Source: Botryllus schlosseri
Lineage: Eukaryota
NCBI GenBank assembly: GCA_051294905.1
Contig: CM119372.1
Location: forward strand, 23,994,001 to 24,058,000
DNA length: 64,000 bases
Direction of reading: 5' to 3'
The notes beneath the pieces were generated by a model that worked only from the letters and a program-made list of their open reading frames with translations, was not told where the DNA came from and did no database searches. The translations under genes and the position numbers were made by a program. Of the stretch, positions 1-64,000 are shown piece by piece. The first letter of the stretch is position 1. Each line of letters begins with the position of its first letter.

Positions 1-253
1 TAGTATTGCATTTTAATATCAATACTATAATTTACTATAAGTATATTTTGACAGTCCATGTGAACGAATTAGGATTGTTATCAAAACTACTTACTTACTT
101 GAGTAGATTTAAAGTCAGCCAATTCTACTTCTACTTCAAGTAGTTTTAGGTGCCTTATGGAAAAAGTACTTCTACCCGTACTTGAGTAGATTTTTTTCGC
201 CACTACTTCTACTCCTACTTGAGTAGCTTTCTTGACTACGTAGACCACCTCTG
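1..253 (-). mobile_element. MITE family A (CAGAGGTGGTCA TIR, AGTAG-rich), left end in reverse orientation, cut by window edge
   Basis: Ends ...GACCACCTCTG at 253; CTACTT-rich body matches the reverse complement of the copy at 43377-44025. Confidence 0.8.
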
Positions 254-619
254 GTAATTTGAACACCTCTGGCTGTGGATATTTTTCGAATTCGCAAACG
301 AGCCTTTGGCAGTTTCTACCCCGTGAAAATTTTAGTGTGATAATGATATTTTCAATGGTCACTCACTGATGACTTGGAATTCAAATGTATCACGATGGCA
401 AAAATGGAAATTCAACACAACGCTAAGAGCAACCTTGTGACGTAGTTAATTAGACTGAGTTGTGAGAACGTCGCTTCCGTCACTGATATGGGTTTGGACT
501 AGCTCAGTGGCTTGGACTATAGTTGAAATTGTAATCCCGTGCGGCGGCAAAAGTTATCAATGTGTGATAATGAGACGGAAATGATATATCTGCTTGGAAT
601 CAGTGCACCTGCCTTTATA

Positions 620-740
620 AGTTCAATTCAATTTATTGCTAATAATTTCATAATTTCAATACACTACAAGACTGCGATACAATGATAGGAAGGTGTCGAA
701 ACGACTAGGAGTAGTCTTCGATATCAGACAACCACCTGGC
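620..740 (-). mobile_element. Truncated 3' tail of CR1/L2-type LINE family 2
   Basis: Reverse complement contains GACTACTCC...CGTTTCGACACCTTCCTATC...ATTGTATCGCA and a (TTGAA)n tail, as at 14090-14320 and 19405-19660. Confidence 0.7.
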
Positions 741-1520
741 ATTCCCAGAGAGCATACAGTAAACGTTCGTGTCTACACCACGCAAATAACGTTTCAGAGG
801 TTCGCACCAGCCCTAGCCGAGTCCGCAGTGAAAGTCGATAATTTTGGTACTGGAATTTAGCGTATTTTACCAGTAAGAATTGTTTTGTGAACGAGAAGTA
901 TCGTTTCGATGTATATTTTCACACCGAGACCCCGATTATTACATAAAAATTTTAGTAGAGATCGAATTTCAATATTGTTACATTATTATCGACTAACTTT
1001 CGAATTGTATATTTTGATGATGTCATCTAACACTGCAGCAAGTTTCAAGATTGCCACTAACTGATTAGGGTGGTAATTTCGTTATCGAAGACGAGTATCT
1101 GTAAGTGTGATATGCCATCTAACCTACGGCAAATTGTTGCGATTGTTGCGCTGCGATTGACGAAAACCGCTATATTCAGTCGAGCGTGACCTAGCAATGG
1201 GAAAACTAGAGTTTCCGTTCCATAGTCACATTCGATAGTTACATGCTCAAAAAACGCAATTATAACTAAGTACGCCTGATTGATATGTAGAACTATCTAG
1301 TTGGGGATATCTATTGCTCTATATATCCCTTGATGAAGTGTTGCTGATACTATTCTCTTCGAGGCCGCATGAAAGGTGCATTTAAGGTTCTTACTGTTGT
1401 GTATAACGTCATAATGAAGGGTACTCGGTAGCGAATCAGTTGCATACTCGATTTCGCATGGTCCTATTTATTAGACACGGTATGGTCTGTACCGTGGGCA
1501 ATATGGCGTCTGGGCGTTAA

Positions 1521-2064
1521 TAGGGTTGCATTCAAATACAAACATGTTTAAAACATGGCCCTTGTTTAAAACATGTTTCTTATTGTGTTTTTTAGCCATG
1601 ACGTTACGAATCTTTCATTATTAAGTCACAGTCAATTGACATTGACAGTTGAAAATAGAAAATAAATATGGCTCCTTGAGGAAAAAGGCATGCGACCCCC
1701 TCTTAAAAAACGGACCAAAAATAACCATGACTACATTGTTATGTAGCATTTGACGGTTGGCGGTCATCATCATCAAAATATCCATCCCGCATCCATGATC
1801 CATATATATCTACATGGTATAACAGTTGAACCGACGACAATTTCAAGGGAGAACCATTCCATATCGTATGCGTCGACTATATGGGGTGCATATCGACCGT
1901 AACGCTCATACTACATTTTTTTTCGAATATATTTACAAAATCGTGGCATAATTATACAACTTTTGAGAAAAAACACTCTTTTCTAAATGACATTTTTCAA
2001 CACTATTTATAACCTGTTTTGAGCAAAGCGTTATAAAACACCATTTTTTGTATATGCAACCATA
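1521..2064 (+). mobile_element. MITE family B (TAGGGTTGCA TIR, TTTAAAACATG subterminal motifs)
   Basis: Termini TAGGGTTGCA / TGCAACCATA; internal sequence matches the inverted copy at 8868-9298; no TSD found. Confidence 0.7.
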
Positions 2065-3966
2065 AATATACATCGCCAGCATTGCCAACGAATTGGTTTA
2101 ATCGTGCACCTTTAATTTCCGTATTGTCTTCTCAGGAAAACATTCTTAGGTACGGAATATAATACTGCATAATAAGGTGCACGAAATTACCCTCTCGCTC
2201 AAATTACACCTCTGTGATACAATAATAATTCGTGCCTTATCACAATAGTGTTGATCTTAGCAATCAAGCTCGTTAATTCACAGTTGATCCTATTTCTGCT
2301 TCTTCTTATGCTCGCCATACGCAGAAATCGGCACGACGCAGGGTGACCACTGGACCGACCATGTATTGTTTAACAACAGAGTGAATGCGAAAGCTGCATT
2401 ATTAGCACAATAGTCACGTCTGAATGTGGTTATTTACTTTCGAACTCGCGTCTCACCACCAGAAATTGAATCCGAAGCCGTCATGCAAAATATTACTCCG
2501 TACAATTACTCTTGGCAGCAACATTCAGTTATATCATTCTCAGATGGTATATAGGCACTAGATTACGCTTCATATTTGTAAAATTCATGGCAAAGTGTAA
2601 CATGGTTCTCAGCTGATATGCATGTGATGATTCAATATACGCTGAATTTGCATTTTCGACAAAAATGGCAGCGTGATATGAAGCACTACTTTCGATAACG
2701 AAATTATCTTATGACTAGAGACCTAACAACGATATTTGATGACTGGTGACTAAGCTGCGTAGGTTATATGCATATGCTGCTTAAATATTTATATTTATAA
2801 TCGCATACATTGGCATATTATGTGCCTCTCGTGCATTGCGTTAGATATTTTACTAATCATTTGTTGACATGAAAGTACAGGCTATTTATGAATTATAATT
2901 ATCTAATGTAATTGCTATTGGAACATAACACTTTTTGGTCTAGATATTTTTCAGGGGTGACAGGTAGTTCGTACAGAGTTCTCATTTTGGTGACGTTGAA
3001 AGTTTGCCGTGGCATCAATTGTCTGACTAGTGTCGACGGGACTAGGATCGTGCCTGCTTTTGCTGTCCGGAGAAGTGATATATGTGCTATTGCCACGACG
3101 GAAATTGTTGTGTATACGTGTACAATACATATTGTACAGTTCTGGGACTTCAGTTGTTCAAGGAAATGAGATGTAGTTTCAACAGTAGAATCAGTTTGGT
3201 TAATTGCCGCGATGTACTGTGTTGGTGTGAATGTGAACTGCTGTGAACTTCACCCTAACGCCTAGACGCGAAGGCACTTCATCTGTTAATCACCACTTCC
3301 GTAATCAGGGACCATTCTCTAAAAGTATAAATAATCCTTATCATTTTACAACCAATTCCAAATTCGTTCCGCACGTAGGATTATCATATTTTGTGACTGA
3401 AATTCCGGATACTCTCTATAGCGTCTGCTAGCAGGTTTTAAAAAGAGGTATGAAACACATTTTTATCAATATGACGTCACACTGGCAATGGTTTTCATTT
3501 TTTCTAATGTATACATAGGTGAATTTTTGAACATAGGTCCCGAATTAACTGTGATATTATGTATAATTTGAGCGCTGGCGATTGCAAGGGTTGGTATCTT
3601 CATTTGGTCAGCAGACTTCGCAGGTCGGATGGTTGTCAGGCGCGCCGTATCCGGCACGCTGGATGTGCTCTACAGCCCTGCGATCGTGTTAGGTTGGTTC
3701 AGCTATGTGGTTGTGTGTTGTAACCAGGACTGATACAACACTTTCTCAGCGCCCTCCCGCCCCCTGAAACACAGTGGTATGGGACAGACGATATACTGAT
3801 TCTTCCATACTATACTGTATATGATATTTACATGTTATACCCTACTATATATATACGACACTAAACCGCGTGCAGCGAGAAGAAAAATTGCAAGTGGCAT
3901 AAATCTGCCCAAAATAAGATATTGTTCATGTTGATTTACGAAAAAAATTTTAAGCTCCCTTTAAGC

Positions 3967-4449
3967 CAAGGGTGGCCAACCTTTTCGGCCAAAGGGCCAT
4001 CCGCAATCGACGAACCATTGCGCGGACTACTAACCGCGCCATGCGCGAAAATTTTTCAAAGTGTATAGGTCAATAAATAGGTCAATAATATTGTTACTTG
4101 AGTATGTTGCGGGTCTGCTATATATCACTGGGCACAGTTTACAAGTACAGGACTATTCGGCACCTGGACATATCGATATCGAAGGCTTCGGTCAACATGC
4201 TTCAATCATTTTGTGGCTAGGTTTCATCGTCGACTTCATTGTAATGTACGAAGATCTACCAAAATGTTACTGGCCCAGTGATCTGCCAATGCGTCGGAAC
4301 TGATATTTTAGTCATCAGCACACCAAGTGTTTCGCCCAGACTAATTAAATTTTTGGTTAGCCTGGCAAGTTCACAATGTGGGCAATCCATTCTGTATAAT
4401 ATGACTAATTTCGAAAAGCACCTCGCGGGCCACGGGTTGGCCGCCCCTG
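3967..4449. mobile_element. hAT (Buster/Charlie-like) non-autonomous element
   Basis: TIRs CAAGGGTGGCCAACC / GGTTGGCCGCCCCTG; 8-bp flanks CTTTAAGC and CTTTAACC (7/8, nnnTAnnn). Confidence 0.8.
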
Positions 4450-5671
4450 CTTTAACCCGACAAAATTCCGGACATTTAAGCATATGTTCTCATTTCCTCC
4501 CGGACACAGTTTGAACAGCGAAAATCCGGAAATATCCGGAAGATGCGGACGTATGGCAACCCAAGTTCCTTGCCTCTACAAATTTTCGAAAATGATTGGC
4601 TGGAAGGATGCGGCCAACAGTGACAAAGCAAGTTGCCATATATCAAGACTTTGGATTTGCGGTAATATTTACCTTATGTGATGTCATACTAGAATCGTAA
4701 CATCAGCGGGCTGCATGGTATAGTTTTCCTCACTAAATAGTTCCTATTGGTCAATGATCACGTTCCTGATCAATCACCTAACTTCCAGTATTTCGAAATA
4801 TAGGGCTTTATATATTCCTTTTGAACGAATTTTCTCGACTAGACCATGCTCATGACTCACTGACCTCATCCGTAGGCCAATATTGCCGACGCGGTCTTTT
4901 AGCACAATTATGTGGTATGCGTAGGCTGTCAATTTGACTAATGCAGATCGATATGGACAAATGATATTCATTGATTCTATCGTTGTCTGTTGACTTACGT
5001 TTGTCATGCAATAACGTGCATTCGCTTCGATAATAAAGCGTGAAATGCCGAAGATATACGTCAACCATAGCCAACTCTGCGTTAAGAGCGAGCTCCTATT
5101 TTATGCAGGTTTGCCAGGGATTTGACTTCTGCTCATGCGCTATGTGTATGTTGTGCTTGTGCCACATGGGATTGCGTAAAGTTGTAGCAGGTGTTTTCAG
5201 TTAATATGCCGACAATGACATAAAGCGTATTTTCAGTTGCGACGCGAGCCCGTGTCTACTGCGAGTTGCTGTGTCGAATTCGTGTTATACATCAAACCAT
5301 ATATTAGCACAGTATTGGCTATTAGAACCACGATTAAGTATGGCGAAACCAATAAAGAACGGCATGATAGTTTTTGCCACTTGACTTAGAACTGCGTAAA
5401 GGATGCCTCAGTCTGGAGTTTGGGTACACTCTTCCGCGAATAGTATTATTCCTTGGTTTCGAGGCTTGTAAAAGATCTAATCGGGGATATAGTTCGTGAG
5501 CATGAGCATGAGGTGTCAGTGTCATGCTCTCACACTAGCAATCATGGTAAGCTGTTGACTGAGTGTTGTATAGTGACGGCAAGCGGTGCCATGATATTCT
5601 GTTACATGCCTCACTTTCACAAAACGACAGCAAATTAAGGCAGCAATAGATTATAGACCTATATTTAGGCG

Positions 5672-5770
5672 TAGGGTTACCATACGTCCTTTTTTCAATT
5701 TCGGTCAACAAACTTTTATGGTTTGATAAAAGAGTCTTTCTAATCCCGATTCCAAAATATGGTAACCCTA
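5672..5770. mobile_element. Minimal 99-bp copy of MITE family C
   Basis: 12-bp TIR TAGGGTTACCAT / ATGGTAACCCTA, same ends as 11998-12398; no TSD. Confidence 0.7.
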
Positions 5771-5839
5771 CCTATTTGAATAGGTAGGGTTACCACATAA
5801 ACGAGATGGGAGAAATACTTTCTCCCATCTCGTTTATGT
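5760..5839. repeat. Two abutting perfect hairpins
   Basis: TGGTAACCCTACCTATT-tg-AATAGGTAGGGTTACCA (17-bp stem), followed by a ~20-bp stem ATAAACGAGATGGGAGAAA-tac-TTTCTCCCATCTCGTTTAT. Confidence 0.9.
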
Positions 5840-5882
5840 ATTATTATCGTAACAAGCCAAGTGTTTATTACCTTTCAGATTT

Positions 5883-7013
5883 ATGATGATTAATCAGTTG
5901 TTCGGCAAAGATCGTGGATCTTTTAGAAGACCTCGGACGCGTAATAATACGAAGCCCAGAGCTCAAACAGCACCTTCGGAAAATAATCGACTATCGCCCA
6001 ACGTATCTAATAACGAGCCAAATAATGGACTAACCGGCCAGGTAGGGCCTGGAATATTAGCCAGATTCAGGAAACTGTTTAATTCGATTAGACGAGGGGA
6101 AGGCCGAAGGGAATTATTTGACTACACTCCTTCTCAAAATCCGGAGGAATTCTTGGAAAACCTGCGACAAATTACAGAAAACTCGGACGAAGATGAGTTC
6201 AATAGACTAGCTAGTTACGAGGTCACAACTACATCTCCGGAGTCCGAAATTGCTACTGGACACACTCGGTTCGTGTGCATATCCGATACGCATTCGACCC
6301 ACCGACGAATGAAAGTACCCGATGGGGATGTTCTGATTCACTGCGGAGATTTTACTGAAAGAGGTTTCATGAAAGAAGTTGTCGATTTCAATCGGTGGCT
6401 AGGTAAGTTGCCGCATAAACACAAGGTTGTGATAGCCGGAAATCACGAGATTTCTTTCGACAAGGCCATTATGGAAGGATTGCAAAGTGCTGATAATGTG
6501 CGCTTTCGCATGCACCGGAATATCCCGGAACATGTTTGGCGAGACTGGCAAACAGTATTGACGAATTGCACGTACCTCGAAGACAGCGAAACCGAAATCA
6601 ACGGGATTCGAATATACGGTTCGCCCTGGCAACCTAATTGCGGGAACTTAGCCTTCAATTTAAAGCGTGGTCAAGAGATATTAGATAAATGGAAGCGCAT
6701 TCCTAGCGGAATCGATATCCTATTGACTCATGGCCCACCGGCGGGTAGGCTGGATCGTGCGAACAGAGGCACCCGCGCTGGGTGTGTTGATCTTTTGAAC
6801 GAAGTGCAATTGCGTGTCAAGCCCAAGTATCATATATTTGGCCATATACACGACGGTTACGGTACCGACTGCGATGGACATACTACTTACATAAACTGTT
6901 CAGCTGTGGATGCATTCCGTAATCCGATCCGCGACGCGGTTGTGTTTGACTACCCTAACAAAGAATTGCGCCAACTTGGCGATGTACCGGATATCATTGT
7001 TACTGATGCATAA
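5883..7013 (+). CDS. MPPED1/2: Metallophosphoesterase domain-containing protein, MPPED1/MPPED2 family; single exon, 376 aa
   Basis: All five calcineurin-like motifs present: DTH, GDFT, GNHE, THGPP, FGHIH; family-typical GSPWQP and AGCVDLLNEVQLRVKPKYHIFGHIH. Confidence 0.92.
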   Translation: MMINQLFGKDRGSFRRPRTRNNTKPRAQTAPSENNRLSPNVSNNEPNNGLTGQVGPGILARFRKLFNSIRRGEGRRELFDYTPSQNPEEFLENLRQITENSDEDEFNRLASYEVTTTSPESEIATGHTRFVCISDTHSTHRRMKVPDGDVLIHCGDFTERGFMKEVVDFNRWLGKLPHKHKVVIAGNHEISFDKAIMEGLQSADNVRFRMHRNIPEHVWRDWQTVLTNCTYLEDSETEINGIRIYGSPWQPNCGNLAFNLKRGQEILDKWKRIPSGIDILLTHGPPAGRLDRANRGTRAGCVDLLNEVQLRVKPKYHIFGHIHDGYGTDCDGHTTYINCSAVDAFRNPIRDAVVFDYPNKELRQLGDVPDIIVTDA

Positions 7014-8320
7014 TCGGAAAGTGTCGTAGGTCTGTGTCATGGGAGTTGGTAAACGATTGCAATGCATAAGGTATAGTTGATTGTGACTGAATGCGCAGCG
7101 CAATGGCGCATTACGCAACATAACTATCGTTTTGCTTAGCAGCCGGAATATGAATTCGATACCATCCCATCCCACATATATTTGTCAACCTCTTTTCACG
7201 ATTTATCGCGGGCGATACTGCGTGGCTTGCTGAATAAGCGCTTCTATACGACTGTGGGCAATATCCCGCTGAGCGCTGACCAGTGACCATGCAGTGCTGC
7301 TGTGTGATCGCTTTGCTCCGATGCAGTATAGCTTCGTGAGCTTCGTGACAGTAATTTGTTAGGTTAGCTGGGCGTGATATATAGGCATACCATATACAGC
7401 AACCATGAGATTTGACCTGCATCGCGTGCCGTGTATAGGCCTACTACACGCACTTTTCTGATTATTTAGTACAGTTCATAGAACACTTCTCCACTCTTTC
7501 TGCATATGCCACTTCGTTTATTTATTAGCGTTATTACTTCGTTCTGACTTCACGTGAATATGAATGGGTCAAACCAATGAAGAAATCGTCTGTCCTCGTG
7601 TCTGAGATTTCGACTATTGTTTATTTGTAAAATGAAAACTTTCCTACCAATACACATGCCAATTAGCAAGTGGTCGTAATGTTTGCAATATTTGCATCAC
7701 AGACAACAAGGTTTCTTTGAATGACCATTGACCATAGGCCATCTACGTAAATGATGGGTCATAAACGATTTCACGTACTTGCTTTCATCGAGTATCCGGC
7801 CTTTTCCTAAAGATATAACTTGTACAAGAACTCATTTTCTGAAAATATATGGTCGATGCCGCGTGTCATCTCGCAGAATCGCTGTGACGTAAATCGACAA
7901 CTATATGGGATGGGTATATTAGGAGGAGCCTATACACATCCATTCAATTTACATCATAGATCATGTTTCAATGCCAGATCATTATGGAGGTAGAATGTTC
8001 CGGCCATTTCGCGGTTGTCATTTCGAGCCACGGTTTTACAGGTATACGTGGCAGCGCATATCGCGGCGTCGCACGCCAACCTATATAAGTGGCCAAAGTA
8101 TAGTCATTGCTGGTACTCAAGTACAAGTATAGAAGTAATGCCATAAATTAATAATCAAATGCAAGATTAATCTATTTAGAGAAGGCAGTGATATCTAGAA
8201 CTAGTTCAAGATACCCTGAGAGAAGGTGTAGCCAACATGTTTGAAACCAAGAGCTACTTCTTGGGTACTGATTAAAGCGAACGGCTACCAATTTCTCCCG
8301 CCGTTTACCTGTAGTCTCTC

Positions 8321-8625
8321 GGATCAATTTTTTTCACTTTGGCAGTCAGAGCACTAGCAAGGGTTTCCTTTTCTTACCAAGAAAAGAAACCCTTTCCCGG
8401 CTCTCACGCCAGCGTCACCGAGTTCACTTGCGTTGCTGCACTAGACGGAGCCGGAGGGCCAATCTCCGCGTTGCGACTTGGGAATGCTAGATTCCCTTTC
8501 GAACTCCGCCGGAAGAAGAAGAGCAACGCCCCGCGATCGAAAACCGGTTTCGCATATTCATTAGGGTCGAATGCATGACTTATGTCCAACTGCTGTTCTC
8601 ACGGAACCCTTCTCCACTTCGACCT
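8321..8625 (-). pseudogene. 28S rDNA fragment: Decayed 28S rRNA fragment
   Basis: CAACTGCTGTTCTCACGGAACCCTTCTCCACTTCG, TTCCCTTTCGA and AAGAAAAGA(A)ACCCTTTCCCGG match the antisense of a conserved eukaryotic 28S core as I recall it; deletions present and no flanking rDNA. Confidence 0.85.
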
Positions 8626-8867
8626 AACCACGAAGATCGACTCATCTGGTCCTTACAGGTGACATGATGCAAGCGGATTCCGTGTACTGTAGGTGCATGA
8701 CTCCTGTGCCAAATTCTTCTATGCTTCTAGTAGAAATAGAATACGGCAACTCTTCAAAGTACTCAAGTAAGTAAAATGAATAAGAAGATCGGGAAGAAGC
8801 GCCTTTTACCTCTGTCTGTCATTAGTTCATGCTATAGTTCTCAAATCTGCAATATGCATATTGTATA

Positions 8868-9298
8868 TAGCGTTGCATTTAAAACAAACGGCGTTTGAAA
8901 CACTTTTAAAACATGTTTTAAACAGTGTTTTAAATAAAGGCCTTTAAAAAAATTGTGTTTTTTTCAAGCTGTAAAATTATGCCATAATTGTGTAAATACT
9001 TTCCAAAAAACATGTTGTATGAGCCTACGGACAATTACCACCCGATATATCCAACGTATATCGATATGGGATGGTTAAAACCAACAAAATAGTCGGTTCA
9101 ACATTGATAGTACAGATATTTCGTCAAAGGAGCTATATTTACCATATATTTTCAATTATCAATGTCAATCCACTATGACGTCGCAATTGAATATTCGTGA
9201 CGTCGTGGCTTTAAAATACGATAAAAACATGTTTTAAAGTGGGGCCTTATTTTAAACATGCTTGTTTTAAATTGATTTTTGTTTTAAATGCAACCCTA
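8868..9298 (-). mobile_element. MITE family B, inverted copy
   Basis: TIR TAGCGTTGCA / TGCAACCCTA; perfect 8-bp TSD ATTGTATA. Confidence 0.85.
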
Positions 9299-11596
9299 AT
9301 TGTATACCTTCGTGATCATCGCAAATTCATGACTACTAGCAATTCTTGAAGTTATACTATGTCATCGTAATGCAGGATCTGGATCAACGGGGTGCCGTGG
9401 CAGTTTTACTCTTTTCAAATGATGCGAACCCATCCGGCAACACGAGATGGCTGGGTCTGAACAGCGTCATCTCACCTCACCTGTCTGTAGGTCTTGCCAG
9501 GTTTTGCATCGTCACCGAAACTTCTAACAGAGACCTGGGATATTTTAAAATTTTACTGACCAGTGATTAATACAAGATGCGAGAAGACATTTCGTTAAAT
9601 TTGGATCGTTATGAGTAACATCAGACGAATTGAATCAAGCTCTGATTAATGACTGCTGTATAGTGTATAAGCTTCAACAATATCTTATGCAGACAGGATC
9701 GTGGACAAAAGCGCTTTCCAATACCTCTCCTATCGAACATAAATTCCGAACAATTTAATCTAGATATTTGCTATAGTTCCGATAAGCGGGCCGTAATATG
9801 AGATCGAAAAATCTAAATAAAATATGTATATTTGTGCGAACATTTGCTTGGAATTAGCATTCCAATTTAAACATCAAGTGACGTCATAAGTTATTCGGTC
9901 ACGTCGCGTCTTCACAGAGAACCTTCGATAAAATTCGTCTTCCTGCGAACGAGAACCATTCCTGAGTATGCTGGTGTATCCGGAATATATGAGATAATGG
10001 CACTGTCATCAATGAAAGGTGGTTCCCGGTTCCCGCAGCATCCGGCTATAGGAAGATTGCAACAAACAAAATTGCACGTGGGCTTTTAACTTCAACTAGA
10101 AGAGTTTTTGATGTTACAAATCACGCGTGCGCAGTGCGCAGTTGCACAAATGCACATATTGCACTGCTGAAAATTACATATATTTTTGGGCAACATATTT
10201 TAAATATAAATAGGACTTGGCCTTCAAAAACATCTTCGGCCGAGTCCATTGTTATTATAATTACTTCATTACATCTAATTACTTCGTGACTTTCCCGTCT
10301 GCTATATAGTAAAATATCTTGGAATCGCCCAAACGTATCAGAATAAACTGAAAGAGACACTTCTTTCGTTAGTAAATAAATAATGCAACAAACGCAAATT
10401 TTAACATGAGCTTGTCCCGCGTTCGCCTGCTTCTGATTTTTATTTTTTGCCGTTGCCAGCGAGGGCCGATGCGATTCGTTTTCTGGTAATAACAAAAGCT
10501 GTCGCACTTGCCCGGAAGATTATTTTTTTTACTGCAAGCAATTTATCAAATCTATTGGCAATGGATTTTGGCGCGTGACAATCAACCCACTATAATTCGG
10601 GCATACTGATGGTGTGTATGGTGGAAGTTTGCCGGTGACAGTAGGGAATCGTAGAAATCATGTATTGGTTCGATGGTAGACAATCTCTTGCCGTTTTTTC
10701 TTAATTCCAACATATTGTGGTCACAACTACAGCAATATACCATGCATTCGATTCATCATTCGACAAAAAGATTATTATCAGTTATCACATGCGAGGATAT
10801 CAAAGCACGGATGCCGTCGTTTTCAGGCCCGCAGTGTGATGCGAATTTCTGCATACCATAGGAGCGACACAACCAAGATTATGATATTCAAAATGAAATT
10901 AGAGCAGTTTCTATTGATAGAGACCGGCTATTCTGCCTTATATCTCCCATTACCGAGGTGTAGCAACGAAGCCGTGCATGCTATGAATACTTGAAATTTA
11001 ACGTAGATGTATAATTTCAGATGCACTAATGACCCCAGCAATCCATTCTCGCCGGCGTAAGGAGGACTGCATTTGACCGAAAATGACTCGCAGGCAGAAC
11101 CCCGAAAATCGACGCATCTCGCATTACGTCTCACTCAATTTGAAAGTGCATTGTCGCAAAGACGTTGCGCAAGCGCCACATACAATACTACAGCAGTTAT
11201 TCTACCTTCGACCACTATAAAATAAACGAAACCGTCTCTGGGAAATGAACAAAATCTCAAAAGCAACATATTTTTTTTTCGAAATACGTTTATTTTGTTT
11301 CAAAGCTATACGAAGCGCCGCGCGTTTCCTATCGCTCATATTTCCCAGCTCTCCGAAACTATACAACAGCAGAATGCAAGGTCATCGTATGCATGTCAAC
11401 GAGAATTGATCACTTCACACTATACCGATGAATGGCCAAGTGCCATAACATGTCTATTTAGTATGATTCATATCATTTGCACCTATAGTACCGATAACCT
11501 CTATCGAACCGTTTCCGTTGCTATATATTAAGCGATTGGCTTCGATCTCAAAGTATTTGGGCAAGTTTACGGCGTCTGGGAATTTAAAAATTAAAG

Positions 11597-14500
11597 ATGG
11601 TAAGAAATTATTTTTGAGGTCTCAGGCAAAACTAAAGAAATTATATGATCTTATTCAGAGTACTTTAACAAAAGAACTGCAAGATGGTACGATGAAATTT
11701 GCATCATTGATATTGCTCAAAAGGAATGTATTGTGGGCGTTACAATCTATTCAGAGTTTACGGCCGCTTTTGAGATTTTCACCAAGGATACGGAGGGTGG
11801 TTTTCTAGACACCGAGGCATTGGGCAAGGTACTGCGCATGCTCGGACAAGAATCGACAGATGATGAACTGGAAGAAATTGTGAAAGATAACGGCAGCGGT
11901 GATATAGCTTGATATTTATTGAGGTCTACAATTGCAGCAGTGCTATTTAGTAATGTTATTGTTATTATTATTATTAACACCGATGGTGGCTATAAGATAG
12001 GGTTACCATACGTCTTCTTTTGAGAGGATTTATCCTCTTTTGTGACTTTTTTGAAAGTGTCCTCGGAGGACGCCCAAATGTCCTTTTTTCGAGGATTTTG
12101 GTTAAATATAGGGCAAAATTTGACTGAGATACACTAAATCAGCACTGAAGTAACGACCTAACGCTCCGGCGGTTATTTCGGGAGCTGACCCGGAAAGTTG
12201 ACCTTTTTTGTAGTCAACCAACTGATAATGTGAAAGGATAACTGTATTTTCGGAGCTGAGCCAGAAAGTTGGCCTATTTTTTCAACCGACCACGAAGTGC
12301 AAAACATTTACGATTTTCAGGATTTTCCTCCGGTATTGCGAGTCTGAAAATTTCGAAAAAGTGTCCATTGTTCAGATTTCCAAAATAGGGTAACTCTACT
12401 ATAAGATGGTCAGATGTCTCACTTCATCCGGATGAAATCTATTGTCCTGTGACATTGGAGAGGATTTCTCTTATTATCCAACAACATATACCGTTTTAAA
12501 ACAATGGCAATGTCCTGTCCAACTTTACCCTACAATACGCTACAATGAAGAGGTTTCACTGGAGTAGTATCTAATGCGAGAAAGATGTGCATAAAATTTT
12601 AGCAAGTAGGATAAGATAATGTTCTGGATTAAATTAATGTCCCATAGTTCTACCGATTCAATTCTGTTGCCCTCGATCTGGATTTCGAGCTGCCGGCGTT
12701 GCTTACCAATAGGTCAAGTCATCGTGGACTTTGTGACACATTCGAAAGTCCATTTCAAAACCGGCAAATGATCGTACGCGCGTAATATCAGGTTTTCAAA
12801 CCACAAGACTTGGCAAGCATAAAGAGCATGCGTCATATACTCACATCTACCATATCACTTACCTATAAGCTAATTAGTGTAACCAATTATTATGAAATCG
12901 TCATAGCCCTGCTTCAATTGATATATAACAATTATAATACCATTTGACAAATTATGATGTCAGTAATTTCATAATAACATTGCAGTCGGTATATGACGAT
13001 CAATGTCCTAACTTCAGTAAATTATCCAGTATCCACAATATCAGCCATAATCGATGTTGCAAATGAATTCTACGTAACTTCTGATGTCATTTTGTATTAC
13101 AATCTTCTGCAAGGTGGAGCAATGTGCCTTGAGGATTTTCTGGGTTACATGAGTCGAACAATATCCGGACAAGTTTCCGACAAGAAAACTGAAGACGATC
13201 TGTCGAGCGGTTTCAAAAAACTCCTCCAAGAGTCATTCCGATGGTATGATAAAAACGGAGATGGATTCATTACCAAAGACGAACTTAAAGTAAGAAATTC
13301 ACACATTAAAATCACAGCAAATTGCGACTTACGTTGGTCGTCGCTACATCGGTATGTGTCGCTGTAGTTTAACACGGATTCTATCGTATGCCGACACGTG
13401 CATCTAAAATGTCCTGATATATTACCATCAAATTGTACGCACTCTCGGCAAGCAGCAGCAAGGAGATCGTGACAATGTCTCGTAGTGATGTAATACTGTG
13501 ATGTATAATACTGTTCCACTTGCTACGTTTTCTTTGTTCTTGCTCTGATGCATATTTTACGCTGTGTACAATGTGTATACCGGTCCCCGTCGTCTACCAA
13601 TCCTTACCATGTTGTGTTTGGTGGTGAGATGTATAAAACATACTGACTAACTGTAGTATGACGACTAATAACTATGGCTGGGCAGTGGGCAGTGGACACA
13701 ATAATTCGACTACTCGAATCTAAATCGAGTATTAATTATAATGATTCGAGTTGACTAGTGAGATATGATTTGCTCTAGTACTGAAATGATACGCTCCTTT
13801 TCACAAAGAGGTAATTAATCATCGAGATGTATAATTTCGGCAATTTTTCAACTGTAAACCACAATTGGTCGTACGTTAGTGGAAATGACATATCTCTGAA
13901 GTCTGAAGGAAGGGCAATGAAATGCATATTGTCAAAAACTATATCATATGATAGACAAAAAAGTTCTATCAAATATGCCGGACCAGATTTGTGCAACAGT
14001 ATCTCGCCGGCTATCCGACAGTCATCGAGCATGTCCACATTCAAGTCGAAATATTGAGTCAATAAATCTACTATAGCTCGCTCCTCTAGTCTACAGGACC
14101 GCGACCTGACATATCGATCTCGCCTTCCGACACATGCCCTCTTTTTTCTGTCACCTGTCCTTTTATATTATCTGTTTATAGTTTTCATTAAGTGTACATG
14201 CCTCCTTTTTTACGTCGCCTTGGCCACTCCAAGTCATTTCGAGACGTTCTTATCTTTCATTGTATCGCAGTCTTTCGGTGTATTATGATGAAATTTTTAG
14301 CAATAATTTGAATTGAATTGAATATCCTTCACTGTGATGTAAAACTGGCATTATATTATTTTTGGTTTCATAAAAGGTACATATTTGAAGGTCACACATT
14401 ATCCATACTGTTGTGACGTCATACAGAATGACACTCGAATGCTCGACTCATTGCGAATAATACTCGATTCATAATCGAATCACTCCTGTACTTGACCAGC

Positions 14501-15195
14501 CATGCTAATGAACAATACAAATTGCTTGTGTTTGAAATTGGAAATATGTAATATGGCAAAAAACGGCGAGGGCGATACGCACTTGTGCGTGCAACGACAC
14601 ATTTGATATTTTAATACGTCAAGATTGAATGCCTTTGTTAGTTTGCTATCTGGATAACTTTAGGATTACCTCTAGGATTTTTTTAGATAGACTAAAATGA
14701 ATCATTTTTACTGCAGGTCGCAATGCAATCAACGGGCGAAAAAGTACACGATTGGGAAATTGATGAATTCTTGAATAATTGTGACGACAACAAAGACAAT
14801 GTGATTGATTTCGATGGTTTGTTCAAATGCGTATTTACAATATCCATTTGCATTTATTGAGTACTGGACATGGGCATTGGGATTTGGACTTCAATGAAGC
14901 GGCAATGATTTGGGATTTGGATCGGATATGCTATGTTTGCAAAACGGAATAAAAACATTGGAATGGTTTTGTAATCTTCGCTTTGCTTGTATGAATTTTG
15001 GGTATTATCATATGCATCTGTAGACTAGATCAAATCTGTCACGGGTTTGCATCTTTAAACATAAATTATCCACGCATTTTTTTTATATAGATTTAACCAC
15101 ACCGTAAGTATGAACATTATACACCTCTTATATTTGGATTCTTTTTAGAATGGGTGTCAATCATGAAAGACATGGAAGGCCAAGTTCAGTCATAA
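11597..15195 (+). CDS. Divergent troponin C-like EF-hand protein, 165 aa, 6 exons
   Basis: Exons 11597-11599 (ATG only), 11659-11686, 11755-11898, 13114-13289, 14717-14816, 15149-15195; GT-AG introns with consistent phases (498 nt). Motifs EFTAAFEIF, LGKVLRMLGQ, DKNGDGFITKDE, TGEKVHDWEIDE, DDNKDNVIDFDEWVSIMK. The exon 3 donor (GTGATA) is weak. Confidence 0.82.
11998..12398. mobile_element. MITE family C in TnC-like intron 3
   Basis: TIR TAGGGTTACC / GGTAACTCTA; perfect 8-bp TSD CTATAAGA; AGGAC/GTCC subterminal motifs. Confidence 0.88.
13790..14320 (+). mobile_element. 5'-truncated CR1/L2-type LINE family 2 (ORF2 C-terminus plus 3' UTR), inserted in an inverted family D MITE spanning ~13685-14490
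   Basis: Frame SIKYAGPDLCNSISPAIRQSSSMSTFKSKY resembles a LINE ORF2 C-terminus; followed by the family-2 tail and (TTGAA)n; flanks are ACTCGA-rich. Confidence 0.75.
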
Positions 15196-16212
15196 TTGCG
15201 CCGGGTACAGTTACGTATGATCATTTCTTTTAAATATCCCAAAAGACGTGAAGTTATATGTATTCCCTGTAAGCGTACATTTCCCATGACATTGCACCAT
15301 ATCGATCGTTTTGTCGCAAAATAATATAGGCTGTATAAAAGTTTAATTTTGTTCTGGTGTGATTCTAGGAATGTTGCTGTCACATTGTAAGTGAATTTAC
15401 ATTGATTTTATGCAATCCGAGAATATTGCGTGACAATAATGCTTTTGAATCTTGAATTAGTTATACGCACGTTTCGAAACTTACAGAGACAGATGCAACC
15501 AGCCGCCAGAGCAATCGGTAGAAATCAGATAATGGAGCGACGAGTATACGTTATAGTGACAGTGACACGAAGATCGAGATACTGAATTTTATGAATTTGT
15601 ACCTTGAATAACTACCGCAGTTTAGCGGGTACTATACAGGCAGATTAATTCATTGACTGAGTTTAGCCTAAACTCTCTCAAACGCTTGAGACACATGCTA
15701 GCACACTAAATTAGGAAGATGTGTTCCTGTCTCTTGTGAAAGCTAGTGTATAAAACTAGTCAAAGAACGTTTTTGCCCTCATACCCATTCCATAATTATA
15801 AATCAAGGATAAATTCACACAATTGAGATCGGATCTTCGATTGTTTGGTTAACATATCGAGTGATGATGATACCAGCTCAATGTCATACCCAGCTAGAAC
15901 TAATTTAACGGGTGGCCTGGTCCGAAAGCAGAGCTAATCAATGAGATCTTTAAAATGAAATTTGTGTCATCCATAGAAAAAAAATGATACTGGAAATATC
16001 ATGCACATGCACATCGTTTTTCTCAAATATAAAATCCTCGCGGGTCGCGTAGGCTATTTGATACCCTCACTGAAACTCAACTTAATCACCATGCTCATCA
16101 TGACGTAGATATCACATATTATACGGACAACCCATGAATACAGGAATATAGGTCAGCGTCAGGGGTGTCGAACCGTTTTGATATTCACAGCCGCAGTTCG
16201 ATTACTTATATA

Positions 16213-16739
16213 TAGGGCTGGGCATTTTCGAGTACCTGAGTGATTCGATTCTGAATCACGTATTTTGCTTCGAGTCGAGTCGAGTATTCGAGTATCGCTC
16301 ATTATGACGTCATAACAGAGTGTAATATGTTAAAGTTCAAATTTGTACCTCTTTATGCCACCACAAAGAATATAATCCGTGCTATCCATCACATTAACTA
16401 TACTTAGTATTTTTCGACCATACCGATTCCATTGCACTTTGTGACAATGTTGTGGGATGATCATGACTTCGGAAATGTGGTATTTCCAGTAACGTTCGTA
16501 GCTTTGTACTTGTACTTCATGCCCTGTTTTCTATGCTGCAATACGGACAATTAAGGTTTCATGGCTTCCACAGTGGAAAAGAGTATAGACGCTATAATTT
16601 TTGATGATAAATTAACTTTTAGTGGCGAGAAGCGTATAATATCAGTACTCGAAAAATTCGTCTTTTACTACTCGACTCGAATCATTAAAATTAATACTCG
16701 ATTCAGATTCGAGTACTCGAATCATTGTTGCTAGCCCTA
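16213..16739. mobile_element. MITE family D (ACTCGA-rich)
   Basis: TIR TAGGGCTGG / CTAGCCCTA; perfect 8-bp TSD CTTATATA. Confidence 0.88.
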
Positions 16740-17320
16740 CTTATATAACGAAAAACCGCATTCCAGTGGACAGTCGTAATGGACCACATGGACGCCCAAT
16801 ATCCATTTTAGATGAGCTATACTGGGAGACTTCGTATCGCGGAGAGCCCTTATGGTTTCTGTGCCATCACTGCATTCTTGTGAAATATATTGGGCATGAA
16901 AGTTTCTAATCGTGAAATCGGAACGTCTTATCTGGTAAATAGGGTGGCGTCTTTCTCTGGTGGCGAATTTCGGCCTTGCCATTTTGTGAGCATTATCATC
17001 CGTTTACTTCTAGATATAGATTTTCCGAGGTAGCGTTTCAGATAATGCCGATTTTCAAATAATTATATACATACAATTGCCAGCTACTAAAACTTGCACA
17101 TTCAGAATAATTGGAATTGCCACCGACGTAGCTCATAAAGTAGACCAAGTAACGTCAGCAAGCTATTGGTAAACACCCTAAGAAATAAAAACTATATAAC
17201 CCAAAGCAGTGGCGTAACAGCCACCTGTCAGTTCTGGCTCTGCCCAGGCTGCAAGGGGGCGGCCGCGGGGTGGCACACAGCACGGTGATGACTTTTTTAA
17301 ATCAACGACACAGTGAGGGT

Positions 17321-17596
17321 GGCGAGATAGCGCAGTGGTATAATCCACGGTTGCAACACCAATGGGTGTGGGTTCGAGTCCGACCGAGGTCGACTTCCGA
17401 ATTCCGACACCTAAGTGTTGGAGGTTTACCTAGGCTCCTCCTCGCCACCTCATCCGCGTCAGCGGTGTCTTACAAAAAGCCTCGAGGTGGGCCGTGCTAT
17501 AAGTCGGCGTTACGGAAAATAAGAAGAATATCGGCCTGGTGTAAATGACCATAGTAGTCGACAAACACCATGAATACCCCAAAACAAACAAACAAA
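17321..17596 (+). mobile_element. tRNA-derived SINE, family 1
   Basis: A box TAGCGCAGTGG, B box GGTTCGAGTCC, unrelated body, (CAAA)n tail. Confidence 0.75.
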
Positions 17597-17717
17597 TGAC
17601 ACAGAGTAGACCAACGTGATTTTCACAACAACGTAACTGCTCTCTGCAACACGTAAAGACGTGCTGCCTGCTCTTCAACAGTGTAATGTAGTTTACGAAT
17701 TCACTGCGGGAAAAACA

Positions 17718-19012
17718 CAGGGATTGTCACAATTAAGGCTCCGAGTCACAAGCCAATTGTGGTGTCAAGTCGAGTCATTTTCAATTTGCCATCGAGTCCG
17801 AGTACAAGTCATCGAGCAGAGGTTCGAGTCCGAGTCATGGTATTATGACTCGAGTCCGAGTCCAAGTCATTGTGTTGACTGCTCACTCGCATCTGCAGTA
17901 TGGAATCGTAGTATGGGGAAATGCATGTACAACATTTTTGTGCAGAATTCGAACCCTGCAAAACCGTGCAATACGGCTGATCTCATCTGTACCTTTACGT
18001 ACCAATTTATCGCCTTACTACCGTAAGCATCGAATTTTGCGAGTTGATGAACTGTATCGCTTCGAAGTATCAAAAGTTGTTCACAAGTATTTTTCCAATA
18101 GTCTGCCTCCTGTGTTTGATGACTTTTTCATACCTGCTAAACATGTCCATTCCCATTACACGAGATCTTCGTCTAAAGGAAACGTCTACTTACCCCAACC
18201 CAATAGCAACCTAACTAAGAGATCTATCGACTACTCGGGACCTATCATCTGGAATGCATTACCATCACATATCCGTGAATTGCCTTATAATAGATTCAAA
18301 AAAGCCCTACTTGATCACCTCTTGTCGTTACACTAACACTGTTGCCCTACCTCGCCCAGACATTGCTTCATTGATCATTTGCTACCATTGTTTAATTTTT
18401 TTTTCTATTTTCTTTTCCTAACTAAACATTTCTTACAGCCAGACTGTTCTGAGTCAAGTGTACCTGTTTGATGCTGGTGTGATCAGACTAGATGACCTTC
18501 ATGGTCTTATCGATCATTCCTATCTAATACCGAATACTGTGCACGCATATTTTCTGTACCACCATCACTGCCGTTTGTTATGTATTTTGGTTCGATGAAA
18601 ATAAAGACTCTCTCTCTCTCAGTTTCCAGAAAAAGTCCTGTTAAACCCTCTGTTATAACTCTGATATCGAATCGTTCGCATGTATAATATACTAATTTTC
18701 TTCACTTTTAATAGTTTCTGGTCGCATTTTCAAGTATCAGTACCAACAGACGAACTCCCAGTAGGGTGGTTATACTTTACTACTTTTCGAAATTACAATG
18801 TAACGTCGCTCTGGGCCGTCTGAGTCTCGAGTCATATGACTTATTGGTTCGAGCCATGCGTAATGACTCGAGTCCAAGTCGAGTCAATACACATATTGAC
18901 TCGAGTCGAGTCGAGTCATTTCCGTATTTTGAGAAAATGACTCGATTCAAGTCGTGTCGTCAGAAAATCGTGACATGAGTCGAGTCATGAATCTCGAGTC
19001 ATTACAACCCTG
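17718..19012 (+). mobile_element. MITE family E (GACTCGAGTC-rich), interrupted by a LINE
   Basis: Left and right parts are collinear with the intact copy at 27473-28042; ends TTACAACCCTG. Confidence 0.8.
17885..18620 (+). mobile_element. 5'-truncated CR1/L2-type LINE family 1 (ORF2 C-terminus plus 3' UTR)
   Basis: Open frame HLQYGIVVWG...LQNRAIRLI...HYTRS...SIDYSGPIIWNALP to stop at 18336; AATAAA at 18600; (CT)n tail. Confidence 0.88.
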
Positions 19013-19014
19013 GA

Positions 19015-19300
19015 AGAACGTTAAAGCGCCCGCAGGAACGCATAAATCAGCATGTCCCTAGATTCATTAGAACACGCGCCTCACGCTCGGTGAGAAGCTC
19101 ATCCTTGACCCATCCGCTCAAATATTGATGCGAAACAATCAAACGCCATAAATTCTGCAATTGGCAAACACATTGTTAGATGATCCCGCATGTGCGAGAA
19201 ATTATCGAGTCGACAGATTTCGCGTACGCGGAAAGGGTCGTTCACACTTTCACTTGTGTGCCTTGGAGTCGACTTTCATCAAAATACACCAGCTAAGGCT
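19015..19300 (+). mobile_element. Penelope-like retroelement GIY-YIG endonuclease C-terminal remnant
   Basis: Frameshifted translation RPQERINQHVPRFIR...NSAIGKH/LLDDPACARNY...HFHLCALESTFIKIHQ resembles Penelope endonuclease tails as I recall them. Confidence 0.65.
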
Positions 19301-19359
19301 GTTGTCGCCATGGTAATAATAAAAGACAGTGATGGTAATATGAGGCATGTTAACATTCA

Positions 19360-19660
19360 AGTCGAAATACGAGCAATTTCTCTAAATTAGTACTAGTCAG
19401 CCTTCAGGATTACCGGACCACGACCAACACATCGATCTTGCGCCTTCCGCCACACTCCACTTCATTTTGTCGCTTGCCTTTTATTCTCTGCTTTACATTT
19501 CATTCCGTGTGCAACTGTGCATGCCTCTTCTCTACTTCGCCTGGGCCAAGGTGAGTGTCTGAGATCAAAGACTACTCCAACCCGTTTCGACACCTTCCTA
19601 TCTTTTCATTGTATCGCAGCCTTGTGGTATTTTGAAATGATGAAAATATTAATAAACTGA
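19360..19660 (+). mobile_element. Truncated LINE family 2 tail
   Basis: CATTCAAGTCGAAATAC (ORF end as at 14040), then ATTACCGGACCACGACC...GACTACTCC...CGTTTCGACACC. Confidence 0.75.
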
Positions 19661-19758
19661 TACTGATGTAGGCCTATAATGAATGATAAATTTCCGAGGA
19701 ATGTTTATATAGCTCAGTGAGTGCTCCACGTCCTAGTGACCTACACACACACACAGAG

Positions 19759-20185
19759 CAGAGATGAGCATGGATTAGGATTAGGTTTTGAAAAAACAGG
19801 ATTTGTGAAATTTTGTCGGATTTGGATTGGATTTGGATTAGACATTTTTTTCGGAACGGATTAGGATTTGGATTGGATTTACCTATTTTCTGGGAGATTG
19901 AAATGTCGTGTGGCGAATGGCGACAAACTTTATTCAGATCAGTAATTAATGTACTTATGGTTACTAAGTTATCTTGAATCAAGTGAATCGTTGGTTGTGA
20001 AAGAAAATTTTCGAATCCCTCCATTGCGTAAATTAGTATTTTTTCTGAATTTCCAGTTGGAATCGGATTAGGATTGGACATGAACTTGAATATGAAAAAG
20101 TTATGGATTAGGATTGGGATTTGGATTTGAAGGTTCGGATTTGGATTCGATTAGGACATAGAAATGTTAAATCCGCTCATCTCTG
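19759..20185 (+). mobile_element. MITE family F (GGATTT/GGATTA-rich), copy 1
   Basis: TIR CAGAGATGAGC / GCTCATCTCTG; imperfect TSD within a (CA/GA)n tract. Confidence 0.85.
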
Positions 20186-20217
20186 ACACACAGAGAGAGA
20201 GAGAGAGAGAGACACAC

Positions 20218-20248
<31 letters not shown>

Positions 20249-20280
20249 TGGAGAGGAGAGGGAGAGAGGAGAGTGGGAAA
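20186..20280. repeat. Compound (CA)/(GA)/(GATA) microsatellite
   Basis: Directly visible purine-rich tract. Confidence 0.9.
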
Positions 20281-20695
20281 TGAGAGTACTCAGTGGTATA
20301 ACCCTGCTACTTTTTACATATTTCGTTGGAAAATCCTGTAAAAATCCGACTTTCAATGCAACATAAAAATCCGGAACCTGTCCTGCTGGGCTAACAGCCG
20401 ATGAACATCTGATTCGGCTACAGATCCTGATCACCTCTGGGCTCAGGTAGGCGAATTTAAGTCAGTAGTTCCTAAAATTACTTCATTCTACTCCAGACAC
20501 ACGCTGTATGGTGAACACTTTGAAGTTTTAGCTCAACTCAAAAGTCATCAATTGCTCATTACTCTATTGAATGTTTACAAAATCGAATGCTACTTACTCA
20601 TACTATCGAATGTTTACATCCGATACTCACTCTCTCTCTTTTTCCCTCTCTCTCTCCGGGTCCGAACCTCCGAAGGTTTCGCTATAGATAACTAA

Positions 20696-21120
20696 CAGAG
20701 ATGAGCATGGATTAGGATTACGTTTTGAAAAAACAGGATTTGTGAAATTTTGTCGGATTTGGATTGGATTTGGATTAGACATTTTTTTTCAGAACGGATT
20801 AGGATTTGGATTGGATTTACTTTTTTTTCTGGGAGATTGAAATGTCGTGTGGCGAATGGCGACAAACTTTATTCAGATCAGTTATTAATGTACTTATGGT
20901 TGCTAGGTTATCTTGAATCAAGTGAATCGTTGGTTGTGAAAGAACATTTTCGAATCCCTCCATTGCATAAATTAGTTTTTTTCTTCTGAATTTCCAGTTG
21001 GAATCGGATTAGGATCGGACATGGACTTGAATATGAAAAAGTTATGGATTAGGATTTGGATTTGAAGGTTCGGATTGGGATTGGATTAGGACATAGAAAT
21101 TTCAAATCCGCTCATCTCTG
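20696..21120 (+). mobile_element. MITE family F, copy 2
   Basis: Same TIRs; perfect 8-bp TSD ATAACTAA; near-identical to copy 1. Confidence 0.9.
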
Positions 21121-21291
21121 ATAACTAACCTACGAAGGTTAGTTTCGAATCCCCGAGGCCCGAGTGATATCGAAATTGGGAAATCCCCCGATAAGCCAGT
21201 ATTTTCGCTTAATTTATTGAATTTGGCTTTCTTGGGGAGGACGCGCCATTCGTTTTGTATTGTTCGCTTTGCCTTGCCCTGATATTGCTGG

Positions 21292-24200
21292 ATGCATACC
21301 AGCCACGGGATTATGCAGTCCAGTCATGAAGTTGAATGGGCTGAAAATTTAACCAAAGGCGAGAACGGTGATGGTGGATGTTTGCAGAACGCTTCTGGTG
21401 AAAATCACCTGGTTGATGCTTCGTGCCAGACTGATTTTGTGGTTGTGGATGTGGACTTGGCTGAGCTTAAGAGGCGAATGGCTTCTGGATTACACAACAA
21501 TGGTATGTTGACGAATTATTCTTTCACGCTCAAGATAAAAGAATTTGTGTTCTGTTCGCAGTCGAAGAAACTCTCACTGCTGCAAGCATACGCAATGCGG
21601 CACAATCAGTAGTGACTAAATCTGGCTGGGTGTACGATCCAAGAACGAAAACCTATTTTGACTATCACACAAATCTCTACTACTATCCGGTAAATAACGA
21701 AGAAGTGCCGATATTGCTTTGTGCTGATTTATTGACTCCGTATCGGCTGGTCCGTCGTTATTTGGCTTGTCCATATACACAACACATCTCTGCCACCTAT
21801 ACCCAAGGTACCCATATACTCTGTACAAAGCTGATATATATTTTTCCAGTTGATGTTGCCATAAGCTTTAAATTCAATGGCAATAATGTGTTACATGTTT
21901 CTATAGAATTGGACTGTGTAGGAGTAGGGCTATAACACATACTGTAAGATATTCCTTCCAGAGTTACGGTCAGTTCATAGAGTATCCACTTAAACTGATA
22001 TCAATGGCAACACGAATCATCGAAAAACCTGTTTGAAAATGTTGAAGCAGTTAAAATATCTAATAATGTATAATGTTGTTTTAGTTTAAATGCGGAATAA
22101 GTACTTCTGGAACTACTGGAAAAATATCAACAAATTGAATTGCAATCCTAAATTGTTATACAAACTTGTATTTTCAGCAATCCAGACTCTATTACAACTA
22201 CAAAAATGGTTGCTATTACCGATACAATCAAGAATCCTGCAAATACGAATTTCACTACCAACTCGAGTCCCACAAAAACCAATCTCAAAATCTTGAGCTG
22301 CTACCCCGGGTAAGTGTTTCCGATCGAGTAATGCCACGATCCCACATTATATCCAATTTAGAGTGATAATTTGACTGCGGAAATAGAAGACGTTGCCGCC
22401 AACTTTTCGTCAATCACTCTTTCCTGCGGACCGGCGCCTTACAAAACATTTTCAGGTCGAGTATTAATTTTGTATGTTGAATTCAGAGGCAGTTGACGAG
22501 AGAACGAAAACAAATCGAGGTCAAAGATCACAAGTTGCCCAATATGAAGAAGTTCTTCATCGAATTTTTGAAAGACCGCATTCGATATGTCGGTGGTGCG
22601 GTAGTGACAGTTGATGATGGTTCTGCCCACACTGTGGACGGTGATCCGATTCCGTGTAAATTGCAAAGACTTGAAAACACCAATCGTGGCATCAAACTTT
22701 CTGCTTGCAGAAAGGAACTTAAGGGCTATTATTCAGACTCCGAAACTCATAGATCCCGTAAAAAATACAAGTATCATGCTTGTAAGGAATGTCAATGCTT
22801 GATTCTACCCAGCTGCTGTCGGCAAAATAAGCCCATAAAGAAAAGGGTAAATATTGGAATATTTGAGTTTGTCTATTCACCTGCGTGGATACCGGTTACT
22901 CGCAGGCTATGGGAAAAAATTTGAAAAGCTTACAAGTATCTGATTCGGAAACGGCACGTATCAAATCAATACCGACCAAGTATTCGAGATGCCTGGACTG
23001 CTCTGGCTTGGCGTCTACTAGCTGCTGTGTTGAAACAAATTATTGGTGTGATCCGGTATGTTTTTTCCGATATATATTCGTCCATCCACGGTTGCCCAAG
23101 ACGCAATAGAATGCAATTTATAGAAAAACTTCGAATTTTGTGACGGCATTGTGCCTATGCCTATGGTATTTCTCAATGCACTTGAAATATATACACATTT
23201 AAGGTATCATTTTCTATGCCATAGCATACCGTAGCATGATCTCTTAATCAAACAATGCGCTGGATGGTTCACGTGAAGGACACAATATTATCCATTCCTT
23301 AAATACTTCTTCATTGATGCGGCAAAGCCCAGGCAGTCTCTGAACATCCGGAATTGAATGCATCTTGATAATTTGGTCACAACGGATTTCATTTCCCTTG
23401 CAAGGTGCACGCAAGACCAAAGAAACGTGCGAGATCTGGCAAGAAGCAAAAACGGAGGCGAAAACGGCCAAGATATGCCAGCAGCAGCAGCAGCGTGACT
23501 GAAAACGAGACACTTCGTGATGGCTTGGTTTCGTCGAATGCTGCCACAGAAGGAAATAAAGTGGACTACACACTCGATACACATTCAGAATTTCAGCCCA
23601 ATGTTACATCAGGTAGACAGATGAACAAATCACTGAGTAAGCTTCAAAAGTATTCTCACATTGATATGCACTTAGATTCTCAGACAAGATAACAACATAT
23701 TTTATCGTTTTAGCGTTGAAGAGTTAGCAAGACATTATGACTGTAAAAGCAGGGATATCAGCTAGTTAAAGTTGTTATTTCAGAATGAATATTGGAGGAT
23801 CTAAGTTTTTTACAATGTTGTCACCATAAAATCCAATACATTGACAAAAACGAGTACAATTCGATGTAATTTAATGCATATTTTCCTTCTTTTATGTAGT
23901 TTTTAATTCGACGCCTGTTATGCTATGATGAGAGCCTTTTAGTTCATGCGAACCCATTCCATCTGTTTCTCATAAAGATCACCTGATGAATTGTTGTAAT
24001 ATTTAGAGACGGGCATGATTCCATGTATTCGTGCAATGGTAACTTCGTCACAAAGTATTGACATCGGAACGCTCTTCGTGATAACATGTAATGGTGCTGT
24101 TATAGGTGAGCATTTCATACTATTATCATAGGCGCCGAACCTGGGTATGCAAGGTATGGCACGCATACCTAGACATCTTCTTAGGTATGCGGCATACCTA

Positions 24201-27200
24201 GAATTCGGTTTGGCACGTATCGGCATAAACCCCCGATTGTGTTATTTGGAACAAATCGCAATGTATTTCCGTTTACGACATTACCTGCTGGTGCTATGTG
24301 AGCGAGGTAACCCGTTGCGCGAGGCCAATTAGCGAAAAGCGTGTTACCAATCAGCGAGATTCGTATGTGCACAATGTAACGCGACGCGATTTCCCGCTGA
24401 GATGATCGCCAAAGTACGTCATTGATTGCCGTGCGCTCGGCAATCGTCGCACGGGACGCTTGCCTGATTTATCGCGTCTCCAACAAGCCTAGGTTACTGG
24501 CTTGAACAATCACATCAGCAGTAGGCCCCGTGCGCACTATACCATAGCTAGCCTGCACTATCGTATCTGCATTGGCGCGCTCGATATCATCGCTTGCCTA
24601 CACAATCGCATCTGCAACAGGCCTGGTACGAAAGATATCATCGCTGGCCAACTATCGCGTCTCGAGCCTAGCATACGTTGGCTCCTACCTGTCGATGGCT
24701 TGGAGACAATGCCGTTAGGTGAATGCTGATTAGCGATTAGCGCCAAACTGAATGGCATCGAATGTCCGCTGACATTTGCGATTGTGCGTGCGCCGTGCAT
24801 GCGTAATTGAATTCGGCTAATACTTAAACATAACCGCCAGAAGATGTTTGTCAAGGCTTGAGTTGTGAAAGACGAGAAATGTTTTAACAACCTGAAATCG
24901 GTGCCATTATAGAACAGATTCCATAACAACTCGGACAATTTTGCCTTGCGGAAATGGCCGCGGAGGTTACGTAATACGCGTTGATAAGCGGCGTATTTAA
25001 TTGTTCGCTAGCGATCACGCTAATTGACAGCGCTTCCGGACTCGCTGACAAGCTTACACGCGCAAGTTTGTTAACACGAGGAGATTGTATAATCGGCATT
25101 TACGCATGCACTTAACCCTCATGAATCGATGCTGTATTAACCCTAATTATCAATTCCGTCACACCATGACGTCATTTCTTTGTGACGTCATCGAACCCGC
25201 ATACGTAAGGAAAATTAGTGTTCGGCGCCTATGACTATTATGTAATGTTAACGTCACGTATGACTGTTAATCATTATACATTTTACTGAAAGCAAGTTTC
25301 TTTCATCTCTACACTTCACAGTATTCAATTAAACCCTACGGTAGATACATATACTCGTCTCTATATTGTTTTTTAGTTTGTAAAGAAAAAATACCTAATC
25401 TAATCTGTTCGGCTTATCGTAAGAATCAATCTTCCTAGCCAGTCGTGTTTAATTTAATTAAAAATTGGTTTTCCCAAGTAATATCTCTAACAGGCTCGGA
25501 AGAAACTTGCGACATTCAAATTGACGAAGATGATGTGAGCGGACAGCATGCTACCGTTACCTACAATCCGGAGCAGAGAAACTATTTTATTACGGATCTT
25601 GGCAGTGATGCTGGCACCACTTTGAATTCCACCACTGAGAACAGTGTAAGCAACAAAAGTGTTTCAATGGCTCTATCATTGTCCCGTTTTCGAGCGAGCA
25701 TAAATATATTACTTGAGAATTACAGTGGTGTTTAGTTTGAAATATTTGTTGGACCATACGGTGAAATATTATTTCAAGTGGAAGAACTGTACAGTGAAGG
25801 CAATTCGTTTCAAGACAATTTAAGTAATTCATTTTAAGAATGCCGTAAGTGATCTAAAGTTCTTATTTCCTCTCTTCATTGCCTGCAAATTCTGTTGGCT
25901 ATCTCATTGAGTTTACGGACGTACGTCATACATACCTCTCTGACTTTTTTGTTACTATGTTAGTAGGATAATAAAGTTGGAGTCTTATTGATTGACCTCA
26001 AAAGTTATTTAGACTCCTCCCTTGTATTAAAATGTTGTATCTTAAATAAATAAAAAAAACTGCTGAGCTGTAATGAATGTCAAAGTTCCCAATAGCGATG
26101 TACCTGTAAAATATATCCAAACCGCAAATTACACATCCATGTAAGAGTAGCTGACTCCAAGTCATTTGCGACACCTTCCTGTCTTTTCCTTTCACCTCAA
26201 TCTTGTGGTGTTTGAATTGATAAAAATATAAATAAACAAATATATGATTCCTGTTGTGGCTGTGATACAGAACCCGCATGATTGCAGCTTCTACTATTAT
26301 ACTTCTCAAACAATGTAAACTACTTCCTTCTTCTACCCTCATTTGTTATACTTGGTAGCAGTACTGTAATATTAAGTCAATGGTAACAGGTATAATATTT
26401 TGCAGCCTGGTGTGTCCGCTGTCATTCCGATACCTGTTACGCACAAAAGTATATTACTGATCGGGCGCTGTATTTTTGTACTTCATCTTCACCCAGGTAG
26501 GTTTTGCGGTGATCATAAGCATGCAGTACACTGAAACCGATTCCTACTTGCAATGCAGGGTATGACACGTGTGACGATTGTGAGCCAGGCCAAATCAAAG
26601 CTTTGCTACAGCAAGAGCAATCCCAATCAAGACAAATAAGCACCGGTCGAGATATTCAAGCTGCCAGAGTTTCAGAGTTGCAGAACCTCAAGAAAAAGTA
26701 CCATCTACATGTAGCCAACATCTGATACGCATTCAATTCTTTGTCTCTGGTGCTCAATGCGATTTTTTTCTAGAGAGCAGAAAAGACTTCAATTGGTCCA
26801 AGGTACAAAGACAGAGCACAAGAGAGACGAAAAACTGTTGGCAGTGACAACCCTTATGAGAAAAATGAGATGCCTACATCGTATGACATGTAAGTATTCC
26901 GCCAGATGACAGTTGGTTTGTTTTGTACAATGGCGCACTCGCTCTAAATTTTTGTAATTTGATTTATTACAGTCATTTATCACATTCTAGTTCTGTACTG
27001 TTATCAAGAGTTATGAAATGTGACCTTTCTTCGAAACATGATTCAACACATTCTGCTACAATGAATATAGTCTTTATTCCATATTTCAATTAGACACAAC
27101 CAGTCACATAAGCAGTAGGTGATACCTCAAATCGAAATGTACTTCCTTATTTGAACTACTATTCAAGATACACCTATGATGGTGAACATGACACCTCGTA

Positions 27201-29449
27201 TTTCTAGGTTATCGAGTGGGTTTCAGTGATCCAAATCCTGTTCACGATTTGAGATTCCAATCCCAAATCCTGAATAAATTTCATATCATGTCTAAATCCC
27301 TATTGAAATTGGGCTGGAATTTGCTCAAAAGTCGCATAAAAATAGAACGTCACGAGAAGTTTCATGTCCTAATTCAAATCCACCTTCAAAGTAATGATGA
27401 TTTGTATCCAATTAATAATCATCTGATCTAGTACGAATTCATGCTCATTGCTGCCTGTATGTGCGTAACACACTGGGTTGTAACCAAGTCACAAGGCTCC
27501 GAGTCACAAGTCAATTTCACTTTTATTGTTTTGACTCGAGTCATTTGCAATTCACCACCGAGTCAAGTCTGAGTCTAAGTCATCGAGCAGAGGGTCAAGT
27601 CCGAGTCATGGTATCATGACTCGAGTCCGAGTCCAAGTCATTATTTTGACTGCTCAGTTTCCAGTTAAAGTCTTGATAAACTCAGTTTATATAACTATGT
27701 TTGGTGATATCGAATGTTTCGCATTTATAATGTACTAATTTTCCTCACTTTTAGCAGTTTCTGGTCACATTTTCAAGTACCAGTAGCAATCAGACGAAAT
27801 CCCAGTAGAATGGTTACTTCACAATTCTTTGAAATTACAATGAAATGTCGGTCTTGGCCGTCTGATTCTCTAGTCAATGACTTGGTCCGAGTCATGCGCA
27901 ATGACTCGAGTCCAAGTCGAGTCAATACACAGATTGACTCGAGTCGAGTCATTTCCGTATTTTGAAAAAATGACTCGAGTCAAGTCGAGTCATCAGAAAA
28001 TCGCGACTCGAGTCGAGTCGGACTCGAGTCATTACAACCCTGGTAACACAGTGTATGAACAAGTTCCACAAGTAGTTAATTGTGTTTGGTATAACTCAGT
28101 GTTTCCCAAACTCATTTTACACGGTGCCCCCTTGACTGCGAAACAGGTATCAAACGCCCCCTCCGAGTCCCGACAGTATGTTTTTCGGTTCATTTCACAG
28201 TCACTGCACTATTGCCTAGACTCTTTGTGTTGATCTAATTTATTGGCAACACAATATAGGTATGTACGCTCTGTCAGAGTTACATTTTTGTAAGAATTCT
28301 TGGGCAGACACAATCACTGAAGACAATCGTACATGACAATTTCTCTTCCAAATCACCGTACTTCGTTTTGGTGCAATATGCTTCATCGTCCTCGTACGTG
28401 CATTTGAATATGTGCTCATCACCTGCGCTCAATAAGTGTAACTGAATACTTGGTCTATTTGATTCAATCAATCATTCAGTTTTATTAATATTTTAATCGT
28501 TTCAAAACACCACAAAACAAGATAGGAAGGTGTCGAAACAACTTTGAGTAGTCTTTATGATCAGACATCCACCTTGGCCTAGGCGAAGTAAAGAAGAGGC
28601 ATGCACACTGAATGAAAAGTAATGCAGAGAATATAAGACGCAAGCGACAAAATGTTTGGTTGAGCAACTCAATGTTGGTAACGATTTTCGATTAAATGCA
28701 CGTTGTACGACCACGAACTATGTGACCACATATTCATAAAATCTGACTTTGGTGCACAGAGCAAGCTCTTGATGTATGGCTTTTCTCAAACAGTTCCCCA
28801 CAGTCCACAGCGCCCCTCAATCTGTAGCTAGCGTCCCTATGGGTTGCTGGCGCTCACTTTGCGAATCACTGGTCGAACCCGATGGTTGTAGATAAAAGAG
28901 AAACATCATGTGGGCCATGCTATTGCCTCAAAATACTATTTCATTGATTATCAGCAACTATTTCGTTCACTAGCTAATTAGTTGCACCCCATCAATGATG
29001 TTCTATTCTGACCTGCAAAATTGTGTACAAATCTATCGACGAGTGCTCTCGTCCAGATGGATGTTATTTGCAAATCTAAAAAGTTTTCAAGATAGGGTAT
29101 TGGAACTGTTGTACTAAATATACAAGCACAGGCAGTAGGTGTCTGTACAGAGAGACCCATTATTATTTGTATCCAAAAGCACCATTTTCAGTCTACACAG
29201 AAATAGCCTACCCTTCGAGAAATTGTAGACTAGTATAGCATGAAAATCACAAGCCTTAGTAATGATTACAATCCCATATTTTTCTCAAACAGAGAGCTTG
29301 CTGACCACAACAAGGGTCGTCAAATGCTGGAGAAGATGGGTTGGAACAAGGGGAAAAGCTTGGGAAAATCACAGTCCGGTATCACAGAGCCGATAAAGCC
29401 GCGAGGGGCCGGAAAAAGCAAATTTGGTTTAGGTAAGATTGTACAATGA
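21292..29449 (+). CDS. AGGF1: Angiogenic factor with G-patch and FHA domains 1 orthologue (OCRE-FHA-G-patch), ~601 aa, 11 exons
   Basis: Exons 21292-21502, 21562-21689, 22178-22309, 22487-22846, 23405-23612, 24007-24105, 25494-25645, 26406-26496, 26559-26710, 26774-26889, 29293-29449; phases consistent (1806 nt). OCRE (GWVYDPRTKTYFDYHTNLYYYP...), FHA (PCIRAMV...SGQHA...HPGYDTCDDCEPGQ), YKDRAQERR, G-patch (NKGRQMLEKMGWNKGKSLG). Start codon and exon 4 are less certain. Confidence 0.88.
24127..25233. mobile_element. 1.1-kb non-autonomous hAT/P-type element in an AGGF1 intron
   Basis: 14-bp TIR CATAGGCGCCGAAC / GTTCGGCGCCTATG; perfect 8-bp TSD ACTATTAT. Confidence 0.88.
27473..28042 (+). mobile_element. 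MITE family E, intact copy
   Basis: TIR CTGGGTTGTAA / TTACAACCCTG; perfect 8-bp TSD GTAACACA; many GACTCGAGTC palindromes. Confidence 0.9.
28470..28640 (-). mobile_element. Truncated LINE family 2 tail
   Basis: Reverse complement of CATGCCTC...CGCCTAGGCCAAGGTGG...GACTACTC...TTTCGACACCTTCCTATC. Confidence 0.75.
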
Positions 29450-29746
29450 AGGAATATATCAGGGAAACAAACAGTGGTATTTTGCTCCTAGGTTTTCCAG
29501 GAACAACTGGTTGAATCATGGTGAACTTAAGCTCGTCTAGCCGAGTCGTTCTAATAAGTGAAATAAACGCACAGGTGATCTGCCGATGATGATACAAAGA
29601 TGTCTTGCGGGCTAGATTTTCAACCAAAAAACATAGTTATGCAACAATGTCTGACACACATTTTGATATTCCTACCTCCTATGTTGAAGAATGGAGGAAT
29701 AGCAGCATCATACACTATTTCCAGTGCAAAAATGAGCAATATATTT

Positions 29747-32700
29747 CTATGAAATACAATTTGATTTTCCAATGTCACAAAGTTTGTTGAAATGTTGACC
29801 GTCAAACACATTAAAAACGTGGAACATGGACTTTTGAGGATAATTGGTGGTATCTTCAGTTTTACAAACAATCCTTGTAGCTAGAGACGATAGGAGGGGC
29901 AGTTCATCGTTGGGTAGCGGCCAACACAATTTTATGTGATGGCGATGAAGTTTGAACATTCTACCTTCAGGAAGGTGCCACACTACTCCTTCAACTCGTG
30001 AAAACTTGCCACATTCGAACCAATTCCGGATACGTTCATACGAAATTTCAGATAATCCCTGAACAGGGATGCAGCCGTGCTCGGTCAGGATATGGATGGG
30101 ATGCTGCTTGTCACCCAAACCTAAAAAGTGGAATTAATGTTGATAGAAAGCCAGCGTTTAATTTGACAAATGTAGTTGGGTGCTGATTCGCAGTCAACAC
30201 TGACTTGAAAAATGCAATACTATGAAATAATATAGGAAAAAATACACATATTCTGCAAATAGATAGGAATTAAGCTTTTCTGAGTGTAGATGAGAGAAAT
30301 TATTCTATCTCTAGCGTCAGCACAGCATGCTAGAAAGGTCCATATCCAGTCTTGACAAGCCTCTAAGAATACTGACAATTCATCACTGGAGTCTTCAACA
30401 CAATAGGCCTACTTTAGTTACCATATTTTGCGAACAAGAATTATGTCACGTGATTATTGCAGTATTGATTACTGTGGCATGGTGCCATATTATATGCTTT
30501 TGCTTTTTCCCAAGCCTCATTTTATGTACTCAAGTGGAAGATATGCCTGACTTGAACGTTTTTTGTCACACTACAATACTGCGACACTGAAAGACAGGAA
30601 GATGTTGAAACGAATGAGAAAACCTACCCCAACTTGTAATAGAGTAAATTGAAGTTTGATCCAAATAAGCAAGGACGCCGAGACATGAAATCAGGATGAA
30701 GACGGTATCGCTATGGTGTCACAATAATCCCAAGGTAATCATGTTGATATGGGTTCTCTATCTGTATCAATATCTCTCTAGCAGTCAGTCTCATAGGTGC
30801 CTTGGAGGTCATGACACACACTCAACTCATACATAATTATGATGATGCGCCTGTCTTGGTCCTCATTAGGCCCGATCAATAGTCGAATTGTGGTTGTTGT
30901 GGACCGTTGTGTGCGGTGGCGTATGCAGGGGATGTTGGGGTTCGAAATCGAAAACATGTCTTTCTGAAAGGTCAATTCAATTTATAAGCTCATTTGTGAT
31001 TAACTAACTGGTATCATGCTGTTGAATGAGATTGAACAATACGATGACACCTCCCAAGGTGAAGCCTCGCATTTCTGAACTGATATCTGAAAGGGAACAC
31101 CAGAAGTCCACTAATTTGCAATAAATACTCATTATAATGTTTTCGTTTCGTGTGAAAATTATATTTCAATGGTTTAGTTGTTTTTAACACTGTCTAAGTG
31201 TCTATGCATCGTTATTTTGCGCACCACTATCTATTAAAATATATATATTAGACGTGTATGGTAGATTTTTGTTCTTATGATTCAGCCAAATTTTGGGGTT
31301 TCGAGAAGGCTTGAGATTAGGGTAAGCCCTTACTGATCGACTATACGCTTCTCAGAAAATGAGACTGGCTTTATAATATTTTTCACTTAAAATTAGGGTA
31401 GTTGTGTTATTTTCATTTCTCTGATATTTTGAAATCATGGTTTATATTAAAATCATATTCGAAATTGAGGGTAGGTAGCCTACTATTTTTGGAAATATAT
31501 GGCAGGCCCGACATCGTCTTGAATTTGGTGTCAAAGCGAATATAGTGATGATTATACGAACGGTAAGGATTTCCATTGATATTGGTGCCAATGAGCTCCA
31601 AAGTGCTTCCCTCAAGATCTGAAAGTCGAGTCACTCCGATTTCCAGAACTGTGTCACCGTCGCCAGCATCAACTGGTCTCAGAGTAAGCGCTACATTCAT
31701 ATTGTAATCAACAACTGAGCTGTGCCAGCAGTATTGCGGATTGGTGTGGTCAACAGGGACCCAACCTGTAACGGTGCCATGATTAGAATACGTAGTACAG
31801 TAGTGACATGAAATACAAACCTGGTATGTGGCCGTTTTTGTCTGGAATGGGACATTGAGTCGTTTTATCAACATTAACACCATCTGCTGGGATCCACTGT
31901 TCTGGTACTTGCTTAAGATCATCTGGAAATTTCCATTGAAACTGTGGCTCTTCGCCCTAAGTCGATAGTTATTATGACTGATAGGTTTTTCATAATACTT
32001 CCAAGCCACATACAATTTTTGTTGCTTCCCATTGCCTGTGTTTCCTCTGGAATACCTTGAATTTCTTCTCAGCCCGTTTATTTGGTTTCCTGTCCAACCT
32101 TGCCCACAACATCAGACTACCTGTTAGTAGAGGTGGTCAACGTAATCAGTGTTGGCACTCAAGTAGAAGTAACATGAATTTCTACTCAATTACATGTAAA
32201 AGTATCAATTTCAAAGGATAATCAAAAGAATTTCAAGTGGAACTAGAAAATCCTCAAGATTACCGGACCACGACTGACCTATCGATCTCCGAGCGAGATA
32301 GTGTAATGGTTATGCGTCCGGCTTCTCGAGCGGTAGGTCGTGGGTTCGATTCCCGGCCGGGTCATACCAAAGACTCGAAAAATGGTATCTGCAGCTATCC
32401 TGCTAGGCGCTCAGCAATCACGGATAGCATGGAGGAGAAAAAAAAACGGGGGCGCAGACTAGATGACCTCATGGGGCCGTATCGCAACTCCGTCGTCAAA
32501 GCATCTCGATGGTGCAGGCGAAAAAGAATATCATATCTCTCTCTCTCGCTTCCCATGACATGACGCCCTATTTCATGTCGCATTCTTTTTCTATACTATC
32601 TTCTTTACTTTCATTCAGTGTGCATGCCTCCTCTTTACATCGCCTAGGCCAAGGTGGGTGTCAGATTCCATAGACTACTCCTCGTCGCTTCGACATCTTC

Positions 32701-34017
32701 CTGTCTTTTCATTGTATCGCATTTTTTGTGGTGTATTGAACTGATAAAATTGCTAATAAACCAATGATGATGATGATGATGAAGGCCGGAAAAGTGCTTC
32801 AGTAGATTTGGTCGATGTGTCGCAATCTGTTGCATGCTTTTAGCAGTTGAGCACACTTTTGAAATTGCAATGTGTATTTTCACAAACGCAAAATGTCACC
32901 ACAAATAGGCACAATTTTCATGACTGTCAAACCCATAAGTGATTAAAACATATCTCAAAACTAGTTTCCACTTTCTATGATACAAGTGTAAAAAGTAAGT
33001 AGGTGGTTTTGCCTAAAAACTGTTGAGCACAAGTAAAAGTAGTCTATTAAACATAGTACACGTAGGCAAAGTTGTAATATTGCTGTAGAGTTAGTTTTCA
33101 ACACTACTTCATTTTACGAAGCCTGCAGAACCGAAGCATTGTACACCCAAGTTATTTCAGAAGGGTTGTAATGACTCGAGTCATGACTCCACTTGTACTC
33201 GAGTCATTGTGCAGGACTCGAACCAAGTCATATGACTCGAGATTAGGACAGCCAAGCCAGACATTTCATTGCAACTTCGAAAAATAGTAAAGCCACCACA
33301 TGATTGGTATTTTGTCTATCAGTCCTGATACTTGGAAAATAGGGCCAGAAACTGATGGGACTGAGGAAAGTTATGATATTATGAATGTGAGCCATTCTAT
33401 ATCACTATAGCATAGTTTGAAAAATGTGTTTGAATAGGATTGAACCCAAATTTGAACAGGTTTGAACCCAAAACTGAACAGCGAACACTATGACTTGGAC
33501 TTGACTTGGTGGTGAATTGAAAATGACTCGACTTGACTCAAGTCAAAACAATAGAAATGAGATTGATTGTGACTTGGTTACAACCCTGGAGTGTTATGTT
33601 TTACACTTTCCCACACTACATTCCGGTATCGACTGATTGTTGAATGCTTGTGAAGACGCACTCTTCTGCATTCTTACGACTTTGGAAGTAGCAGCTTTGT
33701 AGTGTCCTAGTCACATTCCAGAGCATTAGACATGAGTACTGTGCTGTCGATGAATACGGTATGGCAACAGGCAGTCTAACTAAGTATTCCGGCGCTCACC
33801 TACCATCAAGTTTTCGCACGTGACAGCATGTACCATCAATTTTCTCTGTCGCACGGCCGTTTTTCACGTCACAAGTCACTGCATCTTCTGACAATTCTGC
33901 CACAGCCTCTACAATGTAATTTTGACCTTCCCTTTTTGACGATGGCGCTTCCCTCACAACAGTTTTCAGAATGCAAGGCATTTTGCTTTGCACGGCGCAT
34001 GTCTTATTCCGAAGCAT
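29747..34017 (-). CDS. RLIG1: RNA 5'-phosphate/3'-OH ligase 1 (C12orf29) orthologue, 344 aa, 5 exons
   Basis: Exons 34017-33804, 32120-32014, 31956-31821, 31765-31562, 30120-29747; phases consistent (1035 nt). Motifs [66 protein letters not shown] match human C12orf29 as I recall it. Confidence 0.92.
32258..32780 (+). mobile_element. LINE family 2 tail interrupted by a SINE
   Basis: ATTACCGGACCACGAC...TATCGATCTC [SINE] GCTTCC...CGCCTAGGCCAAGGTGGGTGTC...(ATG)n tail. Confidence 0.8.
32290..32547 (+). mobile_element. tRNA-derived SINE, family 2
   Basis: A box TAGTGTAATGG, B box GGTTCGATTCC, body GGGTCATACCAAAGAC..., (CT)n tail. Confidence 0.85.
33161..33588 (-). mobile_element. MITE family E, inverted copy in RLIG1 intron 1
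   Basis: AGGGTTGTAATGACTCGAGTC ... GTGACTTGGTTACAACCCTG. Confidence 0.8.
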
Positions 34018-34818
34018 GATGGTTATAACAAGTTTAAATATTTATTAATACCGTGACTGAAAGAGGATTTGGAAAATACAATGTTAGACGCAAACACTGC
34101 AGAGGGGGTAGTATTACAAGAGCCGACAAATTATGTAATAACATTGTATAAAATTGCACGAAGTAGGTTGACACAAATGCAAATACACAAAAATATATGT
34201 ACTTTCATTTTTCAATTGAAGAACACCCGGTATTCGTTTAGCACGCACGTTGTATCTTGTGTCATAAATGTAGAAAAAATTCCTTTCCAACTTCCAGCTC
34301 ATTGAAGCCACAACCGGCTTGATCTAACGGTAGGACTAAAAAACTTTGGACGGAATAGTCGAGTGGTACGGAATTTGTTCAAGATTCCATAACTTGGTAT
34401 TGACTGCATCTTCATCGTGGATAACACCGGAGAAAATGACTCGAGAACGTTTCAGAGCACAAAATGTGGAACTTCGGAATGGGTGAAATAGAAAAATCGA
34501 AGTATACAAATGAAAACAGAAAAATTAGCTCCTTGTCAACAGTACCTTCTCTGGCATGTATTCATGAATCCTTCCAACCGGACACAGCCACAGCATGTTG
34601 CGTAACTAACTCACAGCATTGATCATTATCATTCAACGAAGGATGACAATGAAACAAGGAATTTACTGGAAATTATCAAAAGATGGTAAAAATTTGCATT
34701 GTTAGAAATCACGTTTCATTAACTTGTGCAATGCTGACATTTGATCTCATCGCCTGGATCTTTGCCATCAAAGTACTGTCGCCAACCAGCAGCTACCGAC
34801 TAGAAACACTACATTACT

Positions 34819-36225
34819 TCAAGATATAACACAGCAGCTTTTGCGACCAGATGCTTGCACGTTCGATAACTCCACGTTGGACGTGCAGCTTTCGTGAACA
34901 TCCGGGTCGTTTTTAGGATCATAGTCGTCCGCTATTCTTTGGAAAAGCTCCAAAATGTTGTGGTTTATTTTGCTTGAAGTCTCAAAAACAACGGCGTCAA
35001 CGGTCGCTCCGTAGTCTTCGCAGTCGTGCTGGTCGACGGCTCGCGGAAATTCTCCGGTCGTAATCAAGTCCGACTTTGTACCGCACAGGTAAACTTTGCA
35101 AAGCGCTTCCACCTCGTGCAGTTCATTGACCCAAAATCTGGCTTTCTCGAAGCTCTTCTTATCCGTTAAGTCGTAGCAGACCACAGCAGCTCGGGCGTCT
35201 CGGTAGTAAATCCGACTCATGGCCTGGTATTTTTCCGACCCGGCCGTGTCCCATATTCCTAATGTAATATACCTGGACGAAACAAGAGAAACCAACGATC
35301 AATGACTGTACGTTTGAAGAAATCTGTCAGCAATAACGGCATAGGCTACCATGACTGCTTGCAGAAAAGACGCACTCAAGTATAGAGCAGATTAATTTTA
35401 GGAGGCAGCTACATCAAAAATACATCGTTAGAGTCTAGGCGCAATGTTCTGATATTTGTGACGAATTGTAACGAGATTGCTGGAACTTTGATGAAAAAAT
35501 TTGCTTAATCAACGTAAGGAGTACGCTGTATATTGAAGGACAAAAATTGTAGGGACGTAATAGGAACATTGCAACGATATGTACATAGTGTTTCGTTTCT
35601 GTCGGGGTCGGGTGACACCATTCCCTTCAACCCTATCAAAAACAATATCCAAGAAAACCATACCAGTAACTGGTCCTAATCTAAGAAATGTCATTCATTC
35701 ATGCGAAATAGCCTACAATTACTTAATACATGTGTATCTGACATAATTATTCAGCCAATATCAAATTAAGATACCGGTAGCCTCAAATGTCAGCCATTAT
35801 AACGGAAGTAGAACAAAATTCACACATCGAGAAGTCGATAAATTTAACCAGGCTGCTATTCATGGGGACAAACTCGCTATGCACCATTTGAGACATCAGG
35901 GCACACTTAGTTTTTCCTGCAGATTTCCATGGGGCTACATGGAAAAACATTACTTAAGAACCCACACACCATCTCAGCACTCAGCAGATTGTCTGTCTTT
36001 CTTTCATAAACCCAAAGAACTTCTGAGTCCTCGGTTTGGATGCAAGGAAAAATTCACATACCTATTTTTAACATGAAATTTCTTTGCTCCGAATGCGGCC
36101 CCTATAGTACTTTGATATGGAGTTCCATTGAATCGATTGTGCAATAGCCTTTCAACCAAACTCGTCTTTCCACTGTTGTCTTTACCTAGAAGTACCACTT
36201 TGCAATCCACAGTATCCCTGGACAT
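34819..36225 (-). CDS. RAB24: Ras-related protein Rab-24, 205 aa, 2 exons
   Basis: Exons 36225-36062 and 35272-34819, phase 2. GKDNSGKT, YQSTIGAAF, WDTAGSEKYQAMSRIYYR, CGTKSDL, C-terminal CCVIS; the S in DTAGS and the TKSD box are Rab24 hallmarks. Confidence 0.93.
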
Positions 36226-37147
36226 GCTGTGAGGTAATTGAGTACCGTTTACAACTTTTCTGTACTACTCTATGCTTTGACTACATCTTAATTTAAAGCT
36301 GGATCGAAAAATACAATGAAAAATGGTAAACATTACACTGGTGCAAATGCTTGCAACCCTACAGCTAAACATATTGCAATTTTCCTGAGCATACAGTGGA
36401 TAACATCAAACTCTTTAATCAAGAGCAGAGAATTGCGTATAAATGATACGGATAAAAATGCTATACAATGCTGCAAGAAATATATGTTAGATATTTTACT
36501 CTTTCCTATCTTTTCATTGTATCCCAATCATGTTGTGTTTTGAACATATGATTTCATAATGAACTGAAATGAACCCCAAACATGTGCATGCATGCTGAGT
36601 AGTCTACTTCTGATGGCGCTATTACTGCATTGTAATACAATCCACACAGACAATAAAATGTATGAGGCTTCGGAAAATAGTCTTTACAGTATAACTTGCA
36701 ACCCTATTTTACTGAAACGCACGGTAATCCTCTCTTATATTTGGCTTATCCTAATCAAATCACCAATTGGCTTATTCATTACATTTCACAATTGAAGGTC
36801 ATAACGTGTCAAATTGTCTTCACGAGTCTAAAGGAACTAAGTGTTCTTGACAGGAAGTATCATATAACATAATAATATAAATGTGCTTTAATGCATTCAC
36901 CATTACATGTTATTAAACTGCGTGCAGCATGTGACGGCAAAGCTAAAACATGAGTCACCATGGAGTAACTGAACAATGTGACCTATTTTCATATTTGTCA
37001 ATCTCATAAGCCAGATTTCTATACCGGTACTACTATTGCTACTCTGCAGGATAACCAATTCAATAAGCCTATTTTCGTATAAACATTCCGAATTAAGGTA
37101 TATTATAATGGTTGCTCTTCAAAAATTTAGAATACAATCATTTAAAG

Positions 37148-38330
37148 CAGTGGTTCCCAACGTGGGCGATATCGCCCCCCAGGGGGCGATTTGGCGGTCT
37201 AGGGGGGCGAAAATAACGAAGGGGGCGATAGGGGGGCGAAAATGGAAGAAGGGGGCGATGGGGGGCGAAAACAACGAAGGGGGCGATAGGGGGTCGATGG
37301 CGCGTTAAAACTGCTATATTGGAGTCGGAACTGTAACTACCGCACCCCAAACCCCCCAATTGGGAGGGGGGCCCGAAATCGAAGGAAGCCCAAATTTATT
37401 TCGTGAATTAACATGAATGATAGAGTAATTTTTTAGAAAATCATGCGACTTTTTCAAAATTTTCGCGCTGTGCGCGATTTAATATCTTTATGTATCTTGA
37501 TGTTGGGGTCCCCGTCATCCAACAAAAATACGCATGATTTATGGAAATGGGAGACTTCGGCGTCACCCATTACTGCGCCCTGACGCACCAAGACACATGA
37601 AGTTGGAGGCCATGTAACATGCGACTCCAAGAAGTGTGCCAGAACGATCCGCAGCGAGAAGACCTTGTCCGAAAGGAATGCCCTTGTGCTAACCGAAAAC
37701 TTCGATATGTATACATACATATATGTTTAGTTGTCTATAGGCGCCTCAATGGCTGGCGTCGAATGTTCCTGTCCTGGCGAACTTAACCCTACAGGACAAA
37801 TTCCATCCCGCAAGGAAAATATTATTTGACAGTAAAGAAATACCAATATAAAATCATGTGCGTCTTTTAGTTTGGTACGCTTTGACGATTTCCATATCTT
37901 CTGATATAGCAGATATAGGAGGTCACGAAACAGCATCATGTAAAGAAGTCAATATAACAACGATTCCGCCGAGGATGTTTAATTATTATTTAGGGGTACT
38001 ACCTTTTCCAACATACCACATCGACCATATTGACCGATTCAAACATGAATTATATAAATTTGTTGCGCTCCGCTCGTTCAGGCGAAATACAGGGACTCAC
38101 CAAACAGTACATGAAATAGGGTATAGCTGATATGTAGCGACAAAAAGCCCACTGGCTGAGGGGGGTCTGGGGTTTGGTTTATCACCCTATGGGGCCAAAG
38201 ACCAACGTTTTTTTTTTGGGGGGGGGGGGGGCTGACGAATACTGTTTTTCGGTTCCCAATATCTGGGGGGCGATGATCGGTGTGGAGCTTCAAAAGGGGG
38301 CGATGAGTCGAAAAAGGTTGGGAACCACTG
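37148..38330. mobile_element. 1183-bp non-autonomous hAT (Buster-like) element
   Basis: TIR CAGTGGTTCCCAAC / GTTGGGAACCACTG; perfect 8-bp TSD ATTTAAAG; GGGGCGA subterminal arrays. Confidence 0.93.
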
Positions 38331-38560
38331 ATTTAAAGCATGAAAATCATTGAAATATTAGGTAAAAGCTAAGACATTACGGTATAATATGTAATGCATA
38401 TATATGGAATTCATCAATTTTTTTGCACTTGAATTTCACGATTCTTACTTTTACTATGGCCGGCTAGTTTCACTCTATCTTAGTCATACTACAATTCATG
38501 CGGCATATGGATATCAATCCGACACAAACATCAAACAACAGAAATAGGTGTAAAAACATG

Positions 38561-39840
38561 TCAGTTGGCATCCGAGCCGCAACAACGTCTTCTGCTACTA
38601 TCGGCGGGAACAGAAACTTCTGACAGTTCAATTATTGGACGACTATCGAACATGCCCGGACTGTCTGCTCTAAAGTCCGACGTCAAGCTGAAATCGTCGG
38701 CGATACGCTGGAATAATTCCGTCACATTTTCGCCAGTTTTGCTCGAGGTCAAGAAACAATCGCCGTTGAACATTTTCAAATCTTGTATAGAAACCTTGAG
38801 AGCTTGGGACTCACATTGTACCAAGTCCATTTTCGTCCCGCAAATATACACCTGGCAAGACTTTTCGTGGACTTGTAATTCCTTAATCCAATATTCGGCT
38901 TCGTGGAACGATTTGGAGTCTGTTACATCGCAGCAAATGATTGCAGCCTTAGCATCACGGTAATACAATCGCACGATGCTCCGAAAACGTTCCTCCCCCA
39001 TTGTATCCCAAATATGGAGCAATGCCGTTCTAAGACAGAAAAAAGTCAAGTGCTATAAACAGGTACACACGCAGTGCAGACTCAACCTCCCAATTTAAAA
39101 AATAGGAATCAAAATTCACCATATAGTTGCATAATGAATGATGTGATGAATGTCATCAAGGAATAGATGATAGGTAGGCCTACTTATAACCAAGAAGCGG
39201 ACTTAGTACTGAAATTCACTTCATCTACCTGCAGCTTTTAAATGGTAGATTACTAGTTTAGGACGACTTAAAACAGTACAGGTAAAATTGAAGACTCTGA
39301 TCTGCATCTGCCTGATTGTCGGATTTTGTCAGACTTGAAAGCAAGGAATACGGCAAGTGATTTGCAAAATTGCATTTCGCTTCAGAATTCATACATAGCA
39401 GCGGTTCCTACACTTTTTGGCAAACGCATCACTTGCCGTACAATCATAAAGCACTGAAAAGAGCACAGGGGCATGGGTAATATGCAATAAAACTATGGTA
39501 TTATAAGCCAAGCATCTCAGGTTAATTTGGGTCAAATTGAGTCTTCATGAGCAGACGAAGCCACTTTCACATGGTATTCGACTAAACCACTAATACACAG
39601 TCAAATTTCGATAATGATTGCAAGTCTAAATTCGACAGTTTGCATCCTAAATAAAATCACAACTCACCCTTTATCAGTCTGCAAAGTCTTGGTGGCAAAG
39701 ACAGCCCCAAAACTGTGCGAGAGACCGGGTTGGAAAACTCCTTTCAGCAAGCGACAAAGAAGAGTCGACTTACCTCCTGATTTTGCACCAAGTAAAATCA
39801 CTTTGCACACATTCTTACCAACTACAGTACGTCGCTTCAT
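38561..39840 (-). CDS. Divergent RAB24-like GTPase B, 213 aa, 2 exons
   Basis: Exon 1 39840-39668 (58 codons, missing from the ORF track): MKRRTVVGKNVCKVILLGAKSGGKSTLL...SHSFGAVFATK. Exon 2 39029-38561: WDTMGEERF, GTKMDL, LTSSK, RRRCCGSDAN. Same phase-2 intron as RAB24. Confidence 0.88.
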
Positions 39841-42030
39841 TGATGACTCAATATCTACAGTCTACACGTTGAGGATAATAATCAAAAATCTACTACAGGC
39901 TCAGGCATCACCAATAGGCAGTACAGTGCCGGTTGCATGTATTTTGTTGGAATGACACAAAAGTACTTTCTCTTTGACAAAACACTGCATTTATATGATT
40001 CATTGTGATGCCACTTCAAATCTATATTTGTAAATGTGAATCACCAGTTGCTACAGCACATTGCATATCATAGCATAGCCTGATCGAAGCTAAATGTGAC
40101 TAATATCACATCAAGAAGCATAAGAAAAAGCAAATGAGTGAATTCACCTGCTCACGTTTATTGCTATTTACGGTATCAGGTCAACTAAGGAAGGAATTCT
40201 GGTAGCAGTTTAGGCGCATCATACACATGATGACAAATATTAGAAGATGGCTGAGGATAGCTGACGTAAAATGAGTGGATGCAACATACCGATGTCTTTT
40301 CCATCGTAGAATCCGAGGATTTAAATGACTCCATCAGCAACGAAGTGACGTTCAGACTTCAGGAAGCACACCAAAAGCATATTTTACGATATTAGCAATA
40401 CGTAACTGTATTCAACTGGAATTCAACAACAATACAAAATATCGCATAATGAAATGTCGTGTGATGAGATAATATTTGCATGGATGAGAAATATTGATAC
40501 CGGTAGTGAAAGAAATACGATTCACTAAAATGAAGAGGTTCAAAAAGGACATCAGGATTGATATTGAGATGCTAAACAGGATATTTATCCAATTACAACT
40601 GAAAATGGCAAGAAAGAATAATATAATTATGAATTGTCAATACTCTCACTGCATATTTCTCCGAAGTTTGGCTGCTACATTCATCGTCACAGAATCAACT
40701 TCAATCAGATTATTCAATCATGACAGCCAGCCATGACAGCATCATGACAGCACTTTTCTTTGTCCTTGCTGCTAGGCAAGCATAGCTTCAAAATACTAGT
40801 GCTTGGGCCCAGGTTCTCTATATCAAGTTGAAATGGTATCACAACCAATTTATTAACGGCAAGGCTAGCATTCGTTATGTTTAAGATGACGTAATTGGCA
40901 GTAACAAAATTTTAGAGGAATGCGATACAAGAAAGCCAATGGACGGAAGCAGACTGTACAGAACCATCAGTAGTTAATATGAAGAAATCGGTAGTAAGAT
41001 TTCATTGCTACTAACAGAGACAGCTTTACGAAAATATGCTAGTAAAACCACAAAAAATATCAGAATAATAGTAGTTCGCAATGAATTTGTAGGCTACGTA
41101 CGATTGATATATAGAGTGCCTTGAATGCATAGGATGAATGAAAAATATGAAGTCTGAGTTTGCAATATATGTTTACATGAGGGCTAGAGTCTGTCAATTT
41201 CTGCACAGGTAATTACAAAAAAAAAATGGTAATTCATGGTAAAAATAAACAAGAAAATTAAGCGAGGACACGATGAGTGATGACCCTCACATGTATCTCA
41301 TTACAGGCTACCGGTCGCTAGCCTACATAGGCTATTATGTCGCAAGTACAAACAAAAAAATGCAACCTGGAAAATTTCATGGTGAATGTGGAGACACAAG
41401 CCTTATTGCTGACACACAAAAAAGGCAACAGGGTGAAGACCTATCCAACCTCAGATCCTCAAAATGAATAAACGAAGCAGAGGCAGGTAGTACCATAAAT
41501 ACAGTGGTCAGGGTGATGTGACAAACTGTTCAAGTTGTGGTAGAGTCTGTTGCAATCTGCTCAAAGATAAGCAAAAGACCTAGGCCTAATAAAATCGCAG
41601 AAAGCAATGGTTTCTTGTGTAGGTAGTACATCACTAATCACTAGTCGTTGGAAGTTGTCGGAGGTAAGAAAAATCGAGCTGGAGTAGAATTATGAGTCAA
41701 GATGTATGGTGAAATTTCATTGCATTGAGTAGACCTTGTGGTCAAAGTACATTCACGTTAGCTTCTCACTACCGACAATTGGTGGATACTAGGGGATACT
41801 AAGAATTACTACCCTAGTGAGCTAATCATGCATTGCATGCAGTATGCAAAAGTTCAAAAAATACAATCATGAACAAGAGCTAATTACGGAAAACAGATCT
41901 TGCTGAGGACATAATAATCAACTTGTGTTACATAAGTAAAAACTACATGACGGTGCTGGAATTATGCTAGATATTACATAAAAAGACTTGCTAGTTATGA
42001 CCATGAAACAATTATATCAATATATCATAC

Positions 42031-43164
42031 CTATGATGAACTACAACATGTTGGTCCTGTATCATTGTTATTAGCATGTTGCTTTGAACTGTTGCTGTGA
42101 TACAAAGATCTGGAGGAGCCTGTCGAGTTAATTTCCCCGCTATATATTTGTTCAAAGTCTTCTGCGATTTGTTGAAAAAGTGGAAAAACATTATAATTTG
42201 CCTTGCTTGAAGTTTCAATTGAAGACGCCTTGAAGATAGTCAATTCCTCCGACTGGATTGCACGGCTTCTCAACTTATCCCAAATAAGGTCAGCTTTAGT
42301 TCCGCAAACATATATTTTACAGTCCTTTTCGGCACTACGAACCGCCTTTATCCAATATTCCATCCTTTTGAAACTGGCCCGCTCTGTTAGATCACAGCAA
42401 ATAATGGCGGCCTGTGCATTACGGTAATAGAGACTCGCAAGAGAAAGGTAGCGTTCTTGTCCGGCGGTATCCCAAATTTGCAAAGAAACCAATCTGAAAT
42501 ATATCATAAAGTCTCTATCACTGATTATGATCATTGACAATTGTGCAAGTTTCCGAAATAAAGCAACTATGAAATTGAAGTAAACCTGGTCTCATAGCAG
42601 TATAGCCTATCAGTCATTCACTAAATTTCCATAATTTGCTGTAGGCTACCATAACATTTTGAAGATACAAAATTGAATTAGTGTAGTTTACCGCTTAGGC
42701 TAACGATTTAATACACACCGCATCCTAGAATATTAGTAAAAACTGAAAACAAATTACTTTTGAAAGAGAAAATAAAGACTGAACATGGGTAAATTTGCTC
42801 TAATGCAAACATAAGAATCTCAGATCGAAATACGCTTTGAGGCTATATCTATTGGATTAGGCTAGCGAGCGGTCGCCGCCCGGCAATATAAATAAGAGTG
42901 CATTTTTATTTCCAATGCATCAACTTAAATTTTCTACGACATGGGTGACATGTTATTGTTACTTACTACCGGTATATATGTTACTTACCCGCGTTCCGTG
43001 TCAAGCATTTTTGCGCCAAAAGCTGCGCCTATCGTTGGTTTGGATTTTACATCGAACGAGTCGTGAAGAAATCTTTCAAGAAGGCAGGTTTTGCCTGAAC
43101 CTGCATCTCCAAGCATCACAACTTTACATGGCCTTGAATTTCGAACCTTTCTGGCATAATCCAT
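42031..43164 (-). CDS. RAB24-like GTPase A, 212 aa, 2 exons
   Basis: Exons 43164-42989 and 42493-42031, phase 2. GDAGSGKT, KPTIGAAF, WDTAGQERY, GTKADL, ETSSK, C-terminal TCCSSS. Confidence 0.9.
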
Positions 43165-43376
43165 GATTGAATGATCACTTAGCAGGAAAGCCAAAATGCA
43201 GAGGCACGGCAGGTCAGCTGGTTTGCATTCATTCGAGAATCATGACTAATACCAAGTGTATCCGCGAGTTGGCGTTAGCGGTAGTCGCATGACGCACGTA
43301 CTCGTACTGTTTCAGCAGCGTGTACTCAAAGTACACGCTGGTTTCAGTATTCGATACCTTATTAATTGTATTTACA

Positions 43377-44025
43377 CAGAGGTGGTCAAAGTAGCCAAGA
43401 AACCTACTCAAGTAGAAGTAGAAGTAGCGACGAAAAAAATCTACTCAAGTACGAGTAGAAGTAATTCTTCCATAGATAACCTAAAACTACTTGAAGTAGA
43501 AGTAGAATTCACTGACTTTAAATCTACTCAAGTAAGTAAGTAGTTGTCAAAACGATCGTAATTCGTTCGTATAGATTGTTAAAAGGTGCAAATTATGCTA
43601 TGCGAAAGGTGCCGAGCTTGATTCATATTGACCAGGAGGTATCCAATTTTCGACAGCATAAGCATTCGTCTGCATCATGAGATGAAAATGATGGTAGTTA
43701 TATAGAAATGCGATACTAATCCTCTGTTTACTCGAACAGGACGTCTTAGAAAATATCATGGTATGGCCAGGGATATCTAGAACTTCTAGTTCTTCTAGGT
43801 AGTTCTAGATATCCCTGGGTATGGCGCACTCCCCCATATTATACGGCCCGTTAGTCGTAGAGCAATACGGAGAAATGAAAATAGCGAAAAGTAAGTAAGT
43901 AGATCACCAAATATTACGAAGTAGAAGTAGCGAAAATCAGATCTACTTGAGTAAGTGCCAGAAGTAGAGGAAAACTACTTGAGTACTTCGAAAAAGTAAG
44001 AGTACTTCGTTACTGACCACCTCTG
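43377..44025 (+). mobile_element. MITE family A, full-length
   Basis: TIR CAGAGGTGGTCA / TGACCACCTCTG; AGTAG arrays; internal 18-bp stem at 43767-43818; no TSD. Confidence 0.85.
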
Positions 44026-44269
44026 GGCGTACGCTGCGTTGGAGTCGACTTTTTGATCAAATTTTAATACTTTTCCTTGGGACAAATTCTCAAAAAAAGA
44101 GGACATTTACGCGTCCTCCGAGGACACTTTCAATTTACTGAAAGATGAGCACAAATCCTGAGGACGTACGTTAACCCTAACTCTACAAGGACAATGACAA
44201 CTGAAAATCACGGGCTGGTGTTCGGCAATAAAGTCGACAAGCATGACCATGTCCAAACCTCATTCATGT

Positions 44270-44920
44270 CAAAATACAAGCAATTTCTACTAAATGAATA
44301 CTAGTCAGTCCTCCAGATTACCGGACCACGACCTGACCTATCGATCTCGCTCTCCGTGACATGCCACCTCATTTTTGTCGCTTGCTTTTTTATATTATCT
44401 TCTTTTACTTTTCACTCGGTGTGCATGTGCAATTGTGCATTGTGCAATGCACATTGTGCATGTCTCACCTTCCTTTACATCGCCTAGGCCAAGGTGGGTG
44501 TCCGATTTCTACGACTACTCCAAGTCGCTTCGACACCTTCCCATCTTTTCATTGTATCGCAATTTTGTTGTGTATTGAACTGAGAAAAATAGCTACTAAA
44601 ACCGAACTAGCGGCCAACTCAATGTGCCAGTGTAGATATCCAAATGTGACTATATAGTCGGTAACAGTAGTCCGCCCGCAACATTACCGGGCCGCGACCT
44701 GACCTATAGATCTCGCCTTCCGTGGGATATGCCACCCAATTTTGTCGCTTGCTTTTTCTATACTGTCTTCTTTTTACCTATTTTCAGTGTGCATGCCTCC
44801 TCCATACATCGCCTGGGCCAAGGCAGGTGTCTGATTCCAAAGACTACTCCGATAAGTCGTTTCGACACCTTCCATTGTACCGCAATGTTTTGTGGTGTAA
44901 TGAACTGATACAAATTGCTG
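44270..44920 (+). mobile_element. Two tandem truncated LINE family 2 tails (~44270-44600 and ~44685-44920)
   Basis: Both carry ATTACCGG..C(A/G)CGACCTGACCTAT.GATCTCGC...GACTACTCC...TTCGACACCTTCC. Confidence 0.8.
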
Positions 44921-45490
44921 ATGAACCGAAACGAGGTCCGTATTTAGCCATCACACATCTGGAATTTCAATATTATTAATGAACGCACGAGTGCGAAAAT
45001 GACTTGCTCTCGATAACCCCACTCCACATCGTACCTTCGAATACAGGCTATTCATGTAATCCATTTTAGTTTACATCGCTTCACCGTCTTTAGCAGTGTG
45101 GCTGCGATTCTGTTCTGTTCAATGATCATGTTCGGTTACACTTCGTGACTCCTGGGCTAGTTTGGATTACGATCGAGCCACGCCTAGCAACATCCAGTAT
45201 GCGACAAAACCCATTTTTATGCCAATGATTCCAGATTGCCAGTTTCAAGAGGTCCTTTGATCAGATTTTCAAGGCTTCCGCGGGACTTATAAAACAGCAT
45301 GATACGCCTCATTTGGCCCACGATTCTGACACTCCTGCGTGCTGCCAAAACACCCAAAGACCAAGGCACCAGTGTAGATACCTAATAACTCCACAGTTTT
45401 TTATTGAGTGTAAAAATTCTAGCCACCGGTTCAGAGCTCGTGACCAGGGTTAGCAGCGTATAACATAGAACACCAATCTCAGATATCCTG

Positions 45491-48400
45491 TCATCTCCTT
45501 TTCGCCGCATGCTCGGTCTCGGCAAGTCGCCTCAGTCTCTTCTTCTCTTGCAGAACCTGCTTTAGTTTGTCATAATGACCTCTGGACTTGCAGTGTCCCT
45601 CTTTGGCGCTGGTGCGCGAGCTGTAGAACTTGTTGCAAAGTTGACAGAAGAATCCCTGCATTCAATATATATATGAAATGCCAACGAGTTGCAATGACTA
45701 GACTAGAGTCACAATTTTTCCAAGTCTTGTCATTTACTTAAACTTTTAAACGGACTTGACTCAACTTAAGCCTTGACTCGACTTGTACTCAAGTCATTGC
45801 ATATACTCAAGATGACTTGATTAAAATCTCGTTTATCAGAACCGATACTTGGCCTACAAACTGACTTTTATCTGCTTGAATAAACATGCTAAGAGAAAAA
45901 AGAGTAGGACTATATTACTAATGTGACACCTTCGATCTCACCCAGAGTTACACAGAAGTGAGTTGAACCCGACTTGAACTTGATTATGAAAGTGAATATG
46001 ATGACTCGGGCTCGACCCGTTGCTTCTTGACTTGGACTCAAGACTTGACTCGGTGTTGAAGCGCAAACGAATCGAGTCAAACACAGTACAATTGGTCGAA
46101 AAATTTCCGAAATCACCAGTTTTATTTTACAATTGAATAGTACATTCATATTAAAATAAACCCGAATATTTTCGGCTGACACTCGTCAGGGGTAATCGTC
46201 ATCAACTAGTAGAGAATTGGAAAGAACATTGTATATCAACAATCGTATCACAAAATATGACGATATGATATATATATATATATAATATGATACGATTGTT
46301 GATATACAATGTTCTTTCCAATTCTCTACTAGTTGCTGACGATTACCCCTGACGAGTGTCAGCCGAAAATATTCGGGTTTATTTCAATTACAACATACTA
46401 TTCAATTGTATATTGAAGTTCTGTATCTCCAAGAAGCTCTTCAGTTGTATTTTCTAGTACTAGAGCCTTCAGAATTTTTGAAAAGTGGTAAACCTACCTT
46501 TCATGGACGTCTGGCTAATTAACACTGCCCTAACCTAAACCTAACTTTAATGCACATGCATTAATGATATATTGTGTCGCATGATCCTATGTTCACGGAA
46601 CGTAAATGCGGCCAACACAAGTACGCTTTGCCAAACCTGCATGGGACAGATCATCGCTTGCCCGACGGGCGTGTTCCCGTCAAACTTTGGCATCCGGTAT
46701 TTTGTGAAGTCGTCTGGAAGCGGCGGAACCTGGCAGGATATGAACAAGAGTTCAGGTGATCTACTGACATACAATAACCAGAAACACCATCTCGTACCGG
46801 TATCAACTCTTTCTTTGGAGGCGGAGCCTTCTCTACATCTGGCGACCTCTGTTTACCAGACGAGGCGCGTCTCGACCTCGGTTCGTCGCGACGCGAGTAG
46901 CTTGATATATACTCGACCCGTTCTTTGCTTCGCGAGCGACTTCTGTCGCATTTCCCTGATGTAAGATAAAGTACGAAGGTCGGAGGCGAGATGATTTACA
47001 GCAGTGAATCCCAAACTTTTTTGATCAATTGCCCCCTTGTCAAACTCGATTATCTTTTTTATTTCTTCTTACTACTACAGACGATAAACAGCACTTCGTT
47101 CATCTAATCACAAGATGAGTATTTAAGGTGAAACAATGACTATCCATGCAGTTGTTCAAACTTCACTTGACGTCTTCTTTCAGTTGCAGCAGTAGCGCAA
47201 GCGTACCAGCGCAGCAAAGCATTGTGCTTTGTGGATTTAGCCGCCAGATAGCTTTGTTAGCTTTTCTATTATGGATTTTCTGCCTTCCTGTTTTGTGGTG
47301 TACTTTTATCGAATGAAAATTCTGTTTCAGCTCTTACGGCAAGGCTTAGTAGTTAGTACTGTGTCTGAATAATTTCTGTATTATTTTATCCGTATATGTT
47401 ATGTTACACAGTAATATGATACATCTTGATACAGTATTTCTTGAATCGTTTGATATCAAAATACTGTACAATACAACAAACTTGGAGGTATAACTCTTGG
47501 GCGGTTTATGCGATCAGCAATATAGCACAGTTTCAATTCATTTGTTACGCATCAGTACAGTATTTTTTAATGCATTGTCTGCCTTTATATTTTTCCTCTC
47601 AATTCTGTCAAAAGTGAGTGGCACCAAAGTGTCCGAATAAGAAGAGTCGACTGTATATAGGTTGCTATTTTGACAGCTTTATACAAGCGGGATGTGGGTA
47701 GTGGTGATCAGTGACAAAGTACTTTTACTTTTTCGGACTTGTGAGTTTTGTCAACTTGCACTGCACATGAGAGTGGTTGTGATTTTAGACTTCTTCCGCT
47801 TTTTCTTACTTGGAAATTGTTACTGCTACTGGAGTACCAACGATGACCATTCCTGGGTGAGAGTGTATAAAAGCTCATAAATCAGGCTACCTGATACTTG
47901 TTTTATGCGACAAGTGATGATATTTACTGTAGTACAGCTGCAATTGATTTATTACGCACCAGTACAGTATTTCACCGCCTTTACGAATGACCATGAAATG
48001 AAGGATTGATTTCCACTTAGAAAAAGCCTTTCTCCGCTTAATTATGACAAAAGCGTGCGCAACAAAAGTGTCAGAATTCAGCTGAGCTGACTATATATCC
48101 AAATCCAATCCTTGTCAAAATCTTATAAATTCTACTTCGTCAAATCAAAATCCACGTACGGGCTCCAACTCACCTCTGTCATACATCGGGGGTGGCGCAG
48201 ACTCATAGTCAGTTCTGGGAGACCGTCGACCCGATTCGGAATACTTTCTGTTGGAGGAGGGCGGAAAACCATGCATCGGTGGAGGCAGATGAAGCGGTGG
48301 CATCGTATGGTGCATCCGAGGCGGAGCAATAGGAGGCAGGCCAGGGCCAATGGGAGGAAAACCGGGTAGCATCATCGGCGGAAACACGCCAGGCGGCGGT

Positions 48401-51400
48401 ATATGAGCGGGAGGCATCTGACCGGGATGTGGTGGCATCATCATCTGCATGGCTGGCGGCATGTACTGTGGCGGGATCTGTCCGGGTGGCATCTGTCTGG
48501 GCGGCATCTGACGCGGCGGAAGAGGCTGAGGCGGTCCCGGAAGCATTTGGAGTTGAATTGCGTTTTTTCGTATCATCAAGTTGTGCTTGGTCATGGCACG
48601 CATGGCGTCATCAGGGGCGTAGAACTGCACGTCCCAGATGTCGTAGCCGATGTTCTGAAAGGCGGAGGCGGTTCGTGAAGTATTTGTTTTCTTTGATTAC
48701 TGGAGTAGGTTTTGAATGCGTGCACTGCTTCATCGGGTGGATATAGCATATAGATATTTACTAATTCACAATTTTTTAGGCAAAACTAGCCTGAGAATAG
48801 TCACTTTCTTATTTTCTTGTAATCTCTACTTCTACTTGTAGTAAAAAGTTACCTCTTTACTTCTACTAGAGTGCCGAGGTGACTGCTTTGGTCAACTTCT
48901 GTCTAAAAGACAGAGCGCTATGCAGTCAGTTACTTTACCACCGACTCGCAACCTTTGATAACTTTAAACACACTAACTGGTGCATCGTGCATGTCTTCAA
49001 ATCTACTCGGAAAAATATTGTTTCTTATATTTTTAGTTATGAAAGTTATAATATTAGTTATCATGACCAAGTGAATCAACCTATTCTCGGAATCTATAGT
49101 AAGTTTGCGCTCGCAGAAAAAAATAAGTTTCAAAGTTCCGCCAAGTGACAAGCTTGATCAAATCTGCAACTGCAGAGGCACTTTCTGTAACATTGCAGAA
49201 CATTTGTATCGACCGAAAGTAGTCGGAGCATTTCACCAAACTCAACTACGTGTTTCCACAACTCTGACTAAATAGCTGTGACTCATGAGTTTGAGGAAAA
49301 TCAGGCGAGCATAGTCAAATGCCCACGTGTGGCACGACGTACCTGCGCTATTTTCGCAGGCAAGACCGGTTCGAAAAACGACCGGATGTCTGCCGTGGTC
49401 GCTTTTTCGGGAACGTTGAAGAGCCGGACAAAAATGGAAGGCGTGAAATTCGGATGATTGTTCGGAGGTCTTTGCCGTTTGTCGTGCGAGCTGCCAATTT
49501 CAAGACCCAAATATTTTCATGGTGTTCATCGCAAATAGATTCATTATTTTGACGTTATAAATTTAAGAGAGGGAGAGAATTTTCTTCGGCAACTGTGAAA
49601 ATCAATAATTTCTATACCAGTATTAAAAAAGCAATATGGTGAAATATGATATACATAGGCACGTCAGAGTGAGCAAAGCCAAGCCACCAAATCCAGGAGA
49701 ATCTTACTACAGAAGTTGTTACACTTACAACTTCAGATTAACTAACAAAATACAAATTGGAAGTTAAAAGATGTCATGGAAAATGAAATGAATATAATAA
49801 GAAGGTTTATGGTCATTGCAAATACAATTTAGCGGAGTTCAGACTGCAATTGCTTTCTATTCGTAAAATAACGCTCCTTCAGAGTTTTAACATTAATCGC
49901 TTTTTCCTGAAAACAAATACCTATCACAATTAGTCATTCCCCAAACTTTTTGTAAGCTTCAGAGACCAAAAGTCACACCGAAAGACCTGGGCCATTCATA
50001 TAAATGCAACAAATTTTTTGTACCTGCTAGATGATTGAGGTTTTCTGCTATTCCCTGACGAACTCTGAAAACAGATGCACTTTTGATGGAAGCACATTGA
50101 ATACGTGAAGATGACATTTTGAGGGGTGTATTAATTAGAAATGCTTATGTGCACACAAAACCAAATATCATTCGATAGTTAACTTCATATTTCCCACACA
50201 AAAGCAGGCCAGGTAATGATACAGAGTCCTGCTACTGGCGACACTTGGAACCGGCAATCATGTTGCAGAAAGTACAGAAAATTGATACACTGTTTTTCAG
50301 GGATAGTGGTTGTGATGAATGTTCCCTGTGCAGTCCTGACACGGTCTCTGCGCACAGAAAATCTAGGCTGCGCACAAAAAAGTCGAAGCGATGACCTTTT
50401 TTTTCAATCGTTACGCGCTGTTGTCCTAGTGGCTGGTGAGTAGGTGGGCGCGCGCAGACTCGTGAAGAATTAGAGGGAACATTTGTTGTGATGTCAGATT
50501 AAAATGATATAGCCGAGACCATCAGTTGAAGTAAACTTCAAAGTTGCCGAATGGAAAAGAATAACATGAATCAAACTAGCAACAATTTAAACAAAGAGTG
50601 GCTGGGCATTTGGGCAGAATCGAATATCCGAGTGACTCTTTTTCAGAGTTTAGTCGAGTACCATTTATTATGATGCCATCACAGTAATAATGACATTAAG
50701 GAGTTTTCAAAGTGTACCTTTTTGCCGCCACGAAGAACTAGTCAAAAGTGATCAAAAAAATTTGGTCTTTCTGACAATGACTAGTTCATAGTGATCAAGC
50801 TGATACTAAACTTGGATTCAGAAAACTCAAATTGTCGTGCTTGTAACACGAGAAATGGTCCGTTTTGTACATGAGCCATCACGCTCACTGGCGCCCATTG
50901 GGACGACTTTGCCCTCGTTTCAGAGGCATTTCCTTCCAGTCGTTTGCTTATTCATGTGATTCACTGAGTGATTTGTATTTATTTGAGCTAGGAATTAGGG
51001 AGAATAGGTTGTAATTTGACATTGTTCTGTTGATTCAATTGATTGTATTGTATTGTTATTGTATTTAGACATAAGATTAGCCTAGGGAGTTGACTGTTGT
51101 TAACCTGTTGCGACTGCTACCTTAAATTGGCGTGAACTTTAGTTAGCCATTAAATTACTATCCTATCTGTAAACCAGTGGTTTATATTGACAGGGTCTCA
51201 AGGGAAGATCTTGATAGGTAGGAAGTGATTACAAGCAAGGTAGGGCTGCGACCGAGTTGGCAAGCTTCTCGACTAGCCAAATATCCAATCCAAATATAAC
51301 GCACGGTCGTTGACTAGGCAACGACTAAACGTACGTTACAGTGCTCACTGCTCATTCATACTGCTAGAGTATGTGCTGATACTTATTCAATAGGCTCACA

Positions 51401-54400
51401 CTGATCACAACAAATTACATACACTACCAGGTTGAATTCACTAGATATCGAATTATACTCACCACTCTGACGGACATGGCTGCTTCTCTCAACTCAGCAC
51501 TGATTGAGCCGGGTTTGGCGCAATCCGCTATACAGAAAAGTGATTGATAAAGCATATATCAGATGAACATATTTAGGGGGCACGGCAAATTCCAAAAAAT
51601 ATATACTGCAGACTATAAACTATCAGCTGCATTCAAAAGACTGAGAAATCCGCTCATTACCCAATTCATACTCATATGATCACTTTCGATTGGTGATTGA
51701 AAAAACAAATATTACTACCAGTATACATTGAGTATTTCTGCACAAGCAAGAACAATGAACAACGAACAAACATCAAAAGCAAAATCAGATTTTGAATATT
51801 TACAAATAAATTTGTATGCATTGACAGGTAATCAGCAGTATTCCTCCTTTATCACATCTTAACGTTCACCCCTGAACCTATTCACAAACATATTTCTCTC
51901 AATTCACAGTCCATACCAGTTCTCTCCACAGGGGTTCGCCGGTCGGCGGACCTGACATGGAAAATGACGCTAGATTCCTAAATCTATACATAAATCATGT
52001 ATTTATCCACCTATACATGGAATAAATCGAATTTAATGTTGAGTTTAAGTTTCAAGCATAGAGACCAAAATCAGTGTTTAATGGATTTATAAAGGTAATC
52101 TACTCCAATAGCTGTTGAATTCAATGAGACATCTGCGGTCGATCAAAGTTGTCAACAAGTTCTATGAACTCCGGCTGCATGTCAGACAAAGAAATCTGTT
52201 CATGGTCTAAAATAATTGCTCGCAAGGTACATAGACCAGAACAGAACGTTTCATGGGTAGCCTATCATTCTCTGGTTGGCAAACTGACGTACGCGCGTGA
52301 CAGTATCATGGAAGACTTGAAACTGTCTGCGGGCCGCTCAAAATCCCGTCATAGGCCGTATATAACCCGCCCCTCGTCTATGGCATTCAACAGACAATCA
52401 CAACATGGCCGAAAACCCCCGATATATCCAAAATTAAAATCAATCACGAACTCACGTTTCGTAAAGTCAAGCTTGAGTTCACTGACATCATCGTAATTTC
52501 CTTCAAGATCATCGAGAAGTCGTACATTTTCGTCCAGTTCCAACTTACATTGAGTGCAAAATTTCCTCAAGTCGGACGGATGAACTTGCATCACCTCTAT
52601 AGGTCTGACGAAAGATATGTTATTGACTAAACACAGTATTCAAGTCTATCATTCACCTTGGATGGGCCATGAACGCTAACGAATGCACTTTTCTCGCATC
52701 TTCCGATGACGATAAAATAATAAATCCACGGCCGGAATTGGTCTGGTTTGACCTCAGTGGACTCCAATAGATATCTGCACAAATACGTACCCATTAGTGT
52801 GCTCGAGTCTTGGTTCGAGACTGTTGCCGTTGTTTTTGTTGTACACATTTCGATTGTACGACGTTTAACAGTTGAAAGTTATATGAGCATTGGCAGACAC
52901 AGAGGTAGTCAAAGAAGTCTATGTCGCTACTCAAGTAGAGGTGGAAGTAACACCGGAATTTCTACTCAAGTAGAAGTAGGAGTGGCGGTTCAAAAGTAAG
53001 CAAGTAGGTATTCTACGCCTATTTTTGCCAAGAAAACTAAAAACTCTCAAGTAGAAGTACAAGTAGTCTAAAATCATAACTACTTAATAAATAGGCAAAA
53101 ATCTACTTAAAGACTTCAAAAAGTAGGGGTACTTCGTTACTGACCAGTGACCACCTCTGAGCAGAGATGTGTTTGTTGCCAATTTCCTTTCTCTCGGCTT
53201 GTAGTACGGTTTACTTTAGTTTTGAAAAGTATAGGCATAGGTTGTCTATTTCTATGGATTCGGGCAAAATTAACTAGAAAGGACTGGAATTACCTATCCT
53301 CAATTATGAAAAAAAATTGTTGAGGTTACATAAATAAATTTTAACCCAATATTCAAAACCAGTGAAAGATTTCACTGATCCGAGCTACGCTGGCTTCGAA
53401 AAAGTTGGAGAACCATGCTCCGAAGCAAGGGAAGGACATTCAACTTCAAAGATGAGTTAAACTCCGTTTTCCAGCAATTCCCTGCATGTCACTAACTCTC
53501 AATGTCAGACGAGTAAGCACAAATTTACGGTAGGGCCTAAACTTCAATAAAATATTATTTCTAATCCCTAGTCGAATCCTACAAGACAAACTTACTACCA
53601 GGGTGGTCAAAATTTATTAGCAACAAAAGCACATGTCACCAATATCAATTGCAATAATGTGTAAAGCAAAACATATAAAGAGCCAACTCAACCAACAATT
53701 ACTGCACATGACGAAAGATAAATCACTACAATGCAGAGGAATAGTATCAAATAGACAGTCAGATTGATATATGACACGGGTAGACTCACTGAGTCCCTTT
53801 ATCGCAGTGGTTCTTGACAACTGGTGCAAGGGAAGTTTCCTGCCGGTTTGCCAAATATTTGTTAACTTCCGAAATGCAAAAGTAGGACGCGTCTCAATAA
53901 ATTAGAGAAACGAAACATCAAATTTCAAATTGATTTCGATATTTGAAACGTGTTCATGTGTATGGTGTGATAATATAGACCTGTCTGCTTTGCTTTGGCG
54001 TACGTCACAATTCTGCAAGTGTTGTACGAAACTGTTTAAAATTACCCTACATCTGCTTCAGGGCCAGTTACATGTGAATGTTATTAGGAGACGTTTCGAC
54101 ACATTTCGTTCGAATTGGACAGCACAATTTAGCGACATTTAGCAGTAGAATAGAAGCCAGTACACAGCTATCAACTAGCATTTCCGTCAGAAGAGTCCGA
54201 ACAATCAGACTCAAGCTTGTGGTTTTGGCTGCACTTCACCTCACAGAAACTTTGGTATAACAACGTATAGCTTAACACGTCTACTACCAAAAGGCAGCAT
54301 TAAATGGGCTAATTTTGATCATTGAAGGCACTCGGGTACACGGTACATATTTCGATGTTTTCCCAGCCCGCAAAGTCGAAGGTGGAGAACCACTGCCTTA

Positions 54401-57400
54401 GATACCAAGTTTGACATAGAATTGATGTCTCTAGAATCGACAACTGCTCAGTTCGTAGATCTTCCCAGAGAAATTCAATATGAGGAACATACTTCAGTAA
54501 GCCAATTATCCATTTGTGATTAGCCACAATCCCGATCTTTATATCAATTTGATATTACTCTTCAATATTTCGACATATCGAACTTAGTCTTCCTCCATTT
54601 AATTGCAATCTCTGGCACAACCACATTATTTGGAAAGTTCTTCTCATGGTTCTTCAACTCTTCAACTTCAACTTGGTGGCAAGTCGGATAGAAAGTTGAC
54701 AAAAAATGTTTGGGCAAATGCCAAACTCAGGATGGTCTCACTTCCAGCTGACAACAAGGAAGGAAGATCCATGGCATTAAGATGCCTGTTGGCAAAATTT
54801 GTTTCGACTTGTCGACATCATCACAATATAAGTAGTCATTCATGTCGACACCAGTGTTAAAGTATTTTCATTTCCATGCAATGCACTTTTCACTTTGCAA
54901 CGTACAGCTCAGCAAAACGGGTTCAAGTCAATTGCAAATACATGGCGACAAAACTATAGCCTAATATCGATGTGATCAACCAACCATTAGTATCATATAG
55001 TCCTGGATCAACAAATATAGTCTAAGCATGGAAAACACAGTAAACAACATGTGACAAACGCAACACAACATGTGCAACCATAACAGTGAAATCCTCGCTG
55101 AGCATGTGCCTGCCTTGTAGATATTTGTCTAGCTTGTAAACCATTTTGAAATGACTAAGATTTTCTGCTAGTCATAAAGGTTTTAAAGAATACAGTAGGA
55201 GTTCACAACAGTAGGTTACCTATACATAGCTTACAGATTATATTATCGATTAAGGCGTTATGCTACTCAAAGAAGCGCATTCAACTCGTATAGTCACATA
55301 TTAGCACAGGTATTTTTAAGATGACAAGCTTGATAATTCAACTTAATACATTACCTTTCTCCGCGAATTTAACCACATTCAAGGCTTCAATTAGCTCTTT
55401 TTTCTCAATGATGTATGACAACCTTTTTACTTGAATCACCTGTAAGCGACAAGACCATCATATAAACAACTTTTCCTACCTTTCAATTCCATCAAAATGC
55501 AGCCAACAATAAACTAATCATAGAAGAATTAGCATACCAGGTAGGTACTATGTTTAAATTACCTCTTCACTGAGAACAAGATCAGAAGTAGCACAGTATA
55601 AAAGCTTAATTTTCTAGATAGAAATTCGGGTAACTCAGTTCATATGATATTTTGCCGGTACATCATACGACATCGCTTGCATTTGTAACTATCAAACATA
55701 TATATATTGAGCAGATATCGTACTTGATAACAAGGACATTAATACATCATACTGTATATAATAGATGTAGCAGTATGCCAATCTACCCTGAATAAGTGAC
55801 GGTCTGAAACTGAGTCTTGATATCTTCTCAATGTAGAGATGGATTCTGTTAGCAGTTACTTCAAGGTAACACCCGTACAGAAACAGACCATTTGAAATCT
55901 TTAAACAAAATTGCACATCACCGAATAACCATATAGGCCTATGATTTGCCAAATTATTACAATAATCTGTAAACCTATCCAACAATAAGCTATATGCCTA
56001 ATACATCTTCACAAACATAACGTGATTAAACTATTTACACGTTACACCGGTATATTACTATACATTTGCAAAAATCAATGCCAGCAATCAGTCTTCATTT
56101 GTGTTCACCACGACACGTATAGAATATTTCTAATTTGTTCTAATTGAACATTCAACAACTTCAAACTGAATGCACACGAGTACAGCCGTATACAAATCGC
56201 ATTAATGTAACAAATGCAACCAAATGTTTTAATAAATTATATCTTGAAACCTTGATTACAATTTTAGCAGCCAAGCTTGATTTAATCGTAGTCCTTTGTT
56301 AGTTTGACAGAGATATATTAAAATGGCATTAGGAAACAACGGGCACCTATGAATCAAAACTTGACGCAAGGCCGAATTAGCATCACATGAATGAAAGAAA
56401 CCAAGCGCGACCACGGATAAAAGTGTGCAATTTCGCTGGTGGTCACAAAATGAGAAATGAATGAGTGTCAGTGCTTTCACAATCAGGATATAAAATAGAC
56501 AGATATATTTTATGAAGCCCAAATCTTCCCGTTTCCCAGTCAACATGCATTCATCCATACAACCAGACAAATTACTAGCCTATAGCCTATAGCCTAACAA
56601 TCACATGGCAGAGTCTGTGAACCCCGTTACAGCACATCAAAACGTTTACGTGAAGTGACGCCACTGTCCTTGAAATATATCTGGCAGACAGGCACTACCA
56701 CTGCCACTGATCGGCGGTTGAGAATCACTGGCCTATTATTATTATCATTCAAAAAACCTACCCTGGACTTCTTCATCTCCGCCTTTGCCTTTTTAGTTAT
56801 CTTCCAGTCCCGCACCAGACTTTCCCTACTACTCAAGGCGCAATGCAGCTTCCGCCCTTGCCATTCCACACCGCTGAGTCTAATCAATTCCATCATGTCC
56901 ATATGCCTCTCCACGATAACATACCCATATCCAGTCGGCAAGGCATTCCTGTATAGAAGGCTCAGTGCTACATACATTACCATGTAAGACATACGCATTG
57001 CATATTTACTCGTCTGTGGTGAGTCGAATGCCGTCATTACCGCCTTTCGGCCAGATTCCCAACATAGACAAAACCTCCGTGCTTGTCACTTTGAAAGGTA
57101 GATTTGTAATGATCACCACTCCTCTGCGAGAATTCACGAAAGAAAACAAGTTTTTACCTTGCATAAATTTATGTGCGGATACAGAGAGAGAAGAGCAGAT
57201 TTACTGTTTTTAAATACAATTCCAGTTTCATTCTGCATGACATCACAGAAAAACAGCACAGTTTTACATGACATCAAATGGAGAGGACTCAAAAATTCAA
57301 AATACTAATCTGTATTTGAGTTTCAAATGCAATGATTATCTTGCATATGTCCCAGACCCATATCCTAATCAGATTATCGGTACGCCTCAAATTCTTAGAA

Positions 57401-59003
57401 AACTAGTAGCAATTTTACATCAAAATCCGCATACACGTAAAAAAAAAGTGAATCCGAATCCAAATTCATTGAAAAATAAAACATGATTGTGATATGATGC
57501 ATAATTTGTAATTACAAAGGGTATTCAGACATACCAATTTCTTCATCTAGTCATATACTGTGGTAGATTAGTTTTCGAGGGACAAGGCAAGTACGGTACT
57601 GCAATAGATGAGCTCTCCAATTTCATTATGAAAATATCACCCGTAAATATCTGCAGCAAGTGGAACTATGATTTAAATAGTCACTCACTCTATAGCTTCA
57701 TCATGATGAGTTAGTCTAGTTGCGGGGCGTCTCGGAGTCGTGTTAGTCTTTTGAATCTGGCTCGGTAGAGGGACGACGTTGCTTTGCATCGTAAGGGCGT
57801 TCTGTCCTTTGTGTGGAATGCCTTAGAACGAAACCAGGAATAAACAGGCGGTGCCCAGACCAGCCGATATTATATATACAAGTAGGGTCGTTGAAAAATA
57901 ACTCAATTTTTTTACTGCCATTGCCAACCCCATAAACTCGTCAAGTTGCCTCAAAGAATGATGCATAGCAATTTTTGCTCAATTCCAACCAGGGAAGTTA
58001 TAGAAATTGAAAGTTTTAAATTTGACGGCGTGAAAACCCAGAATTGTTCATGAAAAACTCAAATAACTCTACTGCTACGGGTTGGAATTGCGTCAAATTT
58101 GTTTTGCATCGTTTTCGTAGACAGCTAAACAATTTTATGAAGTTTACAGTAAAATTTGAAAAATTTACTTTCGTTTTTTATAATATATTAATTCTACTGG
58201 TAGGAATTTAGCCAAATTTGGCGTGCAGCGTTCTACTTTATTTCGATATTTCCAGTATAGAATCGCAATAGTACTAACCAGAGACACTGAGGCCGTTTTG
58301 CGCCTTTTGCTTCTCCATTTCTTGAATGAAAGCACTCGGTTTCGGATCGGAGTCGTTACATTCTTCGTCGGAATCTCCCGGAATTTTAGTTAGCATCTTC
58401 AGAGCCGCGGTGATGCTTCCTACTTTCGGAATTTTTACCGAAGGCTCGACAACCTCAGTTTTTTCGATCTTTTCACAAGGTTCCTCCGGCACACTGAAAA
58501 CGCAAGCTCAGTACGATTATTTGCCCTATATTTGGAAGAGCTTTCCGCGGCATGACTGGGACATTCAATTTTCTAGTCAATGTTGGAGTAACAGTCGTAC
58601 TGGGAGTCAAGCCTGTTTATAGTCTCTAATTCGGAGTTGGCAACTTGAAAACGCCTCGAGTCATAGTTGGAGGTGAAGTGAGTAGACTCCACAGACCCGG
58701 GAAACTGACATTTAGTTTTTACTCATTTCAACGGTAGATCATTGTATGTTCGGTATCCTGAATTCGCAGTTGCTGGGGCAGAGACACTATTGCATACCGG
58801 TATATGCTTTTGAGATTGGCCATTGTCTGTTTCTACTGTGTGTTGTTAAAATTCACAAGATATATTACGAATAGATTAATGCAACATATGCAACCATTCT
58901 ATTCTACATACTCGTCAGGTTTTCTTCTTTTCAATATGCTTTTCAGTGGTTTTGATGAAGTTGAATTGTCTGAAAGAAATGAACCTGGTAAGATGAGAGG
59001 CAT
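45491..59003 (-). CDS. RNA-binding protein with three RRMs, Pro-rich and RS-like regions and a C-terminal matrin/U1-type C2H2 zinc finger, ~690 aa, 13 exons
   Basis: Exons 59003-58912, 58493-58279, 57157-57010, 56948-56762, 55439-55355, 52774-52657, 52604-52456, 52326-52293 (inferred bridging microexon), 49490-49343, 48654-48174, 46955-46798, 46729-46637, 45655-45491; 2073 nt in frame. RRM1 VVIITNLPF...PTGYGYV, RRM2 VIQVKRLSY...SGRGFII, RRM3 IFVRLFNVP...WDVQF; ZnF GFFCQLCNKFY...GHCKSRGH. Confidence 0.78.
46129..46409. repeat. Long fold-back palindrome
   Basis: Arms 46154-46250 and 46288-46384 (97 bp, one mismatch seen); 37-nt AT-rich loop; degenerate outer extension. Confidence 0.92.
52900..53159 (+). 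mobile_element. MITE family A, short copy
   Basis: CAGAGGTAGTCA ... TGACCACCTCTG; flanks GGCAGACA / AGCAGAGA (6/8). Confidence 0.8.
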
Positions 59004-60059
59004 GCTAGTATATGTTTCAGGTGAGACTACAAATTGAGAGGGCGTATCATACAATAAATGAGGAACACAGCCAGGTAGTTTTGCGTTTATTGAAATACTA
59101 CGAGCTATGTTAAAAATAATCGTCAGATCTGTGTGGGAAATTGCAGTACTCGACTTGTGACTCGCATATGATAAAAATTTGCAATTTCGACTCGACATCC
59201 GTTAATTTTTAATTTCGATTCGGTCTAGACTTCTGACGCTGTATATTTCAGATGTCCTGAGCAATTCCAACAATGCGATTCCGACTCGAACTTGTTAACG
59301 ACCAAAAATGTCCCGACTCTGACTCCCAGCCTGAAGCCGTATTTGTAAATCTTGCTTGGGGTTCAAATATGATGAAGTGATACATGGTGAGGACTTGGCA
59401 GGCCTCGACCATAAAGAAAATAGTCTGTTTCACTTACCCTTCACAAATTACATAAAAAATTTATGTCTATCAACTATTCCTATGGCCAAATGCCATACCT
59501 GGGTGTCTCACGCAATGATAAGGGGCATGTAACTTCAGTACTACGTAGACCTAATACCAATTTTCACCACTAAACATGAGTCATTTGATGTCTATTATAT
59601 AATTATCGAAATCCGATACTCAAATCGTTGTAATAATTATATTTCAAAATTCCCATACCTTCTGGGGATTTCGCATCAGCATCGACTACATCTGCCACGC
59701 TTTCATCAGTGGGTGTTTCATCCATTTTCTGAAATGAACTTGGCCGTATTGCAACACGGTGTTGATATGATTCTCAAGAGCTATTCAGCAAGTGATCGCT
59801 AGCCTATCCTATACAAGTCTACGGCACTTGTACGAAATCTGGAAAAATATACAAATGCTATCAAGTAGGCCTATATGGCTTCTGATCGCGATATTCACTT
59901 TATCGAATGTGGGAATCTAGGAAATAAATGAAAGAATCAGTTCTGGCTCAAGCAGCCTTTCAAAATTAACAATATATAATTTTAAATATCGCAGTGAAAT
60001 CAATTACGTTTATAGATGAGAAACTGTTGAGAAAACTAAATATTCTTGCAACTAATCTA

Positions 60060-60533
60060 CAGGGCTGTAACCAAGTCACAAGTCAATCTCACTTATAGTT
60101 TTGACTTGAGTCATCTTCAATTCACCACCGTGTCAAGTCCGAGTCCAAGTCAGTAAGTCGAGGGTCGAGTCCAAGTCATTGTATTGTGTTCACTGTTAAG
60201 TTTTGAGTTCAATCGGGTTCAACTCACTTTTTTCAACTCCGCTCGAGAGATATAGAATGGCTCGCATTCATAATATCGTCATTTTCTTCAGTCCTATTTT
60301 CCAAGTATCAGGACCGATAGACAACATACCAATGTTGTATGCGCACACCATGGTGACTTTAGTATTCTTCGAAGTTACAATGAAATCTCTGTCTGGGCCG
60401 TCCAAGCCGTTTGAGTCATGCACAATGACTCGAGTCAATAAACACTTCGCATTTGAAAAAATGACTCAATTCAAGTCGTGTCACCAAAAATCGTGACTCG
60501 AGTGGAGTCATGACACGATTCATTACAACCTTG
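60060..60533 (+). mobile_element. MITE family E, degenerate copy
   Basis: CAGGGCTGTAACCAAGTCACAAG ... CATTACAACCTTG. Confidence 0.75.
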
Positions 60534-60855
60534 CCGGTCTAGAAATATCAACTTATTTTTTCAGGTTTGGGTTTTGACAACTGCTTTTGGCTAATTTTGT
60601 GGCGCTGAATCCGAAAATGGACACGGATTTTCTCTATCACATCAAGTTTTCTTTCTATCGTTGCCATTATTTTATGAAATTGACCAATGTTACCCAATTT
60701 AGTTCTGTTATCATAATCATAATAGGAGATATTGGAGAAGGGTAACATTGAGTTTTTCCATGCTGGCTTGAACTCCCTGTCTTGGCTTCTCAGGCGTTAT
60801 CTGTGGGTCAGCTGCTATCTTTGTGCAAACGTAGGACGATCGTAGGAAGACAGCT

Positions 60856-61440
60856 ATGTCAGTTTCCAAATGTTGTAATGATCCGGGAATATTTTGTTAC
60901 ATTTGTGGATGCTTCATGTTGAAGTCTCAACAATGCAATATTACCACGTTCGTAAAAAGAGCATAACTTGCTTACTTTAAAGTCAAGTTGGGGGACCGGG
61001 ACAAAAGCTGGGCTCCTCATAAAGTGTACAAGATCTGTGTTGAATGTCTGAGAAGTTGGTCGCAAGGAAAAGGTTCACAAATGAAATTTGGACTACCCAT
61101 GATTTGGTGAGAGCAACGAAATTATGTGGACGATTGTTATTTTTGTCTTGTTAGTGTGAAAGGGTATAACAAAAAGAGTAAACACCATTTGAAATATCCA
61201 AATCTGGATTCGGCATTGCGGTTAGTTCCTCACAGTGATGAAAGCCACTCCCAGTATTTACATAACTTCCAGAACTACACGAAGATGCTATTTCTTCTTC
61301 TGAAGCATCGTTTAGTGAAGGAGAAAGTGAAATTTTTCAACCAGCGCCCGGGGATCTGTCATACAAGCCTTCCCACATTAATCAGATGGAATCATATAAT
61401 TTAGTGAGATTTGTATTTGCCTAAGCAATCCGCGGAGTCC
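60856..61440 (+). pseudogene. Decayed N-terminus of a DNA transposase, probably Chapaev3-like (CMC superfamily)
   Basis: MSVSKCCNDPGIFCYICG...KRA*LAYFKVKLGDRDKSWAPHKV..CVECL...MIW*E...DDCYFC...YPNLDSA; two in-frame stops; superfamily assigned from memory. Confidence 0.7.
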
Positions 61441-62269
61441 ACAGGTACCGCATAATGCTATATTCTCACACTCCAAGGCTAACCGTGCATCGTCATTTCT
61501 TGTAGCCGTTCACTTGGTTTTGAGATTTCAAATATTGCACAGCTGATACAAGTAGGCTAGGTAAAAGAAAGAACAATTCATTCAGAAATGACCTCCTCAC
61601 ATATTCCGCAGAAAAGGAACAAGCAAATCCGAACATAGAAGTGGGCATTATTATTCAATGGAACCATTTAAAGCTTGACAGTAACCGAGATGCACATCTG
61701 CGAATGTTAATAGTATTAAGCTACCATACAATAAATATTTTTCAATTTACATAGATAGTGTGCAGGAAACTCCATCTGAGTTGGCTTCATCAGGTGACAC
61801 TCAGCAATCGGAATTTCTGGATCCGAGGTGATTAGCAACAAGGAGTAGGCTAACCTATGCTGGAAATGCAAAAACATTTCAGAAGTGGTTTAGTGTAAAA
61901 AATAAAGAATTCACAGCAGAACTAGGTGCACGAATGAATAAAACAGTGTCGCGAAAAAGTAGCCAGATACAGCATCAAACGATGACAACAGTGATTGAAG
62001 AACCAATGATTGCACATGTAGTAACGGAAAACGGCATGGTTTACGTATTAAATCTGTCTCACAAGAGACCAGCATTAGGCATTAATGGACATGGGCATCA
62101 ATCGTCCGCCTAGATCTAATTGAAAACAAGTAACGCACTAAAGAACAGTTCCCGCACTAGATAGTGAAATGAGCGATATGATACGGCTTAAGAAATGAAA
62201 TTAAACTGCACAAAGAAATATTCAAAGTAAAATGTGAGAAATGTTTCATCGGTCGATTTGATACCTCTT

Positions 62270-63925
62270 TCAAGTTGACAGACAAAACAATTGGAATTCA
62301 CCAAGATTGCGCCGTGTAATCTGCGCTTCTTCGTCAGACACATTGAGGACATCGATATTCAATGTCCTGATTGGTGCATCGTGCGACTTCCCTCCAAAAA
62401 TATACAGCTTATCGTCTCCAAGACACAGTGCACTGTCACAGCAGTCTATTTCAAGATCCCTGATGACCTGCCACTGCTCCGTGACTAGGCTGAAGTACTC
62501 CACACTTTGTGGTCCACCACCAACGGCATATAGGGTATCCCTGTACCAAATGCCAGCTCCCGAATGTCTTCCAATGTTCAAAGACGGAAAAGAAGAGTAT
62601 CGTTCGATGTCGCTTATCCCATCAAATAAGTTCAATTTCCAGACAGATCTGTGGCTATTCACAGTGTTTCCACCCATAACATAAATAGCTTCACAGCGAT
62701 TGATCGGCAACGAATTACCCACAGCAACAAAAAAACCACTGTCAAAATCTGATTCAATGTCGATGATCTCCTCTTCTCTTGATGTATCTACTACAACTGT
62801 ACCGGAAGTGCTAACCATCACCACCCATTGTCCGCAACCAACAACAGCATTGAAACTTGGTTGACCACGAGGATGTTCCAAGAACTCTACCTCCCAAGTT
62901 GAACCATACAGGCTCCATAGTCTATTTCCACTACCAACATATATCGATCCATTATGCTCCGTAATGGAATATAGCCGTATATCGCAAGCTCCGTAGACCA
63001 AGTCATTGTCTTCTATTTTTCCCAATCGTGAGCATTCTTCAGTATCGATGTCGTACTTATAAACCAAATGCGATTTCTCGTTGACTGTGACAATATGGGG
63101 TGATTCAAAGGGCAAATCCGTTTTTCTGACAGAAGGTGAGTGACGGGTAAATACATTTTTATTGATAAGCTGCAAACATGTCTTTGAATCGTTGATCAAT
63201 TCTTCACAGCAGATTTCCTCACTCACGAACTCGATAGGAAGGCAACGAAGATCAAGGATTCTAAAAATTTGTTCAAAGTAACAACGTCTTGCAGGGTCTG
63301 CTTTGGTCCATGACAAGATTCCAGACCATTTTTCCATTTCTTGATCATGTTGACTCACCTTGATTAACCCCAGGCAGTAGACCAGGCTATCATAGTCTAA
63401 CGACAGAAAATCCTGGGTCTTCCGAAATTTTTTAAATCCAGAGCTGAGGAATTTCCTAATAGGTAATTCCAGATAGTCCTTGTCATGGAGACGGGTCAGG
63501 GACATCACTTCGGCACAGCTGCGCATATTAACATTTTCTGCAAGAAATTCGATGCAAAGTTCAGACAGCTTCGGCATTTGCATCATTACTGAAGCATCTA
63601 AAAGCCCGTGTGCTACAGTCATCGAGATGCCAACCGTTCCAGAATAGATAAAGTCGATGCATTGCTTAACAACTTCTGAATCCATTGTCGGAAATTCAAC
63701 AATTCCTGTTTCGGATTCTTTTGTGTCGTTGAATAACATGGCTTCGAAATATTTTGTAGCCGAAGCCAATATCATTTTGTGAGCCTTGAATTGTGAATCA
63801 CCACACTTGATAGTGACATCACAAAATCTTTTATCGGTTTTCTGCTTCAGTATAGAAGCATGCAGATCGCTGGTATGGTCCTTAGACGTCTTGAAAATAA
63901 TATCACCAGGCAAATCCATGACCAC
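62270..63925 (-). CDS. Intronless Kelch-like protein (BTB-BACK-degenerate Kelch); likely ATG at 63919
   Basis: BTB FCDVTIKC...FKAHKMILASATKYFEAML; BACK; Kelch GG motifs YVMGG, YAVGG, YIFGG. Confidence 0.9.
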   Translation of the reverse strand: MVMDLPGDIIFKTSKDHTSDLHASILKQKTDKRFCDVTIKCGDSQFKAHKMILASATKYFEAMLFNDTKESETGIVEFPTMDSEVVKQCIDFIYSGTVGISMTVAHGLLDASVMMQMPKLSELCIEFLAENVNMRSCAEVMSLTRLHDKDYLELPIRKFLSSGFKKFRKTQDFLSLDYDSLVYCLGLIKVSQHDQEMEKWSGILSWTKADPARRCYFEQIFRILDLRCLPIEFVSEEICCEELINDSKTCLQLINKNVFTRHSPSVRKTDLPFESPHIVTVNEKSHLVYKYDIDTEECSRLGKIEDNDLVYGACDIRLYSITEHNGSIYVGSGNRLWSLYGSTWEVEFLEHPRGQPSFNAVVGCGQWVVMVSTSGTVVVDTSREEEIIDIESDFDSGFFVAVGNSLPINRCEAIYVMGGNTVNSHRSVWKLNLFDGISDIERYSSFPSLNIGRHSGAGIWYRDTLYAVGGGPQSVEYFSLVTEQWQVIRDLEIDCCDSALCLGDDKLYIFGGKSHDAPIRTLNIDVLNVSDEEAQITRRNLGEFQLFCLST

Positions 63926-64000
63926 CTATCTAGTATCTATATGTCTGACCATATGACCTACGATAATTCACACCCAAACTTAAGTCAATTTCACAAATAG

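Follow-up and report, generated by a model that had tools for sequence, protein, structure and literature searches.

A tandem RAB24 triplet in Botryllus schlosseri, probably a lineage-specific expansion in stolidobranch ascidians

The window analyzed here is a stretch of 64,000 nucleotides from the genome of Botryllus schlosseri. It contains three Rab genes, designated RAB24 (gene 1), B and A, each with two exons and all on the minus strand between positions 34819 and 43164, which agrees with the co-oriented triplet and gene limits described in a first-pass annotation of this DNA. These genes and the features around them are as follows.

33796..34017, minus strand: first exon of RLIG1 (Pfam PF17720, E 8e-18)
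36225-36062, minus strand: RAB24 exon 1, with ATG, P-loop GKDNSGKT, switch I TIGAAF and a phase-2 GT donor
35272-34819, minus strand: RAB24 exon 2, with DTAGSE, TKSD and ETSSK, ending in CCVIS and a stop (Pfam Ras)
37149..38330, no strand assigned: hAT-like non-autonomous transposon with TIR CAGTGGTTCCCAAC and 8-bp target duplication ATTTAAAG
39840-39668, minus strand: B coding exon 1, with ATG, P-loop GAKSGGKS and switch I SFGAVF
39029-38561, minus strand: B exon 2, with DTMGEE, TKMD and LTSSK, ending in CCGSDAN and a stop (Pfam Ras)
40290..40417, minus strand: alternative upstream exon joined directly to B exon 2; B exon 1 is left out and the product lacks a P-loop
40416..42030, minus strand: A 3' UTR of about 1.6 kb, with an AATAAA/ATTAAA-type signal at 40854
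43164-42989, minus strand: A exon 1, with ATG, P-loop GDAGSGKT and switch I TIGAAF
42493-42031, minus strand: A exon 2, with DTAGQE, TKAD and ETSSK, ending in CCSSS and a stop (Pfam Ras)

Once spliced, each coding sequence is a multiple of three with only one stop codon, and the predicted proteins (205 aa for RAB24, 213 aa for B and 212 aa for A) share 40-45% identity in pairwise comparisons. Exon 2 alone is sufficient for a Pfam Ras match (PF00071) in all three genes, with E values of 4e-27, 5e-23 and 1e-24. The Rab/Ras G-domain motifs GxxxxGK[ST], DxxG, [NT]KxD and SxK are present in RAB24, A and B, as well as in a fourth member, B2, which lies elsewhere in the genome on a separate contig; a tblastn search revealed no further copy within the window. 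The introns (789 nt in RAB24, 638 nt in B and 495 nt in A) are all GT..AG and phase 2, and interrupt the same codon at one alignment column, seven residues upstream of the Trp in WDT. The first-pass annotation had proposed such a common intron ahead of switch II, together with three distinct G3 motifs, and both are borne out by the gene models (DTAGSE in RAB24, DTMGEE in B, DTAGQE in A). Two other traits it had listed require narrowing. The C-terminal double cysteine is present in all three proteins but is not terminal, being followed by three residues in RAB24, five in B and three in A, and the TKxD box, although found in all three window genes, does not characterize the A subfamily, since four of the six A-type genes carry NKxD.

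The assembly carries the hAT-like transposon between B and RAB24, but the haplotypes represented in the RNA runs lack it. Positions 38300-38331 carry a very deep stretch of RNA reads with many different loose ends. This segment was considered as a possible spliced-leader gene and rejected, as the TIRs and the 8-bp target duplication identify it as the transposon end.

RNA data were searched for both exon junctions. A and B are both transcribed and spliced at the predicted positions, as the expression check suggested with the first-pass annotation required. The A intron (42494-42988) is removed exactly as predicted in contigs of X1 and X2, two different studies, and an X2 contig of 2311 nt covers 40416-42493 plus 42989-43210. 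For B, X3 contigs and two raw RNA-seq reads from X24 contain the coding junction 39029/39668, and exon 2 reaches an RNA-contig depth of 18-21. A second GT..AG junction, 39029/40290, occurs in X24, X2 (depth 21) and X3 (depth 16), and is the most abundant B junction in two of the three runs. The isoform it produces skips exon 1, has an in-frame stop and no ATG ahead of the Met of DTMGEE, and cannot encode a GTPase. Exon 40290-40417 abuts the A 3' UTR contig, and thus represents either A-to-B read-through or an alternative 5' exon; RNA contigs do show transcription continuing from A into B. Much of the B RNA is a non-productive, non-coding read-through isoform.

Judged by its sequence and its position in the trees, gene 1 is a true RAB24 ortholog. 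The protein is 63% identical to Rab24 of Styela clava and 55-65% identical to vertebrate Rab24, and falls within a stolidobranch Rab24 clade (support 100/99) nested in a tunicate Rab24 clade (98/93). It shares DTAGSE, TKxD, ETSSK and the CCxxx end with human RAB24 (UniProt Q969Q5), a member of group II in the scheme of Klopper et al. 2012, so that Ser occupies the switch II catalytic position and G4 reads TKxD, as in typical Rab24. Erdman et al. 2000, as cited in PMC12847187, describe the mammalian protein as GTPase-deficient, with little intrinsic GTPase activity; it is also poorly prenylated and binds GDI weakly. By analogy, the gene 1 product would be expected to hydrolyse GTP poorly.

The protein encoded by A is 62% identical to an S. 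clava protein (P0002) that NCBI already labels "Rab-24-like." The catalytic Gln is present in all six A-type genes. Four of them combine it with NKxD at G4 (S. clava, P0003, and genes X and Y of a third species), while TKxD is found in A, B, B2 and RAB24 of this genome and in P0001, the closest relative of A. A retains the Rab24-type ETSSK and CGTK motifs; B and B2 have LTSSK and CGTK. A differs between this genome and S. clava with a dN of 0.32-0.36, against 0.25-0.27 for Rab24, and dS is saturated in every between-species pair. A is maintained by purifying selection, and the data support the A-type genes as a conserved subfamily of stolidobranch ascidians. We found no literature on it, and the earlier suggestion of an undescribed Rab subfamily holds for A in that sense.

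Paralog B has a different history. B and B2 have Glu at the switch II catalytic position and Met in place of the preceding Ala. The first-pass annotation had called one of the copies "pseudo-like," a description that does not fit B as far as nucleotide binding is concerned, the relevant motifs (G1, DxxG, TKxD, SSK) being all intact. B is better described as young or rapidly evolving; constraint on it is relaxed, and it has an isoform that is largely non-productive. Either it is neofunctionalising as a young copy or it is slowly decaying. Decay of B, and perhaps of B2, which would leave a functional pair and a transcribed relic, is a minority possibility that we take seriously. B and B2, which lie on different chromosomes, differ with a dN/dS of 0.41-0.51 at a dS of about 0.2, and their coding identity barely exceeds that of flanking and intron DNA (81-84%). 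RNA-contig variants in B comprise six nonsynonymous and four synonymous changes, the P-loop-skipping junction predominates as noted above, and B2 was not detectable in the RNA runs, where RNA-like runs contain at most 0.14 of the B2 words. We found no B ortholog in another species, in a protein collection that returned not even this genome's own proteins. The best Logan matches to B (P0122 and P0123, 49-50%) were rejected as orthologs, as they have DTAGSE and TKKD and group among ordinary animal Rab24, and a Clavelina "Rab-24-like" protein (P0121) proved to be a solitary multi-exon Rab24 ortholog. Against decay, reading frames and splice sites are still intact in both copies after this divergence and their G3, G4 and G5 motifs are identical, dN/dS appears to be below 1 (a rough hand Z-test gives about 3), the coding junction was recovered in two independent runs, and the nonsynonymous variants are confined to the region past G4 and the hypervariable tail.

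Similarity searches place both paralogs nearest to Rab24. A profile of the A family, run against 1.84 billion representatives, returned A-type sequences first and then Rab24 as the best single-domain matches. Proteins of three to four domains also appeared high in this search and looked like fusions of tandem genes, but they are unrelated concatenations of the Rab1/35-like type, ranked high because domain scores add up. Full-length phmmer medians for the A family were 134-175 bits against stolidobranch Rab24, 121-149 bits against other Rab24 and 98-116 bits against Rab5-type proteins; for A and B, Rab24 is the best-scoring family, with Rab5-type about 40 bits lower. An ESM Atlas feature search returned generic Ras clusters only. 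Rab5/Rab21/Rab22 (group II) are the best solved-structure matches, because the PDB sequence search contained no Rab24 or Rab20 entry among its 60 best matches, in which Rab5/31/22 ranked. These group II proteins share DTAGQE and NKxD with A orthologs as well as TIGAAF in switch I, but carry ETSAK in place of ETSSK and (A/V)GNK in place of CG(T/N)K. With Rab24, A and B have in common CG(T/N)KxDL, (E/L)TSSK, LFQxIAxD(F/Y) and the double Cys with trailing residues. Unlike Rab24, both are four residues shorter ahead of G5. A carries the standard catalytic Gln and, in most species, NKxD, while B has Met-Gly-Glu in switch II, Ser in place of the switch I Thr and five residues past the CC.

Gene structure and gene order connect the paralogs to the local RAB24. 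Rab24 genes of Hydractinia, Glandiceps, S. purpuratus and Oryzias have six to seven introns in common, canonical positions being alignment columns 47/0, 71/0, 97/1, 120/0, 153/1, 170/1 and 204/1, and Clavelina Rab24 retains four of them. The seven-intron structure was found in no stolidobranch member, the true ortholog included. Instead, all nine stolidobranch genes examined have one phase-2 intron at an equivalent codon. This is column 63 in RAB24, A, B and B2 of this genome and in S. clava A and Rab24, and was positioned by inspection in the three genes of the third species; it occurs in no canonical Rab24 gene, and Clavelina Rab24 lacks it as well. A single novel intron in every stolidobranch member points to common descent within the lineage and is not evidence against family membership. 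The order in the window is A, B, RAB24, RLIG1. In S. clava, A is followed on the same strand by Rab24, 2.9 kb away, and a genomic Logan contig of the third species (L019), whose stolidobranch affinity, like that of the other Logan contigs, is based on the Rab24 tree alone, carries X, Y, Rab24 and RLIG1, so that RLIG1 is a conserved neighbor downstream of RAB24.

Phylogenetic trees took in Rab24 and Rab5/21 sequences, with named Rab20, Rab22, Rab17 and RabX1 left out. A and B form a clade (97/92) and are not Rab24 orthologs in the tree, yet the Rab24 side that includes them is split from Rab5/21 at 100/99; the grouping with Rab5/21 that would have spoken against the first-pass annotation was not observed. 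Free ML trees set A/B at the unresolved base of the Rab24 family, outside the canonical Rab24 clade (98/96), and the protein tree alone does not place them inside metazoan Rab24. Taken at face value, a position outside this well-supported clade implies an older origin, in which A/B would be an old paralog group (Rab20-like or an unnamed group II Rab), sister to all metazoan or eukaryotic Rab24, surviving only in stolidobranchs and lying beside RAB24 by chance. The canonical Gln and mostly NKxD of A would suit such an unmodified ancestor, and Klopper et al. (2012, PMC3425129) report that Rab24 gave rise to one ancient duplicate in metazoans, Rab20.

We nevertheless consider an old clade improbable. 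It needs loss in all other sampled lineages and an independent gain of the intron position and phase of the neighboring stolidobranch Rab24. A scores higher against stolidobranch than against other Rab24, no further A-like family appeared among the 150 best of the 1.84 billion representatives, and AU tests did not reject monophyly of A/B with stolidobranch Rab24 (p 0.118 and 0.19), that is, an origin within the lineage. Fast-evolving true Rab24s are likewise pulled to the base, among them the long-branched Trichoplax Rab24 (P0267), which had been examined as a possible A/B relative and rejected, and the basal placement of A/B is probably due to long-branch attraction. With regard to Rab20 itself, its switch II position is Arg, and this residue was seen in none of the 150 best A-profile matches. 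Rab20 is likewise a Rab24-derived paralog and shows that the family has duplicated and diverged before, but it is ancient and widespread, whereas A/B are apparently confined to stolidobranch ascidians, share the intron of the local Rab24 and lie next to it. The lineage-specific intron, the adjacency to Rab24 and the higher stolidobranch Rab24 scores are indirect evidence against A/B being Rab20.

We therefore regard the locus as probably a tandem expansion of RAB24 specific to the stolidobranch ascidian lineage, with A and B as RAB24 in-paralogs. Tandem order, the shared derived intron, conserved synteny and Rab24 as nearest family all favor the local duplication first proposed from the window. 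We infer the following order of events. An ancestral stolidobranch RAB24 would have lost all seven canonical introns and gained one new phase-2 intron, after which tandem duplication of this one-intron gene would have founded the A lineage upstream of RAB24. B may have branched from the A/B stem or come from A itself, and would later have been copied to another chromosome as B2. In A, the catalytic position would have gone back to the canonical Gln in all species, and G4 to NKxD in most of them.

The residues at switch II invite predictions about function. With its canonical Gln, mostly NKxD and Rab24-type motifs, A is predicted to behave as a Rab that cycles normally and responds to GAPs, built on a Rab24 scaffold. 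The first-pass annotation had suggested GTP-locked and re-activated variants, possibly with graded switch kinetics, in the triplet. That slow, normal and altered hydrolysis make the three proteins graded switches within a single autophagy or endosome pathway seems to us unlikely. Such an arrangement would accord with the three different residues at the catalytic position, the conservation of Gln in A-type genes, the GTPase deficiency described for mammalian Rab24 (Erdman et al. 2000, as cited in PMC12847187), and the co-orientation and A-into-B transcription of the genes. The idea, however, is read from residues alone, constraint on B is relaxed, and even true Rab24 orthologs vary at the Ser position, where Oryzias has Ala, Megalopta Cys, Halyomorpha Thr and Trichoplax Asp.

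A further proposal, which we offer tentatively, is that stolidobranch A is a conserved, so far undescribed subfamily derived from Rab24 in which Ser to Gln in switch II and, mostly, Thr to Asn in G4 have reverted, and which is physically and transcriptionally linked to RAB24. The two would form a natural "revertant" pair, one GTPase-deficient and one cycling, on the same effector scaffold, with B as a newly evolving third switch state. Otherwise, this is an ordinary lineage-specific Rab expansion, as seen in many animal groups. It also illustrates cleanly how synteny and gene structure can settle the origin of a paralog where long-branch effects blur protein trees. To our knowledge, Rab24 is among the least understood of the ancient Rabs, and we know of no established purpose for its missing catalytic Gln and TKxD box. 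As a conserved paralog in which both residues would have been restored, and with an unmodified RAB24 alongside, A invites comparison of the two in hydrolysis, prenylation, autophagy function and sensitivity to GAPs, and the revertant pair, if real, could reveal what the GTPase deficiency of Rab24 is for.

The three two-exon Rab genes that the first-pass annotation placed at 34819-43164 are correct in position and structure. They comprise RAB24 (gene 1) and two adjoining Rab24-like paralogs, A and B.

Gene models of the three Rab genes, and a neighbouring transposon.
Exon 1 36225-36062, exon 2 35272-34819, minus strand: RAB24, 205 aa, intron 789 nt
Exon 1 39840-39668, exon 2 39029-38561, minus strand: B, 213 aa, intron 638 nt
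Exon 1 43164-42989, exon 2 42493-42031, minus strand: A, 212 aa, intron 495 nt
37149-38330: hAT-like non-autonomous transposon, roughly 1.18 kb, TIR CAGTGGTTCCCAAC, 8-bp target duplication ATTTAAAG

All three introns are GT..AG and, as first proposed, in phase 2 at one common position, a single alignment column. The three differing G3 motifs were also read as described: DTAGSE in RAB24, DTMGEE in B and DTAGQE in A. At G4 the genes have TKSD, TKMD and TKAD, respectively. The C-terminal CC is present in all three tails, but near-terminal, with residues after it (CCVIS in RAB24, CCGSDAN in B, CCSSS in A). The proteins are 40-45% identical pairwise, and exon 2 alone gives a Pfam Ras match for each (E 1e-23 or better).

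Searches with RAB24 exon 2 returned Rab24 throughout: a Logan fragment at 92% identity, Styela clava “Rab-24-like” (P0138) at 63%, and the Rab24 proteins of vertebrates, hemichordates, echinoderms and cnidarians at 55-65%. Gene 1 is the RAB24 ortholog, in a genome of stolidobranch ascidian type. Exon 2 of A has only three close relatives (P0001, 79%; S. clava “Rab-24-like” P0002, 62%; P0003, 57%), beyond which scores drop steeply to Rab5-like matches at about 40%. No close relative of B exon 2 was found in protein and Logan searches, the top matches being ordinary Rab24 at 45-50%. Four Rab-like proteins of protist-type transcriptomes (P0129, P0130, P0132, P0134) form a well-supported clade with switch II DTGGEE, NKxD and no C-terminal cysteines; the Glu is all that they have in common with B, to which they are otherwise unrelated.

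A profile of the A family, run against 1.84 billion representatives, recovered one further A-type protein (P0260), and the top single-domain matches after the A-type proteins were Rab24, that of Trichoplax among them. Median full-length scores of the A family were 134-175 bits for stolidobranch Rab24, 121-149 for other Rab24 and 98-116 for Rab5-type proteins; the corresponding scores for B were about 144, 142 and 102. All six A-type genes have Gln in G3, and four of the six have NKxD at G4. The TKxD box, initially taken as a shared Rab24-type feature, thus holds for the three window genes but is not a family trait of A.

The maximum-likelihood tree (54 rows, LG+C20; no Rab20 by name among the rows) set Rab5/21 apart from all other sequences at 100/99, so A and B do not group with Rab5/21. 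Klopper et al. (2012, PMC3425129) regard Rab20 as the metazoan duplicate of Rab24. An A/B clade was recovered at 97/92, in which B and its further copy B2 are sister to all A genes, and this clade joins the Rab24 family at its base, where the branching order is unresolved, beside other long branches. After removal of long unknown branches, canonical Rab24 formed a clade at 98/96 with A/B outside. Our reading is that long-branch attraction draws these fast-evolving paralogs to the base, although the tree by itself is no proof of this. AU tests do not reject a single clade of A/B with stolidobranch Rab24 (p 0.118; p 0.19), nor an origin of B within the window-A lineage (p 0.27).

The strongest evidence on the origin of A and B is gene structure, with intron positions taken from exact protein-to-genome mapping. 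Rab24 genes of Hydractinia, Glandiceps, S. purpuratus and Oryzias have 6-7 common introns at fixed columns and phases, four of which are kept in Clavelina. A single phase-2 intron at column 63, a position used by no canonical Rab24 gene mapped, is found in window RAB24, A and B, in B2, and in S. clava A and Rab24; in a third species all three genes are interrupted at the equivalent codon, again in phase 2. In the simplest history, stolidobranch RAB24 would have lost the old introns and gained the column-63 intron, and this one-intron gene would then have undergone a local duplication that produced A and B. A and B have two further features in common, the loss of 4 residues ahead of G5 and the motif AAIICCD, so both go back to a single duplicate.

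S. clava Rab24 is preceded by the A ortholog, 2.9 kb upstream and in the same orientation, with no B-type gene between the two; Clavelina has one solitary Rab24. The third ascidian species, known from a 15-kb genomic Logan contig (L019, SRR10746997), has three tandem genes, A-type X and Y (Y being P0260) and then Rab24, followed by RLIG1; the window order is A, B, RAB24, RLIG1. X and Y are sister genes in the tree (99/96), so this triplet was made by the species' own duplication of A. It occupies L019:2697-7318, with introns of just 67-222 nt; X and Y both have DTAGQE and NKxD, and X has an insert of roughly 13 residues directly after the intron. In the window, about 800 nt separate the RAB24 stop from the start of RLIG1 (RNA ligase 1, 33796-34017), which follows downstream on that strand, and since RLIG1 neighbours Rab24 in the third species too, the linkage is conserved.

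Exon junctions of both paralogs were confirmed in RNA. Contigs from two studies (X1 and X2) lack precisely the predicted A intron; the mRNA spans about 43210-40416, 1.6 kb of it 3' UTR. The B coding junction (39029/39668) is supported by 2 reads of X24 bulk RNA-seq and, with a synonymous variant, by X3 contigs. Position 40290 is also joined straight to B exon 2 (39029) through an alternative GT..AG junction, at depth 21 in X2, depth 16 in X3 and 2 reads in X24, at least the abundance of the coding junction. On its upstream side this junction uses an exon (40290-40417) immediately adjacent to where the A 3' UTR contig ends. Ahead of the DTMGEE Met, the joined RNA contains a stop in frame and lacks any ATG, which leaves it unable to encode a P-loop; read-through from A to B is its probable origin. 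Contigs 40416-43210 and 40290-40417/39029 suggest that transcription of A continues across its own 3' UTR as far as B exon 2. The whole A-B-RAB24 cluster looks like a case of operon-like or read-through transcription, although contigs cannot prove one molecule.

The transposon is in the assembly and missing from the haplotypes of three RNA-type runs, in whose contigs 37139 is followed immediately by 38331. A B contig (about 36300-39029) runs about 836 nt beyond this empty site, toward the RAB24 start. The element's ends are very deep in transcripts, so its family is abundant and transcribed.

B2 is a second intact copy with the exon structure of B, on another chromosome-scale contig (C3:2288326-2289255; L004:1009-1938) of the assembly (G000; 495.5 Mb, 219 contigs). 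It has DTMGEE, TKMD and the tail CCGSDAH, retains the switch I Thr, is 80-83% identical to B in amino acids, and keeps the phase-2 intron of B at a reduced length of 318 nt. DNA-type runs contain just 0.26-0.43 of its sequence words, meaning that its locus either is highly polymorphic or has not become fixed. What was duplicated is a segment of just 1.3-1.6 kb, at 81-84% DNA identity.

Between B and B2, dN/dS is 0.41-0.51 (dS about 0.2), and RNA contigs hold six nonsynonymous and four synonymous B variants, the former all after G4 or in the tail. These patterns indicate relaxed constraint on B, apparently short of neutrality. For A, dN against S. clava is 0.32-0.36, vs. 0.25-0.27 for Rab24 (dS saturated), so A is constrained almost as strongly as Rab24.

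Gene 1 carries residues that accompany deficient GTPase activity in mammalian Rab24, according to the passage of PMC12847187 that cites Erdman et al. (2000). From its motifs, A is expected to combine a Rab24 scaffold with conventional GTP hydrolysis. B had been called “pseudo-like”, too strong a term for a protein that retains every nucleotide-binding motif. Ras Q61E hydrolyses GTP, so the Glu in B need not be inactivating. Nor is the catalytic residue constant in genuine Rab24 orthologs, where Ala, Cys, Thr and Asp all occur. As for an undescribed subfamily, our literature search found no paper on Rab24 in tunicates or on the A/B paralogs; the NCBI pipeline already names the S. clava A ortholog “Rab-24-like”. 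A and B are best seen as a lineage-specific addition to a known kind of gene, whether one new member or a small subfamily.
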